Source of the DNA: an uncultured virus (IMG/VR IMGVR_UViG_3300035643_000181)
Taxonomy: Duplodnaviria; Heunggongvirae; Uroviricota; Caudoviricetes
DNA length: 64,000 nt
IMG/VR virus record: IMGVR_UViG_3300035643_000181
Reading direction: 5' to 3' (one strand)
Translations under genes and position numbers: made by a program
The notes under the pieces: generated by a model
What the model saw: only the letters and a program-made list of their open reading frames with translations
What the model was told of the DNA's origin: nothing
Databases searched by the model: none
In this document: positions 1 through 64,000 of the stretch, one piece after another
How positions within the stretch are numbered: the stretch's first letter is position 1
How the letters are laid out: each line of letters starts with the position of its first letter

Positions 1-88
1 AAAAGCGAGAACGTGTCCTGTAAGCGACCATGCTATCAACAGTGGCGGAAGGATAAAAAACTAAAGAAAGAGGAGGAGACAACAACTG

Positions 89-409
89 ATGGCTAAAGAG
101 TTTTGTCATGCCTGTGGTGGTGAGCATGAGCCTGATCCACCTGATTCATGGGTAGATTTTAGGGGATACAGGTTCAAACCACCATTTCTTTGTATGTGCT
201 GTGGCAAGGTGATATGTGGTCGGCAGTTCGCCTTTGGGCGTTGTTGTGGACCTTGCGATATGGGAGCCTGTCAAATGGTTAATACAGCTTATCAAGGTTT
301 GGCAGCCCACCCCACTCCACCCTGGGGTCAGCATAATGGTGAAGTAGACTTCAGGAAGTTTGTTGAGTATGTAGAGGCTATCCCTAGTCCACAAAGAGGT
401 GAGAAATGA
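89..409 (+). CDS. Cys-rich hypothetical protein (possible metal binding)
   Basis: ORF with upstream GGAGG; CxxC/CxCC/CCxxC clusters; stop overlaps next start (ATGA). Confidence 0.6.
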   Translation: MAKEFCHACGGEHEPDPPDSWVDFRGYRFKPPFLCMCCGKVICGRQFAFGRCCGPCDMGACQMVNTAYQGLAAHPTPPWGQHNGEVDFRKFVEYVEAIPSPQRGEK

Positions 410-1263
410 AAAAGATTGCCGTATGGGCTGTAAAGGGTGGGGTAGGAAAAAGCACTGTAACTGCCCGCGTGGGCCTGGCTCTTAAAGATATTGGTTATAA
501 AATGGGCTTCCTGGATGTTGATTGCACCGGGAGCACCTTACCGAGTGCTCTGGGCATTCAGGAGCCATGGTCTTACCCTGCTATGGATATGGCCAGGAAT
601 AGGATGTTCCCCATTCGAGTGAATGGCTATGATATTTTCGCTCTTTGTTTTCGTTTTGGCCGTGCAGCACTCATGTGGGAGAGTCGTGAACAAGAAATAG
701 AGGCTTTTGGGCAGAAATTTACGCTTTATGGTAGTGGTATATGGAATCTAGTGAAGCATATGCTGACCAATGTGGAGTTTCCTGCCGATACGGACTACCT
801 CTTGATTGATTGCCCGCCCACCAGTGGCGACCAGATGCTGTCTCTATTTGAGAACCTCAAGGATATCTGGGGAGTAATCCTGGTTTGTCAGCCAACCAAC
901 CTGGCTATTGAAGATATGGATAGGACACTCAATATGATTGAGGTTAAACGTATACCCCTTCTTGGAATGGTAGAGAATATGGGCTTTGCTATCTGTCCGC
1001 AATGTGGTCACAATTTCTCACCATTCATTGACCCGGGCATGGACCTGAGGCAATTTTCTACCAAAAAAGGCATACCCTATCTAGGCTGTATCCCCTTTAC
1101 GCCAGATACGGATATTCTCAACGGTCGGTTTCATTACTTAGCGCAGAAGGTTATAGAGGCAGCTCCGGTAAAAATTTGGGAGTTGTCCTTCAAGAAGAAA
1201 CTGGAGAGGGCAACAATAAGGGGGTTAATTAAGTCCGGTGTTTTGTTCAAACAGGCAGAATGA
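406..1263 (+). CDS. Mrp/ApbC/NBP35-family P-loop ATPase (Fe-S cluster carrier type)
   Basis: Deviant Walker A KGGVGKST, DVD, DYLLIDCPP, GMVENM followed by CPQCG, the Mrp signature. Confidence 0.85.
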   Translation: MKKIAVWAVKGGVGKSTVTARVGLALKDIGYKMGFLDVDCTGSTLPSALGIQEPWSYPAMDMARNRMFPIRVNGYDIFALCFRFGRAALMWESREQEIEAFGQKFTLYGSGIWNLVKHMLTNVEFPADTDYLLIDCPPTSGDQMLSLFENLKDIWGVILVCQPTNLAIEDMDRTLNMIEVKRIPLLGMVENMGFAICPQCGHNFSPFIDPGMDLRQFSTKKGIPYLGCIPFTPDTDILNGRFHYLAQKVIEAAPVKIWELSFKKKLERATIRGLIKSGVLFKQAE

Positions 1264-1273
1264 AGGAGGTTGT

Positions 1274-1495
1274 ATGAATGCAGAGGAGATGTTCAAAAGG
1301 CAAAAAGAAGATGGGGTATATCCAACTGTAGATGAAATCAGAGCAATGGGTAAGGATGAGTTCGTGAAATACTTTATGCTAGGCATGAAAACCCTATCTG
1401 AAAAAGACAGAGATGCTTGGCTAAAGAGTATCGGTGAATGGTACTGGCAGCAGTACAATCCTCGTCTACCAGAGCCTCCCGTTCTAATAGGATAA
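1274..1495 (+). CDS. hypothetical protein
   Basis: ATG at 1274 preceded by AAGGAGG. Confidence 0.6.
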   Translation: MNAEEMFKRQKEDGVYPTVDEIRAMGKDEFVKYFMLGMKTLSEKDRDAWLKSIGEWYWQQYNPRLPEPPVLIG

Positions 1496-1499
1496 AGAT

Positions 1500-1997
1500 A
1501 TGGGATGGGTTAAGGATTTTTTCGACCAGGTTATAAAACTACAGGGTAAAATACTCCATGACTTTTCTGAGGCAGAACGGAGGGAGGGGTATGGGAATGC
1601 CGCCCGGGTGATAGTCCCAGGACCCGAGGGTGGTATTTTTTATCTGTGGTTTACAGAGAGAGGTATAGATTACAAGCCTGCTGATATACCAGTTAGGAAC
1701 ACGCTTTATATTGGAACTGAGGATACCCTGCTTAATATGATCACCCCAGATGTTAGTCTGGAAGAGCTAGTGTGCTTGATTCAAGAAGAAAGTGTAGATG
1801 CAGTGGCGACTAAACTTAAGCCACTGCTCGATCCCAGGACGGCCTTCTCCAATGGGCTTATATTTATAGGTAATGAAGATCCTAATACTATCACTACTGC
1901 TAACGACTCAGAGAGATGGGCACAGGTATTTGATAAGTTCCTGCATGGCGTTGCCTTTCCCATAACTATCAGACAGATGTTGAAAGGGGCAAAATAA
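1500..1997 (+). CDS. possible SCP2 sterol/lipid-transfer-like protein
   Basis: GGIFYLWF...DTLLNMI...LDPRTAFSNGLIFIG resembles the SCP2 'DP..AF..G.i.i.G' pattern; lipid operon context. Confidence 0.45.
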   Translation: MGWVKDFFDQVIKLQGKILHDFSEAERREGYGNAARVIVPGPEGGIFYLWFTERGIDYKPADIPVRNTLYIGTEDTLLNMITPDVSLEELVCLIQEESVDAVATKLKPLLDPRTAFSNGLIFIGNEDPNTITTANDSERWAQVFDKFLHGVAFPITIRQMLKGAK

Positions 1998-2360
1998 ATG
2001 GTCAGTGGTATAAAGAACTTTCTCGATGGTTCTTTAGGTCCGCCGGGAGAGGCCCTGAAGAATCTTAAGGAGCTTACCCAAGCCCTGGCATCAATCGATA
2101 TAGCCAAGTTACGACTACTCTATGCCCTTATCAATTCAGTAGATAAGATCAAGGGAACACCAGAGGAACTCCAGACATTCGTACAGATAGTAACGTTATT
2201 GTCTGCCTTCTCAGTAGAGCAGCTTAATGCTCTCAATGATATAATAGTCAACCTGACGAAGCTACTACGTTTATTACCGAGAGAACAGCTTAAAAATATA
2301 CCGGCTGGTGATTTGGCTAAGGTAGTTGCTAGTATAGCCGAAGAGTTTAAAAAGGACTGA
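1998..2360 (+). CDS. hypothetical helical protein
   Basis: ORF abutting previous stop, Leu-rich. Confidence 0.6.
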   Translation: MVSGIKNFLDGSLGPPGEALKNLKELTQALASIDIAKLRLLYALINSVDKIKGTPEELQTFVQIVTLLSAFSVEQLNALNDIIVNLTKLLRLLPREQLKNIPAGDLAKVVASIAEEFKKD

Positions 2361-2378
2361 AAGGGAGGTTCTCCGTAA

Positions 2379-2603
2379 ATGGACATAGTTGAATTTACCG
2401 ATAGGACAATGACTAACATTTTAGCAATGGCCGGTCCCTTGAAGGGTCCATCTATTGGTCCTTTTGAACTACCTATTGATGTGTCCACGGAGCTACATGA
2501 TAATGTAGTCGGTTGGGCTCGAGAAAACCCCTATAAAGCCAGGCAGATAGTAGAGATGCTATACCGAACGATTGGAGAATACAGAAACCAAGGTGGACAA
2601 TGA
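2379..2603 (+). CDS. hypothetical protein
   Basis: GGGAGG RBS; stop overlaps next start. Confidence 0.6.
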   Translation: MDIVEFTDRTMTNILAMAGPLKGPSIGPFELPIDVSTELHDNVVGWARENPYKARQIVEMLYRTIGEYRNQGGQ

Positions 2604-3958
2604 AGATTTTACTGGTTGAGCCAAGCGACAAACTCGTTCCTACCCTTAGTCTTAATGGCGCGATAAGGTGCGAGCCGATTGAATTGGAACAGATCGCTGG
2701 TGCGGTGCCAGAGCACGAAACACTCATCGTGGATTTGAGGTTAGACAAGAGACCCCTAGACTATTTTCTGAGCACCTTCCGTCCAAATATCGTCGGCGTA
2801 ACCGGCTTCACCGCGTCCCATAGTGAAATCCAGTCTATTGTAAGTAAAGCGAAGGAATATGACGCCCTGACGGTCGGCGGCGGACCACACATTAGTTTTT
2901 GCTTCAAGGAAATAAATGATCTGGACTTTGCGGTGATCGGTGAGGGCGAGTTGGCTTTTGCCAAGCTAGTAGAAGTTATTAGGGAAGGTTGTAGAGATAA
3001 TTTGCAATCCATACCGAATATTGCTTGGAACTTTCTTGGTAATTGGATAGTAAATGAACCGAATAGCGAGTACCTCTGGCCATTACCAAGAAGATGTATG
3101 GCCGGCGATTATAAATATGCGTGGTTCCATTACCCGGTTGCTACCGTAGAGGCCACAAGAGGTTGTCCGCGCCGGTGTAATTTTTGCCTTGTCCCCAAAA
3201 TAATGCGAGGTAAATTTAGAAAGAGGCCGGCGGGAGAATTCGTTTCCTATCTGAAAAATAGAGATGAGAGGTTTGTCTTCCTCCCCGACCCGGATATGTT
3301 CGCTGATGTGCAGTATGCAACATCACTGGCCAACATACTGATAAATCAAAGGGTAGACAAGTCCTATGCCGCAGCGGCCCGGGTCGATGATATTTGCGCT
3401 CATCCCGAACTCTTTTCTCTCTGGAAAAAGGCCGGTATGCTGATCATCCTGCTCGGTCTGGAGGGGTACAGTCAAGACCAACTGGATGATTACAAAAAGG
3501 GTACGGACATCAGGCAGAATGAGGTTGCCTGCGATACACTGGATAAGCTGGGAATGGTAGTGATTGGCTCGGTTATCGTTGATCCCCAGTGGGGGAGAGA
3601 GGCTTTCCAATCCTGCCAGGAATATATAAACGACTTAAAAATCGACATACCCTTCTTGCCTGTTTTAACCCCTTTCCCCGGTACGGATATCTTTATGGAG
3701 AAGTCCATTATAAAGGATTACCGCTCCTTTGATGTTACCCACCCGGTGACCAAGACCTACCTGCCAGAGGGGGAATTTCAAAAGGAAATATCTAAGTTGT
3801 ATCAAAAGGTATATCCCTTCAAGCGAGTGTGGAGACTTATTACGAAGTTGGCAAAGTCCAAATTATGCAAGCCCTGGAAGCCATGGGAGTTTATTCGATT
3901 AGTCGTAGAGATGATTAAAGTCAAGAATTTTGCCAAGACAGTAGGAGGTCAGACATGA
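2600..3958 (+). CDS. cobalamin-binding radical SAM protein (class B methylase-like)
   Basis: N-terminal B12-binding pattern (PNIVGVTG, TVGGGPH, GEGE), CxxxCxxC in TRGCPRRCNFC, LTPFPGT. Confidence 0.9.
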   Translation: MKILLVEPSDKLVPTLSLNGAIRCEPIELEQIAGAVPEHETLIVDLRLDKRPLDYFLSTFRPNIVGVTGFTASHSEIQSIVSKAKEYDALTVGGGPHISFCFKEINDLDFAVIGEGELAFAKLVEVIREGCRDNLQSIPNIAWNFLGNWIVNEPNSEYLWPLPRRCMAGDYKYAWFHYPVATVEATRGCPRRCNFCLVPKIMRGKFRKRPAGEFVSYLKNRDERFVFLPDPDMFADVQYATSLANILINQRVDKSYAAAARVDDICAHPELFSLWKKAGMLIILLGLEGYSQDQLDDYKKGTDIRQNEVACDTLDKLGMVVIGSVIVDPQWGREAFQSCQEYINDLKIDIPFLPVLTPFPGTDIFMEKSIIKDYRSFDVTHPVTKTYLPEGEFQKEISKLYQKVYPFKRVWRLITKLAKSKLCKPWKPWEFIRLVVEMIKVKNFAKTVGGQT

Positions 3959-4629
3959 TTCGAGAGATACCCTACGCCATAGTGCTATTCGCTATAGCTT
4001 ATATTGGGCTTCAGCTTTCCAACTATGCTGTAGATAAGGGGGTAAATTTCCCCTTAGCGAGAAAAATAGGCCATATTTGTTGCGGTATCCCGTATTTGAT
4101 TTCCCCCTTCCTTTTCACTCACCCCTGGTGGCCCATTATAGCTTCGGGCTTTTTCACCTTACTGTTAACCTTAACTCATTTCTTAAAAGGGGATGCATTT
4201 CGTGGTGTAGGCGGAATAAGTCGCCCCGGCGCTGCGGCCGAGATAACCTATCCCCTGGGCGCCACAATATGCCTCGCGGTTGGGTGGGCATGGTTAGGTA
4301 ATGCCTGGCTTGGGGTAATCCCCATTCTCTTCATGTCTTTCGGCGATGGACTTTCGGGACTCACCCGGTTTCTACTCTACAGTTCTGAGCCGATGCCGGA
4401 AGGTAAATTGAAGAGGATGGCCGGGACGCTGGTATTCATCTTTGTTTGCATGCTTGTTGCCCTGCCCTTCAAGCCTCATTACTGGATTTGTCTGTTCGGG
4501 ATAGCACTTGCTGCAGGAGCTGAGAGTATTTTTAGTGAAAGAGGGATAATACGGTTCGACGATAATCTACCAATCCAACTAACGGCATTGATCACAATGG
4601 CTTCACTTTTTCACTTTTACGGAGGTTAA
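3955..4629 (+). CDS. phytol/dolichol kinase-like CTP-dependent membrane protein
   Basis: RKIGH, SFGDGLSG, K...GT, and DDNL motifs; multiple hydrophobic helices. Confidence 0.75.
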   Translation: MIREIPYAIVLFAIAYIGLQLSNYAVDKGVNFPLARKIGHICCGIPYLISPFLFTHPWWPIIASGFFTLLLTLTHFLKGDAFRGVGGISRPGAAAEITYPLGATICLAVGWAWLGNAWLGVIPILFMSFGDGLSGLTRFLLYSSEPMPEGKLKRMAGTLVFIFVCMLVALPFKPHYWICLFGIALAAGAESIFSERGIIRFDDNLPIQLTALITMASLFHFYGG

Positions 4630-4631
4630 AG

Positions 4632-4841
4632 ATGATGGATGATGATAGTGTAGTTAAAGACCGAATAAGGCAGCAAGCAATGGTAAGAAACCCTATCATA
4701 CCTGACCACAACGTATATAAATGTGATGACGGGTTATGTACAGAAGACCAGCCATGCTGTGAACGGCGTAGTGAGTATAATGGCTATCACTCAGGTTCGC
4801 TGAGGTTCACTTGCCCAAAGCATTGTATGTGTCATGACTAG
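4632..4841 (+). CDS. small Cys-rich hypothetical protein
   Basis: GGAGG RBS; flanked by an 11-nt direct repeat. Confidence 0.55.
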   Translation: MMDDDSVVKDRIRQQAMVRNPIIPDHNVYKCDDGLCTEDQPCCERRSEYNGYHSGSLRFTCPKHCMCHD

Positions 4842-4861
4842 GCAAATAATACGGAGGTTAG

Positions 4862-5218
4862 ATGAAAGCATATTATAAAACAGTGCTAAGGGAAAAGGCT
4901 CCTCCAGGCGGGTTGGCTGTTGATGATTACCAACTATTAGAGATTACCGATGTTTGCTGTAAACGAATGAATGAAGCTCTGGATGAAGAAGCAATTCGCT
5001 TTGGCGGATTTGATAGAGAAATCTCCAGTGATAATAACATTAACTTTAGCAAATGTTCACCATATCCTGAAGGTGCTGAATGGGATGACTATGAAGTTCA
5101 CTTTTGCCCTTTTTGTGGTAAGAAGGTTGAAACCGAAGAAAGAGAGCGAGTTGTACTAAAAAGGGTTGAAAGGCCAGTAACCACGATAGAGATAGCTTAC
5201 GTAGAGGAGGGAAAATGA
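4862..5218 (+). CDS. hypothetical protein (CC...CPFCG zinc site)
   Basis: GGAGG RBS; CPFCG motif. Confidence 0.6.
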   Translation: MKAYYKTVLREKAPPGGLAVDDYQLLEITDVCCKRMNEALDEEAIRFGGFDREISSDNNINFSKCSPYPEGAEWDDYEVHFCPFCGKKVETEERERVVLKRVERPVTTIEIAYVEEGK

Positions 5219-6117
5219 AACAGGTTAGTCTACTCTCAAGATTATATATCCACTTGGTAAAATTGCCCCGGTGGTTTGCTCTCTCCACTGCTGTGACAGC
5301 CATAATACTGGGGTGCGCTTTGGTTCACCAGTGGTCATGGGTTACGGCAGCGGTGGTTTTCTGTGGGCTGTTTATGATGGCATACAGCCATTCGGCAAAC
5401 TCATGGCTCGACTGGAGTTGGACTCACCTGGATCAGGGAACAATCGAAGAGCGAAGTAAAGAAAAGCTCTACACCGGCGGGCAAAACGTGATCGAGAAAT
5501 ATGGGATAAGCGCGAAAGAGATAGCCTTAAATTCCCTTGTATGGCTTTTCCTGTCGGCTATCCTGGCCGGGGTAATATCGTGGAAAGTCTCACCCTGGGT
5601 CTGGCTTCCCTGGGGACTGATTGTACCGATGACTTTCTGGTACAGCCAGGCAAAGAAGTACTGGCATCCGGAGATTCCCCTCTGTGTGGGATTTGTCACC
5701 TGCGCAACCTGGCTCGGAATGGCCGCTGCCGGCAGACCTCATTTTGTTCTTGGTGCCATAGCCTCGATACCGCTTTTCCTGATCTGGGCGGCTTGTGAGC
5801 AAATAGACCAGGCACATGACTACGAGCCCAACTGGCCCAAGGGCGGGAGAAGTGTGGGCATGTGGGTAAGACACAAGGGTATCCTGATGGCGTATCTTGT
5901 TAGTACTATGATGGTTTTAACTTATTTGAGTCAAGTCATTGTTATTAACACAGGATATCTTTCTAAATGGACTTTCGTGAGTGCTGTCGGTATGATCCCA
6001 CTGGCAATATGTTGTGCACTTATTGATAAGGATATGAAGAAGGGTGTCATCTGGGGACTACTTGGCGTGTGCCTTTTCCAAGTTGCCCTGGTTGTTGCTC
6101 AGGCGGTGGCAAAGTGA
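5215..6117 (+). CDS. UbiA-family prenyltransferase (MenA/UBIAD1-like)
   Basis: NSWLDWSWTHLD (NxxxD...D) and DQAHDYEPN Asp-rich motifs, YSQ, many TM helices. Confidence 0.75.
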   Translation: MKQVSLLSRLYIHLVKLPRWFALSTAVTAIILGCALVHQWSWVTAAVVFCGLFMMAYSHSANSWLDWSWTHLDQGTIEERSKEKLYTGGQNVIEKYGISAKEIALNSLVWLFLSAILAGVISWKVSPWVWLPWGLIVPMTFWYSQAKKYWHPEIPLCVGFVTCATWLGMAAAGRPHFVLGAIASIPLFLIWAACEQIDQAHDYEPNWPKGGRSVGMWVRHKGILMAYLVSTMMVLTYLSQVIVINTGYLSKWTFVSAVGMIPLAICCALIDKDMKKGVIWGLLGVCLFQVALVVAQAVAK

Positions 6118-7166
6118 AGGCCAAGATTATCTCTCTCGGCACTGCTTTCCCACCGTACTACTTTACTCAGCGTGACGCCTATGAAGCTCTAGGGTACAAG
6201 TCGGACAGGACACGGCAGCTATTTCAAAATGCCCAGATAGAAGGGCGTTATGTTTGGATTGAACCTTATAACCTAGAGCGGCTAACCTTCGACTCGCTAT
6301 GCCGAGAGTATAACAATGGGGCACTAGTATTGGGTAAGAAGGCTATTAAGCAATGTCTTGATGATAGAGACCCAAAATCTATTGGTTCACTGACCTATGC
6401 CTCGACTACTCAGGCAAGGCTAAACTGTCCATCATTGAGCTATCTTATTGCTCCTGAGGTTGGGCTTAGTTCTAATATTGAGCATAACGACCTTATCGGC
6501 GGCGGCTGCCAGGGAAGTTCCCCGGCAATCAGGAGAGCATACGACCACTACTTATCCTCGGGTAAACCAGCACTTGCCCTCAGTTGCGAGATATGCACAG
6601 CCACATTCTTTCCCGCGCCGGAACACGACCTTGAAAATACCGTGGCGAACGCTATTTTTGGTGATGGGGCCTCAGCCTGTCTCATTGGTGATGATGCGGA
6701 TCCCCGTCATCCGTATTTAGTGGATTTTGAATCGGAGTTTGACCCCCAATATAAAGATTACCTGGGTTACAAGTGGGTTCCGGATGGAACTACTACAGGG
6801 GCAGAAAGAATTAAGGTGGTCCTGCATAAGGATGTCCCCAAGATAGCACCGATATTAACCGGGAGGGTAATGACCAGGCTTTTGAGAAGGAATAACCTTA
6901 TGATAAATGATATCCAGCACCTCATCATACATCCTGGTGGCACCAAAGTGTTGGATAACATCCGGGATGTGCTGAACATACCCGAAGAGAAGATGACTTA
7001 CTCTCGTGAGATATTGCTTAAATTCGGCAATATGAGTAGTGCCACAATCGGAGCTATCGGGAAGTTGGTAAGACAGGTAGCCAAACCCGGGGACTGGGGA
7101 CTCGTGGTAAGTATGGGCGCGGGGTTTAGCGTGTACTCTATTTTGCTTAAATGGGAGGAGAAATGA
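6114..7166 (+). CDS. type III polyketide synthase (chalcone synthase-like)
   Basis: Catalytic triad Cys (GGGCQG), His (IIHPGG), Asn (FGNMSS); AIFGDGA; start moved to GTG 6114, which overlaps the UbiA stop. Confidence 0.92.
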   Translation: MKAKIISLGTAFPPYYFTQRDAYEALGYKSDRTRQLFQNAQIEGRYVWIEPYNLERLTFDSLCREYNNGALVLGKKAIKQCLDDRDPKSIGSLTYASTTQARLNCPSLSYLIAPEVGLSSNIEHNDLIGGGCQGSSPAIRRAYDHYLSSGKPALALSCEICTATFFPAPEHDLENTVANAIFGDGASACLIGDDADPRHPYLVDFESEFDPQYKDYLGYKWVPDGTTTGAERIKVVLHKDVPKIAPILTGRVMTRLLRRNNLMINDIQHLIIHPGGTKVLDNIRDVLNIPEEKMTYSREILLKFGNMSSATIGAIGKLVRQVAKPGDWGLVVSMGAGFSVYSILLKWEEK

Positions 7167-7360
7167 ATAAGGATAAACCTATAATATTACTAGACAAATT
7201 TAAGATAACCTTTGGAAATTCATTAACTGACGAAAGGGTAAATGCTCAATTGCTAATCTCAGTAAGACCAAGACCTAGGATATTGCCTAGATTTATATGG
7301 CAAAGATTAATTGTATGGTTGTTATTTGTTAATATTTCGCTAGCCAAAGAGGAGAACTAA
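7163..7360 (+). CDS. small hypothetical protein
   Basis: ATG overlapping PKS stop with GGAGGAG RBS; AT-rich. Confidence 0.5.
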   Translation: MNKDKPIILLDKFKITFGNSLTDERVNAQLLISVRPRPRILPRFIWQRLIVWLLFVNISLAKEEN

Positions 7361-7587
7361 TGGATGTTTTTGCTGAAGTAAAAAAGGCCATTCTAGATCA
7401 AGCGGGCTGTGAGCTTACCATTACTCTGGAGACTAACTTCCAAGACGACCTCCATATGGACTCTCTTGATATGGTAGAGCTCGTCATGGCCCTTGAGGAA
7501 GCAACCGGAAAACAGATTAACGATAAGGATGTGAAGGGACTGAAAACTGTCGGTGAAGTAGTCAAATTTATTGAGGGAATGTTGTGA
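7360..7587 (+). CDS. acpP: acyl carrier protein
   Basis: DDLHMDSLDMVELVMALEE phosphopantetheine-Ser motif, TVGEVV; 75 aa, acidic. Confidence 0.93.
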   Translation: MDVFAEVKKAILDQAGCELTITLETNFQDDLHMDSLDMVELVMALEEATGKQINDKDVKGLKTVGEVVKFIEGML

Positions 7588-8045
7588 AACGTGATAAAGC
7601 CCTAGTTACCTTCAAACTATGTCCTCATTGTGGTGGTTCGGGCTCAGTACCCTGTAGTGGTAGGGAAAAGGCTCAGCAAGACCATCTGGCATGGGCAGCG
7701 AAGTTTCACCATCAGTTAGTGAGCTACCAGTATGATGAAACACTCCTGGCTGGTGTTGCTGAAGCTGAGTATAGAAGAGGCGGTTGGTGGGGACTCAGGA
7801 TTTACGTTGCTGTAAGTGAGCTGCCAGGGCGTTCTACTTACACGGAGTACGAGCCTGGATTGTATAGCTGCTTTGGTAGAGGAAATTTCCCCGTACCGGT
7901 ATATACGTTCACTATAGTAAATGGTAAGGCTTTCTGGTTTTTACCCTGTGGTTACTCCAACCGAGAGCAGTTAGAGCTACTGGTAAAGCCAAATCCCGAA
8001 CTAGAAGGAATGTTGAAGGCTTTACCAGTTGGGTTGCCATCATGA
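7584..8045 (+). CDS. hypothetical protein
   Basis: ORF coupled to neighbours; CPHCGGSG motif. Confidence 0.55.
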   Translation: MKRDKALVTFKLCPHCGGSGSVPCSGREKAQQDHLAWAAKFHHQLVSYQYDETLLAGVAEAEYRRGGWWGLRIYVAVSELPGRSTYTEYEPGLYSCFGRGNFPVPVYTFTIVNGKAFWFLPCGYSNREQLELLVKPNPELEGMLKALPVGLPS

Positions 8046-8974
8046 TTCTTCTCACTGGCTCAACAGGTTTAATCGGCTCCGCTCTCTTACCCAAATTGCT
8101 CGAGCGGGATAAGGTCGTTGCTCTCTATCACAAATCGCCACCCAAAATACAGCATGAGAATCTGACAACGGTTAAGGGCGATCTGGCTAACCTGCTGGAT
8201 GCCGGGGGTATTTCCTGGGAAATAGACTCGGTAATCCATGCAGCAGGTGTCATTAACCTCAGTAGCAGTGATAAGACTGCTCAAGGGTGCTATCAGACTA
8301 ACGTTATTGGCACCCGTAATCTTCTGCAATACATGGAGTGTTATCAAATAAAGAATTTAAAGTACATCTCTACTGCCTATTTAAATGGTACAAACGTTTA
8401 TGAAAAGTCCAAATTAGTAGCAGAGTTGAAAGTGTCGGAGGCTAAATACATTAGAACGATAATCCTCCGGCCGTCTATTGTTATCGGAGAGTACCCTGGT
8501 GGCGCCCTACCGGATGGTATTAAGCCAGGTGCCTTCTATCAGTTCGTTGGATCCATAGCTCGTGTCCATGAGACTGCCGAAAAGATACGGCGGAAAGCAG
8601 AAAGGACGATACACCTGCCACCTAAAGAGCCGGTAATCCATATCAAAGGAGACCCGGAGGGGACTTTGGACCTTATACCAGTGAATGTGGTTGCCGATGC
8701 TATCCTGTCCATAGATACCCCAGGGACATATTACCTGACTAATCCCAACCCCCCAAAACTGTCCGAGCTTGCCGCATGGGTCGGTGAGTTAGTCAAAACT
8801 CGCATTGTTTTTGAAACGGAGCCAAAGTTATCCTGGATAGATAGACTACTGGCTAGACTAACCAAAGACTTCTCACCATATCTTCAGGGGAATGACAACT
8901 TCCTCAGTGACATCACCTGCCCTACTGTCGATTGGGAATTCATCCAGCGAAGCCTAAAACATCTCGGCTATTGA
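8042..8974 (+). CDS. extended SDR, acyl-thioester/fatty-acyl reductase-like
   Basis: TGSTGLIG Rossmann motif, HAAG, TNVIGT, YISTAY, YEKSK, RPSIVIG. Confidence 0.85.
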   Translation: MILLTGSTGLIGSALLPKLLERDKVVALYHKSPPKIQHENLTTVKGDLANLLDAGGISWEIDSVIHAAGVINLSSSDKTAQGCYQTNVIGTRNLLQYMECYQIKNLKYISTAYLNGTNVYEKSKLVAELKVSEAKYIRTIILRPSIVIGEYPGGALPDGIKPGAFYQFVGSIARVHETAEKIRRKAERTIHLPPKEPVIHIKGDPEGTLDLIPVNVVADAILSIDTPGTYYLTNPNPPKLSELAAWVGELVKTRIVFETEPKLSWIDRLLARLTKDFSPYLQGNDNFLSDITCPTVDWEFIQRSLKHLGY

Positions 8975-9018
8975 CAGGATTCCCTTTGCCGTTTACACTT
9001 TATGGCAAGGGGGTTAAA

Positions 9019-9372
9019 ATGCCTAAGTTCGGGGAAGCAATCAAAATTCTTCCGGGCTTCAATTTACCAACACCCTTCGGTACTCTACACCTCACTGATA
9101 TCGAATTACCTCCCCTAGCCAGGCCCAAGCTCAACGAAGAAGAGAAGAAGGCCATGCGCCTGGCCATCGGTTCGGACCTTGCCATGATACCAGGGGAGAT
9201 TCCCATAATTGGAGATTTTTTGGAAAATGCCCTGGTGCACATTCACCGCGGTGAGATTGTCAGACACCTGAAGCCCGAACAGCAGCGACAGTTTCTGGAA
9301 TATGCCAAAGGAGGGCCGGACTCCATTGCCCTGCTGAGGCTTTTCCTTAAAGAAAAGGGGATAGGGAAATAA
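9019..9372 (+). CDS. hypothetical protein
   Basis: ATG 9019 after a purine-rich RBS. Confidence 0.55.
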   Translation: MPKFGEAIKILPGFNLPTPFGTLHLTDIELPPLARPKLNEEEKKAMRLAIGSDLAMIPGEIPIIGDFLENALVHIHRGEIVRHLKPEQQRQFLEYAKGGPDSIALLRLFLKEKGIGK

Positions 9373-9491
9373 TGCCTTGGTGGGGATGGGTAGGAATAGC
9401 ACTCGGGATACCAATATTTTGTGTTGTAGCGTTTCTCATATTCTTAATGATTGCCTTTGCATTGAAGGGCGATAGATGACGGAGGTAAATT

Positions 9492-12074
9492 ATGGCTCTA
9501 AATCCCTACTTAGCAAGTAAATTACAGACGGCCAATCTAGGCCCGGAAATGATACCGCTCCTCGTTGAAGTATCTCCCCAGGCAACATCAGAAGTATCAT
9601 CCCAACTCAGAGGAGTCAGGGATACCCGAGTCGGTCGAACCATTGGGTTGTCAGGAACTTCACAATATATCGAGCTATTTGCCCCGGTGGAATCCCTCGC
9701 TGCCATTGAGGGGATATCTGGGGTGAAGATGATACATAAGAACATGATTAAAAGAATTTCGGCGGCACCCAGTGTTGTGAATAGGCTGATGACGAAATTC
9801 GACCCGATAGAGGGTGAGGTTAAGATTGATGATGTGATAGTACCTCGTGACCTTCTCGGTCCCAAGATGGCATTACGCTACTCACCCCTGGGGCTATTAA
9901 CTCGTACTCCACTGGGTAAGATAGGACCTCTTAACGATATGCTAAGCCCGCTGGGCGAAATCACCATCATACCAACCAGTCGGAGCCGTATGGTACTTCT
10001 GGATATACCCACCGATTATGACGGTAGCGGGGTCACTGTGGCGATTTTGGACACCGGCTCGGGACCGCAACTTCCCAGTTCTCTCGGTGTCATCGGTTAT
10101 TCGGCCTGTATGGAAGACCCCTTACCAACCGATCAGCACGGGCACGGCTGTCTTGGTGGAGATGCTATCGTGTTTACTGGCTTCTGTGGTTTAGCCACAT
10201 TGCAAGATATTTGGGACAAGGTTGAAGCTGAACCAATGCCATATAAAGATGGTGAAGCCAAATTCTTCAATACTAAGTCGCTTGGTTTTAATGACACTTT
10301 AACTCCCGTAGATACTAATGCTATATTCAGGACAACAAGCAAAGAGGCAATTGAATTAACTACGTGCTTTGGTACACTTCCATTAGTAACGCCATGGCAT
10401 GAGTTTTTAGTAGTTAAGCCACGAAAGTCAAAGAGGAACCGTTTGGGTAATCTTGATTGGCATGCCAGATGGTACAACGGCTATGACTTAACACTCACCA
10501 GAGCAGACCAAATCAAACAAGGAGATTTTATATTTGCTCCTAGCTTTGAGAGTCTACCAATGGACGAAGATCGAAACTGGCTTTTCCCTTATATAGTGGG
10601 TGATGTTCTCGGTGACTCGAATATTCGTCCTTATGGTGATAAAAGACATTCAGATGTTGGTATTCATGAACATAACCCTAAGATTGTAGCCGGTATTTCG
10701 CAAAGACTAAATGAACTAGGCTATCAAGTCCATAACAATGAAGGTAAAGGACCAATCTGGATATACTCGGCTAATCTTAAGAATAGATTAGAGCAATTAG
10801 GTATTCCCTCGGGAAACCACCGAAGCCGTAATTTTCCTCTACCTGTCAAATTACTCAAAAATCACTCAGCTGTGAGAGCACTCGTCGCGGGTTACTATGA
10901 TGCTGAGGGGTACCCTTACCCTTCCGAAAGACGTTTCACATTGTGTTCGGTAAATCACAGCTTTTTAAAAAGTCTCCAGAGATTACTTCTCTGCTTTGGT
11001 ATTTATGGATATATTGCTAGTGGGGGAGAATCAAAGGGGTCAAAATCATATCATTTGGGATTTTGTGGAAATAATGCTCGGAATTTCGCTGAGTTCATTC
11101 GACCTTATGCTCTAAAACCAGTGCCCGAAATTCCCTTCAGATATGAAAAGAATAACAAGGGCTATGTTGGGTTACCTAATGGTAAGGCAGTTAGGGTTAA
11201 GAAAACAAGAACAGTATCTAGCGAAGGGGTCTCATTCTACTCTCTTTCAATACCTTCCTATCATATCTATGTAACAAGTGGTGTGTACTCTAAAAATACG
11301 TGGTGCCTAAATGCGGCGACTGGTAGAAGGGCTAGGGGAATTTTTGGTGAAATTCAAGGCGTGGCGCCAGGTGCCAAGCAAATGCCGATAAAAGTTCTCC
11401 AGAGCCTAACTGGTATGGGTACGACAGCCGATATTCTCGCCGGCATCCAGAAGGCAGTAGATAATGGAGCTCAGGTTATCTCCCTAAGTCTTGGCAGTGA
11501 TAGTTGTCAAGGAGGATGCTATCAATCCGACGGCGGGCCTTGTCCCGAATGTAAACTAATCAAGCAGCTCTCCGATAAGGGTATTCTTTTTGCTGTTGCC
11601 ATGGGAAACAACGGCACGGATCCATCGGGTTCTTGGCAGGGTGGCTGCCCTGGCTGTGCTCAGGGAGCCATCACCGTTGCCTCTCTCTCTATGACTGATG
11701 CCCCAGCCTGTGCTTATTGGAGTTCAATAGGGCCTTCCAGTCCTGATAACAAAGGTCATGCGGGCTTTGAACCAAAACCAACTTGCTGTGCTCCAGGTGG
11801 GGGGCGGTCATCATCAAGTGCTATTCCTGACGAAGTGCTCTATTCCGGAATGGGCGGCTATTTCACTGGGCTTTATACCGGAGTGTGGACTGATATTGCC
11901 GGGTGCTTCCATGGTACTTCACAAGCGACACCCCACCTTGCTGGGTTACTTGGTTTACTTCTACAAGCCGGTAAAATCTCGAATGCCAAGGACTTCAAGA
12001 GAATAATGCAAGCTAAGGGTCATCCGTACTCATCTACTGATGGCTACGGTATTTCAAAATTGAGTTATTTCTAA
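9492..12074 (+). CDS. subtilisin-like S8 serine protease interrupted by an intein
   Basis: Asp motif VAILDTG, His motif HGHG|TWC split by the intein, oxyanion AMGN, Ser motif GTSQATPH. Confidence 0.9.
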   Translation: MALNPYLASKLQTANLGPEMIPLLVEVSPQATSEVSSQLRGVRDTRVGRTIGLSGTSQYIELFAPVESLAAIEGISGVKMIHKNMIKRISAAPSVVNRLMTKFDPIEGEVKIDDVIVPRDLLGPKMALRYSPLGLLTRTPLGKIGPLNDMLSPLGEITIIPTSRSRMVLLDIPTDYDGSGVTVAILDTGSGPQLPSSLGVIGYSACMEDPLPTDQHGHGCLGGDAIVFTGFCGLATLQDIWDKVEAEPMPYKDGEAKFFNTKSLGFNDTLTPVDTNAIFRTTSKEAIELTTCFGTLPLVTPWHEFLVVKPRKSKRNRLGNLDWHARWYNGYDLTLTRADQIKQGDFIFAPSFESLPMDEDRNWLFPYIVGDVLGDSNIRPYGDKRHSDVGIHEHNPKIVAGISQRLNELGYQVHNNEGKGPIWIYSANLKNRLEQLGIPSGNHRSRNFPLPVKLLKNHSAVRALVAGYYDAEGYPYPSERRFTLCSVNHSFLKSLQRLLLCFGIYGYIASGGESKGSKSYHLGFCGNNARNFAEFIRPYALKPVPEIPFRYEKNNKGYVGLPNGKAVRVKKTRTVSSEGVSFYSLSIPSYHIYVTSGVYSKNTWCLNAATGRRARGIFGEIQGVAPGAKQMPIKVLQSLTGMGTTADILAGIQKAVDNGAQVISLSLGSDSCQGGCYQSDGGPCPECKLIKQLSDKGILFAVAMGNNGTDPSGSWQGGCPGCAQGAITVASLSMTDAPACAYWSSIGPSSPDNKGHAGFEPKPTCCAPGGGRSSSSAIPDEVLYSGMGGYFTGLYTGVWTDIAGCFHGTSQATPHLAGLLGLLLQAGKISNAKDFKRIMQAKGHPYSSTDGYGISKLSYF
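10149..11297 (+). mobile_element. intein with LAGLIDADG homing endonuclease (383 aa)
   Basis: Starts Cys (CLGGD), block B VTPWHEF, LVAGYYDAEG, ends SKN before extein Thr; removal restores HGHGTWC. Confidence 0.88.
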
Positions 12075-12101
12075 TGTAAAAATGTAAATATGAAAGGGGT
12101 A

Positions 12102-12131
12102 TTGACAAACTCCTGACTTAGTGTTCATAAT
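12102..12131 (+). promoter_or_regulatory. sigma70-type promoter of the structural operon
   Basis: TTGACA, 18-nt spacer, CATAAT in an intergenic gap. Confidence 0.55.
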
Positions 12132-12143
12132 TAAAGACGTATT

Positions 12144-12228
12144 TAAAGGCGGAGACAACCTCGACAAGAAGGTTGAGGTCTCCGCCTTTACTTTTTGAAG
12201 AGGTTGTCCTCCCCTGGTAAAAAGGAGG
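12144..12228 (+). promoter_or_regulatory. structured 5' leader (13-bp stem with alternative pairings)
   Basis: TAAAGGCGGAGAC (12144-12156) / GTCTCCGCCTTTA (12178-12190) followed by CTTTTT; 12200-12212 can pair with the 5' arm or with the RBS. Confidence 0.55.
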
Positions 12229-12235
12229 GTATAAG

Positions 12236-12574
12236 ATGGCACCACCAAAGTTACCCGAAGTTCCATTCAAAAGAGGAAACAGAGAGGCCCCTATTGTAGT
12301 TGAGGAAGAAAGAAGGAAGGGGTTCTCTGGCCCACCGGCTCCCCATATTCTGAAACAAGACCCCCATGAAGACCTTGGTGAATTCCTGAATGACCTCGGC
12401 GGCGATATTCAAGGGCTAGGAGGCTGGATCTGCGATATGCTGGACAAGCCTTTTGAGGCCGTAACCCAAGGTGGACTGAGAGGTCCACACCGCCTTATTG
12501 ATAATGGCCTCAATCTGGGCACCGGTATGGGGCGGAATTTAATCAACAAGGTGCTCAGACCGTCCAGAGTATAA
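12236..12574 (+). CDS. hypothetical protein, first gene of the putative virion operon
   Basis: AGGAGG RBS. Confidence 0.65.
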   Translation: MAPPKLPEVPFKRGNREAPIVVEEERRKGFSGPPAPHILKQDPHEDLGEFLNDLGGDIQGLGGWICDMLDKPFEAVTQGGLRGPHRLIDNGLNLGTGMGRNLINKVLRPSRV

Positions 12575-12600
12575 AGTAAGGAAGAGGTAAGGAGGTAAAT

Positions 12601-12882
12601 ATGCCACCAACTATTGTATTCCCCAAAGTTGCAGATGTGATCGCAAGCCCGATATCAGCATTATCTGCGATACGCATCAGTCTCAATCAGACCGGGGCAA
12701 ACTTTGAGGCAGGTTTGCCACAAGGTGGTCCCAGTCTACCCAAGTCAGGTGGGGGAACCAGTTTTAAACTCCCCGACGTTTTGGCCTTCTTCAAGGGACC
12801 GGCGGCAGCTCAAGCCGTAAACCAAAAAACGACCGAGCAACCAAGCGCCAAAACGTCAAAATCGGTCTTTAATTACAAGTAA
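12601..12882 (+). CDS. hypothetical putative virion protein
   Basis: AAGGAGG RBS. Confidence 0.65.
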   Translation: MPPTIVFPKVADVIASPISALSAIRISLNQTGANFEAGLPQGGPSLPKSGGGTSFKLPDVLAFFKGPAAAQAVNQKTTEQPSAKTSKSVFNYK

Positions 12883-12916
12883 ATCTAGGTAGTAAATCTA
12901 GGTCAGGAGGAGCGAA

Positions 12917-13663
12917 ATGGGAAATTATAATCTGATTATCGGTAAGATATCCCCCTTGCAAAGTGCGGCATTGACTAGTGACGAGCAGGCAGCCTTCGAT
13001 GCTGCGTATCAGAAGATAGTCGATAAAAAGAGTGCCATTGACCCGGAGATTGGGCAGTCTTGGGCTAACGAGCACGACTTCTATAACTATGCGGCTCAGG
13101 TGGCCAAATCGTATTTCACTACGCTGAATATCCCCTTTGTACCGGATGAGTCGACTTCTGGTACCTATGGCATGAGAGAGCTAGAACCTCAGGATGTTGT
13201 TCCACCCAGCTTTGCCGGCAGCCCTCCCTCCGTAATGTCCGGTTTCCATAGCTGGAAACAACTTCTGACACTGCCAGTCAATAACCTCTGGACTCATCTC
13301 TTTGGTCCGGGAGGTGTTCAGGGCATGGCCAGTAATGTCCAAAGCTACCATTCACTGCTCGCCTTCCACTCTCTAATTTCTTGGCAGCCAGGCTCCCGAG
13401 CAATGTATCTACGGCACCAAGTCAATGGCTATCAGTATCCGGCCGTCGTGGTAGAGGAATTCGCCAAAATGGATAAGAAGGGTAAAACCTTCAGACTTAT
13501 CCCACTCGAGGGTGAATTCTTGATCCATCCGACTGGCTACTGGACAACTGATATTGCCCTGGAGAAAGAGGTACTGAGCAACCAGGAGCAGTACACCGAG
13601 CAGATCGGTATTGAGGGTCTTACCTTTGCCGAATATTCTTACCTGCTCGCAGAAATAATCTAG
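12917..13663 (+). CDS. putative major capsid protein (jelly-roll type, tentative)
   Basis: 248 aa, strong RBS, N-terminal helix then beta-rich body, early in the structural operon; no motif-level proof. Confidence 0.4.
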   Translation: MGNYNLIIGKISPLQSAALTSDEQAAFDAAYQKIVDKKSAIDPEIGQSWANEHDFYNYAAQVAKSYFTTLNIPFVPDESTSGTYGMRELEPQDVVPPSFAGSPPSVMSGFHSWKQLLTLPVNNLWTHLFGPGGVQGMASNVQSYHSLLAFHSLISWQPGSRAMYLRHQVNGYQYPAVVVEEFAKMDKKGKTFRLIPLEGEFLIHPTGYWTTDIALEKEVLSNQEQYTEQIGIEGLTFAEYSYLLAEII

Positions 13664-13699
13664 CCGGCTAGATTTTAGCTGGCGAATAGGGAGGCAAAC

Positions 13700-14236
13700 A
13701 TGGACAATGTAATTGCCCAATTTCTGGATGGCAAACTGGCCCAACTGAATGGTATACATATCACCCCCGTTCTGAATAACGGAACGGGCTTGGCCACCGG
13801 TGCTCCTATTGCCTTGGCATTGGGCGCCAATACCATAACGGTGACTCAAGCCGGTACCCTGCTGGTATATGTTCCCCCTGGATATGGTGGAAGCGCCGTT
13901 GGTGCTATTGTGCAAGGCAGCCCGGTAACTCTGGTTACTGGATGGAATGTCCTGACTATAACTGGCACTGGTACTTTCACTCTCACCACTACCTGCTCGA
14001 CCACACAGACCACTATCGAAGTGGTGGGGCTACGTCAAATTGAGGCAGTGGTCGGAGTATCCCTGAGTGGCGGTTATAAGTTGGACCCCGCCGCGTGTAG
14101 TGTGTCCGGGAATAAGGTGACCATCACACCAATGTACTACACTAATAATGGTGGTGCTGCTGGCCCGGCTATCGCAGTGCCCAATACGGTGGACCTATCA
14201 GCTGTAGTGTGCAATCTCACTATAGTAGGCTACTAA
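13700..14236 (+). CDS. putative virion protein (Thr/Gly/Val-rich beta protein)
   Basis: Composition and operon position. Confidence 0.55.
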   Translation: MDNVIAQFLDGKLAQLNGIHITPVLNNGTGLATGAPIALALGANTITVTQAGTLLVYVPPGYGGSAVGAIVQGSPVTLVTGWNVLTITGTGTFTLTTTCSTTQTTIEVVGLRQIEAVVGVSLSGGYKLDPAACSVSGNKVTITPMYYTNNGGAAGPAIAVPNTVDLSAVVCNLTIVGY

Positions 14237-14278
14237 GCCATTTAGTCCAATAAATAAGCAGCTCCTCCGACGGAGGGA

Positions 14279-14983
14279 ATGGAGGAGTGTGAGGAGGTGC
14301 TTAAAGTGATACGTTTGGATTTCCCCCGCACATTGACTTTTCCGCCGGCTAAGCGGGAGTATGAGGTCGGTGACCTGCTTACTTTTTCACAGGCTTGGCC
14401 GGCTGGCAAACTCGGTATTACCCCGGGACTCATTTACCGGGTTAAGTGGCACCAAGAGGTGCCTTATGACCTGCACTACATTATCCAGGCAAATGACTGG
14501 AAGGATGTCGATATCTCTGACCCGACGAGCTACAGTCCAGCACCGGGTAGCCCGGAAGCCCTGTATCCTTACGGTACAAAGGATACCCTCTACCAGATTT
14601 TGCTTGGACTTAAACCATTCAACGGTATGCTCCATCTCTACATGCCTGAAAACCAGTGGATCCTCGCGCTGGAATATACCAAGATGTACCCTTCCAACGA
14701 TGCCATGTCTGACCCGAAGAGAAAATACATCGGGTCGATAAAATGGCATGACACCCCTTACTATGACCCGAGACTCAAAATTGTCACGGTCTACAACATG
14801 TTACCATTCTATCTAAGATTTCTGATGGATCTGGGTGATTGGGAGAAGGTTATCGCTCCACTGATTGTTAACCACTGCCAGCTTGAAGATGTGTCCAATC
14901 AAGTAAGTGATGAACAGAAGGCGAGGGCGCAGGTCATCAGGTATGTAACCGAGATATCCTTCAGACAACAGGGTACGGCATAA
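14279..14983 (+). CDS. putative virion protein
   Basis: Long ORF in the structural operon. Confidence 0.55.
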   Translation: MEECEEVLKVIRLDFPRTLTFPPAKREYEVGDLLTFSQAWPAGKLGITPGLIYRVKWHQEVPYDLHYIIQANDWKDVDISDPTSYSPAPGSPEALYPYGTKDTLYQILLGLKPFNGMLHLYMPENQWILALEYTKMYPSNDAMSDPKRKYIGSIKWHDTPYYDPRLKIVTVYNMLPFYLRFLMDLGDWEKVIAPLIVNHCQLEDVSNQVSDEQKARAQVIRYVTEISFRQQGTA

Positions 14984-14994
14984 GGAGGCGGCTA

Positions 14995-15354
14995 ATGGAT
15001 ATCGAAAATCCCGTCATCGATAAAGTCATCGTTAATGATTCGGTAACCCTGGCTATGGGGGATAATGTTGTCGAGCAAATTCCTCCTATTCGAGTCGGTT
15101 ATGTTACCCGCCTGGCAGTCTATAACCCCGGATTAGTGGCTTGTGTTATCACGCTCATTGACAGCTTTCTGCCCGACTCCAGTAATGGTAACCCTACCCC
15201 AACGATGGAGACCGAACCACGTTACACAATGGTAGTACCGGCAGGAGACTTCATCGACCTCAATGGTCACAAGCTCTCCAAACACCTGGGTCTGCTAAAT
15301 ATAAATGCCAGTGTGGCAGGAGTCATCGCAAGTTATGTGCTGGAGTTGGAATAG
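14995..15354 (+). CDS. putative virion protein
   Basis: AAGGAGG RBS; beta-rich. Confidence 0.55.
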   Translation: MDIENPVIDKVIVNDSVTLAMGDNVVEQIPPIRVGYVTRLAVYNPGLVACVITLIDSFLPDSSNGNPTPTMETEPRYTMVVPAGDFIDLNGHKLSKHLGLLNINASVAGVIASYVLELE

Positions 15355-15686
15355 TGCTGACACGCATTCAGACTGCCCACGTCCAAGAGAATCTGGGTGA
15401 CCTTACCACTATTGTACCTTTTGTTAATGTCTCCACTGGCTATATGATTCAGCCCAGTGATACGGCTCTCCGTGTTACTGGGTCAGTAGATTCCATAGTT
15501 ACCTTACCAGTTGTCGGAGTGCCGATAGGTAAGACCATAACGATAAGTAACGGCCTATCGGGGGGTGCTAACGTTACTATAAATGCTGTCGGCGGTCCGG
15601 ATATCGGAAATTCGGGCAACGGCACATCTGAGGTAGCCTGGACAATCGGAGATGTCAGGACATTCCGGTGGGATGGCACAATGTGA
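15354..15686 (+). CDS. putative spike/fibre protein, short paralogue of 15719..17311
   Basis: Shares RIQ..H..ENLGDL, PSD.ALRVTG, GKTI..SNGLS, GGPDIGNS and RWDGT with the next gene. Confidence 0.65.
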   Translation: MLTRIQTAHVQENLGDLTTIVPFVNVSTGYMIQPSDTALRVTGSVDSIVTLPVVGVPIGKTITISNGLSGGANVTINAVGGPDIGNSGNGTSEVAWTIGDVRTFRWDGTM

Positions 15687-15718
15687 TGGGTCATAGGTCG
15701 TTAAGATGGAGTTGAAAC

Positions 15719-17311
15719 ATGAAGCGCATCCAAGAAGTCCACATCCCGGAAAATCTAGGTGATCTCAACACCGCTCTACCTTTCGTAGACGTTTCCGATG
15801 GCTACATGATTAAGCCCAGCGACTCGGCTCTTCGTGTAACCGGAGGCGCTGATTCTATAGTTACTCTCCCCGTTCAGGACCTCGTGACTATTGTCGGAAC
15901 TCCAAGCGGCCTCTTCACCATTGATGAAATGGTAATGGGGTCAGTCTCGGAAGCTCTTGGCCTGGTGGTTTCCCAAACAGCCGAATCTATCACCGTACAG
16001 ATGATCACCATTACGCAATTTGAGAATAGTGACACCATTACCGGCGAAACCTCGGGCTCCACAGTAACCGGCATTACCGCTATCGACACCGTGATGCTCC
16101 CGAACGGTAAGACCATATCGGTAAGCAATGGCCTATCATCGGGTAAAGTTACCATAGTGGCTATCGGCGGTCCGGATATCGGAAACTCAACTGATGATAC
16201 CTCGGAGGTGATTACGGCTTATAGCTCCGTCAGCACCTGCCGGTGGGATGGCACGCAGTGGTGGATTCTCAGCCACTCTATCGGAGCGCCTGCCCCTCCG
16301 CCAAGTACTTCAGGAATTCCCTATGTTATTTGTCCATCTTGTTCCGAAACAGTAGCGAATAATGATGGGACAGCAAATTACCGGTTGGCCATTACGCTTG
16401 CCACGGTTGATGGACTACCTGCGGCCGCTGACCTTACCCCGGGCACGATCAGCATGTGGCGCATCAGGGCTGGGGTGAAAACTCTGGTTTACAGTGGGGT
16501 CGCCTGTAATGTCGATACCGGACTTATCTATCATGACGAGGCTTTTAGCAGTGCATCCGGTTGGCAGAAGGGAGATAACTACGAGGCAAGATTCGATGGA
16601 CAACAGGTTACCATAGGGACCACTACTTATGATTTACCTCCAATCTATCTTCAAGGGGTTGTAATCGTTACTACTTCCATGACTACTACGCCCATACTGC
16701 CTGAGTTCTACGAAGGATGGCAAATTGGTTCTGTTCCCGATCCAGATTATTGGGCAGTTGTACAAAGTGCTGAGGATACCTGGGCTATTTACCAGTTGTC
16801 CGGATATCTTTACGCGGGGATTTCTGTAGGGGGGCCATTTGGGGCTGATAATTGCTCTCTAGCCGTACTGGCCTTCTGGGATGCCATGCCGACATTTGGC
16901 ACACATTCCATACCACAGCAACTTATCCTGGAGTTTGAGTTACGCTGTTCGAATCCATCTGGTTTGGATGGCACTGCCACTTTCATCGGTCTGGCGCCCG
17001 ATCAGGGTGATACCTTTGCCGCACAAAACATCATGGGGTTTGGTATTGTCGACGGCGCCCTGGTCAGTGTAACGGATAATGGTGGAGTCAGAACAACCAA
17101 TACGGGGTTTGGTGAAGACTTGACGGTATTTACCAAACTGAAGATCGTAGTCCGAAATGGGGCGGTGGACTTTTATGTAAATGGCGTACTGGTAGCGACA
17201 CACACTACGAACATACCTGCTGTAGCAGAATGCGATGATTTTTACTTTGCCACTCCAGATGAGAATGCGTCAGATGTTGGGATAGGTCAGGTAAGGTGCT
17301 ACTACCAATAG
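15719..17311 (+). CDS. putative spike/receptor-binding protein with C-terminal lectin-like (ConA) domain
   Basis: C-terminal KLKIVVRNGAVDFYVNGVLVATHTTNIP pattern typical of beta-sandwich lectin folds. Confidence 0.55.
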   Translation: MKRIQEVHIPENLGDLNTALPFVDVSDGYMIKPSDSALRVTGGADSIVTLPVQDLVTIVGTPSGLFTIDEMVMGSVSEALGLVVSQTAESITVQMITITQFENSDTITGETSGSTVTGITAIDTVMLPNGKTISVSNGLSSGKVTIVAIGGPDIGNSTDDTSEVITAYSSVSTCRWDGTQWWILSHSIGAPAPPPSTSGIPYVICPSCSETVANNDGTANYRLAITLATVDGLPAAADLTPGTISMWRIRAGVKTLVYSGVACNVDTGLIYHDEAFSSASGWQKGDNYEARFDGQQVTIGTTTYDLPPIYLQGVVIVTTSMTTTPILPEFYEGWQIGSVPDPDYWAVVQSAEDTWAIYQLSGYLYAGISVGGPFGADNCSLAVLAFWDAMPTFGTHSIPQQLILEFELRCSNPSGLDGTATFIGLAPDQGDTFAAQNIMGFGIVDGALVSVTDNGGVRTTNTGFGEDLTVFTKLKIVVRNGAVDFYVNGVLVATHTTNIPAVAECDDFYFATPDENASDVGIGQVRCYYQ

Positions 17312-17321
17312 GGAGAAGGAA

Positions 17322-17834
17322 ATGGAAGATCCAAAATTATTCCGAAAACTAAATGCTATTGAGAGTAAGTTAGATGCTCCCATTTCCAGTATCTCAAGTC
17401 TGATTCCACAACCAGGTGTCTATACCCACACGGTGACTATTACGGATAGTGCCGGAGATATAGCTCTCGGTTCTCTTCAGATAAAGGGCATACCCGCCGG
17501 GCGCACTGTTAAACATGTGTTTATCCACTGGCTATGCCGGCAGGCAAGTGATACCAGCGGCGCGCCCAATAGCCTATTTGAAGGCCAAGATTTGCAGGTA
17601 CAAAAGAACTCCGAGGGGTCATTCTATACCTTCTTCAGTTTCGCGGGCGGTGAATTTGCTACGCCGGCATCAGGAGCGAGTCCCGGCGACGCCAAGAAGG
17701 GAACGTATGACCTGGCAGCAGATTTGGCACTGGAAAACGACGATATCCTGACATTCCAGTTAACTGATGGGGTTGCGGTCGGAAGCGATCTGGTATTAGA
17801 CGCTTGGGAAATAATCGTTGAGGTAACTTGTTAA
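17322..17834 (+). CDS. putative virion protein
   Basis: Beta-rich ORF in the structural operon. Confidence 0.55.
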   Translation: MEDPKLFRKLNAIESKLDAPISSISSLIPQPGVYTHTVTITDSAGDIALGSLQIKGIPAGRTVKHVFIHWLCRQASDTSGAPNSLFEGQDLQVQKNSEGSFYTFFSFAGGEFATPASGASPGDAKKGTYDLAADLALENDDILTFQLTDGVAVGSDLVLDAWEIIVEVTC

Positions 17835-17835
17835 C

Positions 17836-18681
17836 ATGCTACCAAGAGAATTCCCCTGGAAAGATGCTGAGGCTACCCTAGCCAAGTTAAATTTAATTGA
17901 CGCTCATCTCGTCAATTTTGCTAAAGCTCAGCTTGAACTAGCGAATGCCATCAAAGCTCTCGGTATTTTACCTGAAGCTAAGGGGTTGCTGACAGGACTT
18001 CCCTGGCCTGCTCCTTTCCCGGCTCCACTGCAAATGCCCATTGATGATGGTGGAATTGCTGCCAGTGGTACCGAGAGTAGCCTGACGGACACCAGCAAAT
18101 ACTGGGCAAGTAATTCGCTGATCGGCTCGGCAGTATGGTTCGTTATTGATAAGCAGCTCTACCGATCAACTATTATCGCAAATACCCTTCAGGAATTTGA
18201 TTTTAGTCCCTCTCTTCCTAAAGCCGTAATGCCTGATTATGGGACTCCTTACTTCATCAAACAGACCTTAACCCCAAGTCAGCTATCAATAGTCTACGAG
18301 CTATTTTTGACTAAAGCGGCAACACAGGTTATCAATAAGCCATCCCTGTCTCCCTCTGCTACCTCGCTTCTGGCTGACTGCCAGGCTATCGATTTAACAG
18401 TGGCTAAGACGGCCTTAGCGGTAACGGTAGCCTGTACCTTCGATGCCGCTGCGACCGCCGGGATTAGGGTTCATGTGCGGTCATCCTATGATGGAACCCA
18501 CTGGGATACCCAGGACTTTGATTCCTGGATTCCCAACTTTAGTGTCGGTGCTACAATCCAGGCCACCAAAGTCTATGACACCTCTACAGGCTATCTTAAG
18601 GTACTCATCGAGAATATGGATGTTGCTAGGTCGGTGACTAATATCTCAGTCCAATCTCTCGTTAGGGGAGTACTTCCCTAA
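17836..18681 (+). CDS. putative virion protein
   Basis: N-terminal coiled coil, LTDTSKYW and SSYDGTHWD motifs. Confidence 0.55.
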   Translation: MLPREFPWKDAEATLAKLNLIDAHLVNFAKAQLELANAIKALGILPEAKGLLTGLPWPAPFPAPLQMPIDDGGIAASGTESSLTDTSKYWASNSLIGSAVWFVIDKQLYRSTIIANTLQEFDFSPSLPKAVMPDYGTPYFIKQTLTPSQLSIVYELFLTKAATQVINKPSLSPSATSLLADCQAIDLTVAKTALAVTVACTFDAAATAGIRVHVRSSYDGTHWDTQDFDSWIPNFSVGATIQATKVYDTSTGYLKVLIENMDVARSVTNISVQSLVRGVLP

Positions 18682-18692
18682 AGGATAAACAT

Positions 18693-20210
18693 ATGGTTTT
18701 CAGACCTCCAGTTGATGAAGTCGTCAGTATGTATAATGCCCTAATCGGCATTCAGAGTGTTACTACCTCTCCGGGTAATGCACACCCAGGTATTTCTATT
18801 ATTGACGCTTCACTTATAGGTATTGGCCCCAACTCCCTGGTTAACATGATGCTTATTCTCTACCCGGGCCAAATGACCAAAGTTGCCGCGGCAATTGTTA
18901 CGGGATTTGACAACACCACTGGGGAAGTAACTTTTAGCCCGGCATATAAGGGAATAGCAGCGGCCATTCCGGCCGGTGTGCCTTACATGTGCATCCCTGG
19001 GACGGGAGTAGCCCTGAGTGCTGCAACACTAGCTGCTATCCAAAGCAAAATACTTTCCGACTCCATGCCCTTCTCGGGAGCCGACATTGATACGGCGATC
19101 TCCAGCCGGGCTGCTCCCGGATCACCTATGGCTCTTACCTTAGCAGCACTAGCCGCTATCCAAAGTATTATCCTCAGTGATGACACGCCCTTCCCTGGGG
19201 CGGATATTGAAGCTATCAAGAAGTTAGTCCAAAATTTACCCCAACAGCTTTACGGTACGGTAACCACCTGGACTGGAGCTATTGGTCAGAATGATTGCGG
19301 CTCTCTCGCCTTTGATGGCACCTATATTTATGTCGGCCTTAACACCTCACCAGCACAAGTCGTGAAGGTAGACCCCACCACCATGACCACAGTAGCCGTT
19401 TGGACTGGAGCCAGTGGTCAGAACATTTGTGAGGGCCTTGCCTTTGACGGCACTTATCTTTATGCTGGGCTTTACACTACCCCAGCACAGGTGGTGAAGA
19501 TAAACACCACTACTATGGCTACGGTGTCTACTTGGACCGGGGCTGGCGGCCCAGCTCAAAACTACTGCCGTGCTCTTATTTATGGTGGTACCTATATTTA
19601 TGCCGGGTTAGCCACTTCACCAGCACAGGTAATTCAAATAGATCCCATCACAATGACCACACATGAAACCTGGCTTGGCGGTGGTGGTCAGATTATGTGT
19701 TCGGCTTTGACCTGGGATGGAACCTACGTTTATGCCGGACTGGTGACTGTACCGGCACAGGTAGTACAGATAACTCCGAGCACAATGCTCACACATGCCA
19801 TCTGGACCGGGACAAGCGGCCAGAATGGGTGTGACGCTCTGGCCTGGGATGGCACTCATATTTATGCTGGGCTTGACTCCTCTCCGGCATATGTGATACA
19901 GATAGACCCCACCATAATGGGTACCACTGCCGTCTGGACTGGAGCAAGTGGTCAGAATACTTGTAACTCGCTTGTCTTTGATGGCACCTATATTTATGCT
20001 GGTCTCGAGCCTTTCCCAGCTCCAGCACAGGTAGTCAGGATAAAACCTGCCCCAACCACGATGAACATGGTATCCGTCTGGATTGGCTCTATTGGGCAAA
20101 ATACCTGCTGGGCCCTGGCTTGGGACGGAACCTATATCTATGCCGGACTCGATACTTCCCCATGTCAAGTGGTACAGATAGCACCCTTACAAATGAAAAA
20201 CATGACCTAA
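18693..20210 (+). CDS. putative receptor-binding protein with 7-repeat beta-propeller
   Basis: Seven ~44-aa repeats WTG..GQN.C..L..DGTYIYAGL.T.PAQVV.I.P.TM. Confidence 0.7.
   Translation: MVFRPPVDEVVSMYNALIGIQSVTTSPGNAHPGISIIDASLIGIGPNSLVNMMLILYPGQMTKVAAAIVTGFDNTTGEVTFSPAYKGIAAAIPAGVPYMCIPGTGVALSAATLAAIQSKILSDSMPFSGADIDTAISSRAAPGSPMALTLAALAAIQSIILSDDTPFPGADIEAIKKLVQNLPQQLYGTVTTWTGAIGQNDCGSLAFDGTYIYVGLNTSPAQVVKVDPTTMTTVAVWTGASGQNICEGLAFDGTYLYAGLYTTPAQVVKINTTTMATVSTWTGAGGPAQNYCRALIYGGTYIYAGLATSPAQVIQIDPITMTTHETWLGGGGQIMCSALTWDGTYVYAGLVTVPAQVVQITPSTMLTHAIWTGTSGQNGCDALAWDGTHIYAGLDSSPAYVIQIDPTIMGTTAVWTGASGQNTCNSLVFDGTYIYAGLEPFPAPAQVVRIKPAPTTMNMVSVWIGSIGQNTCWALAWDGTYIYAGLDTSPCQVVQIAPLQMKNMT
19266..20190 (+). 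repeat. seven ~132-nt coding tandem repeats (propeller blades)
   Basis: Visible at protein and DNA level. Confidence 0.85.
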
Positions 20211-20226
20211 TGAAAAGGAGAGAGCA

Positions 20227-21384
20227 ATGAGTAAAGAAGTACTAAACCGCCACTGGCAGGAACTGCGCCGGCTGCCCAATGTGCTTAATGTGGCTGTCGC
20301 GCCAAAATTTCGAGAGGGTAAGCCGACTGGCGAAACGGGCATAACAGTCTATGTTGCCAGGAAGGTAAAGGTGCTACCACCTCACCTGATGGTCCCGAAG
20401 GAAATCGAGGGAGTGGTCACCGACGTGGTGGAGTTTGCCCCGAAGACCTGGCGGGCTGGGGTAACCAGTATCAGCCGGCTGTCACCTGAGGAGCAATTAC
20501 GCCGGTTGGGAGCAAGGGATCTGAAGCGCCCAAAAGCCCAAGAGCGAAAGATAGGCACGACGGGGCTTGATTCTTCCTGGAAAGCCTACTGCTCACCTAT
20601 CCGTGACCAGGGCGGGTGTGGAATTTGCGTTAGTGAGGGATGTATCGGGCATATCGAAATACAATACCGCATAGCGGTTAAAAACCCGAATGACCCCATT
20701 TTGCTATCTATTGTCCAGCCGTTCTTCTGCAGCGGCGGAACCTGTGAAGATGGATCAGACCCGGCTACCGTGCTTACCTACATACAACAGAATGGAGACT
20801 GTCCGGATAGCTACCTGCCTCTCGATGCCAATATTTATGCCGGCAATGATGAAGCCTGTAATTACAACATCAAGCCCGGGTGGCAGCAGGTCTTAACCAA
20901 GATCTCCAGCTGGCAGGAACTCACCGATATTAACGCCATTCGGCAGGCTTTAACCCAGGGTTCACTGATTGCCGTCATGGCGGTACACCAGAGCTTCATG
21001 AACTACGCCGGGGGTATTTATCAGTCGTTAGGTGACCAGGACCCGATAGTTGGTTATCACTGCACAGTCAATATCGGCGAGCATGATGCGATTCAAGCCT
21101 ATGACGGGCGTAATAGCTGGGGTCTCAGTTGGGGAGAGGCGGGTTACTTCCAGATAGCCTACGGTGACTCGGAGTTTGACATCTCGGGTTGGTTGGCCGT
21201 TCCGGTAGCTCCGCAGCCAGGTCCCGGGCCTACCCCTGCACCTGCAACTGGTGCTATCCCGGTCGGGGCGTGCGTGGTACAAATGAATGGAAAGGACAAC
21301 CCAACTCAAATATATGGATACGGCACCTGGAAATTAGTGCGCCACTGTCCATATGGACCATACTACTGGCAAAGAACTGCCTAA
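20227..21384 (+). CDS. papain-like C1A cysteine peptidase
   Basis: PIRDQGGCGIC (catalytic Cys), GYHC (His), RNSWGLSWGEAGYF (Asn). Confidence 0.85.
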   Translation: MSKEVLNRHWQELRRLPNVLNVAVAPKFREGKPTGETGITVYVARKVKVLPPHLMVPKEIEGVVTDVVEFAPKTWRAGVTSISRLSPEEQLRRLGARDLKRPKAQERKIGTTGLDSSWKAYCSPIRDQGGCGICVSEGCIGHIEIQYRIAVKNPNDPILLSIVQPFFCSGGTCEDGSDPATVLTYIQQNGDCPDSYLPLDANIYAGNDEACNYNIKPGWQQVLTKISSWQELTDINAIRQALTQGSLIAVMAVHQSFMNYAGGIYQSLGDQDPIVGYHCTVNIGEHDAIQAYDGRNSWGLSWGEAGYFQIAYGDSEFDISGWLAVPVAPQPGPGPTPAPATGAIPVGACVVQMNGKDNPTQIYGYGTWKLVRHCPYGPYYWQRTA

Positions 21385-21387
21385 AGG

Positions 21388-21846
21388 ATGTTTAAAATGA
21401 GCCATAAGATTAAGAATATTGCCATTGTAACCGTAGAGGGAGAGTCTCTCAAACTGCCCGTGTATGACTACATGGGGCAGCCAGTCTATAGTAGCGATAT
21501 GGATGCACAGGGAAATGTCAAACAAAAGTATATTGACGCTAACCTTCACGATTGTCTGAACTTTATGGTAAGACATCTTCCTAAGGAATTTTACGGCGTA
21601 GTACCTGGAGCCAAGGCCGATAAGAAGACCTGCAACTATACGCTTAATGAAAATACCACTCATGCAAACAAACTAGCCAGTCTTTCAAATGTAGAACTAG
21701 ATGAAGAATTTGAACTCGGGAACAAGACCTATGACTGGGCAATCTATATGCTTAGGCATGGCCAGGCTGGCTCACCTATGTTTAATGTTGACCTACCAAC
21801 TATTTTAGAGGCTATGGGATTCAAGGATTCTAGCTTGGAGGAATAG
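21388..21846 (+). CDS. hypothetical protein
   Basis: ORF in operon. Confidence 0.6.
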   Translation: MFKMSHKIKNIAIVTVEGESLKLPVYDYMGQPVYSSDMDAQGNVKQKYIDANLHDCLNFMVRHLPKEFYGVVPGAKADKKTCNYTLNENTTHANKLASLSNVELDEEFELGNKTYDWAIYMLRHGQAGSPMFNVDLPTILEAMGFKDSSLEE

Positions 21847-21848
21847 CA

Positions 21849-24191
21849 ACGGTAGAAGTTAATCCACAGTCATATATTAAGATACCTGATGTTTCTCCAC
21901 AGGTAAGACTACCTGATGAAGCTGACCCAATCGATTCATGGTATGACCCTAACTGGCAGTACCGCACACAGATTACCCTCACAGGGAGTCCTGATGAGGC
22001 AGTTACCAACTATCAGATGATGCTTAATGTTATTATTGGTAGCGGTACTTCTTCAGGTAATACCGTTTATATTCCGAGTGGGTATTGTAAGTCTGACTTT
22101 AGCGACCTTAGATTCACTGAAACTGATGGTCAAACCTTGTTGTCTTATTGGAACGAATCATACATCCTGGGTGTTAGTGCGGTATTTTGGCCTTGCTTTG
22201 ATGCCATACCAATAAGCCCGGGAATTTATCAGCCTTACCTATACTGTGGTAACCCGAACGCATCCAGTACTTCCAGTGGGCCTAACACATTCCCATTCTT
22301 TGATCACTTTGATAATGGATGGCCCGATGGTCTGTGGACAGGAGCCACCCAATACGGTAGTGTCGCTAGCAGTATCCTAACGTGGGCCGATAACACTTCG
22401 TTTATTGGAGAGTACATGTTCTCAATTGGCAATGCAGGTCGTAATAAGTATTCTTGGAGAGCAAGTGCTCGGATAAACTCTGTTGGTAGCACTGGTTATG
22501 TTGGATTTGGAGTAGGTGACGGTGGTGGACAAGATGCCTGTTTAACAATAAACACCTGGTATGGTGGCATTGGATTGGATGTTGGCGGAGGCCAAGGGAG
22601 TCTAATTCCATCAAACTGGACACCTGACACTTGGGAGATATTCCAGTGTAACATTCTTGGTGGAGTATCGGCTAGATTTTTCCAGAATGGTATTGAATTA
22701 GAAAATAGCCCTGTCACCAGTGGAATACCGACATCATCCACAAATCCGTTTCTCTTTGGGGGAAACCGTCACGACCAACCTTGTACTGTCTACGTAGATT
22801 GGTTATTCCTAAAGAATTACACCGCTAATGAGCCAACTTGGACAAGCTGGGGTGCTTGGGAATCCCTGCCAGATGTAACAACTTCTGCAGCAACTATGAT
22901 TACATCTAGTTCTGCTAGGCTAAATGGTCAGGTAACCTCTACTGGCTTGACAAGTAGCTGTACCGTCACGGTTTACTGGGGCACATCAGACGGTGGCACT
23001 AATCCTGGCGACTGGCAACACAGTTCAGCACCCACATCACCAAGTCAACCACAAGGTGTAGGAACTTTCTATCTAGATATCGCTGGCCTATCTAATTTAA
23101 CGCAATATTACTTCTCAGCTAAGGCTACTAATACCTATGGTACTGGTTGGGGTACTACTAAGAGTTTTTGCATTGATGCTACACCATGGTTTAACTCCGA
23201 TTGGTTATATCGAGAGTGGTTTACTATTACTGGTAGTATTGATGCAGAGCTAACCGACTTTTCTACAGGCTGCGGAACATTTACAGACCTTAATGTTGTT
23301 GTTGGGTCGGGTACCAGCTCGGGTAATACCGTTTATATCCCCAGTGGCTATTGTAATTCTGACTTCTCTGACTTGAGATTTACAGCGGCTAATGGAGTCA
23401 CTCTACTGGGTTACTGGATTATGTCTTATACCAGTAGCACCTCGGCAACAGTCCGAATACTATTCCCAGACATTCCTGAGTCGCCTGTAACTCTATCAGG
23501 TTATATATATTGTGGCAACGCTACAGCTACTTCACAAAGCAGTATTATCGCGGCAAATCTGTGGGGCGACGACTTCGCTACTGATACCGGATGGGAGGTA
23601 ATCAGTGGCCCGGGTAGTTTTTATGTTTCTGGCGGTTCGGGGTATTTTGTAGGGGGAGGTTTGGGTGCACCAGCCACCTGGTTTAAAAACTCTTATAACT
23701 TAACTGTAGCTAATTTCCAAATCTCGTTCCTTCAGTTGACTAATTTCACTGTAGTAGGTAGCTCATTTTCTGGCGGTATATCTAGTGGCACCGGCGGGCA
23801 GCATGGTATATGTATTGTTGGTTATTATGGGGCACCGACTTACGATTGGGCAGGAGGAGACTACTTCGGAAACCTCGGAGGTACTGGAGGGCGAACACCT
23901 TTTCTGTGTCAACTGATATACAATAACGGTGTCGCCTCAGCCTATGTTACCCTGAGCAATCCGACACAAACTATCCATGTAGGAGATTTAAGTGAAATAA
24001 TCAGTGGCATGACCAATCCAGGGGCAGAGTCAACATGGGATACTTTCCAGATACAGAATTTCACCATACAGGGTAGTACGCCAAATCCGCCCTCATGGAC
24101 AAGCTGGGGGCCATGGGAACAATATGTTAAAAGTGCTATGGTGGTGGGAAGCAATCTTCCCGTTAAAATGATGGTAGCAGGGATGTTATGA
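21849..24191 (+). CDS. DUF2341-like double-domain surface/virion protein with FN3-like linker; probable non-canonical start
   Basis: Two copies of C.SDFSDLRFT..G.TLL.YW; frame is open from 21834 and includes WYDPNWQYR upstream of the first ATG (22017). Confidence 0.7.
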   Translation, partial: TVEVNPQSYIKIPDVSPQVRLPDEADPIDSWYDPNWQYRTQITLTGSPDEAVTNYQMMLNVIIGSGTSSGNTVYIPSGYCKSDFSDLRFTETDGQTLLSYWNESYILGVSAVFWPCFDAIPISPGIYQPYLYCGNPNASSTSSGPNTFPFFDHFDNGWPDGLWTGATQYGSVASSILTWADNTSFIGEYMFSIGNAGRNKYSWRASARINSVGSTGYVGFGVGDGGGQDACLTINTWYGGIGLDVGGGQGSLIPSNWTPDTWEIFQCNILGGVSARFFQNGIELENSPVTSGIPTSSTNPFLFGGNRHDQPCTVYVDWLFLKNYTANEPTWTSWGAWESLPDVTTSAATMITSSSARLNGQVTSTGLTSSCTVTVYWGTSDGGTNPGDWQHSSAPTSPSQPQGVGTFYLDIAGLSNLTQYYFSAKATNTYGTGWGTTKSFCIDATPWFNSDWLYREWFTITGSIDAELTDFSTGCGTFTDLNVVVGSGTSSGNTVYIPSGYCNSDFSDLRFTAANGVTLLGYWIMSYTSSTSATVRILFPDIPESPVTLSGYIYCGNATATSQSSIIAANLWGDDFATDTGWEVISGPGSFYVSGGSGYFVGGGLGAPATWFKNSYNLTVANFQISFLQLTNFTVVGSSFSGGISSGTGGQHGICIVGYYGAPTYDWAGGDYFGNLGGTGGRTPFLCQLIYNNGVASAYVTLSNPTQTIHVGDLSEIISGMTNPGAESTWDTFQIQNFTIQGSTPNPPSWTSWGPWEQYVKSAMVVGSNLPVKMMVAGML

Positions 24192-24320
24192 AGAGGAGGA
24201 TAGGGTGGAAATAAAGAACTGGTGGAGGGAAACAAAAGCACACAATACCTTTCACTGGATGATGTCTAAGATATTTGGAGGATCGGTGGATAGCCACATA
24301 GATTGCCATGGAGATGACCA

Positions 24321-24560
24321 TTGCGGTACAGAAGGAATGCGACAATGCGTAAAAACCGAAACAGAGACATCGAAGAGATCGGACGACTCTTCATCAGTCT
24401 AGGATTACTCTGTATGGCTGGTTTCATGATTTGGTGCTCGCTCAAGAGTACGGCTAATCCGGATGTTGCTAAAATGATGGATGGTTTTGTAGGGACCATC
24501 ATCGGGTCTCTCACAACCTACTGGTTAACGCCCCCCCGGCAGCCCTCTAGTCGCAAATAG
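24321..24560 (+). CDS. small two-TM membrane protein (holin-like)
   Basis: Two hydrophobic segments, GTIIGSLTTYW, basic termini. Confidence 0.5.
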   Translation: MRYRRNATMRKNRNRDIEEIGRLFISLGLLCMAGFMIWCSLKSTANPDVAKMMDGFVGTIIGSLTTYWLTPPRQPSSRK

Positions 24561-24599
24561 CCAAGTGTAGTATAATTATAGGCGAAAGGAGGTGTACCA

Positions 24600-24917
24600 A
24601 TGACAGGTCTACATCTGGGCTTAGTGTTCTTGTTTGCCGTAATAGGCAGTCTCGTGCTCGCCACAATCAAGTACCTGGAGCCCCTGTACCAGAATGGCCA
24701 GAAGTTCGACGTTGGCCAGTTCATTCTCGATTTGCTGGTAAGCCTTACGGGTGGTGGAGCCTATACGGCCGCGATGTCCGCCTACGGGGCAAACATGAAC
24801 GTGGTTCTGGCTTGTGCCTCGGCCTTCTTTGTAGCCATGGGGGTCAACATTGGGCTGATAACTACATTTAAGATTGCCCATTCCCTCATCTCCCCTCGAG
24901 GTCCACCGAAACCATAA
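24600..24917 (+). CDS. three-TM membrane protein (holin-like or virion membrane protein)
   Basis: AAGGAGG RBS, three hydrophobic stretches. Confidence 0.6.
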   Translation: MTGLHLGLVFLFAVIGSLVLATIKYLEPLYQNGQKFDVGQFILDLLVSLTGGGAYTAAMSAYGANMNVVLACASAFFVAMGVNIGLITTFKIAHSLISPRGPPKP

Positions 24918-24934
24918 CCGCCGTCCGGCATGAA

Positions 24935-24960
24935 AATGGCCAGCTTCCTAGCTGGCCATT
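24935..24960. terminator. hairpin between convergent operons
   Basis: AATGGCCAGCT-tcct-AGCTGGCCATT perfect 11-bp stem. Confidence 0.7.
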
Positions 24961-24981
24961 ACTATTTCCTGGGAAATACGC

Positions 24982-25371
24982 TTAAATAATTTGGATTTCT
25001 TTACCGTAGGTCGCCCGGAAGAGTTTGGCTTTATTCTTCCAGTCCCTCGTTAGAGTAGCCTTACCACCTTTACTGTCAAAAACCTCAACTTCCAACCGGT
25101 TATTGATTACGAGATGGTCCAGTTCCATCTTGATGTCCCCAGGAAGCGAGACTACCACGTGGTGTAGATAGGCGATATATTCGCCAGCGGCCACTCCCAT
25201 GAGGAATTTCTGGGCGTCCTCGGCTTCTTTTCCGCTATCGAAGTGCATGCCGGCAGCCTTTTGCCTGACGTTGTAATACTTGCTCCGTTTCTTAGGCTCT
25301 TCCTCCACTTGGAATACTTCCGGATTCAAACGTTTCACATCAGAACTTACTTCAGAGAGGTCGAATTTCAT
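24982..25371 (-). CDS. DUF1064-like PD-(D/E)XK nuclease (resolvase-like)
   Basis: SKYYN, FDSGKEA, D...EVFDSKG, K.KLF. Confidence 0.75.
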   Translation of the reverse strand: MKFDLSEVSSDVKRLNPEVFQVEEEPKKRSKYYNVRQKAAGMHFDSGKEAEDAQKFLMGVAAGEYIAYLHHVVVSLPGDIKMELDHLVINNRLEVEVFDSKGGKATLTRDWKNKAKLFRATYGKEIQII

Positions 25372-25571
25372 TCCCCACTCCCCTTACCTTTCTTTCTCCA
25401 AACCTCTCCTCTTATTGTTATTTCATTCACCCCAAAATACTCTGCAATATCATCAAGGAGAATAGTAAAGTTAACTTGCGCCTTCATCGCACCACCACGA
25501 TATGTGACAAAGGGATAACCCTCACCTCGTGGTTTCAAAAGCCACTCTAAACACTCCGTTTTATCGCTCAT
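25368..25571 (-). CDS. hypothetical protein
   Basis: RBS and coupling to next gene. Confidence 0.5.
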   Translation of the reverse strand: MSDKTECLEWLLKPRGEGYPFVTYRGGAMKAQVNFTILLDDIAEYFGVNEITIRGEVWRKKGKGSGE

Positions 25572-25691
25572 TCATCTAACCTCCCGGAGATCTTCTTTTA
25601 GTTTCTATCTGCTTTTTTAATTCCCTAATTACCTTCTTGGTCTCATTTTTCCTAGCTCGAGTAACCTGACGTTTTAGGCCCACCTTACACC

Positions 25692-26381
25692 TCACTCATT
25701 ATTACTCATCATCTTCTTACACAGCTCATAATTCTCTTGTTCAACTTCCCTCAACCTTTGCTGAATTAACTCTACAAGTGTATGAGTACTATGCTTCTTA
25801 ATCAGGACTTCAGCCAAATTACAAGGTCGGTTATCGTCCTTTATTCCATTCAAATGATGAACAAGATAACCCTTTGCAATTCTTCTTCCGTTAGTTTGTT
25901 CCCAAACGTATATATGATAAAACTGCCATTTAGCTGGTGATTTAGCTATCTTTATACGAGCATAACCATTATTATTGACAATAGTACCAATAGGACTACC
26001 ACTAAACTTAAACCTCGCCTCAGATTTATTCCAGACATGAACACCAAGCCTGTGCAATACTCTATAAATAGTATTTTCTCCTACTCCATACTTTTTAGCA
26101 ATTTTCGTTCCAGGCATACCATCAAGGTAGAGCTTTTTAATGTCTTCTTCATATTGGTCTAGTTTAGGATGAGGACCTACACCTAAACCCTTCATAACCC
26201 TTACTTCTATGCCTTTTGTACGAGAGCGAGCAAGATTATGTTTAGCCAAAGACCTTTGCACCGACCACTTTGTAATATTTAACTTACTAGCAATTTCACT
26301 GATACTAAGCCTGTCAGTAATATATAAGGACTCAAGTACTTCCCGACTGAGAGGAGTCGATTTTACTCTTATTCTTGACAT
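25692..26381 (-). CDS. HTH-containing HNH endonuclease
   Basis: Two HTH-like segments; VHHLNGIKDDNRPCNL. Confidence 0.85.
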   Translation of the reverse strand: MSRIRVKSTPLSREVLESLYITDRLSISEIASKLNITKWSVQRSLAKHNLARSRTKGIEVRVMKGLGVGPHPKLDQYEEDIKKLYLDGMPGTKIAKKYGVGENTIYRVLHRLGVHVWNKSEARFKFSGSPIGTIVNNNGYARIKIAKSPAKWQFYHIYVWEQTNGRRIAKGYLVHHLNGIKDDNRPCNLAEVLIKKHSTHTLVELIQQRLREVEQENYELCKKMMSNNE

Positions 26382-26395
26382 TCTGCTCCTTTAAG

Positions 26396-27220
26396 TTACT
26401 CTTCGAGTAAAATCCTACATTCAATATGGTATGAGCATCTTTCACTGCCACACCGCCAGCACAGGGGATTGGGCGCAAAGACCCCACTGGTAATTCCCTT
26501 CCAGACCTCAGTAACAATACGGGTAAAGAAATTGATGTCACCCTGCTTCCTCTCGGTGGTCACGACATCAATAAGGGGCTTTTGTAAATTGAGAGCCTGG
26601 TGCCAGCTGGCCCATACGGATTCGCCGAGCAGAGCGGCATAGGCCGAAAACTGCATATCCTTGTCAATAAGTTCCTGGCTGTTTCCCTTTACTCCCTTTG
26701 GTCTTTCTCGAGGATGTAGAGATAACTTATGGTCGATGACCCCTTTCCCCGCCAGGTTCTGTTTGACAACGAGATCGGGGTACCCGACAAAAGGAACGCC
26801 GCCAATAACGCCCTCTAGTCTCTCTTCTACGGCAATAGGCTGTAACTTGGGGAGCATGGTCTTGATATAGAGAGTACCCAATTTTAGCGCAGCATCTTTT
26901 AATTGGCCCGGGTTGTCCTGTCCCCAGTTGATTTGTCTCGCTTCTAATTGAGGTTCACCTAAATCCTCATAAAATACCTTATCTTTCGTCTCGGCTTCCC
27001 AGCGATCGCTCATCACATCCCTAACTTCGTCAACTGAGACGGACTGATCGGCTTTGCGTCTTTTCAGTCCGAAGGCAACGCCGTGGTGATAAATTCTCCC
27101 GGCAATAAGACTACCATCAAGAACAGCCGGAATACCTCGGATGTAACGATAATAAAAAAACCTTGGACATTCAAGATAGGTTCGGACCATCGTGTAGGAG
27201 AGCCTGGTTATCTCGGTCAT
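26396..27220 (-). CDS. PD-(D/E)XK RecB/Cas4-like nuclease
   Basis: LSYT...CPR, G.PDLV, VIDHK, QFSAYA, C-terminal C..C...C.Y...C. Confidence 0.85.
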   Translation of the reverse strand: MTEITRLSYTMVRTYLECPRFFYYRYIRGIPAVLDGSLIAGRIYHHGVAFGLKRRKADQSVSVDEVRDVMSDRWEAETKDKVFYEDLGEPQLEARQINWGQDNPGQLKDAALKLGTLYIKTMLPKLQPIAVEERLEGVIGGVPFVGYPDLVVKQNLAGKGVIDHKLSLHPRERPKGVKGNSQELIDKDMQFSAYAALLGESVWASWHQALNLQKPLIDVVTTERKQGDINFFTRIVTEVWKGITSGVFAPNPLCWRCGSERCSYHIECRILLEE

Positions 27221-27497
27221 AACAATTTATCCTGCTTGGAAGGTAGGAAATTGGCTTAGGAAGCGGGAACTTCACTATGGTAGATTCATTCGTTATCTCC
27301 ATCGGTACCTGAAAACTGAGAATAGCGATACAAACTGCCGCCCGATCTATGGCCTGGCCAAGTTTATCATGCTGACTGGTAAGCTGTTCCTTTTTCGTTT
27401 TGTCCTGTACCTTCTCCATTAACTCATAGCACTTGTTGTGTTTGGCGCGAAGGCCCTCGAGTTCCTGATTAAGACTTTTAATCGCTTCTTCAAACAA
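27171..27497 (-). CDS. hypothetical coiled-coil protein
   Basis: GGAGG RBS. Confidence 0.55.
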   Translation of the reverse strand: MFEEAIKSLNQELEGLRAKHNKCYELMEKVQDKTKKEQLTSQHDKLGQAIDRAAVCIAILSFQVPMEITNESTIVKFPLPKPISYLPSRINCYDRDNQALLHDGPNLS

Positions 27498-27568
27498 GGC
27501 CCACCTCCCTTTCTAGTTTCTCCTTTAATATATCTCCATTGGTAGCCGTCATCGTAGAAAAGCACTAC

Positions 27569-29224
27569 TTACCTCCATCCCATCAATTCATTAGTGCCAT
27601 CATCTTTAGCCATCACAACCATAAAAGGCTTCATAAGAGCCTCTCTCCACCATGATGGAAACAGGTCGTGATATTCAGTGAACAACCGGGAGAAATTTTC
27701 ATCAAGAATGTACGAGGTACAGAAATCTGTAGGCGATCTCATCCCCCGGCCAGTGGCCTGGACAATCGAACATACTGCTTGCATGGCATACCAGAGTGGT
27801 CCGTCACTGGCAGAGTAGAGACGGCGGGAGATCTGAATATCACCCAGGTTCGGGTAAGGCACTTTCAGGATGATGATAAAACTGCAAAGGCCATTCGGTA
27901 AATCGACTCCCCTCTCCATAGAGGGAGATACCATTACCAATGGCCTGGAGTCTGCCTTGAAGGATTCCAAAGCAGAGGTACGGCTTTCGGTATCATGCTG
28001 GCAGAGGCGGGCTTGGTGTCGGGAATTATCGAAGACGTAACGGGCAAGCGGGTAGGAAACCGTATGGATTAAGCCTTTCTCATCTGGGTGCTCTGCAATG
28101 ATTTTATCCATAGCCTTCACCATTTGAGGCCAGGCTTGCTCTTTGTTCTTATGGTTCATATCGACTGATGGTATGAAGAGAATAGGCCGGCGCTCTCGCG
28201 GAAAAGTAGAGGGCAACTCCATAAATTCAATATCATCCTCTTTAAGACCTAACGTATGGGCAAATAGTTCCGGCGGTGGGAGCGTGGCACTCATCACCAG
28301 GAAACGCTCGCCATGTTCCCAAAGTCTTCTAGATGAGTATCTCGAGATAAACACCGGTTTCCAGGTCCAATTAAAATCCGAGGGGATAAATACCCAGTTG
28401 CTCAGATCTTCACCAGCAAGCCATTTGAGCTTCCTGCTAAGACGCTCCATATCCTGCATTTCCTTAATGTGAAATAGGTTCGTTTCACTTGTCATCAGGA
28501 GTTCATTAATACGGCGGTCTATTGTGGGGATAGCAAAATCATCACACCATCTAATCCAGTCCTCCGGAACGGACTTACGTGGTGGCTCAAGTCGCAATTT
28601 ATGAATAGTTACCTTACTGATGGAAACCTCAATAAAGCTCATTAGACTCCTCTCGGTAAGGTCGCCCTCATCAAGACAAACCCAGGGCCAATCGGAGAAA
28701 CTACCGGCAAAATTGGCCTCATTCAGAAAGAAAGGAGTGTTCAGTACTGCCAGTTCGGCTGATTTAGCAAGAGACTTTTGTTTAAGATAAGGACACTCGC
28801 CCTTACAGGGACATTCCTTCACTTTATGCTTCGAATCCCGGGCGGTACAGCCTTCATATCGACACACTTTGCATAATTCCGGGTTGTTGTTACCCCTTTT
28901 AACAGAACACTCATTAGCCGTCAGGTCACTAGATTTAAGGCAGGAGTAGTTAGCTCGGCCTTTTAGCTCCACTGCATAAGGAAAATCATCAATAACCTGC
29001 TGCTGTAACTGTTTGGTGTAGGAAGTGTACAGGATGCGGGTCTCGATATATTTACCCAGGGCGGCCATGGTTAACGTTTTACCCGAGCCAGTAGGAGCTT
29101 GGCAGAGGATAATCTTTTTCTTCGACTGAGCGATCCTTTCGATGGTCTCAATCTGGAAAGGCCGAAAGTTTTTAAACTTCTCCGGTAGGCCGAGGTCGGC
29201 CGGAGTCATGTTACTTTTTGTCAT
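27569..29224 (-). CDS. DinG/XPD-family SF2 helicase
   Basis: FRPFQ, APTGSGKT, KGRANYSC, LDEGD, MSAT, GVDLP, QATGRGMR; Cys cluster. Confidence 0.9.
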   Translation of the reverse strand: MTKSNMTPADLGLPEKFKNFRPFQIETIERIAQSKKKIILCQAPTGSGKTLTMAALGKYIETRILYTSYTKQLQQQVIDDFPYAVELKGRANYSCLKSSDLTANECSVKRGNNNPELCKVCRYEGCTARDSKHKVKECPCKGECPYLKQKSLAKSAELAVLNTPFFLNEANFAGSFSDWPWVCLDEGDLTERSLMSFIEVSISKVTIHKLRLEPPRKSVPEDWIRWCDDFAIPTIDRRINELLMTSETNLFHIKEMQDMERLSRKLKWLAGEDLSNWVFIPSDFNWTWKPVFISRYSSRRLWEHGERFLVMSATLPPPELFAHTLGLKEDDIEFMELPSTFPRERRPILFIPSVDMNHKNKEQAWPQMVKAMDKIIAEHPDEKGLIHTVSYPLARYVFDNSRHQARLCQHDTESRTSALESFKADSRPLVMVSPSMERGVDLPNGLCSFIIILKVPYPNLGDIQISRRLYSASDGPLWYAMQAVCSIVQATGRGMRSPTDFCTSYILDENFSRLFTEYHDLFPSWWREALMKPFMVVMAKDDGTNELMGWR

Positions 29225-29396
29225 ATTTCTCCTTCAAGGCAAAGATGGCTTCTGCTCTTCTGGATTCTATTTCCCTTTTAGCAATTTCTAAAGGTTTATT
29301 GCATAGTGCACTCTGTAGACCAGCCAGAAACCCATTGTAGTAAGCATTTATGCGGTCGGTTTCAGCCTTAAAATCATCCATCTTTACCCTCCACAC
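29211..29396 (-). CDS. hypothetical protein
   Basis: Short ORF in operon. Confidence 0.45.
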   Translation of the reverse strand: MWRVKMDDFKAETDRINAYYNGFLAGLQSALCNKPLEIAKREIESRRAEAIFALKEKYDKK

Positions 29397-29952
29397 TAAA
29401 GTTTTGTAGTATCATGATCAACACAAAGGCATGGCCCATCTTTCTGATGGGGTCATAAACCACACCTTTGAGTGTTTTCCCCATCGCCTCGTAGTCATAG
29501 GCATCATAGTCGAGTAGAACGATATCTCTGCCACTGTTGTAAAGCTTCTGTAGTCTTTGAAAGGCATCAGTCCGTATAACATTTTTCTTATATTCCGGGA
29601 TATAGGTCTGTTTGCGTGCATCAATATAGGTCAGCTTTTCGTCGTTCCAGAAAGAATAGGCCGGAATAGCCCCCTTACCCATGGGATACCGATGCGGCTT
29701 GGGGTCGGCAAATCCCCGGTCTCTCCACATAAACCACTCCGGAGTAGGGAGACCATCTTTCCCTAAGTAAGCCCCATATACCTTACTGAATTGCCACAGG
29801 TTTTCAAACACCCTGGCTGGTGGAGCGGGCAGGACAAACGGGCTGAGCTCCCGCCACTCACCCCCATTTGAGGTAACATCAATGACGAGTGCACCTTTAG
29901 GTATATACCCGGGTATGTTTTTGCTGAATTTGGATAATGCTTTAACTAACAT
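29374..29952 (-). CDS. DUF6939-like protein
   Basis: IDVTS, LSPF, ENLWQFSKVY, L.YIDARK.TY.P.Y, LLDYD, HA.VL. Confidence 0.6.
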   Translation of the reverse strand: MLVKALSKFSKNIPGYIPKGALVIDVTSNGGEWRELSPFVLPAPPARVFENLWQFSKVYGAYLGKDGLPTPEWFMWRDRGFADPKPHRYPMGKGAIPAYSFWNDEKLTYIDARKQTYIPEYKKNVIRTDAFQRLQKLYNSGRDIVLLDYDAYDYEAMGKTLKGVVYDPIRKMGHAFVLIMILQNFSVEGKDG

Positions 29953-30884
29953 CTTATCAACTCCTTCAGGTAACCAATACCTTTGTTCTGAGCTACCTCA
30001 GTAATATCTTTCCCGAATTTCTTATTCCACCTCAGAATTACAGCACCCTGGACGAAGTGCTGGCCAGTACCAATTATACGGAGCAGTTCCCTAGCATTCC
30101 TCCTGCCGGCCTCATCTTGATCAAGAGATACCAGTATGCGCTCGCAGCGAAACAAATGTTTAACATCTTCCCAGATGCTCACCATACCGTGGGCGCCATT
30201 GGTAGAGGAAACTGCGGGGATCCCTTCCTGCCAGAGTACCAGGGTATCCAACTCACCTTCGCATATTACCACGCTGCGGGATCCCGTGAGGGCGCCCTGG
30301 TTGTACAGAAGGGTCTGATTACGCCCCTCGATACCGTAGTACTTCGGACCCTGGGTACCGAGCGAATCATCACGCCGGAAGCGGATGGTCAGGAGGTCCC
30401 CGCTGGGATGCCAGACGGGAATCGTAAAAGCCCGGCCGTCATAACCGAGCAGCTGGCCATCGATGATCCGGTCGGAGAGAGTCCGCCGGCGGAACCACTC
30501 TCTCTTTTCCCCGAGATTATCGTGATACCGCCGGGCAACAGCCGGGTCCATCGGTTTTAGCTCTTTCTTGGGTGGCGGTGCCTTTACCTTCGGCAGCGGA
30601 GTAGTGATAGGAGCATTCCCATACTTCGCCGCTAGGACCTCAATAGTGCCCTTGAAATCCCGCTTTATATCCAGATGTTCTTTTTCTGCTAGCCAATCGA
30701 GAACTGATTGGTGTTTCCCACAGCCGAAGCAGTGGAGGTCGTTAGAGTAAATAGCTAGGCTATCCCGCTTGTCATCGTGATAGGGACAGCGCATCAAGAC
30801 CGGTTTGTTCCCCGATATCCTTTTCCCTGGGGCGATTAGTTCTCTGAGGTCTAACCTCGCCTCGAGTTCTTTGTAGTCAATCAT
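29946..30884 (-). CDS. DnaG-type primase (CHC2 zinc finger + TOPRIM)
   Basis: CPYHDD...HCFGC, ICEGELD, LDQDEAG, KDITE. Confidence 0.9.
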   Translation of the reverse strand: MIDYKELEARLDLRELIAPGKRISGNKPVLMRCPYHDDKRDSLAIYSNDLHCFGCGKHQSVLDWLAEKEHLDIKRDFKGTIEVLAAKYGNAPITTPLPKVKAPPPKKELKPMDPAVARRYHDNLGEKREWFRRRTLSDRIIDGQLLGYDGRAFTIPVWHPSGDLLTIRFRRDDSLGTQGPKYYGIEGRNQTLLYNQGALTGSRSVVICEGELDTLVLWQEGIPAVSSTNGAHGMVSIWEDVKHLFRCERILVSLDQDEAGRRNARELLRIIGTGQHFVQGAVILRWNKKFGKDITEVAQNKGIGYLKELIRC

Positions 30885-31038
30885 TCTTCTAACTCATAAT
30901 TAGTGTATCGTAACCTTGCTTCTTTAGGTATCGCATGAGCTTCTTTACATTGTTCGCAATAATGCTTCCCGGTATCTATGTCTTCATAAGCCTCTTTTTT
31001 CAAAGCACCACATTGGTCGCATATAAAAGCCGTTATCT

Positions 31039-31548
31039 TCATTGCTTCTCCAGCCACGATAAGTCTTCTTCATCAGGGTCGGGTATGTCTACCTCGAAAA
31101 AGTTCAACTGACCTTTGTAAGGAATGGGCTTATCGAGCATCCGGGGATACTCGAGGGTGAAACCGTACTTCCCCAAAAACCACGGATTATCACTCTGGGT
31201 AACCTGGCCAGTTATCACGATGGTCCCCAGGAGACAGCCAAAATACCCCGTCTCTTGAAGTTTAGGCTTGTTGTTACGGTATAGGTAGTATAAAGCTACC
31301 ATCGCGTTTGTAGTGTGAACACAGCGTATCCGTTGTTCGGTATTCATTAGTGCAGCGATCTCCGATGGCATCACCTGATACAATCCCATACTGGCATGCA
31401 CCCAAATACGCTGCGGCACCTTAAAAGCCTTGGGTAATGGCCAATCGCGGTTCTCGATGGGCTTGAGTGGTACGCGGTCGTTCATTAAGTCATATAGCTG
31501 CAGGACCAGCCAAGCATACGGTTCCTGAAAACTAAGTGCTAAACTCAT
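31039..31548 (-). CDS. ASCH-domain protein
   Basis: ALSFQEPYAWL, K.IENRDW, IWVHAS, PIPYKGQLNFF. Confidence 0.8.
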   Translation of the reverse strand: MSLALSFQEPYAWLVLQLYDLMNDRVPLKPIENRDWPLPKAFKVPQRIWVHASMGLYQVMPSEIAALMNTEQRIRCVHTTNAMVALYYLYRNNKPKLQETGYFGCLLGTIVITGQVTQSDNPWFLGKYGFTLEYPRMLDKPIPYKGQLNFFEVDIPDPDEEDLSWLEKQ

Positions 31549-31581
31549 TTCTTGTCTCCTATCCCAAACGGACTAGTATTT

Positions 31582-31851
31582 TTATTGCTGTTTAAGGACA
31601 TGGCGTAGCTCAGTCCACCAAAAATCCCGGACTGATTTTTTAGTCTGAGTGTGTAATTGCACACGTACATACCCTACCGAACGCCCTGCGCCATGATCGA
31701 CAACTTCTCCATCTGTTGGCATCCGTTGCCGCAGGGAAAGGTAAACCTCGACCTTGCTCCCAACCGGATACTCTTTCTCCATGGCCTGTCGTAATTCCGC
31801 CTGAGCCTTAAAAAGGTTTTGTTCTAATTGCTTTAATTCCTCTCTACTCAT
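31582..31851 (-). CDS. hypothetical protein
   Basis: GGAGG RBS. Confidence 0.55.
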   Translation of the reverse strand: MSREELKQLEQNLFKAQAELRQAMEKEYPVGSKVEVYLSLRQRMPTDGEVVDHGAGRSVGYVRVQLHTQTKKSVRDFWWTELRHVLKQQ

Positions 31852-32071
31852 GAACCCCTCCTTGCATTAAAATCCAAGGGCAAAATGCCCTGTTGCGCCC
31901 TTTTTAGGTCTAATGGGATTCCCCAACCGTCCAACTGGCCTTTTTACTCAATAACTTCCATTTTGAACACGCAATCTTTACGGAACAGGCAATCCAAGAT
32001 GTTCTCGGGACTGGATATTGGTGGCTTCCATAAAATCTCATAGCGACCACATTCATAAGTAATACAAATCG

Positions 32072-32518
32072 TCATAGACTGCCTCCTTCTGTTAAATAAA
32101 ACTTTTTCTCCTCTATCACTTCATATAACGTCTTGCCTGTCGGCATAATCATGTAGGGTAAGAATACCTCTTCCATCTTAACCATTTCAGTATCGATTAT
32201 CGCCATCTGGGCCTCTACCCAATCCTTAATGATGCGCCAGGCAATTCTAACTGCTTGCTCCCGGTTGACAAAACGCCTCGGGACCTTACCCTGTCGCCAT
32301 TGTTTTTCCAGTACCCGCAGCGTAGCATCGGCATCAACCGGCAGCCGAATTCCCAATGTTCCGTGAGCTGTGAGTATTTCAAAGGAAAGAGCAACTACTT
32401 CACTACCCTTGTACTCTGTAAGTATAGATTTGGCACCATGGTCTACCAGTATTGAGCTAACCTCATTAGCTGTCTTTAATGCCTCAATGGTGGTTGTATA
32501 GTTTAGTAAAGCCATCAC
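32072..32518 (-). CDS. conserved phage hypothetical protein
   Basis: LLNYTT...QAVRIAWRIIKDWVEAQ...VFLPY, a pattern common in phage ORFs. Confidence 0.7.
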   Translation of the reverse strand: MMALLNYTTTIEALKTANEVSSILVDHGAKSILTEYKGSEVVALSFEILTAHGTLGIRLPVDADATLRVLEKQWRQGKVPRRFVNREQAVRIAWRIIKDWVEAQMAIIDTEMVKMEEVFLPYMIMPTGKTLYEVIEEKKFYLTEGGSL

Positions 32519-32533
32519 GCCTCCTTAATATTG

Positions 32534-32722
32534 CTATTTCAAAGCCAAAAAGGTTATTCCGCAACCAAAAAGGAAAAGGGTAAGTCCCACATCCATACAA
32601 GCAACACAATGATTGTGATTTAGTATTGCTAATGTTGCAAACCCTGCTGCTACGGCTGAGGCAAGAAATATTAAGATACATCCCAGGAAGAGTAAAAGTT
32701 TTTCCTTGTCTTCCTCACTCAT
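32534..32722 (-). CDS. small membrane protein
   Basis: Two hydrophobic segments; ATG after GAGGAGG; flanked by a 16-nt near-direct repeat. Confidence 0.55.
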   Translation of the reverse strand: MSEEDKEKLLLFLGCILIFLASAVAAGFATLAILNHNHCVACMDVGLTLFLFGCGITFLALK

Positions 32723-32733
32723 CGAACACCTCC

Positions 32734-34355
32734 TCAATATTGCTCCAACCACGATAGGTCATCGTCATCCTGGACCCGGGGCAGAGGAAAAGCAAAATCC
32801 TGTTCCGATTTTAGAATTATTAAACGATTTACTGCCCGGGTCACAGCAACATAAAAGACTAGGGATTCGGGATTTTTGTCCCGGCAGTAACCATCCCACA
32901 CCCGGCGGGTTAGATCAGGGCAGAGGTAGACGGCAGACTTTTCCCGGCCCTTACTACCGTGAATGGTCGTTAGTACCAGTTTGGGTTCCTCCTCAAAAGC
33001 CTGTCGCCCGTCACTCAATACCCGGTACAAATAGGTCTTGTCATCACCATCAAAATCCCTGCAGAGCACATTACCGAAAGCACCATGGCCAACAACAGTG
33101 GTCATAAAGGCTTCGGTAAACCCCATCTTGAGGAGATCGCCGGCCCAGTATTCTCCCTCCACCAGGTTGCTAACCCGCTTCTTGGCGCCCCATTCCAACC
33201 ACGGCCGGCCGGTATGCTTCATCAGGTTGGCCAGGTCGGTCGAAGATACGTTTTCACCCTCTGAGATTTTGTAAAGAGTATAGAATGCCCGGCCGCGGCT
33301 ATCCGTCAGAGGACTGTGGCGGCCGCGCTCCGTTTTGAACGGGATACCCCGGGTCCGCAGCTCATTGGCATAAAGAGAAAGCAACCACCGGGTGCGCGCC
33401 AGGAGAAAAGCGCTTTCGTCTCCCCACTTGATACTGCCGAACTGCTGCTTTTCCACACTACCGGGCCTATCGGCTGCAGAATACTTGGGAAAGGGCAGAT
33501 TGGCACGTTCAATGATTTTCTGGGCCATCTCTTTAACCTGGGGTGTTAGGCGGTAGGAATGATTGAGTACCTGTTGTTCCCCAGGAAACTCAAAAAATAG
33601 CTCCGGGTCTGCCCCCATAAATTGATAAATTGCCTGGTAGGGATCGCCGGCGATATAGTAGCTTTCTACCTTACTCGCCCACCTCTGCATCAGACGCATC
33701 AACAATGGGCTGGCGTCCTGGCTTTCATCGAAGATAAGTACCTTGGCGCCCAGAGGAAAGATATCACGCTCTATGGCTCGGGTAATCATGTCATCAAACG
33801 ACCACAGGTTATTTCCCTGTTTGTATTGTTCACGGCGCTCCATATATTGTGCCACCCCGGCACGACTCCACTCATCAGGCGGATCCTGCTGGCGCATGAA
33901 TTTCCTGTAGGCGTCCTCGAAGCCGAGGCAACGATTGGCCATAAATGAGGTAAAGGCTTCATAATAGTCAGGTACCGTCTTCAGCATTGACTCGCTATAT
34001 CGTTCCTCGAGGTCAACCTTATCCTCTCCGGACTCTTCCGAAAAAGCATAGTGGTACTTCTTGCCGAATTCCCGGAGTTTACGCTTGTTGAGAACCTGGT
34101 CTCGCTTGAGCCCGAGAAGACGGTAACAAATACTGTGCTCGGTAGAGAACCAGGGATATCGGTCTACCGGTCCGCCGAAGCGGGCTATCGCACGGTTTCT
34201 CGCTTCGTGAGCTGCCGCCTTGGTAAAAGAGCAAAAGACGATCTCTTCGGGTTTTCGTCCCCTGGCCATCTCCTCCTCGCATATTTCAATGAGGCGCCGT
34301 GTTTTCCCGGTACTCAACCAGGCGGGCCCCAGAGCTTAACCCTGTTTCCCGTCAT
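32734..34355 (-). pseudogene. UvrD/Rep-like SF1 helicase with Walker A interrupted by a 5-nt insertion
   Basis: GPPG-[TGAGT at 34316-34312]-TGKT; otherwise intact SFTKAAA, DESQD, GDPYQAIY, TIHGSKGRE, YVAVTRA. Confidence 0.75.
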
Positions 34356-34360
34356 TTTCA

Positions 34361-34873
34361 TCACCTCCTTTCCAGAAAGCTAATTTGCCCGGCAGAAATC
34401 GCCCGGTCGTATTTCGTTTGGGAAGTAACCGCGGGCGGACGCATAATGGCATGAATCTCCAAATGACACTCGTGACATAACGCTACTAAATTCCAGGGTA
34501 GGTGGTAGGCAGAAAACTCCGGCCGGTAACCTATTGTGCTAAGCGGTACGATATGGTGAACCTCCAAGCGTATACTGTACTTTACACGATGTCCTTCAAG
34601 TTGCCCGCAATTCTCACATTTACCTCCGGCTCGCTGCCGTGCCCACCTGGAAGCGCTTCCCCATTCGAAGTGCTTATAATACAGTTCCATGTGGCCATAG
34701 CAGTACCGCTTAAGTTTCCCTTTGAGTGGTTGCCCACACCAGAAACATATACCCGGTGTGACTTCATAACCAGTAATAACGGTGTAGGTCTTGTGGTCCC
34801 TACAGACTGTACCGAGGTCGAAGTGTAATAATTCCTCCCCGGATTCAATCAACAGAGCAGATTCCAAACTCAC
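34361..34873 (-). CDS. HNH endonuclease
   Basis: CENCG...EVHHIVP...NLVALCHECH. Confidence 0.85.
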   Translation of the reverse strand: MSLESALLIESGEELLHFDLGTVCRDHKTYTVITGYEVTPGICFWCGQPLKGKLKRYCYGHMELYYKHFEWGSASRWARQRAGGKCENCGQLEGHRVKYSIRLEVHHIVPLSTIGYRPEFSAYHLPWNLVALCHECHLEIHAIMRPPAVTSQTKYDRAISAGQISFLERR

Positions 34874-35161
34874 TTCGTTTCCTCAAATAATTTCGCCTAT
34901 TAATATAGGGCATTTTCCGCTACCTTTTTACCCAAAATCGACCGACGAGTTACCGTGCCTAGCCGCTACATTTATAGCTAAAGTAGCGTTCAGGCACACT
35001 GCTACACTACTACATGATTTTTATGAGTATTTGACATTATAGTGAAAATTAAAATCATATCTAATATTGGTCGTGTAGCGTGTAGCGGGTCGAAAACACA
35101 AAAAGCATATATGCTTCTAAATTTCCTAGCGCTAATAGCAACTTTTTTCTAGTACCAAAAT

Positions 35162-35770
35162 TCAACTAGGTTTCCTCTTTGTTTCTAAGTTAGCCCTTGC
35201 TGTCAAAAATACCCAGTCCGGATCTTCATCAGGATGTTTTGCTCTTACCCTTTCTACCTCACTAATAAACTCGTCCTTAAACATGCGCCAACCCAGTGTT
35301 TTGCGAACGTCATCAAACGTTCTCTTTGGGGTGTAGGTTCTTGGTACCTTAACCTTAGCATCTTCTTCTAGCCAACTTAGGTCCTCCTCTTCTTTTAATT
35401 TTGACCATACATCCTTGATAGGGTGGAAGTGCATATCTTTGTCGTAGGTAAGTAGGCCAGAGCGCTCATTTAACTCTCTAAATATTGGCTCCACCCATGG
35501 AGTTTCCTCATCTGGTATTACGAATATTGAGAGTATATTTTTAAAAGGAAGCCAAAAAATAGTTTGCCCGATGCCTTTCTGCATTTCGTCTTTACTGGCT
35601 ATGCTTGGTTTTACCTCTGCCACTAAGGTATAGCTAGTTAATTTATGCTTGTAAGATCCATCTGGTCTGGGCCATTTAACCGGTAATACATGATTACGTA
35701 CCCGTCTCCACCCCTTACCTTCTAAATATTGATTTAGCTTATATAACGCTACATTATGTGTGATAATCAT
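35162..35770 (-). CDS. hypothetical protein with restriction-endonuclease-like motif
   Basis: VAEVK...KGIGQ...; GGAGG RBS. Confidence 0.55.
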   Translation of the reverse strand: MIITHNVALYKLNQYLEGKGWRRVRNHVLPVKWPRPDGSYKHKLTSYTLVAEVKPSIASKDEMQKGIGQTIFWLPFKNILSIFVIPDEETPWVEPIFRELNERSGLLTYDKDMHFHPIKDVWSKLKEEEDLSWLEEDAKVKVPRTYTPKRTFDDVRKTLGWRMFKDEFISEVERVRAKHPDEDPDWVFLTARANLETKRKPS

Positions 35771-35798
35771 TTGTACCTCCTAGTAAAATCCTATTACA

Positions 35799-37448
35799 CT
35801 ATGTAGCGGTTGTCAACTTCTCCTTGGGTGGTATCAACCCCCAGCGGTGTTTCAGGTTGTAATGTAGGGTTGAAACTGATATTTCCTTACCGAATTGGGT
35901 GGTTAATTCCCTGGCGGTCGCAGAGGTATTACGCCCGTGTTTTTCCCAGATCGTTATAATCTGAGCCTTGTGGGTATCGAGTTCTCCCGGCACTATACTA
36001 TCGAGCTCAGGTTCCTTCTCAGATGGCTTCATCTTCTCGATAGCCTTCCACAGGTCCATCAGAGCGCGCAGGACCAACCGGGCGCCTCGGGTATGCTGGC
36101 AATTCGGTAGGGTCTGGACGTACTCATCCCAATTGGACAGTAGCTTACCCAGACCCACCGGGTCGGTCACTTCAACCAGCACTTCGTAATATTCCATATG
36201 GGGTTTCGCCAATGTGCTTTTAAAAGCCCGGACGGTATTGTCCTTGAGTAAACCCAATCCATATGCCAGCATTTCCGATGGAGACTTTCTCTGAACTTCA
36301 CTAACAGGTCGGCATGTCTTCTTGAGGAAGCTGAAAAATTCCTCCTCAGTACAACCCGGCTCGTAATCCCCCAGGGGCTTTTGGATGCGCTCTTTGTCAA
36401 TGTGCTCATCGCCTGGCTCGGCTCGCTCCCAGTTCATGTGTTCATCCCTAGATATGGCTTGTTTACTTAGCTTCGACAATGTTCCGCGAGATATTTTCCA
36501 TCGTTTAACAGTTTTTGCCTCTCCTAATTCCGCCAGGTCTTTTAAAATAGCTTCCCTATTCTCCTGGTAATAATTATGCAGTTCTAAAAGGTAGTCCACA
36601 TGGGGGCCTGGGCTGGGCTTTTTCGGTATCGGGGACCGCTCGCCCTCTTTGTGTTTATCTTGTCTCTGGGCTCGCTCCTGCTGCGTGGTCTTCTCATTAG
36701 GGATGGCTTGCTCAGGGATTGTAGTTTTCTCACCTTGCCTGGCTCGCTCCTTGTCGATGTGCTCATCGTTCTGAAAGGCCCGCTCTTCTGCAATAGGTTT
36801 CTCTACGTTGCTAGCACGCTTATGCTGTGCGATTTTCTCATCCTGGACGGCTTGCTCAGGGATTGTAGTTTTCTCCGTCTTTTTTGCCCGCTCACTGTCA
36901 AGGTGCTTATCGACACTAGCGGCTCGCTTATGGCTTATAGGTTTCTTGTCAGTTTTGGCCCGCTCACCGAAAATAGTTTTCTCTACGTTTCCGGCTTCCT
37001 CAAAACCCTGTTTTGCCCATTGCCATCCCTCCTGGACCTTATCTAGATGGTTAGGGCAGAGATAAAACCTGGCGATGATACCATTCTGGGACAGCGCATT
37101 CGAATACCAGTTATCTTTTCCACCTCTCATTTCTCCACATGGCAGATCATCAGGTGGTTGGTTATCACAGAAGAGGCAATGGCGGTTGGTGTCCTCTACT
37201 TCTTCAGGAAATTCTTTTGGTGTACCCCATTTTCTCGACCAGCATTTCGGGCACTGGCGTGGTGGGGCCTTACTATGCCACTCATGACCGCATTGCTGGC
37301 ACTTATAAACCAAACCTTTCCTCTTGTGCTTCCCTTGTTCACTCTCACGTGACACTTCCACCACTTTGGCTTCTTTTGTATGAGCCTGAGCGATGCGCTC
37401 TCTATTCATCCTGGCTGCTTCTAAATTATTTAAGTCAACAAGTTTCAT
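35799..37448 (-). CDS. zinc-ribbon/HTH protein containing in-frame 12-aa repeats encoded by a TIGR-like array
   Basis: CQQC..CPKC N-terminus, HTH-like C-terminus, ATGA coupling with upstream gene, ERA...EK/DKH 12-aa periodicity. Confidence 0.75.
   Translation of the reverse strand: MKLVDLNNLEAARMNRERIAQAHTKEAKVVEVSRESEQGKHKRKGLVYKCQQCGHEWHSKAPPRQCPKCWSRKWGTPKEFPEEVEDTNRHCLFCDNQPPDDLPCGEMRGGKDNWYSNALSQNGIIARFYLCPNHLDKVQEGWQWAKQGFEEAGNVEKTIFGERAKTDKKPISHKRAASVDKHLDSERAKKTEKTTIPEQAVQDEKIAQHKRASNVEKPIAEERAFQNDEHIDKERARQGEKTTIPEQAIPNEKTTQQERAQRQDKHKEGERSPIPKKPSPGPHVDYLLELHNYYQENREAILKDLAELGEAKTVKRWKISRGTLSKLSKQAISRDEHMNWERAEPGDEHIDKERIQKPLGDYEPGCTEEEFFSFLKKTCRPVSEVQRKSPSEMLAYGLGLLKDNTVRAFKSTLAKPHMEYYEVLVEVTDPVGLGKLLSNWDEYVQTLPNCQHTRGARLVLRALMDLWKAIEKMKPSEKEPELDSIVPGELDTHKAQIITIWEKHGRNTSATARELTTQFGKEISVSTLHYNLKHRWGLIPPKEKLTTAT
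36384..36464 (-). repeat. TIGR-like mini-array 3 (2 units plus edge), inside the same CDS
   Basis: aaacaagcc-atatctagg-gatgaacac-atgaactgg-gagcgagcc-gagccaggc-gatgagcac-attgacaaa-gagcgcatc. Confidence 0.7.
36633..37001 (-). repeat. TIGR-like array 2 (10 x 36-nt units plus terminal edge repeat), inside a CDS
   Basis: Edge GAGCGRGCC-like 9-mer, 9-nt spacer, loop GAGAAAACT/GATAAACAC-like 9-mer, 9-nt spacer; exact 36-nt period. Confidence 0.85.
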
Positions 37449-37711
37449 AATGATCGGAATTCAGGAAGAGACAAATAACCATACTCTGGTGGGTACTTTT
37501 GCCACTCGTTATCTTGCCAGTCATCGGGACCGACAATGATTTTTATTTCATAGCCTTCGCCATCGGTACACCAGGCATTGTCGAGTGAAGACTGTCCGTT
37601 CTGAATAGCCTCCGTAATCTTTTTGAGTAAATCGATTAAACCTTCCTTGTTCCCTACGATTTTGGCTTCTGCATGTTCGTAGGGCTGGGCGTATATGTGG
37701 ATAACTTTCAT
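37445..37711 (-). CDS. hypothetical protein
   Basis: Coupled ORF; IVGNKEGL...DGEGY. Confidence 0.6.
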   Translation of the reverse strand: MKVIHIYAQPYEHAEAKIVGNKEGLIDLLKKITEAIQNGQSSLDNAWCTDGEGYEIKIIVGPDDWQDNEWQKYPPEYGYLSLPEFRSL

Positions 37712-37870
37712 CTTTCTAAAAGCTCCTGATATTCGTTAGTTGCATAAATTCCACCATAACTAGCCCACCATAAATCTGAGGTATAGGATTCCCAACACTC
37801 TTGGCATAAGTTATCCCACTCAGCGATGTTCTCATGGCACTTTGAACACATCATTCTCCTACCTCCTGTC

Positions 37871-38926
37871 TCACTCCTTCTCCAGCCAGGAAATGTCTTC
37901 CTCTTCCCCTGGGGATTTCCCCAGTTCCATCTGTTCTCCATCGGCGACATCCAACTTAAAGAACTTCTCGTCAATACCCCACAGCTTGGCCACACTCTGC
38001 CCGATGCGCATGTTCTTACTTTTGCGCCCGCCGCGGTCGGAGATGACGGACCACAGTTGCGAGCGGGTCAGTTTCAACTTCGGCCGGTCGGCCAGGTACC
38101 GGAGTAACCGGTCGGCGGAGAACCAGCGGGCGCCTCCCCGGGTGATATACCCGTGAGTCAGGTCCTCGACCTGTTCGACTTCGCTGCCGGCACTGAACCA
38201 TTCCCGGATCCAGTAGCAGGTTGACTCGTCGGCGCTGGCGTCGGCCTGTACACTGACCACCTGGGCCTGCTGCACCAGATTGTGGACGAAGGCGTCGTAC
38301 TGTTTGGGCAGCAGGGGGTTTACCTGGAGTTTTTCCCGGACGAAGCGGCGGAAGGTGGCAGGTTTATCCAGTTCGTCGCTCTGGATGGTAATTTCAGCAG
38401 ACCGCTCGCCGTTGATAGACGTCACGGTAAGGAGATAAATTGGCGGATCCGCTTGCTTGATGCGGGGATTGGTCACCGCGATGGTCCGGGAGCTTTTGGT
38501 GGGGAGTTTCAGAGTATCTAGGGACAACCGGATGCGGTCGGCCAGGTCGGCGCTGGGCAGGTTATCCTTATGGTAGGCCGCCATGGCGTTGTCGATGGCC
38601 GTGGTGAGGTAGCGTTTCCGGGATAGTTCCTTAACAGTGGCCGCATGGCTGAGGCAATCGCCGGGGATAGACTCCGAAACGGCTTCATCGACTATCCATG
38701 TTCCTACTCTACCGGAACATTCTTTAATCACGGTCGCCGGGCTGATTTCTTCGCCCCGGGTAAAGAGGGTCAGCATGGCTTCGAAGAGGGTAGCATATTC
38801 CGTAGTATAGAAATCCTCTGGGTCGAGTTCGGCCCGTGAGAGGTAAGCGGGTTCCAACAGGATAGAGCCGATTACCAACTTTTCGAGTTGCTTATCGTAG
38901 AGGGGTTTGTCCAGGGGTTTCGCCAT
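37871..38926 (-). CDS. DnaB N-terminal-domain replication protein
   Basis: PLYDKQLEKLVIGSILL...L.PEDFY...LFEAM resembles DnaB-N; no helicase C-domain. Confidence 0.7.
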   Translation of the reverse strand: MAKPLDKPLYDKQLEKLVIGSILLEPAYLSRAELDPEDFYTTEYATLFEAMLTLFTRGEEISPATVIKECSGRVGTWIVDEAVSESIPGDCLSHAATVKELSRKRYLTTAIDNAMAAYHKDNLPSADLADRIRLSLDTLKLPTKSSRTIAVTNPRIKQADPPIYLLTVTSINGERSAEITIQSDELDKPATFRRFVREKLQVNPLLPKQYDAFVHNLVQQAQVVSVQADASADESTCYWIREWFSAGSEVEQVEDLTHGYITRGGARWFSADRLLRYLADRPKLKLTRSQLWSVISDRGGRKSKNMRIGQSVAKLWGIDEKFFKLDVADGEQMELGKSPGEEEDISWLEKE

Positions 38927-38931
38927 AAGGA

Positions 38932-39135
38932 CTACCTTCGATTATGTAAGTCCAGTGCCTCTTGCCAAGCCTGAGCGATATCTCCTCTGGCGGAGACGGC
39001 CGCAACCACACTTGCCCAAGTATCAGCCGAGAGTTCAACCGTAGCTGTCGTTGGATAGCCTGGTTTTTCCACCTTGATGCGAACACTACCGGTGTCAATT
39101 CGCTCAAAGTACCATCCGTCTTTAGCATGAAACAT
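38932..39135 (-). CDS. hypothetical protein
   Basis: AAGGAGG RBS. Confidence 0.5.
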   Translation of the reverse strand: MFHAKDGWYFERIDTGSVRIKVEKPGYPTTATVELSADTWASVVAAVSARGDIAQAWQEALDLHNRR

Positions 39136-39146
39136 CTAACACCTCC

Positions 39147-39332
39147 TTAATTCCACGACCTTTTGAACGGCGGCCACACTTTAGGTACATACTGTATGCA
39201 GATTCCTACGAACGGTATCATGAGGTAGAGTCGTCTGTGGTTTCTGTCGTAGTATGCTCCGACCCACAGGTCGAACCACTCGATAACCCCATACACATGC
39301 CACCTCTTGCCGATACGGAATAGGTGCCGCAT
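39147..39332 (-). CDS. hypothetical protein
   Basis: WFDLWVGAYYD short phage ORF. Confidence 0.5.
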   Translation of the reverse strand: MRHLFRIGKRWHVYGVIEWFDLWVGAYYDRNHRRLYLMIPFVGICIQYVPKVWPPFKRSWN

Positions 39333-40547
39333 TTATTTCCCCTCCATTTCCTTTAGGAAGGCATCAGCCTCTTCTTCGGGAGATGGCTTGGGCGGTGGTG
39401 GGTTCTTTAATGCCAGTTCAAGCTTCATTATATCCGAGTGAAGCCATCGGCCTTTTTTGCCCGTGACAGATAAAAAGAACGCCTGAATTTGGGCGTTGTC
39501 TTTACCCTGAGTCCGTAGGGCAAGGATCATATTCCTTTTCTCCTCCTGGGTTGCCTCCGGGTCGGCAGTTCCTGCAGGTGGGGCTTTGGTACTGCCCTGC
39601 TGCTGGGCTGGTTCTTTTGCCTCTTCCTTAGCTTTTGGTTTAGCCGGGGTCTTTTTATCCGTAGGGGCTGCTTTAGCGGCCTTGGCCTTTTTATCCTCTA
39701 CAGTAGCAGTAGAGGTTTCGGAGCGACTCGTAGTGGCTGAGGCTGATGGGGTAACCACATCCTCTTGAACCTGGGACTGAACTGCAGCTCTTTTGTCATC
39801 ATCTTCAGCCAGTATCCCAGGGGGATAAAAGTCCTCAGGCGGCTCTACGGTTTCAGGTTCAGGTAGGAGCGCCTGGGCTGGCGGCAGTAGGGCCATCTTG
39901 GCCAGTTCGCCCAATTTAATATTTGACGAAATATGCATGACATAGACGGTTTTCTTACTCTCACCGGGTGGTGTAACCTCTACCGGACCCAAGACTAATT
40001 TAAGTGGTAGCATGGAACAGCGGCCGAGCGTGGCCTTGAGCATAGCGACCATACTGTTGATATTGACGATGGAGTAAAAGGAACTGCTGTCTATCTGGTA
40101 TACGCCTAGTCCCGGGCAGTTAAAGAGGAAGACCTGTAAATTGATGATACGCCGGCATAGCTTATTGGTATAGTCAGGACATTCTTGAGAGTTACAGATA
40201 CTTTCTTTCCATACCCACTCCCGGCTATCTTTGGTGACCATGGCACCGGTCTGAACATCGACCTTACGACGACAGTTTATCCCATCCCCGATGCAAATTA
40301 AACCCTGGGTACGGCTGTAGCGTCGCAACCACTGTTGGGCAAACTGCTCCGGGTTTTCGGAGGGGAGCATGATGTCCAGTTCTTTGGGTTCCTTCCCGTA
40401 CACTTCCTGTACTTCCGGGGGGCAGACGAAATAATCGACTGCTTTCGGATAGGGACTTTTATCAGTTGGTTCAACTTTGATACCTAGATGAATTTTACCT
40501 AGTCTGGGCATACGAACTAGTTCGCTCAAATTCACTATAGGACTCAT
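39333..40547 (-). CDS. recombination directionality factor / Gp3-like protein
   Basis: RMPRLGKIHLGIK...YPKAVDYF, CIGDG, GVYQIDSSS. Confidence 0.65.
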   Translation of the reverse strand: MSPIVNLSELVRMPRLGKIHLGIKVEPTDKSPYPKAVDYFVCPPEVQEVYGKEPKELDIMLPSENPEQFAQQWLRRYSRTQGLICIGDGINCRRKVDVQTGAMVTKDSREWVWKESICNSQECPDYTNKLCRRIINLQVFLFNCPGLGVYQIDSSSFYSIVNINSMVAMLKATLGRCSMLPLKLVLGPVEVTPPGESKKTVYVMHISSNIKLGELAKMALLPPAQALLPEPETVEPPEDFYPPGILAEDDDKRAAVQSQVQEDVVTPSASATTSRSETSTATVEDKKAKAAKAAPTDKKTPAKPKAKEEAKEPAQQQGSTKAPPAGTADPEATQEEKRNMILALRTQGKDNAQIQAFFLSVTGKKGRWLHSDIMKLELALKNPPPPKPSPEEEADAFLKEMEGK

Positions 40548-40549
40548 AT

Positions 40550-41140
40550 TTACACCTCCATCTTCGCTTGTAATAGTTCATGCACTTGGAACCTAAGAAG
40601 CCGTATTTGCTTCTCAAGCGGTTGTATTCGGGCTTTTTGCCCATCTTTGAAGCCTTGCTTATAACCATCCTGATAGCTCAGTTTATGCTGTGGTTGGGTG
40701 GTCAGTTCTAAATTTGTGTCGTCATTATGAGACCGGTTACCATCAATATGATGCACCTTTTCTGAGGGAGCAAGTGGTCTACCTAATTTCTTGGCCATAA
40801 CTAAACGATGTTCTAAAACATAACCACTCTTCTGTTTTGCCATGCTATAAAATGGGCTATCAGGGTATATATGAACCAATTTATATCCCTGCTGGGTTAT
40901 TACACTACCACCTTTCCAATTTGGATTATTTACTCCTCTTTCTTCTGGTTTGGGGTGTGAGTGAGTGATTTGCCTAGAACAAGTCTTACATATTTTTCGG
41001 TAGGCGTCTTTTCTTACCCACTTACCTGTGCCACAAATCCCACAAATACGCCAGATGTATTGGCATGACTTATGACTAGCACTACCTAGCTCATCACCAT
41101 ACTTAATAGTTTCGCTACTACCTCTACGCCTCCTAGCCAT
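40550..41140 (-). CDS. HNH endonuclease
   Basis: NPNWKGG, YVLEHRLVMA..LGRPL, VHHIDGNRSHN...NL. Confidence 0.85.
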   Translation of the reverse strand: MARRRRGSSETIKYGDELGSASHKSCQYIWRICGICGTGKWVRKDAYRKICKTCSRQITHSHPKPEERGVNNPNWKGGSVITQQGYKLVHIYPDSPFYSMAKQKSGYVLEHRLVMAKKLGRPLAPSEKVHHIDGNRSHNDDTNLELTTQPQHKLSYQDGYKQGFKDGQKARIQPLEKQIRLLRFQVHELLQAKMEV

Positions 41141-41655
41141 TATGTCCTCCTACAGTATGTTCTCATTTCAACGCTATAGTCAGTATAAAGAGGATGCCGC
41201 GGTTCACCATCGGCATTTACGTCTAAGCAGAAGGGATTGGGCAGCATTTTATAGACGACTGGTGCCCTTTTGGCTACTGGTGAAAAGGACCCCCAGGCAC
41301 ATAGTTGCACTGTGGACATCAGAATCATCTGGCGGAGATATTCGTCGTTCAGTTCACCCACAAAATCTTCCTCGTTTAAAAGGACTCTTGGGTCGGTCGA
41401 GACAAAGCCATATAGATTCGCCATAAGGAAACCACCAAAACCAGCGTTATAGGCCCTCCTCGTTCCCCTGGTTATGGTGGGGTCGTCAATCAATTCATTG
41501 GCGGTTGAGGGATTAAGACCTATTTGCATCAGCCGAGGTCGGTCGTAATTCCATATTCTCCAGAGGGCATAGCGGTATTTTCGGTCATCAGAGAAGATTG
41601 CCCCTTTGGGTAATCGACCGTCTCGTATTTTCAGAGGCAGGTTAGTTGTAGTCAT
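41140..41655 (-). CDS. DUF1643 family protein
   Basis: YRYALWRIW, IGLNPSTA, DDPT, NLY, AWG, PRHPLY. Confidence 0.88.
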   Translation of the reverse strand: MTTTNLPLKIRDGRLPKGAIFSDDRKYRYALWRIWNYDRPRLMQIGLNPSTANELIDDPTITRGTRRAYNAGFGGFLMANLYGFVSTDPRVLLNEEDFVGELNDEYLRQMILMSTVQLCAWGSFSPVAKRAPVVYKMLPNPFCLDVNADGEPRHPLYTDYSVEMRTYCRRT

Positions 41656-41656
41656 A

Positions 41657-42016
41657 CTAAGTTAATCCTGCTAGTCTAACAATAAAAGCATCATTGTCAT
41701 TTACTGCCTTATTATGAGCTTCTATATCCACTTCTGTTGGGGGTATTTCGCAAAACTCCTTGAAGGCCGCATCCCATTTCTTCCTATTCCTAAAGGAAAC
41801 AAAGCCATGTTTCTTGAATAGAGCTTTACTATTTCGGCTCCAATCGTCAGCACAGCGTAAACATAGATGGGGAGCTCGTGATACATCGTTACCAGGCCAC
41901 ATAGCCCGCCCACCGCATTTAACACAACGGACATCTGGACCATAATCAGCCCCTGGCCATGTATAACTGATATAGCCGGTTTCCGGGTCAGGATGCTTAC
42001 CCAGGGGATTAACCAC
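41657..42016 (-). CDS. hypothetical zinc-binding protein
   Basis: CVKCG...LCLRC. Confidence 0.5.
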   Translation of the reverse strand: MVNPLGKHPDPETGYISYTWPGADYGPDVRCVKCGGRAMWPGNDVSRAPHLCLRCADDWSRNSKALFKKHGFVSFRNRKKWDAAFKEFCEIPPTEVDIEAHNKAVNDNDAFIVRLAGLT

Positions 42017-42375
42017 TATTGGTCCTTTCTTCTCAGTTTTATATATCCCTCTTCCGAGACAACTACCTCAAAGGTCATAATATTAGCTTGTACCAGCTCT
42101 TGATTTATTAAAGCTGCCCACTGGGTACTGGCTCTTTTGTGATTTGCGTCATCTGCTTTTTGCCAATCCTCACGAATCTGATCAAGTTCTGCTTTGTGAA
42201 TATTTTTATCCACGAGGATGGCCTTTTTGACTTTAATAGCTGCCATCAAATCCGGGAAGTTCTTTCGTATCTTTCTGGTTACTTCTTTCCAGAAGGGCGA
42301 ATTACGGATCCAGAATCCTGATAAAATGGCCTCTGCTTCTGAATCATCAATAGTTGCTGTGATTTTAACCTTCAT
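42016..42375 (-). CDS. hypothetical protein
   Basis: GGAGG RBS. Confidence 0.55.
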   Translation of the reverse strand: MKVKITATIDDSEAEAILSGFWIRNSPFWKEVTRKIRKNFPDLMAAIKVKKAILVDKNIHKAELDQIREDWQKADDANHKRASTQWAALINQELVQANIMTFEVVVSEEGYIKLRRKDQ

Positions 42376-42406
42376 TAGTTACCTCCCTCACCATTCTTGA
42401 AGATAA

Positions 42407-42934
42407 TTAGTTCCTTACTTCTTCGTTACTGATTTTGCCATTACTTTGCATGGTAAATCTAGCGTTAACCGATATAGTCCCCTCCTCATATTCCAGGAAA
42501 CATGTCGAACCTTCCCAGATATTTCGGTTTACCGCGCCAGTAACTAGATTCTTCATTTCGACGGCATGCCTTCCTTTAGAATCAATATAAAACTTGGCAG
42601 TAGTCGTGCTCGGTTTCTTTATAAGTGTGGCCAGAACAACAGCTTTGTCTACTGGTCTATGCCAAACCTTTGTTGAAAAATCGGCATAGTATTCAGCCAG
42701 TTCCTCATCCGTTCGGTCTGTTAGGCACTGGTTACATATAATTAAAGAGCTACGAGGATAGCTAGCGTAGGTTATTCCCCCTATGGTCATACCAGTTTCT
42801 TCCTCAATACAGATAAAACATCGCCCACAGAGACATTTGCCTATGAATGGATGTTTAGAACAGTTGGAACTTAACGCTTTTGAACTGTGAGCAAGTGTTA
42901 GCTTTTTGGTTTTTCTCCAGAAAAAGAGCTTCAT
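42407..42934 (-). CDS. hypothetical protein flanked by a 21-nt direct repeat
   Basis: ctcaccattcttgaagataat at 42387-42407 and 42952-42972. Confidence 0.6.
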   Translation of the reverse strand: MKLFFWRKTKKLTLAHSSKALSSNCSKHPFIGKCLCGRCFICIEEETGMTIGGITYASYPRSSLIICNQCLTDRTDEELAEYYADFSTKVWHRPVDKAVVLATLIKKPSTTTAKFYIDSKGRHAVEMKNLVTGAVNRNIWEGSTCFLEYEEGTISVNARFTMQSNGKISNEEVRN

Positions 42935-42952
42935 TTAGTTTTCCCCTCCTTC

Positions 42953-45208
42953 TCACCATTCTTGAAGATAATCCTTGATGTCGATGCCGAACAACTCAAT
43001 CGGTTTGGTCTTTATCTTATAGCGGCCGATATCATCGCCCCGGTCGGACAGGTAGTAGAACATCATCTTGACTACCAGTTGGGCCAGCTGGGACTCGCTC
43101 ATCTTGTCCAGTAACTCCCAGAGGGCTTCCTTGGTACGCTTATCATCAGCGGTACCACTACTGACCTCATCCCATACGTATTTGTAGGGTGACTTCCAAC
43201 CGGTGCCACTGTAGTAGCTGGTAACATGATGGCCTTCGAACTGCGCCAGGATAACGAGCTTTAGAGTTGGCTTGAAAGCCTCGAGCTGGGCAGTGTCCTC
43301 AACAATTTTGAGGGCTTCCTTGATAGCCTTTGCCTCTGCCTGCTTTTGAGCCAGACCCTCAGCATGCTCTGCCCGGGTCTTGGCGCCCTTCTTTTGAGCT
43401 AGGCACTTGGGATTGGTGCAGACGGAGTAGACCTGGCTCTCGTTATCGGTACTCCTGTAAGCATAATGAAAGCCGGTAGTGCATTTCTCCAAACATTCCT
43501 CCGGGTTATCTAGCTGATTAAGAATGTCAGTATACTTGTCCTTGAGAATCTGCAGGCCAGAACTGGGACTGTCGTGGATATCGAGTATTTCGGCACGGGT
43601 GCCGGCCTTTTCCCTGGCGAGACTGAGGATATCTGCCGGTATGGTCTGCTTTACTTCCTCCACTTGGTTATCGATAGTGGGGATAATGGTCTTCTTAGTT
43701 ACTGCCCGGTAGTCTTTGAGACAGACCTTACGGTAGGCTATGTGGTCGCTAGCCGCCCGGTTGTGAGTGGGGAAGCTGAAATTAACCGTATGGTCTTCAG
43801 TGTCGAGTTTGCACCCCTGGCATTCCTCCTCAGGGACGTCTTCGGCCCAGCGGACACCAGACGGGGGCAGTACTGCCTTTATGGTGGTTTTGACTGGCTT
43901 GGATATTTCCTGGGAAATAGCCTTAGCCTCGGTGAAGGTTGTCTCCGGCCCGACGAGGACACACTGGCTCTTGCCATAGGTAACCACCATCCCGTGATAG
44001 AAACCCAAGGGGTCATTTCGAAGTGACTCGTAATACTCCTCGTACTCTCTACCCTGGGGAACGCTATAGGTGCGTGTCTCACCCTTCCACTCCTCACACC
44101 TTACCAGTTGGTAGCAACGATATTCTTCTAGACCACTACTGGTACATATCCAGTCCTTACCGTCGTACAGGAAGGGATTGTGTACCTTGGAGAATGTATG
44201 GGCGATAATATCAGTCGAGGAACTCGGCTTAACCTTCTCTTCCAGGAAGGACTTATCGACGTAGACGAGACTAATACCTAACTCCATGGGAGTTGGCTTC
44301 TGTTCTACCCTGGGTAGCTCGGCAGTTGCCTTCTGAAGCACTTCGGCCTCCATCTTGGCTTTAGCCTCAGCAGCTATCTTGTCACGATGCTCCTGCTGTT
44401 TCTTCTCCCAACAATCCTTATTGGTACAGTAATAGGTGGTATCCTTTTGAGTAGGGTGAACGACAATCTTACAGCTACACTCGAGGCAGCCCTGCTCTTT
44501 AGCATCAAAAAGTGGTGCATTTCTTCGCCAGCTGGCTCCGCCTTTTTCAAGAGCGTTGAATTTGTAACTGGCGACTTCGGCTATGGCACGGATGATACCC
44601 TGGACCGTGGGCGGTTCGCCCCAGTTCTTGCTACCTGTCTTTAGCTTGGAGATAGCATCCCGCATAAGTTCCAGGGCATTGTCGAAACCGGAGAAGATGA
44701 GTAACTCCCGGGCCATGTGGAAATTGATAATGTCCTCATTGAGTTTCTCCAGGATCTCCGGGGGTAAGGCAATCACCCGGCGCATATTGGAGACTGCGCC
44801 CTGCGTCATTCCTAGGGCACTGGCCAGTTTCACTTCGGAAATATCGGGGTTCTGATTTAGGAAGGCATCTATGCCACGGGCGACCTCAACAGGTTTAAGG
44901 TCCGTTCGTTTAATGTTCTCGTCGATAGCGATGGCGAACATATCATCGTCGGATAGTCTCTGTACCTCGACCGGCATGGTCGCCCACTTCTCCGGGTCTT
45001 TCTTAGCAAGCTTTTGCCAGGCTCTCTTCCGTAGTGAGCCGAAGGCCAGCTGATACCGGCCATCGACCTGCCTGCCTTTGGGCGGTTCCTGGAGGCCGAT
45101 ACGTTCGATTGACTCAGCGAGTTCGTCAATCTTTTTGGTGGGATAATGCGTACGGGGGTTAAAGGGGTTGTCATCAATGAGTTCAACTGGGATATTTTCC
45201 ACTGGCAT
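42953..45208 (-). CDS. parB: ParB/Spo0J-family protein with long C-terminal extension
   Basis: NPFNPR, LAESIERIGLQEP, LAFGSLRKRA, DENIKRTDL, HTH. Confidence 0.85.
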   Translation of the reverse strand: MPVENIPVELIDDNPFNPRTHYPTKKIDELAESIERIGLQEPPKGRQVDGRYQLAFGSLRKRAWQKLAKKDPEKWATMPVEVQRLSDDDMFAIAIDENIKRTDLKPVEVARGIDAFLNQNPDISEVKLASALGMTQGAVSNMRRVIALPPEILEKLNEDIINFHMARELLIFSGFDNALELMRDAISKLKTGSKNWGEPPTVQGIIRAIAEVASYKFNALEKGGASWRRNAPLFDAKEQGCLECSCKIVVHPTQKDTTYYCTNKDCWEKKQQEHRDKIAAEAKAKMEAEVLQKATAELPRVEQKPTPMELGISLVYVDKSFLEEKVKPSSSTDIIAHTFSKVHNPFLYDGKDWICTSSGLEEYRCYQLVRCEEWKGETRTYSVPQGREYEEYYESLRNDPLGFYHGMVVTYGKSQCVLVGPETTFTEAKAISQEISKPVKTTIKAVLPPSGVRWAEDVPEEECQGCKLDTEDHTVNFSFPTHNRAASDHIAYRKVCLKDYRAVTKKTIIPTIDNQVEEVKQTIPADILSLAREKAGTRAEILDIHDSPSSGLQILKDKYTDILNQLDNPEECLEKCTTGFHYAYRSTDNESQVYSVCTNPKCLAQKKGAKTRAEHAEGLAQKQAEAKAIKEALKIVEDTAQLEAFKPTLKLVILAQFEGHHVTSYYSGTGWKSPYKYVWDEVSSGTADDKRTKEALWELLDKMSESQLAQLVVKMMFYYLSDRGDDIGRYKIKTKPIELFGIDIKDYLQEW

Positions 45209-45390
45209 TAGAAACCTCCTATTCGAAATTAGACCTTATTTTACACTTCTTTGCCTCAGCTTTTATTGCTTGCCATTTTTCTTCTGGGATACGTAGTATA
45301 CGTTCATGGCCAGTCAAATCTGTACCAGAAAGCCCACACTCAGCTTTAAGTAAAATCTCTAAAATCTGTTTCTTGGTCATTAAACACCTC

Positions 45391-45711
45391 CTAATGTAGT
45401 GTAAAGAGGGAATTTAACTCTTCCTCTGTCATTTCATGGGTTCTCTGATGGCAATTCCAACAGCGGCTTGCTGGCACTATAGAATTAAGACCGGGTAGTG
45501 CCTGAATGCCTTTGATATAGAAGTTTATATGGCAGCTATCACACACCCTAATAGACATTGCGGTCCAGGGCATAATAATGAGTGTAATGGCATGGCGCAC
45601 GCTATCCCATTTCGTACCGGTATAGGTCAGGGGATTCAGCTTGTATCGTTCGTGGAATATCAGCCAGAGGAAATTGACGATACCCGTATTTACCTTTCCC
45701 TTAATGCTCAT
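45391..45711 (-). CDS. hypothetical zinc-ribbon protein
   Basis: CDSC...CWNC. Confidence 0.5.
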   Translation of the reverse strand: MSIKGKVNTGIVNFLWLIFHERYKLNPLTYTGTKWDSVRHAITLIIMPWTAMSIRVCDSCHINFYIKGIQALPGLNSIVPASRCWNCHQRTHEMTEEELNSLFTLH

Positions 45712-45739
45712 TGGTCTCCGCCTTTACTTTTAAGAATTT

Positions 45740-45901
45740 CTACTCTGTCTGGTTAAGTGTTTTCAGTAACTGTCGTACTCTTTCCTTGGTGATACCAAAG
45801 ACCTCGCCGATCTCTGCCAAACTGGCATCAGGGTGTTCTTTTCGATAATCGAGGAGAGTCTTATTTCTCTTGAGCTTACGTAGGCTGTCATATTTAGCCA
45901 T
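45740..45901 (-). CDS. small HTH regulator (sigma70 region-4-like), 53 aa, below the ORF-track cutoff
   Basis: MAKYDSLRKLKRN...SLAEIGEVFGITKERVRQLL; ATG 8 nt after a -10 box. Confidence 0.8.
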   Translation of the reverse strand: MAKYDSLRKLKRNKTLLDYRKEHPDASLAEIGEVFGITKERVRQLLKTLNQTE

Positions 45902-45909
45902 TGCCGTGT

Positions 45910-45972
45910 AGTATATCACTACTAAACCCTCTTGTCAACCCCCTTGACTTTCTGTTTTAAGGGTGGTATTAT
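45910..45972. promoter_or_regulatory. back-to-back divergent sigma70-type promoters
   Basis: Minus: TTGACA(45938-45933)-17-TATACT(45915-45910); plus: TTGACT(45944)-17-TATTAT(45967); lies at the strand switch. Confidence 0.75.
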
Positions 45973-46019
45973 ACTCCAGTATCTAGTTGAATACTTGAGA
46001 AGGGTGAGTGAAGAGTTAG

Positions 46020-46223
46020 ATGATGGGACAGGTTGATAAATACCTACATGCCCTTAATTTACTTAAGGAATTAAACTGTCCTGAGCCTATAATGGAAGCA
46101 CTAGAAATATGGGGGGTGTTTGTTCGTGAGGACGAAATAAAGTTGCGTAACTGGGAAGCACTTTCTCAAGGAGGAGTTGTTGAGGGGGAATTTAGAGAGG
46201 TAGGAGACAAAATTAGTGAATGA
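46020..46223 (+). CDS. hypothetical protein
   Basis: First ORF after the promoter. Confidence 0.5.
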   Translation: MMGQVDKYLHALNLLKELNCPEPIMEALEIWGVFVREDEIKLRNWEALSQGGVVEGEFREVGDKISE

Positions 46224-46240
46224 GTTCAAGAGAGTGAATT

Positions 46241-46534
46241 ATGCCGGAAGCGTGTGTTCACCACTGGTACGTCACCATTGAGGATGGCCAGGAGATAGGC
46301 CGGTGTACGAAATGCAGGCAGGAAAAAACCTTCAGAACCTTTAAAAAGATGAAGGATTCCTCTCATAATAGACGAGTAAGCCAAGTTTCTAATGTCCATT
46401 CTTTTGTTGAAGGTGAAGGTGAAAGGGGCATTCCTCACGGGCAATTCAGTGGGTATAGACCGCCTACAAGACTTAGTGATGATATTCCGCCCAGTTGGGA
46501 TGACGGGATGAAAACTATCGAGGGAGGAAACTAA
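46241..46534 (+). CDS. hypothetical zinc-binding protein
   Basis: CVHHW...CTKC. Confidence 0.55.
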   Translation: MPEACVHHWYVTIEDGQEIGRCTKCRQEKTFRTFKKMKDSSHNRRVSQVSNVHSFVEGEGERGIPHGQFSGYRPPTRLSDDIPPSWDDGMKTIEGGN

Positions 46535-46535
46535 G

Positions 46536-46745
46536 ATGAATTTTAAAATGCCAATACAAAAAGGAATTCTCCGGAAGGTACTTACTTATGAGACCTACTC
46601 GCCTACCAACAATCCTCACCCCGGTTATCCATGCTCTGTTGTACTGAAGCTCGAGTGTGGTCACGAATTACGCAGGAAATGGTCCCAGGGAATTCCCCAA
46701 AGGGCTAAATGTACCCAATGTAACGAAAGGGAGAAAGGAGAGTAA
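46536..46745 (+). CDS. hypothetical zinc-binding protein
   Basis: LECGH...CTQC; GGAGG RBS. Confidence 0.55.
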   Translation: MNFKMPIQKGILRKVLTYETYSPTNNPHPGYPCSVVLKLECGHELRRKWSQGIPQRAKCTQCNEREKGE

Positions 46746-46747
46746 TC

Positions 46748-47182
46748 ATGTGTCTATTCAGTAAAAAGAAAAAGAAAGAGCAGGAACAGCAGGAACAGTT
46801 CAAGCCAAGAAGTGATTGTGCTGAGATTATGATAATAAGGGCTAATTCTGGCGGAGTGATTATAAATGTGTATGTACCGATTAGTTTTAATGAACACGAA
46901 AAAAGAATAGTAAGCGATATATATCCGGGGCTTAGGGAATTAAGACGTTCCGGATGGGGTAATACTGTTGAGAGTAGTTTCATTTACGATGTACCTAACC
47001 TAGATAAACTCGATGAAGTTTTGAAAATTTTGGGATACGATCCGTGTGTGACAAAAGGTTATGATAAGGAGAAGTTAAACCTGTACTTTCGGCGTTCTAC
47101 TCTGCATAAATGTATTGATGAGGGACTAGGTGATAGCCTTGGGCTAATGTACCCGCTAAATGTACCCAATGTAAGGAGTTAA
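46748..47182 (+). CDS. hypothetical protein
   Basis: AAGGAG RBS. Confidence 0.55.
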   Translation: MCLFSKKKKKEQEQQEQFKPRSDCAEIMIIRANSGGVIINVYVPISFNEHEKRIVSDIYPGLRELRRSGWGNTVESSFIYDVPNLDKLDEVLKILGYDPCVTKGYDKEKLNLYFRRSTLHKCIDEGLGDSLGLMYPLNVPNVRS

Positions 47183-47186
47183 ACTA

Positions 47187-47447
47187 ATGGGAATTCACCG
47201 CCCACCGCGAATCGGTGATGAGAAGATAATTGCTGGTGTGTTATACCGGCTTCGCCATATGGCGTATTGCTCATTAAACCTATATTGCATCGAATCAGGA
47301 TACCAGGCAGCCAATGTGCAATATAAAGAGAAAAGGTTTAAGGATGGAAATGGTTGCTATTGTACTGGTATCTGGGTTAATGTCGAGGACCTAGAGAAGA
47401 AGAACATGGCAAGTAAATTGGTAAGTAGGAAGGAGGAAAATGAATAG
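47187..47447 (+). CDS. hypothetical protein
   Basis: AAGGAG RBS. Confidence 0.5.
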   Translation: MGIHRPPRIGDEKIIAGVLYRLRHMAYCSLNLYCIESGYQAANVQYKEKRFKDGNGCYCTGIWVNVEDLEKKNMASKLVSRKEENE

Positions 47448-47706
47448 AAATAAATCAAACTTTCCTAAGGCTGGTGGCCAGTGTAGAGTTCCAGACTGTA
47501 AAAATCATACCCTTATTGGTCAGCATGTATACTGTCCAGAACATGAAAGATTCCTGAAAGATTTACTTTACTTTCTGCCCAGGGTTCTGGCTACAATGCA
47601 AATGCAAGAGAGAGTCGCGCAACCCAAAGTGGTTGTTCCAGGTACGAAAGAGTTTTCGGAAGTCGTGGGGCTAATAGTTAATGAACAGGAAAAGAGGACG
47701 CCATGA
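47440..47706 (+). CDS. hypothetical protein
   Basis: C..PDC...YCPEH. Confidence 0.55.
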   Translation: MNRNKSNFPKAGGQCRVPDCKNHTLIGQHVYCPEHERFLKDLLYFLPRVLATMQMQERVAQPKVVVPGTKEFSEVVGLIVNEQEKRTP

Positions 47707-48074
47707 AAATCCGCCGTCATCACAATAACCAGGGGCGGCACCGAATCAAGACCGGTAAGCTCGATAAGGAAGTTACCTGCATGGCCAGAAGGCTAGGCGT
47801 GAGCGATAAAGAAAGGAATATATCGGTCAAACCGTTAGATTCTGAGCAGTTTAACCTTCCTGAGAAAATCACGTATCGAGGTCTCAATGTAAGCCTTTTG
47901 GTCTTTATGAATGATACCACTCGGGAACAAACAATGTCTTTTGCACTTGAAAAAGGTGAAATCATCTTACCCGATAAATACAGTGTGAGAGTGCAGTATC
48001 TATCAGGTGGAAATCCTTTAACAGACCCATTCTATAAAGGACCTGTAAGACTAATAATCTTAGAGGGTAGATGA
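47703..48074 (+). CDS. hypothetical protein
   Basis: Coupled ORF. Confidence 0.5.
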   Translation: MKIRRHHNNQGRHRIKTGKLDKEVTCMARRLGVSDKERNISVKPLDSEQFNLPEKITYRGLNVSLLVFMNDTTREQTMSFALEKGEIILPDKYSVRVQYLSGGNPLTDPFYKGPVRLIILEGR

Positions 48075-48087
48075 CAAAGGAGGAGAA

Positions 48088-48315
48088 ATGACTAAACCTA
48101 GAGTAGTCTGTGCTCTATGTGGCATATCTGCCGGTAATGGTGCCCTTACCAAACTGACCCATGAGGTCAAGAGGAAACCCGTGTGTAAGGACTGCTACAG
48201 ATGGGCGGGTCATAATACTGAAGCGCGGGTAGACAGCTTCTTGAATAACCAAGGCATCAGGGGTAATCGGGAGGACATAGAGAGCGAAGTAGCAAAACTG
48301 GAGGATTTCATATGA
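48088..48315 (+). CDS. hypothetical zinc-finger protein
   Basis: CALC...VCKDC; AGGAGG RBS. Confidence 0.55.
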   Translation: MTKPRVVCALCGISAGNGALTKLTHEVKRKPVCKDCYRWAGHNTEARVDSFLNNQGIRGNREDIESEVAKLEDFI

Positions 48316-48348
48316 GCAGTTAATCCAAATTAGTGGTAGGTAAGAGGA

Positions 48349-48975
48349 TTGAACGGTTGTACCACCCCAAGCAAGTTACGGGTCTATGCCGGTCTGGCGC
48401 CAGGAATGAGACGAAAAGCCGGGGAGAAGATACATTATAATCAGCGTCTCAAGATGCTTTTCTTCCGTCTTGCCAGTAGTCTGATGCGGGTAAAGGGGTA
48501 CCGCTGGGTCGCCGATCCGGCTGCTGAGGGTTATACCGGGAATATTGACGACCTAACTTATAGTGAAAAACTAGCAAGGTACCACATGCCTGATCCCGCT
48601 ATAGATGGTAAATTCTACGTCTTCTACTGCCAGTATAAAGACCATCTTATCCGCCGTGAGACGGCTAAAGGCACCAAAATAGTACCGACCCCTAAAGAAC
48701 GTTTCTGCTTTAATTGTAACAAGGAGGTAGTTAAAAAGGCGGCTAAGTTTTGTCCGGACTGTCATGAGCCGTTATCCTTAAAAACTGAGCCTCCAGGAGT
48801 TCTTTATAAGGGTCATCTGCATCTGCTGGCTCTGCATAGAATGGAGCAAATGTTTTCAGATCAGCTCTGGGTTGCCTGGCGCAAAACTTTGGGATTGCCT
48901 CTTCGCCAGCCCTATCCAGTGGAATTTTTAGGGCACTCGCAGATTCTGTCTCCGGAAGACTTTATGGATAAGTAA
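48349..48975 (+). CDS. tasA: Nop-domain Tas protein (TasA-like, no nuclease domain), apparently short at the N-terminus, with zinc-ribbon insertion
   Basis: SKLRVYAGL, YNQRLK, FY..YK, H..ALHRM..F...LW..WR...GLP...PY IS110/Nop-like motifs; stop codon lies inside the first array repeat. Confidence 0.75.
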   Translation: MNGCTTPSKLRVYAGLAPGMRRKAGEKIHYNQRLKMLFFRLASSLMRVKGYRWVADPAAEGYTGNIDDLTYSEKLARYHMPDPAIDGKFYVFYCQYKDHLIRRETAKGTKIVPTPKERFCFNCNKEVVKKAAKFCPDCHEPLSLKTEPPGVLYKGHLHLLALHRMEQMFSDQLWVAWRKTLGLPLRQPYPVEFLGHSQILSPEDFMDK

Positions 48976-49698
48976 GCAAGATATCTCGAGTAATCCATGA
49001 AGAACGAGCGAGCCGTGAAGTCGGAGAAACCTATTTTAAGAGAGTGAGCCGGGGAGGGCGAGAAATCCATGTAGAAAGAGTGTGCCAAGGACGTGGATAA
49101 ACACATCTCCAGGGAGCGGGCCACATACTTAGATAACCACATGGGACAAGAGTGTGCCAGAAAGGTCGAGAAATCTATAAAAAGCGGGCGAGCCAATGTT
49201 ATTGATAAATACAAAGTTAAAGAGTGTACCGTGTTCTACGAGAAACCTAGGGAGATCGAGTGAGCCGACTGACGGGAGAAACCTTCGACCTGGGAGTGAG
49301 CTGGTGGTAAAGATAAACACAAACACTATGAGCGTGCCAGTCTTTAGGATAAACACAGGGGTGAGGAGTGGGCTACGTTTGATGATGAACACGAGGGGAA
49401 GGAGTGAGCCAAGGCGAGCGATAAACACATATGGCATGAGTGAGCCGGTCGGAGTGAGAAACCTAGCATGGGTGAGCGTGCCAATGGACGAGAGAAATCT
49501 ATTGCTGGTGAGCGAGACAGCAGGCATGAGAAACCTACGGACCAAGAGCGAGCCACTATCTTGGATAAACACACCGGGGGCGAGCGGGCTAATGACAGGT
49601 AGAAACCTCGAAGATGAGAGCGAGCCAGCTGCCGCGAGAAACCTAGAGCAACGGAGCGAGCCGATGAAGAAAAGAAATCTATGAAACTTGAGCGATGC
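48970..49698 (+). ncRNA. TIGR array (20 x 36-nt dual-repeat guide units plus terminal edge repeat)
   Basis: Exact 36-nt period: edge GAGYGWGCC-like, 9-nt spacer A, loop GAGAAAYCY or GATAAACAC, 9-nt spacer B; spacers all different. Confidence 0.9.
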
Positions 49699-49722
49699 TA
49701 TACTTAAGAACAGAGGAGTGAT

Positions 49723-50664
49723 ATGAAGAGTGAGATTCGTGAACACTTTATTGCGGAGTTAGAGGTCTCCTCAGCAGAAACAGTGCGGATACGTACCCAC
49801 TGGTGTGATAAATTCCTTGAGTTTGCCCCGGAGAATTTATCGGAGTGGAACAAGGATATAGTCAACGGGTTTCTCAGAAAGCTGAAAAACGAGGGCTATA
49901 CTCCTTCGACTGTCCGCTATGCTTACGGAGTAGTAAGGCGGGTATTCGATTCTGCTAAGGCCGTTCATGAGAATCAGCGCCGGCACCTTCTTTCCGGTAT
50001 GGACATCACCGACCCGGCATCGGCAGTGGTGGCCATCGCCAAGATCCAGAAGTTTGACCTGGACGGCGGACCAGTTTGGAATCTGGGGAAACGAGCCATG
50101 CCCAAAGTTAAGACTGATGATGTTAATAAGCCGGCGCTCTCCCTGGAGGAAATTGGTAGGATAGTCAATGTAGTGAAGGGTGGTGATTTGAAAGATTACG
50201 AGGCTGCCTTTGTGCTATTGTCCCTGGTTTACGGATTGCGCCAGGGGGAACTGCAGGCAATCAAGCCAGAGCACATAAACTATGAGGCCGGGATCATCTT
50301 TATAACGACTGAAAAAGGTGGTGAGCAGCGTAATCAAATCCTGGAGCCGGCTATCGTACCCTATTTGGAGAAATACGACTTTCACTATGATTTCGACCCC
50401 TCATGGATGAATAGAATATTTAAGAATATTTGTAATAAGGCTGAAGTTAAAAACCGGAAGGGTATGGCTTGGCACGGCTCCCGCCGCTATCTGGACACCC
50501 AGCTGGTCAAAAGCTGTGGTGAACTCTATGCCCACATATTTCTACGTTGGAAGATTAGCACTTCACCTGACATGGAAGTAAGATATTTCAGCGAGGATCC
50601 GTTAGAAGTTGACAAATTTGTGTTATCGAAACACCCGGTGGTACCATTGCTACAAGGTGTATAA
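49723..50664 (+). CDS. tyrosine recombinase/integrase
   Basis: SAM-like N-domain; YGLRQGEL (Arg), TEKGG (Lys), HGSRR (HxxR), LRW, RYF (Tyr). Confidence 0.85.
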   Translation: MKSEIREHFIAELEVSSAETVRIRTHWCDKFLEFAPENLSEWNKDIVNGFLRKLKNEGYTPSTVRYAYGVVRRVFDSAKAVHENQRRHLLSGMDITDPASAVVAIAKIQKFDLDGGPVWNLGKRAMPKVKTDDVNKPALSLEEIGRIVNVVKGGDLKDYEAAFVLLSLVYGLRQGELQAIKPEHINYEAGIIFITTEKGGEQRNQILEPAIVPYLEKYDFHYDFDPSWMNRIFKNICNKAEVKNRKGMAWHGSRRYLDTQLVKSCGELYAHIFLRWKISTSPDMEVRYFSEDPLEVDKFVLSKHPVVPLLQGV

Positions 50665-50683
50665 TTAGCACGGAGGTTCAATT

Positions 50684-51376
50684 ATGCCAGAACTGCCATC
50701 GATAAATCCACCACGAATTTCGGAGATTCTCAAGGGGGCTAAAGCAGTCAGGGGTGTTGTTCAGGACGTGCGGGAGGTAATACACGACGGGCGCCAGGAG
50801 ATTCGAGATATCGCTAATGCGTTCAAGCTAGATGAGAAAGGCGAAACTGTGGTAACCAAAAAGGCGCCGCCATCACCACCCTCACAGGAGACTGCCCCGC
50901 CGGCAGCCGATGGGGTGACTGATGCCGAGACGCTTCAATATCAGCGGAACGAGTTGGCTGACGAGTTGGCATTACTGGAGAAACATCTCGCCAGTGGGGG
51001 TAAGATTGCCGGAAAGAGTTGTGACTGTCTTGCCAAGCATTCGCGAGTAGTGAAAAGGTTAGCTACGGAGACAGTGCCGATCGCGGCACGGCAAGGAAAA
51101 GACCCCTCTTTTTATTCCAATTTAGCTGAGTGGGCTAATGAGATACAACAGATTGGGACAAAGGAGGCCGTTGACTCAGGGCAATATACTAATCGGTATG
51201 CCCAGGAGAGTGGCAATGCCTCTAATTTACGTAAGTCAATTGAATCTGGTGCCGATTGCCCAACTTGTCCCCAGAGACTCACGGACTTTCAGGCAACGCA
51301 TAAGCCGAGCCTCGAGGAGGCAAAGCAGCTTGCTAACACTGAGGCTGTTGCAGTTGAAGAAGGGCAGGAAGAGTGA
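50684..51376 (+). CDS. hypothetical protein
   Basis: GGAGG RBS; LEKHL...CDCLAKH. Confidence 0.65.
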   Translation: MPELPSINPPRISEILKGAKAVRGVVQDVREVIHDGRQEIRDIANAFKLDEKGETVVTKKAPPSPPSQETAPPAADGVTDAETLQYQRNELADELALLEKHLASGGKIAGKSCDCLAKHSRVVKRLATETVPIAARQGKDPSFYSNLAEWANEIQQIGTKEAVDSGQYTNRYAQESGNASNLRKSIESGADCPTCPQRLTDFQATHKPSLEEAKQLANTEAVAVEEGQEE

Positions 51377-51681
51377 AGTGCTCCAGGTGTGGTACAGAAC
51401 TGGATGCATACGGGTGTTGTAAGAAGTGCGGTACATGCACAATACCGAAGGTGAACAATCCCAAACTAACTGACAAAGCCAGGGAAGAGATTGCTAGAGT
51501 GTATCTTGAACCCTTGCTTCGAAAGGCAGTACCGGAGGCATGGCAAGAGACAGCCGAAACCTTTTGCAAGAACAGGTGTGGCAGGATACCTGATCAAAGT
51601 GAGAAATTTTGCTTTATGGCAACAACTATTTTCGAGCAGAGGTATAAGGATATTCTGAAGAGGCAATATCAGTTAAACTGA
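51373..51681 (+). CDS. hypothetical protein with N-terminal CxxCGxxLD zinc knuckle
   Basis: CSRCGTELDAYGCC resembles the shared tag. Confidence 0.55.
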   Translation: MKCSRCGTELDAYGCCKKCGTCTIPKVNNPKLTDKAREEIARVYLEPLLRKAVPEAWQETAETFCKNRCGRIPDQSEKFCFMATTIFEQRYKDILKRQYQLN

Positions 51682-51692
51682 GGAGGCAATTT

Positions 51693-52013
51693 ATGCCGAA
51701 CATCTGGTCATGTGACCCCGACTGGTTTGAGCAAATGGTTCAGAAGGAAGAAAAGGTAGCTGTTGTCGTTTGGTCGGGTGCAAAAGACAACGAATATCTG
51801 AACAAAATGGGCGAGTTGGAGAAACAGGGGATTCCTGTTTTTGTATGTGATTCCAGAACGTGTGGACCGATAGCGGAGAGGTTGGGATTGAAAGAAGGTG
51901 GTGAAACGATTGTTTTTGAGAGGGGTGTGGAAAAGGGAAGGGTTATTCCGAGTGAGGATGCTGAGGGGAATTTCAAGAGGGTGCAGGAATTAACCTCGAG
52001 TAATGAAGGTTGA
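51693..52013 (+). CDS. thioredoxin-fold-like protein lacking CxxC
   Basis: VAVVVWS...VFVCD....IAERLGL...TIVFERGVEKGR pattern. Confidence 0.5.
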   Translation: MPNIWSCDPDWFEQMVQKEEKVAVVVWSGAKDNEYLNKMGELEKQGIPVFVCDSRTCGPIAERLGLKEGGETIVFERGVEKGRVIPSEDAEGNFKRVQELTSSNEG

Positions 52014-52245
52014 AACCAGGGAATACTGTGAAAAGTGTCCCTTCTTCGATCATAACTTAGGTTGGAAGGAAGCCTCTGACCCATATTGGGAGACGCATAT
52101 CGCGGGTGGTTGCGCTTGCCGTAACTGTCCCGATCGTCTTGATTGTGAAGCTAACGGTCCTAAGGACCTCCGCAGTTGCCTGACCTCTGAGTTGCTACGC
52201 CGGGGACATCCAGAAGACGAAATAGCCTGTTATTTTGCACTTTGA
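52003..52245 (+). CDS. Cys-rich hypothetical protein
   Basis: Multiple CxxC motifs. Confidence 0.5.
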   Translation: MKVETREYCEKCPFFDHNLGWKEASDPYWETHIAGGCACRNCPDRLDCEANGPKDLRSCLTSELLRRGHPEDEIACYFAL

Positions 52246-52251
52246 CTTTCT

Positions 52252-53502
52252 TTGGTAAAATTGAACAAGGAGGTGATGAAGATGAAGTACTCCCGACAGG
52301 ACTTACTAGAAGGCCGAGTTACTCATGACGAATATTATCGACAGTTTGCTAAGGAACACCATATTGCCATCACTGGCATAACGCTATTTGGGGTCAGGGA
52401 TATGGAGCACCTCCGCCAACTGATTAAAGCTGACCCGAATCTTAACAACATACCACTAAAGTACTTCGATAGTATGACCAACTCATATAACATGTATAAC
52501 CCGCATGACCGAATGACCTTAGCTGAGGGTGCCTCTGTGTATAAGACACTGCTGAAGGATTTGGCTACCCAGAGTGCTATAAAATGGCGCGAAATGCCCT
52601 CGGTTACTACGGGTGGTAAACCAACATTCTTTGTGGCCGATACCCCCTGGGGCAAGAGGTGGGTAGCTTGGAACAGGGTAGAACGTAAATGGCTGGTAAC
52701 CGGAGAACAAGAGGCTCCTCGAGGAGAGTCTCCTGTTTATGGTAAATTCAATACTGCTGAAGAGGGTAAGCGGTTTGTGGAAGAGGGTAAGGCGACCAAA
52801 GAATTCCTTAATACGCCGATAAAAAAGAGGCTCGCTAAACCAACCAGAGATGACGTGGAGATTCATAAGTGGTTTGAGCGGGACCGTCAGCATATCGAGG
52901 TGAGAGATAAGAAAACACAGGAAACAGTTGCCGAATGGTGGGATGAGGCGGTATCAGAAATGGTCGAAAGTGGTTTCTTCTACGCCCCTGGTATTGGTGG
53001 GCGAATTCCCTCAGAGCAACGTAAGTTAGATGAGAGCGTGCTGAAATACCTTGAAGATACCGGGGTGTTGGATTCCGGGAAGAAGGCCGCCTGGTGCCCG
53101 GTATGTGCTGGTGACCTTGATGCCCAGGGTAAGTGCCCGAAGGGGCATTTTGGGGAGCTACACGTTCAGCCAAAAAGTGGTAAAAAGGGTGGGAATGGTA
53201 CGGTGAAGGCGATAGCAGCAAATAAGCGTATGGTGGATCTAGTAGAGGCGAGTGAGCACTTGGCCTATGCCTATCAGTTAGCTATAATGGGCTATGGTGC
53301 TGATGCCTTTGAGCATGTTGAGATAGCACTATTTAAACTAAGCGAGTTAGGGATAAATCCAGGCGATGAGGACTTTGAACCACTGATGAAGCCACTTAAA
53401 GAGCTTCAGAGAGGGATGCCCGCCTTGAAAATTGCCAGTCATGTCAGTGATGCTCAGGAGGAGCTAAAAAGGCTGGCTCCACTACTGGCAAAAGGAGGCT
53501 AG
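52252..53502 (+). CDS. multidomain hypothetical protein with internal WCxxC tag
   Basis: WCPVCAGDLDAQGKCPKGH at 53092; C-terminal domain paralogous to 58410..58799; true start probably ~52276-52282. Confidence 0.7.
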   Translation: MVKLNKEVMKMKYSRQDLLEGRVTHDEYYRQFAKEHHIAITGITLFGVRDMEHLRQLIKADPNLNNIPLKYFDSMTNSYNMYNPHDRMTLAEGASVYKTLLKDLATQSAIKWREMPSVTTGGKPTFFVADTPWGKRWVAWNRVERKWLVTGEQEAPRGESPVYGKFNTAEEGKRFVEEGKATKEFLNTPIKKRLAKPTRDDVEIHKWFERDRQHIEVRDKKTQETVAEWWDEAVSEMVESGFFYAPGIGGRIPSEQRKLDESVLKYLEDTGVLDSGKKAAWCPVCAGDLDAQGKCPKGHFGELHVQPKSGKKGGNGTVKAIAANKRMVDLVEASEHLAYAYQLAIMGYGADAFEHVEIALFKLSELGINPGDEDFEPLMKPLKELQRGMPALKIASHVSDAQEELKRLAPLLAKGG

Positions 53503-53504
53503 AA

Positions 53505-54065
53505 GTGCATTACTATTGTGGCGCCTATACAGTTGATTCAAAAAGAATATTTCGGGTTAGGGATTCCACTGGTAACTTTCCTCCAGACCTCTGTAATTCC
53601 GGACGGCTTGAGTTTTGGGAACATAGTCTTGTGAAAGCAACGGACAAGGTCATCGAGCTGGCGAAGAAGTACAAATGCACTGAGATAGAATGGCAGACGG
53701 CTGGGGTTGACTTTGTAAAGCCGGTTCCAGGGGCAATTCTAAGGGAGTGGTGTTCAGTCTGTGGTGCTGACCTTGATGAGCAAGGTCGGTGTCCAAAGGG
53801 ACATGCAACGAAATCTCGAGCTTCTAGTGAACGCTATAAGCATGCCGACCAGTTTAGACGTCTTGGAGACATGCTCGAGTACCAGGTTTATTGGGAGCAG
53901 CAAGCCATAGACGGGTATCGTCTGCATGCAAAGTATGCCAAAGATAAGGGCGACCTAGTCACCTCCGAGCTTTTTAACCACATCATGCTGGAAGAGGAGC
54001 ATCACAAACAGGAGCTGTTAGAGAGATTGAGAGAAGTAGTAGGTTTACGGAAGGTGGTAGTATGA
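53505..54065 (+). CDS. WCxxC-tagged protein with C-terminal ferritin-like helices
   Basis: EQQAIDGY...LFNHIMLEEEHH (ExxH). Confidence 0.6.
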   Translation: MHYYCGAYTVDSKRIFRVRDSTGNFPPDLCNSGRLEFWEHSLVKATDKVIELAKKYKCTEIEWQTAGVDFVKPVPGAILREWCSVCGADLDEQGRCPKGHATKSRASSERYKHADQFRRLGDMLEYQVYWEQQAIDGYRLHAKYAKDKGDLVTSELFNHIMLEEEHHKQELLERLREVVGLRKVVV

Positions 54066-54280
54066 ATCCCAGATGGTGTTCAGTCTGTGGTGCTGACCTT
54101 GATGAACAGGGTCGGTGTCCTCGTCTCCCGCATCGCGGAGTATCTTCTAATAAATTTTGCCCCATGATGCGACAATACATAGGGCAGTGTTTCGACTCCT
54201 GCACGTGGTTAGCCTATGGCAAATGTACTTATGATGAGCAGATTATCAAGGAGCTTGAAGACTTGAGATCGATGAGGTAA
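54062..54280 (+). CDS. small WCxxC-tagged Cys-rich protein
   Basis: WCSVCGADLDEQGRCPRLPH. Confidence 0.6.
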   Translation: MNPRWCSVCGADLDEQGRCPRLPHRGVSSNKFCPMMRQYIGQCFDSCTWLAYGKCTYDEQIIKELEDLRSMR

Positions 54281-54283
54281 GTA

Positions 54284-54997
54284 ATGGTAAAACTTAGTTC
54301 CCATAAGGAAATTGTTATATTTTCTGGCCATCCTTTAGCTGATAAAATTGCAAATTTAACCTTCCCCACCAAGAAGGAAACAGCAGAACATTATCCTTTT
54401 TACTTTTATGTTAAAGATTTATCTACTTGGTTAGCTCCAAGAAATATCAGAGATAATACTTGGGATGAAATTTTTCCAGGTGTGGGAGAACGAAACTGGT
54501 GTCCCATATGTGGTAGCGACCTCGATGCGCGAGGATTGTGTCCTCGTTATCCACATAAGGTTAAAGAGGAACCGGTGAAAACTACCAGGACGAACCTGGA
54601 TGAGAAGATACACACTTCGTCGGGTGACCCCAAGATACTAGCCTTGCGTAATAGTAAAATCCCCTGGTGGACTAACACCCCTCTGGCGGTATCAATGCAT
54701 CAGGAAATTCCCAGGTATTGGTATCATGTTGGTCGCGGCTCCAAGGCCAAAGGAATACCGGCTTACAAAATAAGGGAAATTGAGGCCGCTGACACGTTTG
54801 GTCTGGACTATTTCAAGTATCAGTATGTGTGGTTAAGCCCGAAACCAATATATGGACCGGATGCCTTCATCATTGATATAACTAAGCTGGATAATGCCAA
54901 CCTGAGATTTACTGGGCAGATAGAGGGTAATTTGCTTCACAAGGGCGATATCCCTCCTAAAGCCATAGTTGGCGAGCGTGGAAAACCATATAATTAG
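54284..54997 (+). CDS. WCxxC-tagged protein with possible ADP-ribosyltransferase-like C-domain
   Basis: YWYHVG...VWLS...IDITKL...HKGDIPPKAI pattern. Confidence 0.5.
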   Translation: MVKLSSHKEIVIFSGHPLADKIANLTFPTKKETAEHYPFYFYVKDLSTWLAPRNIRDNTWDEIFPGVGERNWCPICGSDLDARGLCPRYPHKVKEEPVKTTRTNLDEKIHTSSGDPKILALRNSKIPWWTNTPLAVSMHQEIPRYWYHVGRGSKAKGIPAYKIREIEAADTFGLDYFKYQYVWLSPKPIYGPDAFIIDITKLDNANLRFTGQIEGNLLHKGDIPPKAIVGERGKPYN

Positions 54998-55012
54998 ACA
55001 AGGAGGTGTCTG

Positions 55013-55129
55013 ATGGCAGAGAAAGGTGATACCAAGAAGGACATTGATCAGAGTATGAAGAAAAGTGGTGTGGATAAGGTGGTGAAGGAGCAGGCTGCCG
55101 AGATACGGAAAGCAAAAGGGAAGAAGTAG
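55013..55129 (+). CDS. 38-aa Lys-rich peptide
   Basis: AAGGAGG RBS; MAEKGDTKK...KAKGKK; below the ORF-track cutoff. Confidence 0.5.
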   Translation: MAEKGDTKKDIDQSMKKSGVDKVVKEQAAEIRKAKGKK

Positions 55130-55144
55130 AAGGAGGTTACTAAA

Positions 55145-55660
55145 ATGTCTAACAAAAAATGGTGTCCTGTTTGTGGGGGAGATATGGATGAGAGTGGGAG
55201 ATGTACTCGGGGGCATAGCATCAAGGAACAAAGGATAGGGAAAAATATTAGACCTTTGAAGGAGCATATCCTCATGCTACGGGATGAGGACTGGTGCTAC
55301 GATGTTTTATGGGGACAGATTGCGGAGGAATTAGGTTATCTTCAACATACGCAGATAGAGAAGGAAGCGATACTGCTCAAACGTATGGGTATAGAAGATG
55401 CTACTCATAAACAAGCATTGGAATCGGGAATTAAGAAGAATCTGGATTGGGCACGTACCCATCCGGAGGAACAAAAAAGGCTTGATGTACTTCAACAAAT
55501 ATGTAACTTTATGACCCAGGGAGTATTGTATACTAATGTTGCTTATTGGCAGAAAGCCCTCCAGTGGCTTATTGGTCAACAACCTAGTTGGGCTGCTGTC
55601 TACGAAGCCTTTAATATTACACAAGATGACTTTGAGAGATTCCATAAGAAGAGGGAATAA
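55145..55660 (+). CDS. N-terminally WCxxC-tagged hypothetical protein
   Basis: AAGGAGG RBS; WCPVCGGDMDESGRCTRGH. Confidence 0.65.
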   Translation: MSNKKWCPVCGGDMDESGRCTRGHSIKEQRIGKNIRPLKEHILMLRDEDWCYDVLWGQIAEELGYLQHTQIEKEAILLKRMGIEDATHKQALESGIKKNLDWARTHPEEQKRLDVLQQICNFMTQGVLYTNVAYWQKALQWLIGQQPSWAAVYEAFNITQDDFERFHKKRE

Positions 55661-55674
55661 CGAAAGGGGAAGAA

Positions 55675-57234
55675 ATGAACATCCTGACTCCAGAACAGCT
55701 TGCCGCCCGTCAGAGAAGTGGCTGGAAGGTATTCCAGCCCGGTTTCGACATGTCCTACAAGAGCCACTGGAATACGCCGTGGTTCTTTATTCGTGAGTTC
55801 TACCAGAACGCCCTTGATGAACATGATGAAGCCGGTGTCACAACATACCCCTTGTTAGCTATGGCTCCCAGAGGGGCGATAATTGCGGATAGCGGTAGGG
55901 GTATTGGCGCCGAGAGCCTGTTATTGCGGGAAACAAAGGAGCAATCTGACCTGAGAGGGCGGTTTGGTGAGGGGATGAAATTTGCCTGTATTGCAGCAGT
56001 GCGACAGGGCTACATTCCGGTAATTGAGAGTGCCAATGTCATTATTGAGGCGTGTGCTTCGCCGTTGAAAATGGGTAAGGTGGAAGCTAATATGTTGACC
56101 CTTCTCTGGAAAGAGCGAAACGAGCAGGGTAAAGGTACTGTCATTACCGTTGAGGGTTACCACGGGGAGCTTTATAAAGACCGGTTTACCACCTTTCTGG
56201 ATCCACCTATATTTAGAACATATACAAAAATTGGTCGCTTTCGTAGACATCTTGGAATTTATACCAAACCAGCAGGTCGCCTCTATGTTGGCGATATCTA
56301 CATCAGGGATTTGGAAAATGCCAGGTATGGCTATAACCTCTGGGGTATTGAGCTTAATCCCGACAGAGTAAGCGAGATTAATAACAACACTATGAAGCGA
56401 GTGGTTACTTCCATCTGGTCAGTTGCGAATAGTGAGGAGTTAGTCAAGGGAGCACTAACCGCTATGACTGAAATAGGAACGTTTGAAAATAAACTTCCCT
56501 GGGACCGTATTTCTGTAGATTCAGATCGCCAGAGATACTGGGTATCCTCCTGGGCAAATGTTTTTGGTCAACGGGTAGTACTGAGTACCGATAAGAGAAT
56601 CTCAAAGATAACGGAGTCTTTTGGTTATAAGCCTGTAGGAGAAGGGTGGGGATATGAGGTAAGGGCCTTCTTGTCATCTGTTGTACCAACCGACCAAAGT
56701 GTTGCGCAGAGCCGGATGAAGGAGCTCACCACTCCTACGATTATACCCGATGAAAAACTGGGAGTGGGGGCAAGAAAAAATCTGGAGCTGTTGCGTTACC
56801 TGGCCAATAAGTGCGGGGATCACTGTTGTGATGCTCATGGTGAGCCAGCTAAGATTGTCGCGGCACAGATACCAGGGGATCCCAGGACAGGCGATATCAT
56901 TGACGGTTTGTGTGCTTCTGATGAGGGTTATATCTATTTGTCACCTGGTGTACTTACGACCGAGGAATCATCACTTGCCGTCTTCTATCACGAAGAGGGA
57001 CACTGGGTTGGCGGTATGAATGCTATTGATGGGTCTATGGAACACACGAGAGCGGTGCAGCAGGTTGCCGCTCGCGTTTCCATTATCTTACGTAAAAATT
57101 CTGCCGAGATAGGAAGAATACTACAGGAAGGACCGCCAGCTCGCGGTACTATAAAAACCAAGTGGTGCCCGGTATGCGGTGCTGATATGGATGCAGAAGG
57201 CAAATGTACCCGGCTGCCTCATAAGTTTAGGTAG
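55675..57234 (+). CDS. GHKL ATPase fused to a HExxH metallopeptidase-like region, C-terminal WCxxC tag
   Basis: REFYQNALD, DSGRGI, GRFGEGMK, GT; HEEGH. Confidence 0.75.
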   Translation: MNILTPEQLAARQRSGWKVFQPGFDMSYKSHWNTPWFFIREFYQNALDEHDEAGVTTYPLLAMAPRGAIIADSGRGIGAESLLLRETKEQSDLRGRFGEGMKFACIAAVRQGYIPVIESANVIIEACASPLKMGKVEANMLTLLWKERNEQGKGTVITVEGYHGELYKDRFTTFLDPPIFRTYTKIGRFRRHLGIYTKPAGRLYVGDIYIRDLENARYGYNLWGIELNPDRVSEINNNTMKRVVTSIWSVANSEELVKGALTAMTEIGTFENKLPWDRISVDSDRQRYWVSSWANVFGQRVVLSTDKRISKITESFGYKPVGEGWGYEVRAFLSSVVPTDQSVAQSRMKELTTPTIIPDEKLGVGARKNLELLRYLANKCGDHCCDAHGEPAKIVAAQIPGDPRTGDIIDGLCASDEGYIYLSPGVLTTEESSLAVFYHEEGHWVGGMNAIDGSMEHTRAVQQVAARVSIILRKNSAEIGRILQEGPPARGTIKTKWCPVCGADMDAEGKCTRLPHKFR

Positions 57235-57433
57235 TCTCATCATCGACAACGGTTAGCACCATCTCGCTATGCTTATCGATGATGCTGCGTCCTGTTACAT
57301 AACCCTGGACCAATACGGCAATAAACTCTCCGAGGCTGATGTTCTTGTCGAAGTCTTTCTCAAACAACTCCTTGGCCTGCACCAGCATATAGTGTTGCCT
57401 TCGGGAAAGACTCACCGATTTAAAAGTACTCAT
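57227..57433 (-). CDS. small ribbon-helix-helix-like regulator
   Basis: FKSVSLS strand followed by two helices (ISLGEFI); AAGGAGG RBS. Confidence 0.55.
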   Translation of the reverse strand: MSTFKSVSLSRRQHYMLVQAKELFEKDFDKNISLGEFIAVLVQGYVTGRSIIDKHSEMVLTVVDDETT

Positions 57434-57447
57434 ATTTCCTCCTTCAA

Positions 57448-57524
57448 ATAGAATATTCTATCTGATTTCTATAGAAAATACCATAGAAAATCTCTTGACA
57501 GGATAATATACGGCATGCCAGAAT
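57448..57524. promoter_or_regulatory. palindromic operator boxes and promoter
   Basis: ATAGAATATTCTAT (57448-61), TTTCTATAGAAA (57466-77), ATAGAAAAT (57483-91), then TTGACA-18-CAGAAT. Confidence 0.55.
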
Positions 57525-57530
57525 TTAGCC

Positions 57531-57743
57531 ATGGAAAACCCGCTAGGACATTATGCCGAAGCGGTAAGAGCAGAGGAAGGGGGAAATGACGATAGAGCAG
57601 CAATGGAGTTAGCGAGGGCTTTCGGAGCTGGTAAGGTAACGAAGCCGATAGCGGATAATGTGAAGCTGCTTACAGATCCCCCGGTAATTTTAGGAGAAGG
57701 ATTACTGAGGTTGATGGAAAATGGTACAAAGCAAAAACGCTAA
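57531..57743 (+). CDS. hypothetical protein
   Basis: ORF directly after the promoter. Confidence 0.5.
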   Translation: MENPLGHYAEAVRAEEGGNDDRAAMELARAFGAGKVTKPIADNVKLLTDPPVILGEGLLRLMENGTKQKR

Positions 57744-58038
57744 ATGTGAATGTGACCTGAGCACCGTTATCCCGATGGCTGAGTGGTTGGAGCAGGAGAA
57801 AGATGGTGAGTGCCGGCCGTGCTCCATTGCCGCACTGGTTGGAGAATACCAGAAGGCATTAAACAGTAATGGCCAGAAGGATTTGGCCGATCGGTTCACC
57901 AGTTTACTGGGGAGTGAGAGCGATGACGTTGTTTTAGACATCGCCAAGCTCATGGATGAGGCGAAAAAGTTAGCTCCGGAGCCGGTCAAGGAAACCTTAG
58001 TAATGTTAGATTGTATGGCTCAAACGAGCCAGCAATAA
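57721..58038 (+). CDS. hypothetical protein
   Basis: CEC...CRPC...LDC. Confidence 0.55.
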   Translation: MVQSKNAKCECDLSTVIPMAEWLEQEKDGECRPCSIAALVGEYQKALNSNGQKDLADRFTSLLGSESDDVVLDIAKLMDEAKKLAPEPVKETLVMLDCMAQTSQQ

Positions 58039-58064
58039 AAAGGTAAGAAAGGAGGGTACTTAAA

Positions 58065-58310
58065 GTGGCGATCAGTCTGAATTCCATTCGGAGGGGAAAG
58101 ATCCAGATAAAGGCCCTGCGGACCTTGCTGGGAATGAGAGGCCATGCTCCCAGTGGATTCAATATCAAGGTGGGGCAGTGCATGAAGGCTGGAGGCTATA
58201 GTCCTACGGACGGGGGACGGCACAGTAAGTCGTTCCAGGCCCACTTTATCCGCTGTTGTGTCCAGGCTGGTGCTAATGTGGGCTCAGTTGGGCGAGCCAA
58301 GGCTGCTTAA
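58065..58310 (+). CDS. small basic protein (possible DNA-binding/core protein)
   Basis: AGGAGG RBS; Arg/Lys/Gly-rich. Confidence 0.55.
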   Translation: MAISLNSIRRGKIQIKALRTLLGMRGHAPSGFNIKVGQCMKAGGYSPTDGGRHSKSFQAHFIRCCVQAGANVGSVGRAKAA

Positions 58311-58359
58311 TAGCACGCTAGCTTAACACAGAGGCTTCCAGAAGACATGTGGTTTCCAA

Positions 58360-58389
58360 TGAAGGCACTACTTTAGGGTAGTGTCTTCA
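58360..58389 (+). terminator. hairpin (terminator or processing site)
   Basis: TGAAGGCACTAC / GTAGTGTCTTCA stem with G-U pair. Confidence 0.45.
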
Positions 58390-58409
58390 CTAGTATTAAG
58401 GAGGTTATC

Positions 58410-58799
58410 ATGGAAAAGTGGTGTATCGTCTGTGGTGATGATCTTGATGCCCAGGGTCGTTGTCCAAAGGGACATGTGCAATCTTTTCATACTAAGAAGG
58501 AAACAACTCTTGGTCTGGGTAAAACTGGTAAGGCCATCGTGAAACTAATTGAGGCGACTGAATATCTAGCTCAGGCTATGGTATTTGCTTCCTACCAGAA
58601 TACCGGCGGGGCCGCCATGTTTGTTGGGAAGGCGAAGGAAATCTTAGGCACCATGGGATTAAGTGAAGAGGATTTGGCGCCTGTAATGGTTCCTCTGGAA
58701 AATATCACAAAATCGATGTACTGGGCAAAGATGCGTGATTCTATCGGCTATGTACTAAACCAGATGGAGCATTATGCTCCCAGGTGGGTAAAGGGATAA
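58410..58799 (+). CDS. N-terminally WCxxC-tagged helical protein
   Basis: WCIVCGDDLDAQGRCPKGH; LIEATEYLA matches LVEASEHLA of 52252..53502. Confidence 0.65.
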   Translation: MEKWCIVCGDDLDAQGRCPKGHVQSFHTKKETTLGLGKTGKAIVKLIEATEYLAQAMVFASYQNTGGAAMFVGKAKEILGTMGLSEEDLAPVMVPLENITKSMYWAKMRDSIGYVLNQMEHYAPRWVKG

Positions 58800-59344
58800 G
58801 AAGTTGGATGGGAAGTCTAAAATCAGAAACTTGGTGTTCGGTCTGTGGCTCTAACCTTGATAGACAGGGTAAGTGTCCCAAGGGGCATACGGAGGGATTT
58901 TACCACGCTAGATTATGGGAGCGTAATTACAACATACCTACCACATACGTAAGCTCTCTTGGTTTGGAGTTGGAGATACCGGTAGTCGAAGCAGTGGAAA
59001 CACTGTGGAAAGAGAGACCTTGGAGTTCTGGCTTTCATACAAGATTAAACCAACGATGGACGATTGTATTCCAAGGTAACATTAGTAATAAGGCTATGAA
59101 GGCTGCAAAGGCTGCTGGCTTACAAGTTTCCTATAGGGGGGATTTTGGTTTAACCGATGTATCTCTACCAAATGTTGGTGTGTATGAGTTCGAGAAGGCA
59201 ACAAGTGTTTTTAATAAGTTTGCTGAGTTATATAAAAGAGAACCTTCTGGCTTTGGTGATAAATGGTGTCCCGTCTGTGCTTCCGACCTAGATACCCACG
59301 GTATCTGTATCAATAATCCCGAACATAGGGCTAATCCTCTTTAA
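58784..59344 (+). CDS. protein with WCxxC tags at both ends
   Basis: Tags at 58832 and 59264. Confidence 0.65.
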   Translation: MGKGIRSWMGSLKSETWCSVCGSNLDRQGKCPKGHTEGFYHARLWERNYNIPTTYVSSLGLELEIPVVEAVETLWKERPWSSGFHTRLNQRWTIVFQGNISNKAMKAAKAAGLQVSYRGDFGLTDVSLPNVGVYEFEKATSVFNKFAELYKREPSGFGDKWCPVCASDLDTHGICINNPEHRANPL

Positions 59345-59726
59345 CTAGCATCCCCTTCTTGCACTTCCCGTCTTCCTTGAAGCGAGAACAGGGACACATT
59401 TCCTTAGCCCAGGGGCTCCAGGGGCAACCCGCAAATTGGATAAACCCCTGGATGGTCTTATTTAAATCCAGATTCGTTTTGACAGAATAGCCGTGTTCAT
59501 TGGCATAACTGAGTATGTCGGTTTTCATTTTAGTCACCTCAGGCGTTTCCGGTTTCTCAGGTAACTCATAGTACAGGTCCCAGAACTCAGCCACCCTGGT
59601 CTTCTGTGGTTCAAAATCGAATAACGAGTCGGCAATAGATTGACTACGCCTCCGGGGAGGAGGCTGGCGTTTTTTCCTCTTGGGTTCCTGATGAGGAATG
59701 TGGTAGGTGAGGTTCGGATAATCCAT
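59331..59726 (-). CDS. hypothetical protein, C-terminus reminiscent of ferredoxin:thioredoxin reductase catalytic chain
   Basis: YANEHGY...GCP...CPC....EDGKC; shares FW..YY...MKT.ILS with the upstream gene. Confidence 0.4.
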   Translation of the reverse strand: MDYPNLTYHIPHQEPKRKKRQPPPRRRSQSIADSLFDFEPQKTRVAEFWDLYYELPEKPETPEVTKMKTDILSYANEHGYSVKTNLDLNKTIQGFIQFAGCPWSPWAKEMCPCSRFKEDGKCKKGMLVKED

Positions 59727-60652
59727 TAACCTGCTGTATGGCTTGGATTCCGGGTGCAGTGACCCTCCTCGTCAAGGTCCGCAGCGCATACTGGGCACCA
59801 CCCTGGTGCTTTTGTAGTTTGACGAGCGGCAGACGACTCGAAGAATGTTTTCAGAAACCAGGGTATTATCTTGGGCGCCTGCACCTTCTCGACAGATAGT
59901 AACGTGTAGAGGCAGTAAAAATAATGATCTATTTCGGCCGCCTTATCCGGTTTTACCTTTAGCTTTTGTTGTTTGGCCGCGGACAAAATGGCAGTCTTCA
60001 TCTGCGGGAAGTCCTCGCCGACTTCCTTCCTGGGACTGTAATATATCTCCCAGAATCGAGCGACGGGCGTTTGGGATAACCCCATATCGCCAAAGCCAGT
60101 CAACCGGGCAATAAATTCCTCTAAGAAACGCCAGTCTTTTGGTAGCGTCTCTTTCTTACCTTTTTTCGATGACACTGCTACCCTGGATGGCTCCGCCTTC
60201 ACCGGGCTGATTTCACTGAGGGTGAATACCGCCCGGTACTTGGAATAATCCACCCGGGCCTTTTCCAGCTCCGGCATAGTCATATGGGGATATTTGGCTA
60301 TGATTGACCAGATGTATTCTTGTTTCTTGGCCGGCGAGATACCCTTGGGGTCTACTATGGTGAAGGAACTAAATCTAGTCGTTTCAGGGAAGTAATCAGG
60401 CAGGATATCCTTCTTCTTGGGTTTGGGCTCTTCTGGCTGTTTGACTGCCTTAGTAGTTTTGGTTACTTCAGTAACTTTAGGAGTTACTGCCGGTTCCTCG
60501 TAGCTCATCCAACCACATTGAGCACAGCTCCAAGCCTTGGAGTGATTGATTCTTTCCTCATGGAAAACACGACCGCCGCATTTCTTGCAGACAGTAGGTT
60601 TGCCTATTCCCGGGCTTACTCTTTCGAAGGATGGTGCTTCTTTCTTAGCCAT
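59726..60652 (-). CDS. zinc-ribbon protein with C-terminal WCxxC tag
   Basis: CKKCGG...CAQCG; WCPVCAADLDEEGHCTRNPSH. Confidence 0.65.
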   Translation of the reverse strand: MAKKEAPSFERVSPGIGKPTVCKKCGGRVFHEERINHSKAWSCAQCGWMSYEEPAVTPKVTEVTKTTKAVKQPEEPKPKKKDILPDYFPETTRFSSFTIVDPKGISPAKKQEYIWSIIAKYPHMTMPELEKARVDYSKYRAVFTLSEISPVKAEPSRVAVSSKKGKKETLPKDWRFLEEFIARLTGFGDMGLSQTPVARFWEIYYSPRKEVGEDFPQMKTAILSAAKQQKLKVKPDKAAEIDHYFYCLYTLLSVEKVQAPKIIPWFLKTFFESSAARQTTKAPGWCPVCAADLDEEGHCTRNPSHTAG

Positions 60653-60703
60653 GGTCCCTCCCCGGTAACAAAATCACACCCTCATTCTATTACCGACTTC
60701 ATA

Positions 60704-60961
60704 TTAGGTCAATACTCTCTTAGCAAACCATACCCTAGTCCCTGAGGCGTTACAGCCATGAGAAACCATATAACTTCCTACTAATCCTTTCTCTTGAAGA
60801 CGACAGCAGGCACGGATTACCTGATTTATCCAAGCTCCATGCTTAGGTCTCATTCCGTCTTCATCCCAAGGGTAAATAAAGGAGGCAATAATCCATTCAT
60901 CAACACCACCTACACCATCACCATTTTTGCGAATAACTTCAAGGACCTTTTCATCAATCAT
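60704..60961 (-). CDS. winged-helix-like protein
   Basis: VIRACCRLQEKGLV...RVW. Confidence 0.5.
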   Translation of the reverse strand: MIDEKVLEVIRKNGDGVGGVDEWIIASFIYPWDEDGMRPKHGAWINQVIRACCRLQEKGLVGSYMVSHGCNASGTRVWFAKRVLT

Positions 60962-60987
60962 ATAGCTTCTATTAGAACGGTGCCTTA

Positions 60988-61797
60988 CTAAACGTACAAG
61001 AGCCAGGTTTTCCCTGTCTCGGTGTCACCCATCATTTTGATATTGGGTGCGATGGTCTGCACTGTCTTGGCCCGCCGCTGCATATCAGCAGTGACCTCGG
61101 TTTGCCCATCGGTGGCCACCAGTCCGGGTGTATATTCAAAATTGCTTGCCTGTGAATTAGTTCCCCGCCAGGCTTTGCTTAATTCCTCAGACCAAAACGA
61201 CGGTAGGGCGTTTTCCATGATGCCCTGGAAGTCCGGCTCTTCGCAGTCCACAAATACATACTCTCGTACATCTCCCCCGTTTTTCTTAATTTTCTGGAAC
61301 TGCCTCTTGGCTGTCTCGAGTAGCGCTTTCATCACGCTATCTTTTGAGCCGTACTGGATCTGCCGGCGGGATGGTTCTTTAATGAGGATAGGGCCTACTC
61401 CGCGCAGTATCCGGGAACCGACGTCGCGGGAACTGTGAAAGATTAGAATGATTAGTTGGTTACGCTGCCGGCAGAGTGAGGAAAATCCCTTAACTAGCTC
61501 CTCGAGCTTGTTTCCGGCGGGAAGCTTGGTAGTACCTTCATCGATGATAATTACGCTGTCCTCACATTGTTCAACTTCCTCGAGGGACTTTACCTGGAAA
61601 GATGCCGGCGGCAGGAGATCAGCTTTGTCTAGCGGGAGATTAACTACTATTCCGTGGAGATTATATTCCTTGATGGCTAGTTCTGCCAGGTAGTAGGCGT
61701 TGGCACTCTTGCCTTTGCCAACGTAGCCGAGAATAATGATAACCTTCGGTGGTTTGATAATCTCAAGCCACGTGGGTTGCGGTCTCTTTTCCTTCAC
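60988..61797 (-). CDS. P-loop ATPase of FtsK/HerA (A32/Zot-like) type, candidate genome-packaging ATPase
   Basis: IIILGYVGKGKS, VIIIDEG, LCRQRN (Arg finger), ILIFHS, ILR. Confidence 0.65.
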   Translation of the reverse strand: MKEKRPQPTWLEIIKPPKVIIILGYVGKGKSANAYYLAELAIKEYNLHGIVVNLPLDKADLLPPASFQVKSLEEVEQCEDSVIIIDEGTTKLPAGNKLEELVKGFSSLCRQRNQLIILIFHSSRDVGSRILRGVGPILIKEPSRRQIQYGSKDSVMKALLETAKRQFQKIKKNGGDVREYVFVDCEEPDFQGIMENALPSFWSEELSKAWRGTNSQASNFEYTPGLVATDGQTEVTADMQRRAKTVQTIAPNIKMMGDTETGKTWLLYV

Positions 61798-61814
61798 CCA
61801 TATAGTATATCACC

Positions 61815-62219
61815 TTACCGCTGCTCCTCGAAGATGCCGGCGCGGACTTCAATTCCCAGTTCCTTGCACGCATCCTCGATGGACTTGAAGGCTGTATCTC
61901 TATTGGCCTTTACTTTATCATCCACCTCACCTCCTACTCCCCACATCTCTCCACAGTATCTCTCCAGCCGGATGATGTCCTTTTCTGAGGCAGACTTGAT
62001 GGTAGCTATTACCGTGGCATGCTTGATATTCGAGTTCATCGTACTATCTCGGTACAAACAGGTCAGCCGTAGGATCTGGCCAAGGCCACGACGGATTGCG
62101 GCCATTAAAGACTTTTTCTCTTCCTGGTTTAAGTCAGGATCGGGATTGGGGATTGCTATAGGAAATTCCTTTTTTAGCTCCTCAACGAACTCGTCAACCT
62201 GGTTGAACTTGATTATCAT
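61815..62219 (-). CDS. hypothetical protein
   Basis: GAGGAGG RBS. Confidence 0.6.
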   Translation of the reverse strand: MIIKFNQVDEFVEELKKEFPIAIPNPDPDLNQEEKKSLMAAIRRGLGQILRLTCLYRDSTMNSNIKHATVIATIKSASEKDIIRLERYCGEMWGVGGEVDDKVKANRDTAFKSIEDACKELGIEVRAGIFEEQR

Positions 62220-62577
62220 TTCTACCCTCCTCTTTGTTTGTCCTCTCTACTTTAACAATTCTGCGAAAAAGACCAAACGGATGCTGCCATTTTGATAATG
62301 TGAGACGGTATGGGTTTTCATTATTCAACGGCATACCACAACAATCGCACCAGTATAATTGACAATGAGAACACCAGATTTGGCCAACCCAAAAGATACC
62401 TTTCTTTAATCCACGAGGACTGCGTAGGTGTAAACTAGCTAATAGTATCCTATTACATTGAGGGCATCCAGATAGAAACCAATTAGTTATTTTATTCATG
62501 GTTCGTCCTATCCTCCTTAAAAAGTTTTCCTTGTTCAATATAGGCTGTCTCACCCTTTGTGAAGCCGTGCTGCTCAA
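62194..62577 (-). CDS. Cys-rich hypothetical protein
   Basis: CPQC, CSHC, CDCCG; true start probably internal (MNKITN). Confidence 0.45.
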   Translation of the reverse strand: MSSTASQRVRQPILNKENFLRRIGRTMNKITNWFLSGCPQCNRILLASLHLRSPRGLKKGIFWVGQIWCSHCQLYWCDCCGMPLNNENPYRLTLSKWQHPFGLFRRIVKVERTNKEEGRNDNQVQPG

Positions 62578-62614
62578 GTAAGCCGGTCACACCCTAACGT
62601 CTAATACTCATTAT

Positions 62615-62884
62615 TCATTCTCCTTTTAGTGGCGACTCCGTTTCTTGACACTTCAGAACTTCTTGACCAAATATCTTCTTGAAATCCAAAGGGCTAGCAA
62701 CGTACCTTTTTCTTTGTACCTTGCCTTTAACAAGTAGGCTTACATATGGGTAATTTAAATCATTGTGGCCTACTACCTCCCATATTTGCCCGTTGTAGCC
62801 CTCATATCTCAGTCCAATCTTTGGTGGTGTAGGGTAAATTTTTTGATTAACCCGCTGAAAGGCACTGGAAATCCCATTACTCAT
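62615..62884 (-). CDS. hypothetical protein
   Basis: ATG (MSNGISS) after AAGGAGG. Confidence 0.45.
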   Translation of the reverse strand: MSNGISSAFQRVNQKIYPTPPKIGLRYEGYNGQIWEVVGHNDLNYPYVSLLVKGKVQRKRYVASPLDFKKIFGQEVLKCQETESPLKGE

Positions 62885-62915
62885 TTCGTCGTTCCTCCTT
62901 TCTTTCTTGCATACC

Positions 62916-63440
62916 CTATTTCCTCCAGGGATTGTGAAGTTTAAGGTAACAAGAGCAGCATGTTTTACTAGTAGACTTAATAGAGGTTCCACAATCTTTA
63001 CACACTCCACGATGTCGAATTCTCCACTGTCGACTATATTCAATCTTATGCTGATGTCTCTCTTCCTCTGTCAGATGTGAGCGTCCCTTGGGTGGTCTAT
63101 GGATTCTTTGTTGCTCTATTTGGCAGGCTATACACCAAGATTGTAAACGATCGCTACCATCCTTGTTTTTAACTCCCATTCGGCAGTAAAATTCTGTGTC
63201 GCTTGGCCACCATTCTTGACAATGAGGACAGTATCGCCCCCTGTCTCCATCTTCGTTAATACGTTCCTTTTGGCTTCTTCTTTGAGCTCTGCCTTCTTTA
63301 TCTGCCAGGTGATATATCTGTGATAGAACTTGTTGTGTTCGAAGTTCTAATATATCGGCTATTTCTTGAGCAGAAGCAAGGTTATGTTGATATTTAGACC
63401 TCAGTATTTCATATTCCTCTTCAGTCCATCTATGTACCAT
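62916..63440 (-). CDS. Myb/HTH-like and zinc-finger protein
   Basis: RWTEEE, CPHC...SWCIAC, CKDCG...CCSC. Confidence 0.6.
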   Translation of the reverse strand: MVHRWTEEEYEILRSKYQHNLASAQEIADILELRTQQVLSQIYHLADKEGRAQRRSQKERINEDGDRGRYCPHCQEWWPSDTEFYCRMGVKNKDGSDRLQSWCIACQIEQQRIHRPPKGRSHLTEEERHQHKIEYSRQWRIRHRGVCKDCGTSIKSTSKTCCSCYLKLHNPWRK

Positions 63441-63449
63441 CTCTTCTTG

Positions 63450-63782
63450 TTACTCCTGCATAACCGATATTTGCCAGCTACCAAGCCACGGCTCAAAGAT
63501 ATTCTCTCCATAAGAAGACCACTTGGGGTCAAGGTCTTCGAGCCTGACTTTACACGTAGGTTTTCCACCGAGCATATCTATGGAGACATGGGTTAGTTTT
63601 GCTAACCACGCCTTACCGAAAGAGCCGCCCCCAGTTAGCAGAACGGTTTCTCCTATGTGCTTGCGACATTCTTCAAACCACTCCCGCGCCTTAATTTGCG
63701 TCTGGTCAAATCCCCAGTTGCAATCCCCCAGTTGGCCATAACCGGCGATTTTGACCCAATGCTTTTCTACTTTCTCTGCCAT
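63450..63782 (-). CDS. hypothetical protein
   Basis: AGGAGG RBS. Confidence 0.55.
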   Translation of the reverse strand: MAEKVEKHWVKIAGYGQLGDCNWGFDQTQIKAREWFEECRKHIGETVLLTGGGSFGKAWLAKLTHVSIDMLGGKPTCKVRLEDLDPKWSSYGENIFEPWLGSWQISVMQE

Positions 63783-64000
63783 AGTGTCCTCCTATATACT
63801 CCTGTTCATTTTACGTAATTTCTCGTCCCAGTCGGCCAAGTCACATTCCAATTGGAGGTCATCGGATATGTTCATAATTAGGTTATCTAGGGCACCCACC
63901 CATTTGAGGACATTTAACATCAGTGGGAAAATACCCTCCCATTTACCGATTAACCACTTACTAGCTTCCTGGTAATCAGTCGTCAGTATATGCACAGGAA

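Follow-up and report, generated by a model that had tools for sequence, protein, structure and literature searches.

A TIGR dual-repeat array read in frame as the interdomain linker of a replication-module gene in a phage-like element

The 549-aa open reading frame at positions 35799..37448 (minus strand) of the window, which is the whole 64,000-nucleotide stretch of DNA that was analysed, is a real modular gene in the replication module of a phage-like element, and its interdomain linker is a TIGR array read in frame. This embedded dual-repeat array (36606..37001, minus strand) consists of 11 in-frame units of 36 nt and codes for amino acids 150-281. A second in-frame patch (36384..36464, minus strand), made up of a degenerate edge, two full units and a truncated edge, lies at the junction of the first HTH module (HTH1) and the C-terminal domain (C-domain). 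To judge from codon usage and base pairing, the array is best read as being translated as a linker while the RNA anatomy of guides is still present. As an overall explanation we tentatively propose an in-frame TIGR linker that is dual-coding, being both translated and a source of guides, and we put its chances at a little short of even.

The embedded units follow, in register from position 37001 downwards on the minus strand, the layout edge(9)-spacer(9)-loop(9)-spacer(9), with edges of the form GAGCGRGCC and loops of the form GAGAAAMCT or GATAARCAC. The same edge and loop repeats build a free TIGR dual-repeat array of 19 units plus a truncated last edge at 49006..49698 (plus strand). The two alternating 8-12-nt repeats, spacers of ~9 nt and tandem 36-nt unit that define TIGR dual-repeat arrays were found in the 11+2 embedded units and in the 19 free units alike; a position directly flanking tas was not found for the embedded array, which lies ~12 kb from the tas remnant of this element and on the opposite strand. 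A degenerate edge-N9-loop pattern had 31 matches in the window versus 1.4 expected, and 0 of 100 shuffles reached 31; the matches were divided between the 549-aa ORF (11), the free array (19) and a single stray site at 37850. These counts and the common register bear out the claim of the preliminary description of this DNA that TIGR units with the repeats of the free array are embedded in frame in ORF 35799..37448. Each embedded unit corresponds to 12 codons, ERA-xxx-EK[PT]/DKH-xxx, and the 2-unit patch (36464..36384) has the same codon frame as the 11-unit array. The initial count of ten plus two units is refined by an eleventh, degenerate unit (36641..36606), which reads ERS-PIP-KKP-SPG and is kept in the linker of the orthologues. 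The segment DEHIDKER is duplicated with two changes, ATC/ATT and AAG/AAA, which are both synonymous, as originally reported.

The order of modules in the host protein is an N-terminal helix, a Zn ribbon, a Cys-rich domain, the array, HTH1, the 2-unit patch, the C-domain and a second HTH (HTH2). The N-terminal part (aa 1-149; 37002..37448, minus strand), with the helix at 6-37, the Zn ribbon at ~47-75 and the Cys-rich domain at 88-149, was delimited by weak Zn-ribbon Pfam hits, homologues and an AF2 model. The HTH1 module (aa ~282-328; 36465..36605, minus strand; pLDDT 83-97) is preceded by a conserved PGPH motif, and the C-terminal extension (35799..36383, minus strand) holds a domain like that of the proteins P0003 and P0004 (aa ~355-482) and a second helical HTH-like module. 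The AF2 model of the complete protein, built on a 93-row alignment, had a mean pLDDT of 70 and was confident at aa 45-160, 275-342 and 430-540; the pLDDT was <50 at aa 347-425 and at aa 168-267, within the array-coded segment, which is predicted to be disordered. Comparing the fold of this model with the PDB retrieved generic zinc ribbons only, none of them at E <= 0.001, and Pfam and PHROGs searches of the protein gave weak Zn-ribbon matches only. The start codon of the gene overlaps the stop codon of the upstream ORF (ATGA, 37445-37448), and the downstream gene begins 28 nt past its stop codon, behind AGGAGG.

An exhaustive HMMER search with the 549-aa protein returned 103 matches in the pattern of a modular protein. 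The 238-aa protein P0002 (E 3e-53, 54% identity over aa 3-153 of the window protein) runs from the N-terminal helix through the Cys-rich domain and a 25-aa linker to HTH1, its last module; P0003 and P0004 share the N-terminal helix motif and continue with the C-domain; and stand-alone relatives of the N-terminal part exist as well. None of the homologues found is a Tas, the host protein being composed of Zn-ribbon and HTH modules. Searches of IMG/VR found only a stand-alone Zn ribbon and nothing for tas or P0002, and tblastn against isolated phages gave no match for the 549-aa protein or for the full-length Tas P0105. Genes of the P0002 type occur in three metagenome loci. In the two where the gene order was examined, L008 and L010, a DnaB-like gene, the orthologue, a 95-aa gene, an HNH-like gene and a UvrD-like helicase follow one another in the order found in the window. 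P0002 and these syntenic orthologues hold the N-domain, the linker and HTH1 in one protein of 225-238 aa, and L008 and L010 are devoid of the C-terminal extension.

The comparison of homologues with and without the insert, which had been suggested at the outset, is provided by L008 and L010, where the N-domain and the HTH are joined by a 25-aa linker that keeps two decayed units at the DNA level. Of these two, the first resembles window unit 2 (KTEAKKPIK versus KTD-KKPIS), the second (GAG GCG GCC CCG ATA CCT GAA AAA CCA AAG CCT GGT) resembles window unit 11, and both are decayed at box and pair positions (GAGGCGGCC ... GAAAAACCA). Since the orthologues keep these remains, the linker site must have held TIGR-like units before the lineages of the window and the orthologues split; the window gene now has about nine units more. 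The 2-unit patch is positioned where the P0002-like module ends, after HTH1, and the P0003-like module, the C-domain, begins. A chance fusion of two genes around a non-coding array, raised in the preliminary description as a possible refutation, is thus contradicted for the array of 10-11 units, because the orthologues hold the N-domain and HTH in one protein, and partly retained for the 2-unit patch, which marks a join of modules. As a separate origin, an inversion between the two oppositely oriented arrays was considered and set aside by reasoning only, since it would split the N-domain from HTH1, and these are joined in the orthologues.

The free array begins 31 nt past the stop codon of a tas remnant (48340..48975, plus strand), which encodes the C-terminal ~208 aa of a protein of ~330-360 aa, namely the C-terminal Nop part with its Zn-ribbon insert and Y/H dyad; the coiled coil and HhH of the N-terminal ~150 aa are not encoded. 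The free array had been called Tas-linked, which holds for its position, but the Tas in question is C-terminal only. The Nop domain was recognised by a clade profile that matches TasR (9mty_A, E 1.5e-18) and TasH (21kl_A, E 2.7e-9); a single-sequence search against solved Tas structures gave E 0.002, and the ORF matches phrog_4285 at 1.6e-11. The segment 'PYPVEFLGH' of the remnant aligns with Y289...H296 of SpTasH, residues that the accessible text of PMC13421893 describes as catalytic for pre-tigRNA cutting, and among 10 Tas relatives the Y is invariant and the H nearly invariant. No coiled coil or HhH was found in the window ORF: all 21 Tas relatives (21/21) are 308-364 aa long, five relatives compared by tblastn match the ORF only from residue ~128-191 on, and a 10-sequence Tas alignment agrees that the N-terminal half is absent. 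The N-terminal ~150 aa of the same five relatives had no convincing tblastn match within the 64 kb that the window covers of the 76,727-nt contig. ORF 54284..54997 was considered as the missing half and not accepted (weak pairwise match, E 8e-4; no Pfam hit). The coiled coil is presented in the accessible text of PMC13421893 as the means by which all Tas dimerise; because the tas gene of this element is devoid of that half, it is doubtful that its own Tas targets DNA, except in the case that the remaining 12.7 kb of the contig, beyond the window, encode the missing half. Targets of the spacers were also sought, as had been recommended, and the expected arrangements of spacer pairs (rcA+B and B+rcA, with <=3 mismatches in 18) had 0 matches in the window, versus 2 for the control arrangements A+B and B+A. 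A look-up of sequencing runs for 35799..37448 returned none.

The RNA-level features of the units were assessed against the anatomy given in the accessible text of Faure et al. (2025, PMC12045711), in which the repeats open with box D and close with box C, one base of each pairs, and an extra edge pair is backed by covariation. With the box positions assigned by analogy to that study, twelve 36-mers cut from mid-edge to mid-edge were taken as candidate guides from the embedded units. The three expected tigRNA pairs were standard in 36/36 cells of these 12 candidates, with the loop pair occurring as G:C (6), U:A (5) and G:U (1). In the free array, 98.2% of 57 cells were paired, with the edge pair as G:C (10), G:U (8) and A:U (1) and the loop pair as G:C (11) and U:A (8). 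Pairing box D/box C-like ends with covarying variants, at positions assigned by analogy, are accordingly a property of both the embedded and the free array. The U:A loop variant was found in 5/12 embedded and 8/19 free units, compared to 1/71 units of other viral arrays (p=1.5e-4), and is nearly private to this element. When the repeat codons were resampled according to the codon usage of the window, a mean of 21.4 of the 36 cells paired, the maximum was 33, and 0/200,000 trials reached 36. The repeats encode Glu by GAG in 15 cases and by GAA in 0, versus 52:48 in genes; Arg is CGN in 8 cases and AGR in 0, and Ala is GCC in 8/10.

A reading that competes closely with dual coding holds that the array has been domesticated: recombination with a live array brought TIGR units into the linker, or multiplied them there, and their only present role is that of a disordered, charged spacer between domains; no guides are made, and the intact RNA features are left over from a recent origin. 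We give it a substantial chance, though one clearly below even. The decayed units of the orthologue linker speak for it, since they indicate that TIGR units can persist as plain coding sequence. The substitution of A at edge position 5 in 4/14 embedded edges, a position that is G in 90/90 free edges (p=2e-4), points the same way. Processing is placed inside the edge repeat in the accessible texts of Faure et al. (2025), Xu et al. (2026) and PMC13421893, and we infer that the position-5 substitutions would hinder cutting; in ~6/12 candidate units, both flanking edges are canonical. The embedded units are also farther from the repeat consensus than the free units, with a mean of ~2.0 versus 0.8 mismatches, although the consensus was drawn from the free array and, as for all statistics of the embedded array, the sample is small and several units are partial duplicates of one another. 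Where the repeats depart from their consensus, the encoded residues mostly change conservatively (E>K, R>Q, P>T), and the paralogous units 5 and 9 differ mostly at non-synonymous sites, as in a loosely constrained linker. The truncation of tas is consistent with domestication as well, and so are the scans for promoter-like and terminator-like sites around both arrays, which gave counts at shuffle level only; on the strand of the gene, no terminator-like site follows either embedded segment, site counts being again at shuffle level.

Several results argue against the domesticated array. All of the pair cells are intact although position 24, which is synonymous and lies in an unpaired gap, has drifted (A 7 : G 4 in the embedded units, versus A in 18/19 free units), and no codon-usage resampling paired as fully as the embedded repeats do. 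The U:A loop variant is present in the same proportion as in the free array. The spacers of the embedded units diverge from one another about as much as random sequence, so the repeats are not kept alike by recent tandem duplication alone. The intact pairs could, for their part, reflect a young insertion from a live array. The preliminary description had offered either a dual-function mRNA or a domesticated linker; the data fit within this pair, as signs of translation and intact tigRNA structure are both seen, and they do not separate the two.

The embedded spacers, on the evidence of their codons, look translated. Their frame 0 codon score was +0.27, compared to -0.19 for the spacers of the free array and 0.26 ± 0.10 for window genes (46 ORFs, sampled as 213 chunks of sixty codons). 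Spacer codons were compared with those of 19 own and 68 other free units (L002-L004, L006, L007; L005 was dropped as the same sequence as L003). Stop codons occurred in 0/66 embedded versus 23/522 free spacer codons (p=0.10), codons with T in first position in 2/66 versus 86/522 (p=0.0017; p=0.007 without stops), and the residues F/W/Y/C/L/M in 3/66 versus 77/522 (p=0.02). The in-frame stop in edges reading GAG-TGA-GCY, which was said to occur in five free edges and in none of the 14 embedded ones, was confirmed in 5/19 free edges, and T at edge position 4 was found in 0/14 embedded versus 9/19 free edges (p=0.004). The chance of 11 open units was 0.006 by the rates of the element's own free array and 0.027 by those of other free arrays. 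Free arrays of this repeat family do stay open by chance for up to 120-126 aa, L004 being an example, and openness alone is for that reason weak evidence.

Such open runs speak for a further possibility, a live guide array in a dead gene, the 549-aa frame being a pseudogene or an annotation artefact left open by chance. The antisense frame, which is open across both arrays, fits it as well, and no other long array-bearing orthologue was found among 5.8 billion proteins. We nevertheless consider it very unlikely, as the array is flanked on either side by conserved domains that share one frame and are joined in the orthologues, the spacer codon usage is gene-like with a depletion of T-first codons beyond the avoidance of stops, and the gene is set in a tight operon context. 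Finally, period-12 charged repeats occur in proteins, and database proteins with ERAxxxEKTxxx exist, but an ordinary protein tandem repeat that resembles TIGR by chance has next to no probability left and is already contradicted by the tests run here, since the free array 12 kb away has the identical 9-nt edge and the identical two covarying loop variants, the pattern matches far exceed expectation, nucleotides are conserved at synonymous sites, and two of the look-alikes inspected, P0021 from the HMMER matches and the Tas relative P0108, are arrays fused in frame to Tas, with the repeat units at its N-terminus.

Under the dual-coding explanation, the transcript of the 549-aa gene would be translated to give a hydrophilic linker between domains, and a Tas Nop domain would bind the box C/D-like positions of that transcript, with the Y/H dyad cutting the edge repeats and releasing 36-nt guides. 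As a 36-nt unit equals 12 codons, the frame can be preserved when units are gained or lost. Since the mRNA would not survive cutting, a given transcript would either yield guides or be translated into the Zn-ribbon/HTH protein. In its fullest form, the proposal is that a non-tas phage mRNA is at once linker template and pre-tigRNA, with Tas reduced to its RNA-binding and Y/H half, with guide and protein as mutually exclusive fates, and with a live embedded array that, as the shared U:A loop variant suggests, gains units by the mechanism of the free array while translation filters its spacers; we regard this complete scheme as clearly less likely than not.

How TIGR arrays arise and grow is treated as an open question in the accessible texts of both Faure et al. 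(2025, PMC12045711) and Xu et al. (2026, bioRxiv 10.64898/2026.09.09.750476). The present locus offers a natural comparison, with one linker site that holds two decayed units in the orthologues and 11 well-formed ones here, alongside a free array in which the same lineage-specific loop variant occurs, and the way an array grows within a reading frame can be tested directly on it. The locus also illustrates a route from array DNA to protein linkers and gene fusions, and it carries the idea of guides in coding sequence beyond tas, to a gene unrelated to it. If the dual-coding explanation is true, TIGR searches limited to intergenic DNA near tas would miss arrays, and guide processing could act as a post-transcriptional control of other phage genes.

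The embedded array shares with canonical dual-repeat arrays, as presented in the accessible text of Faure et al. (2025, PMC12045711), the alternating edge and loop repeats, 9-nt spacers, 36-nt unit, pairing box D/box C-like ends and covariation. In that text, the canonical arrays lie beside tasA, tasR or tasH, do not code for protein and as a rule close with a truncated edge, after which a terminator comes. By comparison, the embedded array is sequence in a translated frame without a terminator-like site of its own, whereas a truncated edge does close the second patch. Eukaryotic box C/D snoRNAs in host genes are likewise Nop-domain-bound guides cut from the transcript of a protein-coding gene; these lie in introns, so that protein and guide share no nucleotides. 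In the dual-coding linker, unlike in the intronic snoRNAs, the same nucleotides would code for protein and guide.

Other arrays of the repeat family also come into contact with reading frames. In L023, the array runs in frame into tas, and L022 is perhaps a similar case. The proteins P0037, with a Sigma70_r4 HTH (E 3.8e-10) between two repeat blocks, and P0089, with ~29 units after a 270-aa N-terminal part, are both known from the predicted protein alone, and in joins of this type the gene callers may simply have run through open arrays. A survey of 21 arrays in 15 Tas-linked or pattern-found loci, from which L024 (GC-rich and with a weak Tas match), L005 (identical in sequence to L003) and both arrays of the window were excluded, found 0 other arrays of 36-nt period inside an ORF with >=50 aa on both sides.

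The nearest known arrangement is that of Xu et al. (2026, bioRxiv 10.64898/2026.09.09.750476), whose accessible text reports that stem-loop arrays, and less often dual-repeat arrays, can sit in the coding sequence of tas with the frame unbroken, usually in disordered segments, and that embedded BlTasA units are seen in small-RNA data. The arrangement had been thought undescribed. The in-tas units are a precedent for it, while host genes other than tas are not reported in that text, which places the units in tas alone, and full-text literature searches, whose scope stopped short of bioRxiv supplements, returned no report of in-frame TIGR units in non-tas genes. As far as these sources extend, what is new here is a non-tas gene as the host of in-frame TIGR units. 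The units of the window resemble the in-tas units of Xu et al. (2026) in being in frame, in leaving the frame unbroken and in occupying a disordered segment between folded elements, and those authors, in the accessible text, propose a link of guide maturation to translation similar to the one considered here. In that text, the host is tas and the units are few and mostly of the stem-loop type; here, the host of 11+2 dual-repeat units is a replication-module gene for a Zn-ribbon/HTH protein, which lies on the other strand and at a distance of 12 kb from tas, and the orthologues with their two decayed units provide a natural control.

Residues 47-75 of the 549-aa protein form its first Zn ribbon (window 37226-37310, minus strand), a domain that the syntenic orthologues P0002 (a protein), L008 and L010 (metagenome loci) lack and that also exists as a stand-alone protein of 94 aa on an IMG/VR contig (L001, 3235-3519). 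This ribbon is therefore a second module acquired by the 549-aa gene. Blocks of ERAxxxEK[TP]xxx, the 12-aa translation of one 36-nt TIGR unit, are joined in frame to non-Tas parts in the database proteins P0037, P0089, P0074, P0078 and P0093. P0037 carries two repeat blocks with a Sigma70_r4 HTH between them, P0089 has a 270-aa domain followed by approximately 29 repeat units, and the C-terminal part of P0078 contains an HNH-like Cys/His motif, recognized by eye and without a Pfam match. These five proteins, which are known from protein sequences alone, may be further embedded arrays or may have arisen from read-through by gene callers.

Both arrays in the window are crossed by an antisense open frame, of 148 aa at the embedded array (36600-37046, plus strand) and of 205 aa at the free array (49129-49746, minus strand). 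Rather than genes, these frames are probably a side effect of the high purine content of the sense strand.

The free array stops within approximately 25 nt of the ATG of the tyrosine-integrase gene that lies directly downstream (49723..50664, plus strand; junction at 49690-49725). Since a scan of the plus strand found no terminator-like site between them, the array and the integrase gene may share a common transcript. On a Saccharibacteria MAG contig (L020, 7492-12776), four to five separate arrays with a 36-nt period flank a tas relative on both sides.

Next to the free array lies a tas remnant (48340-48975, plus strand; the region noted extends upstream to 47700) that comprises only the C-terminal approximately 208 aa, whereas its relatives are 308-364 aa long. 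Nothing in the window convincingly matches the N-terminal coiled-coil/HhH half of these relatives; the Y/H processing dyad is still present in the remnant. Half a tas adjoins a well-preserved array of 19 units. A 751-aa protein with a ParB-like N-terminal domain (42953-45208, minus strand; phrog_4715, E 2.4e-20) is encoded 3-4 kb away from the tas locus. According to Faure et al. (2025; PMC12045711), ParB-like genes occur in operons with tasA; the ParB-like gene of the window is located on the strand opposite tas and outside any tas operon.
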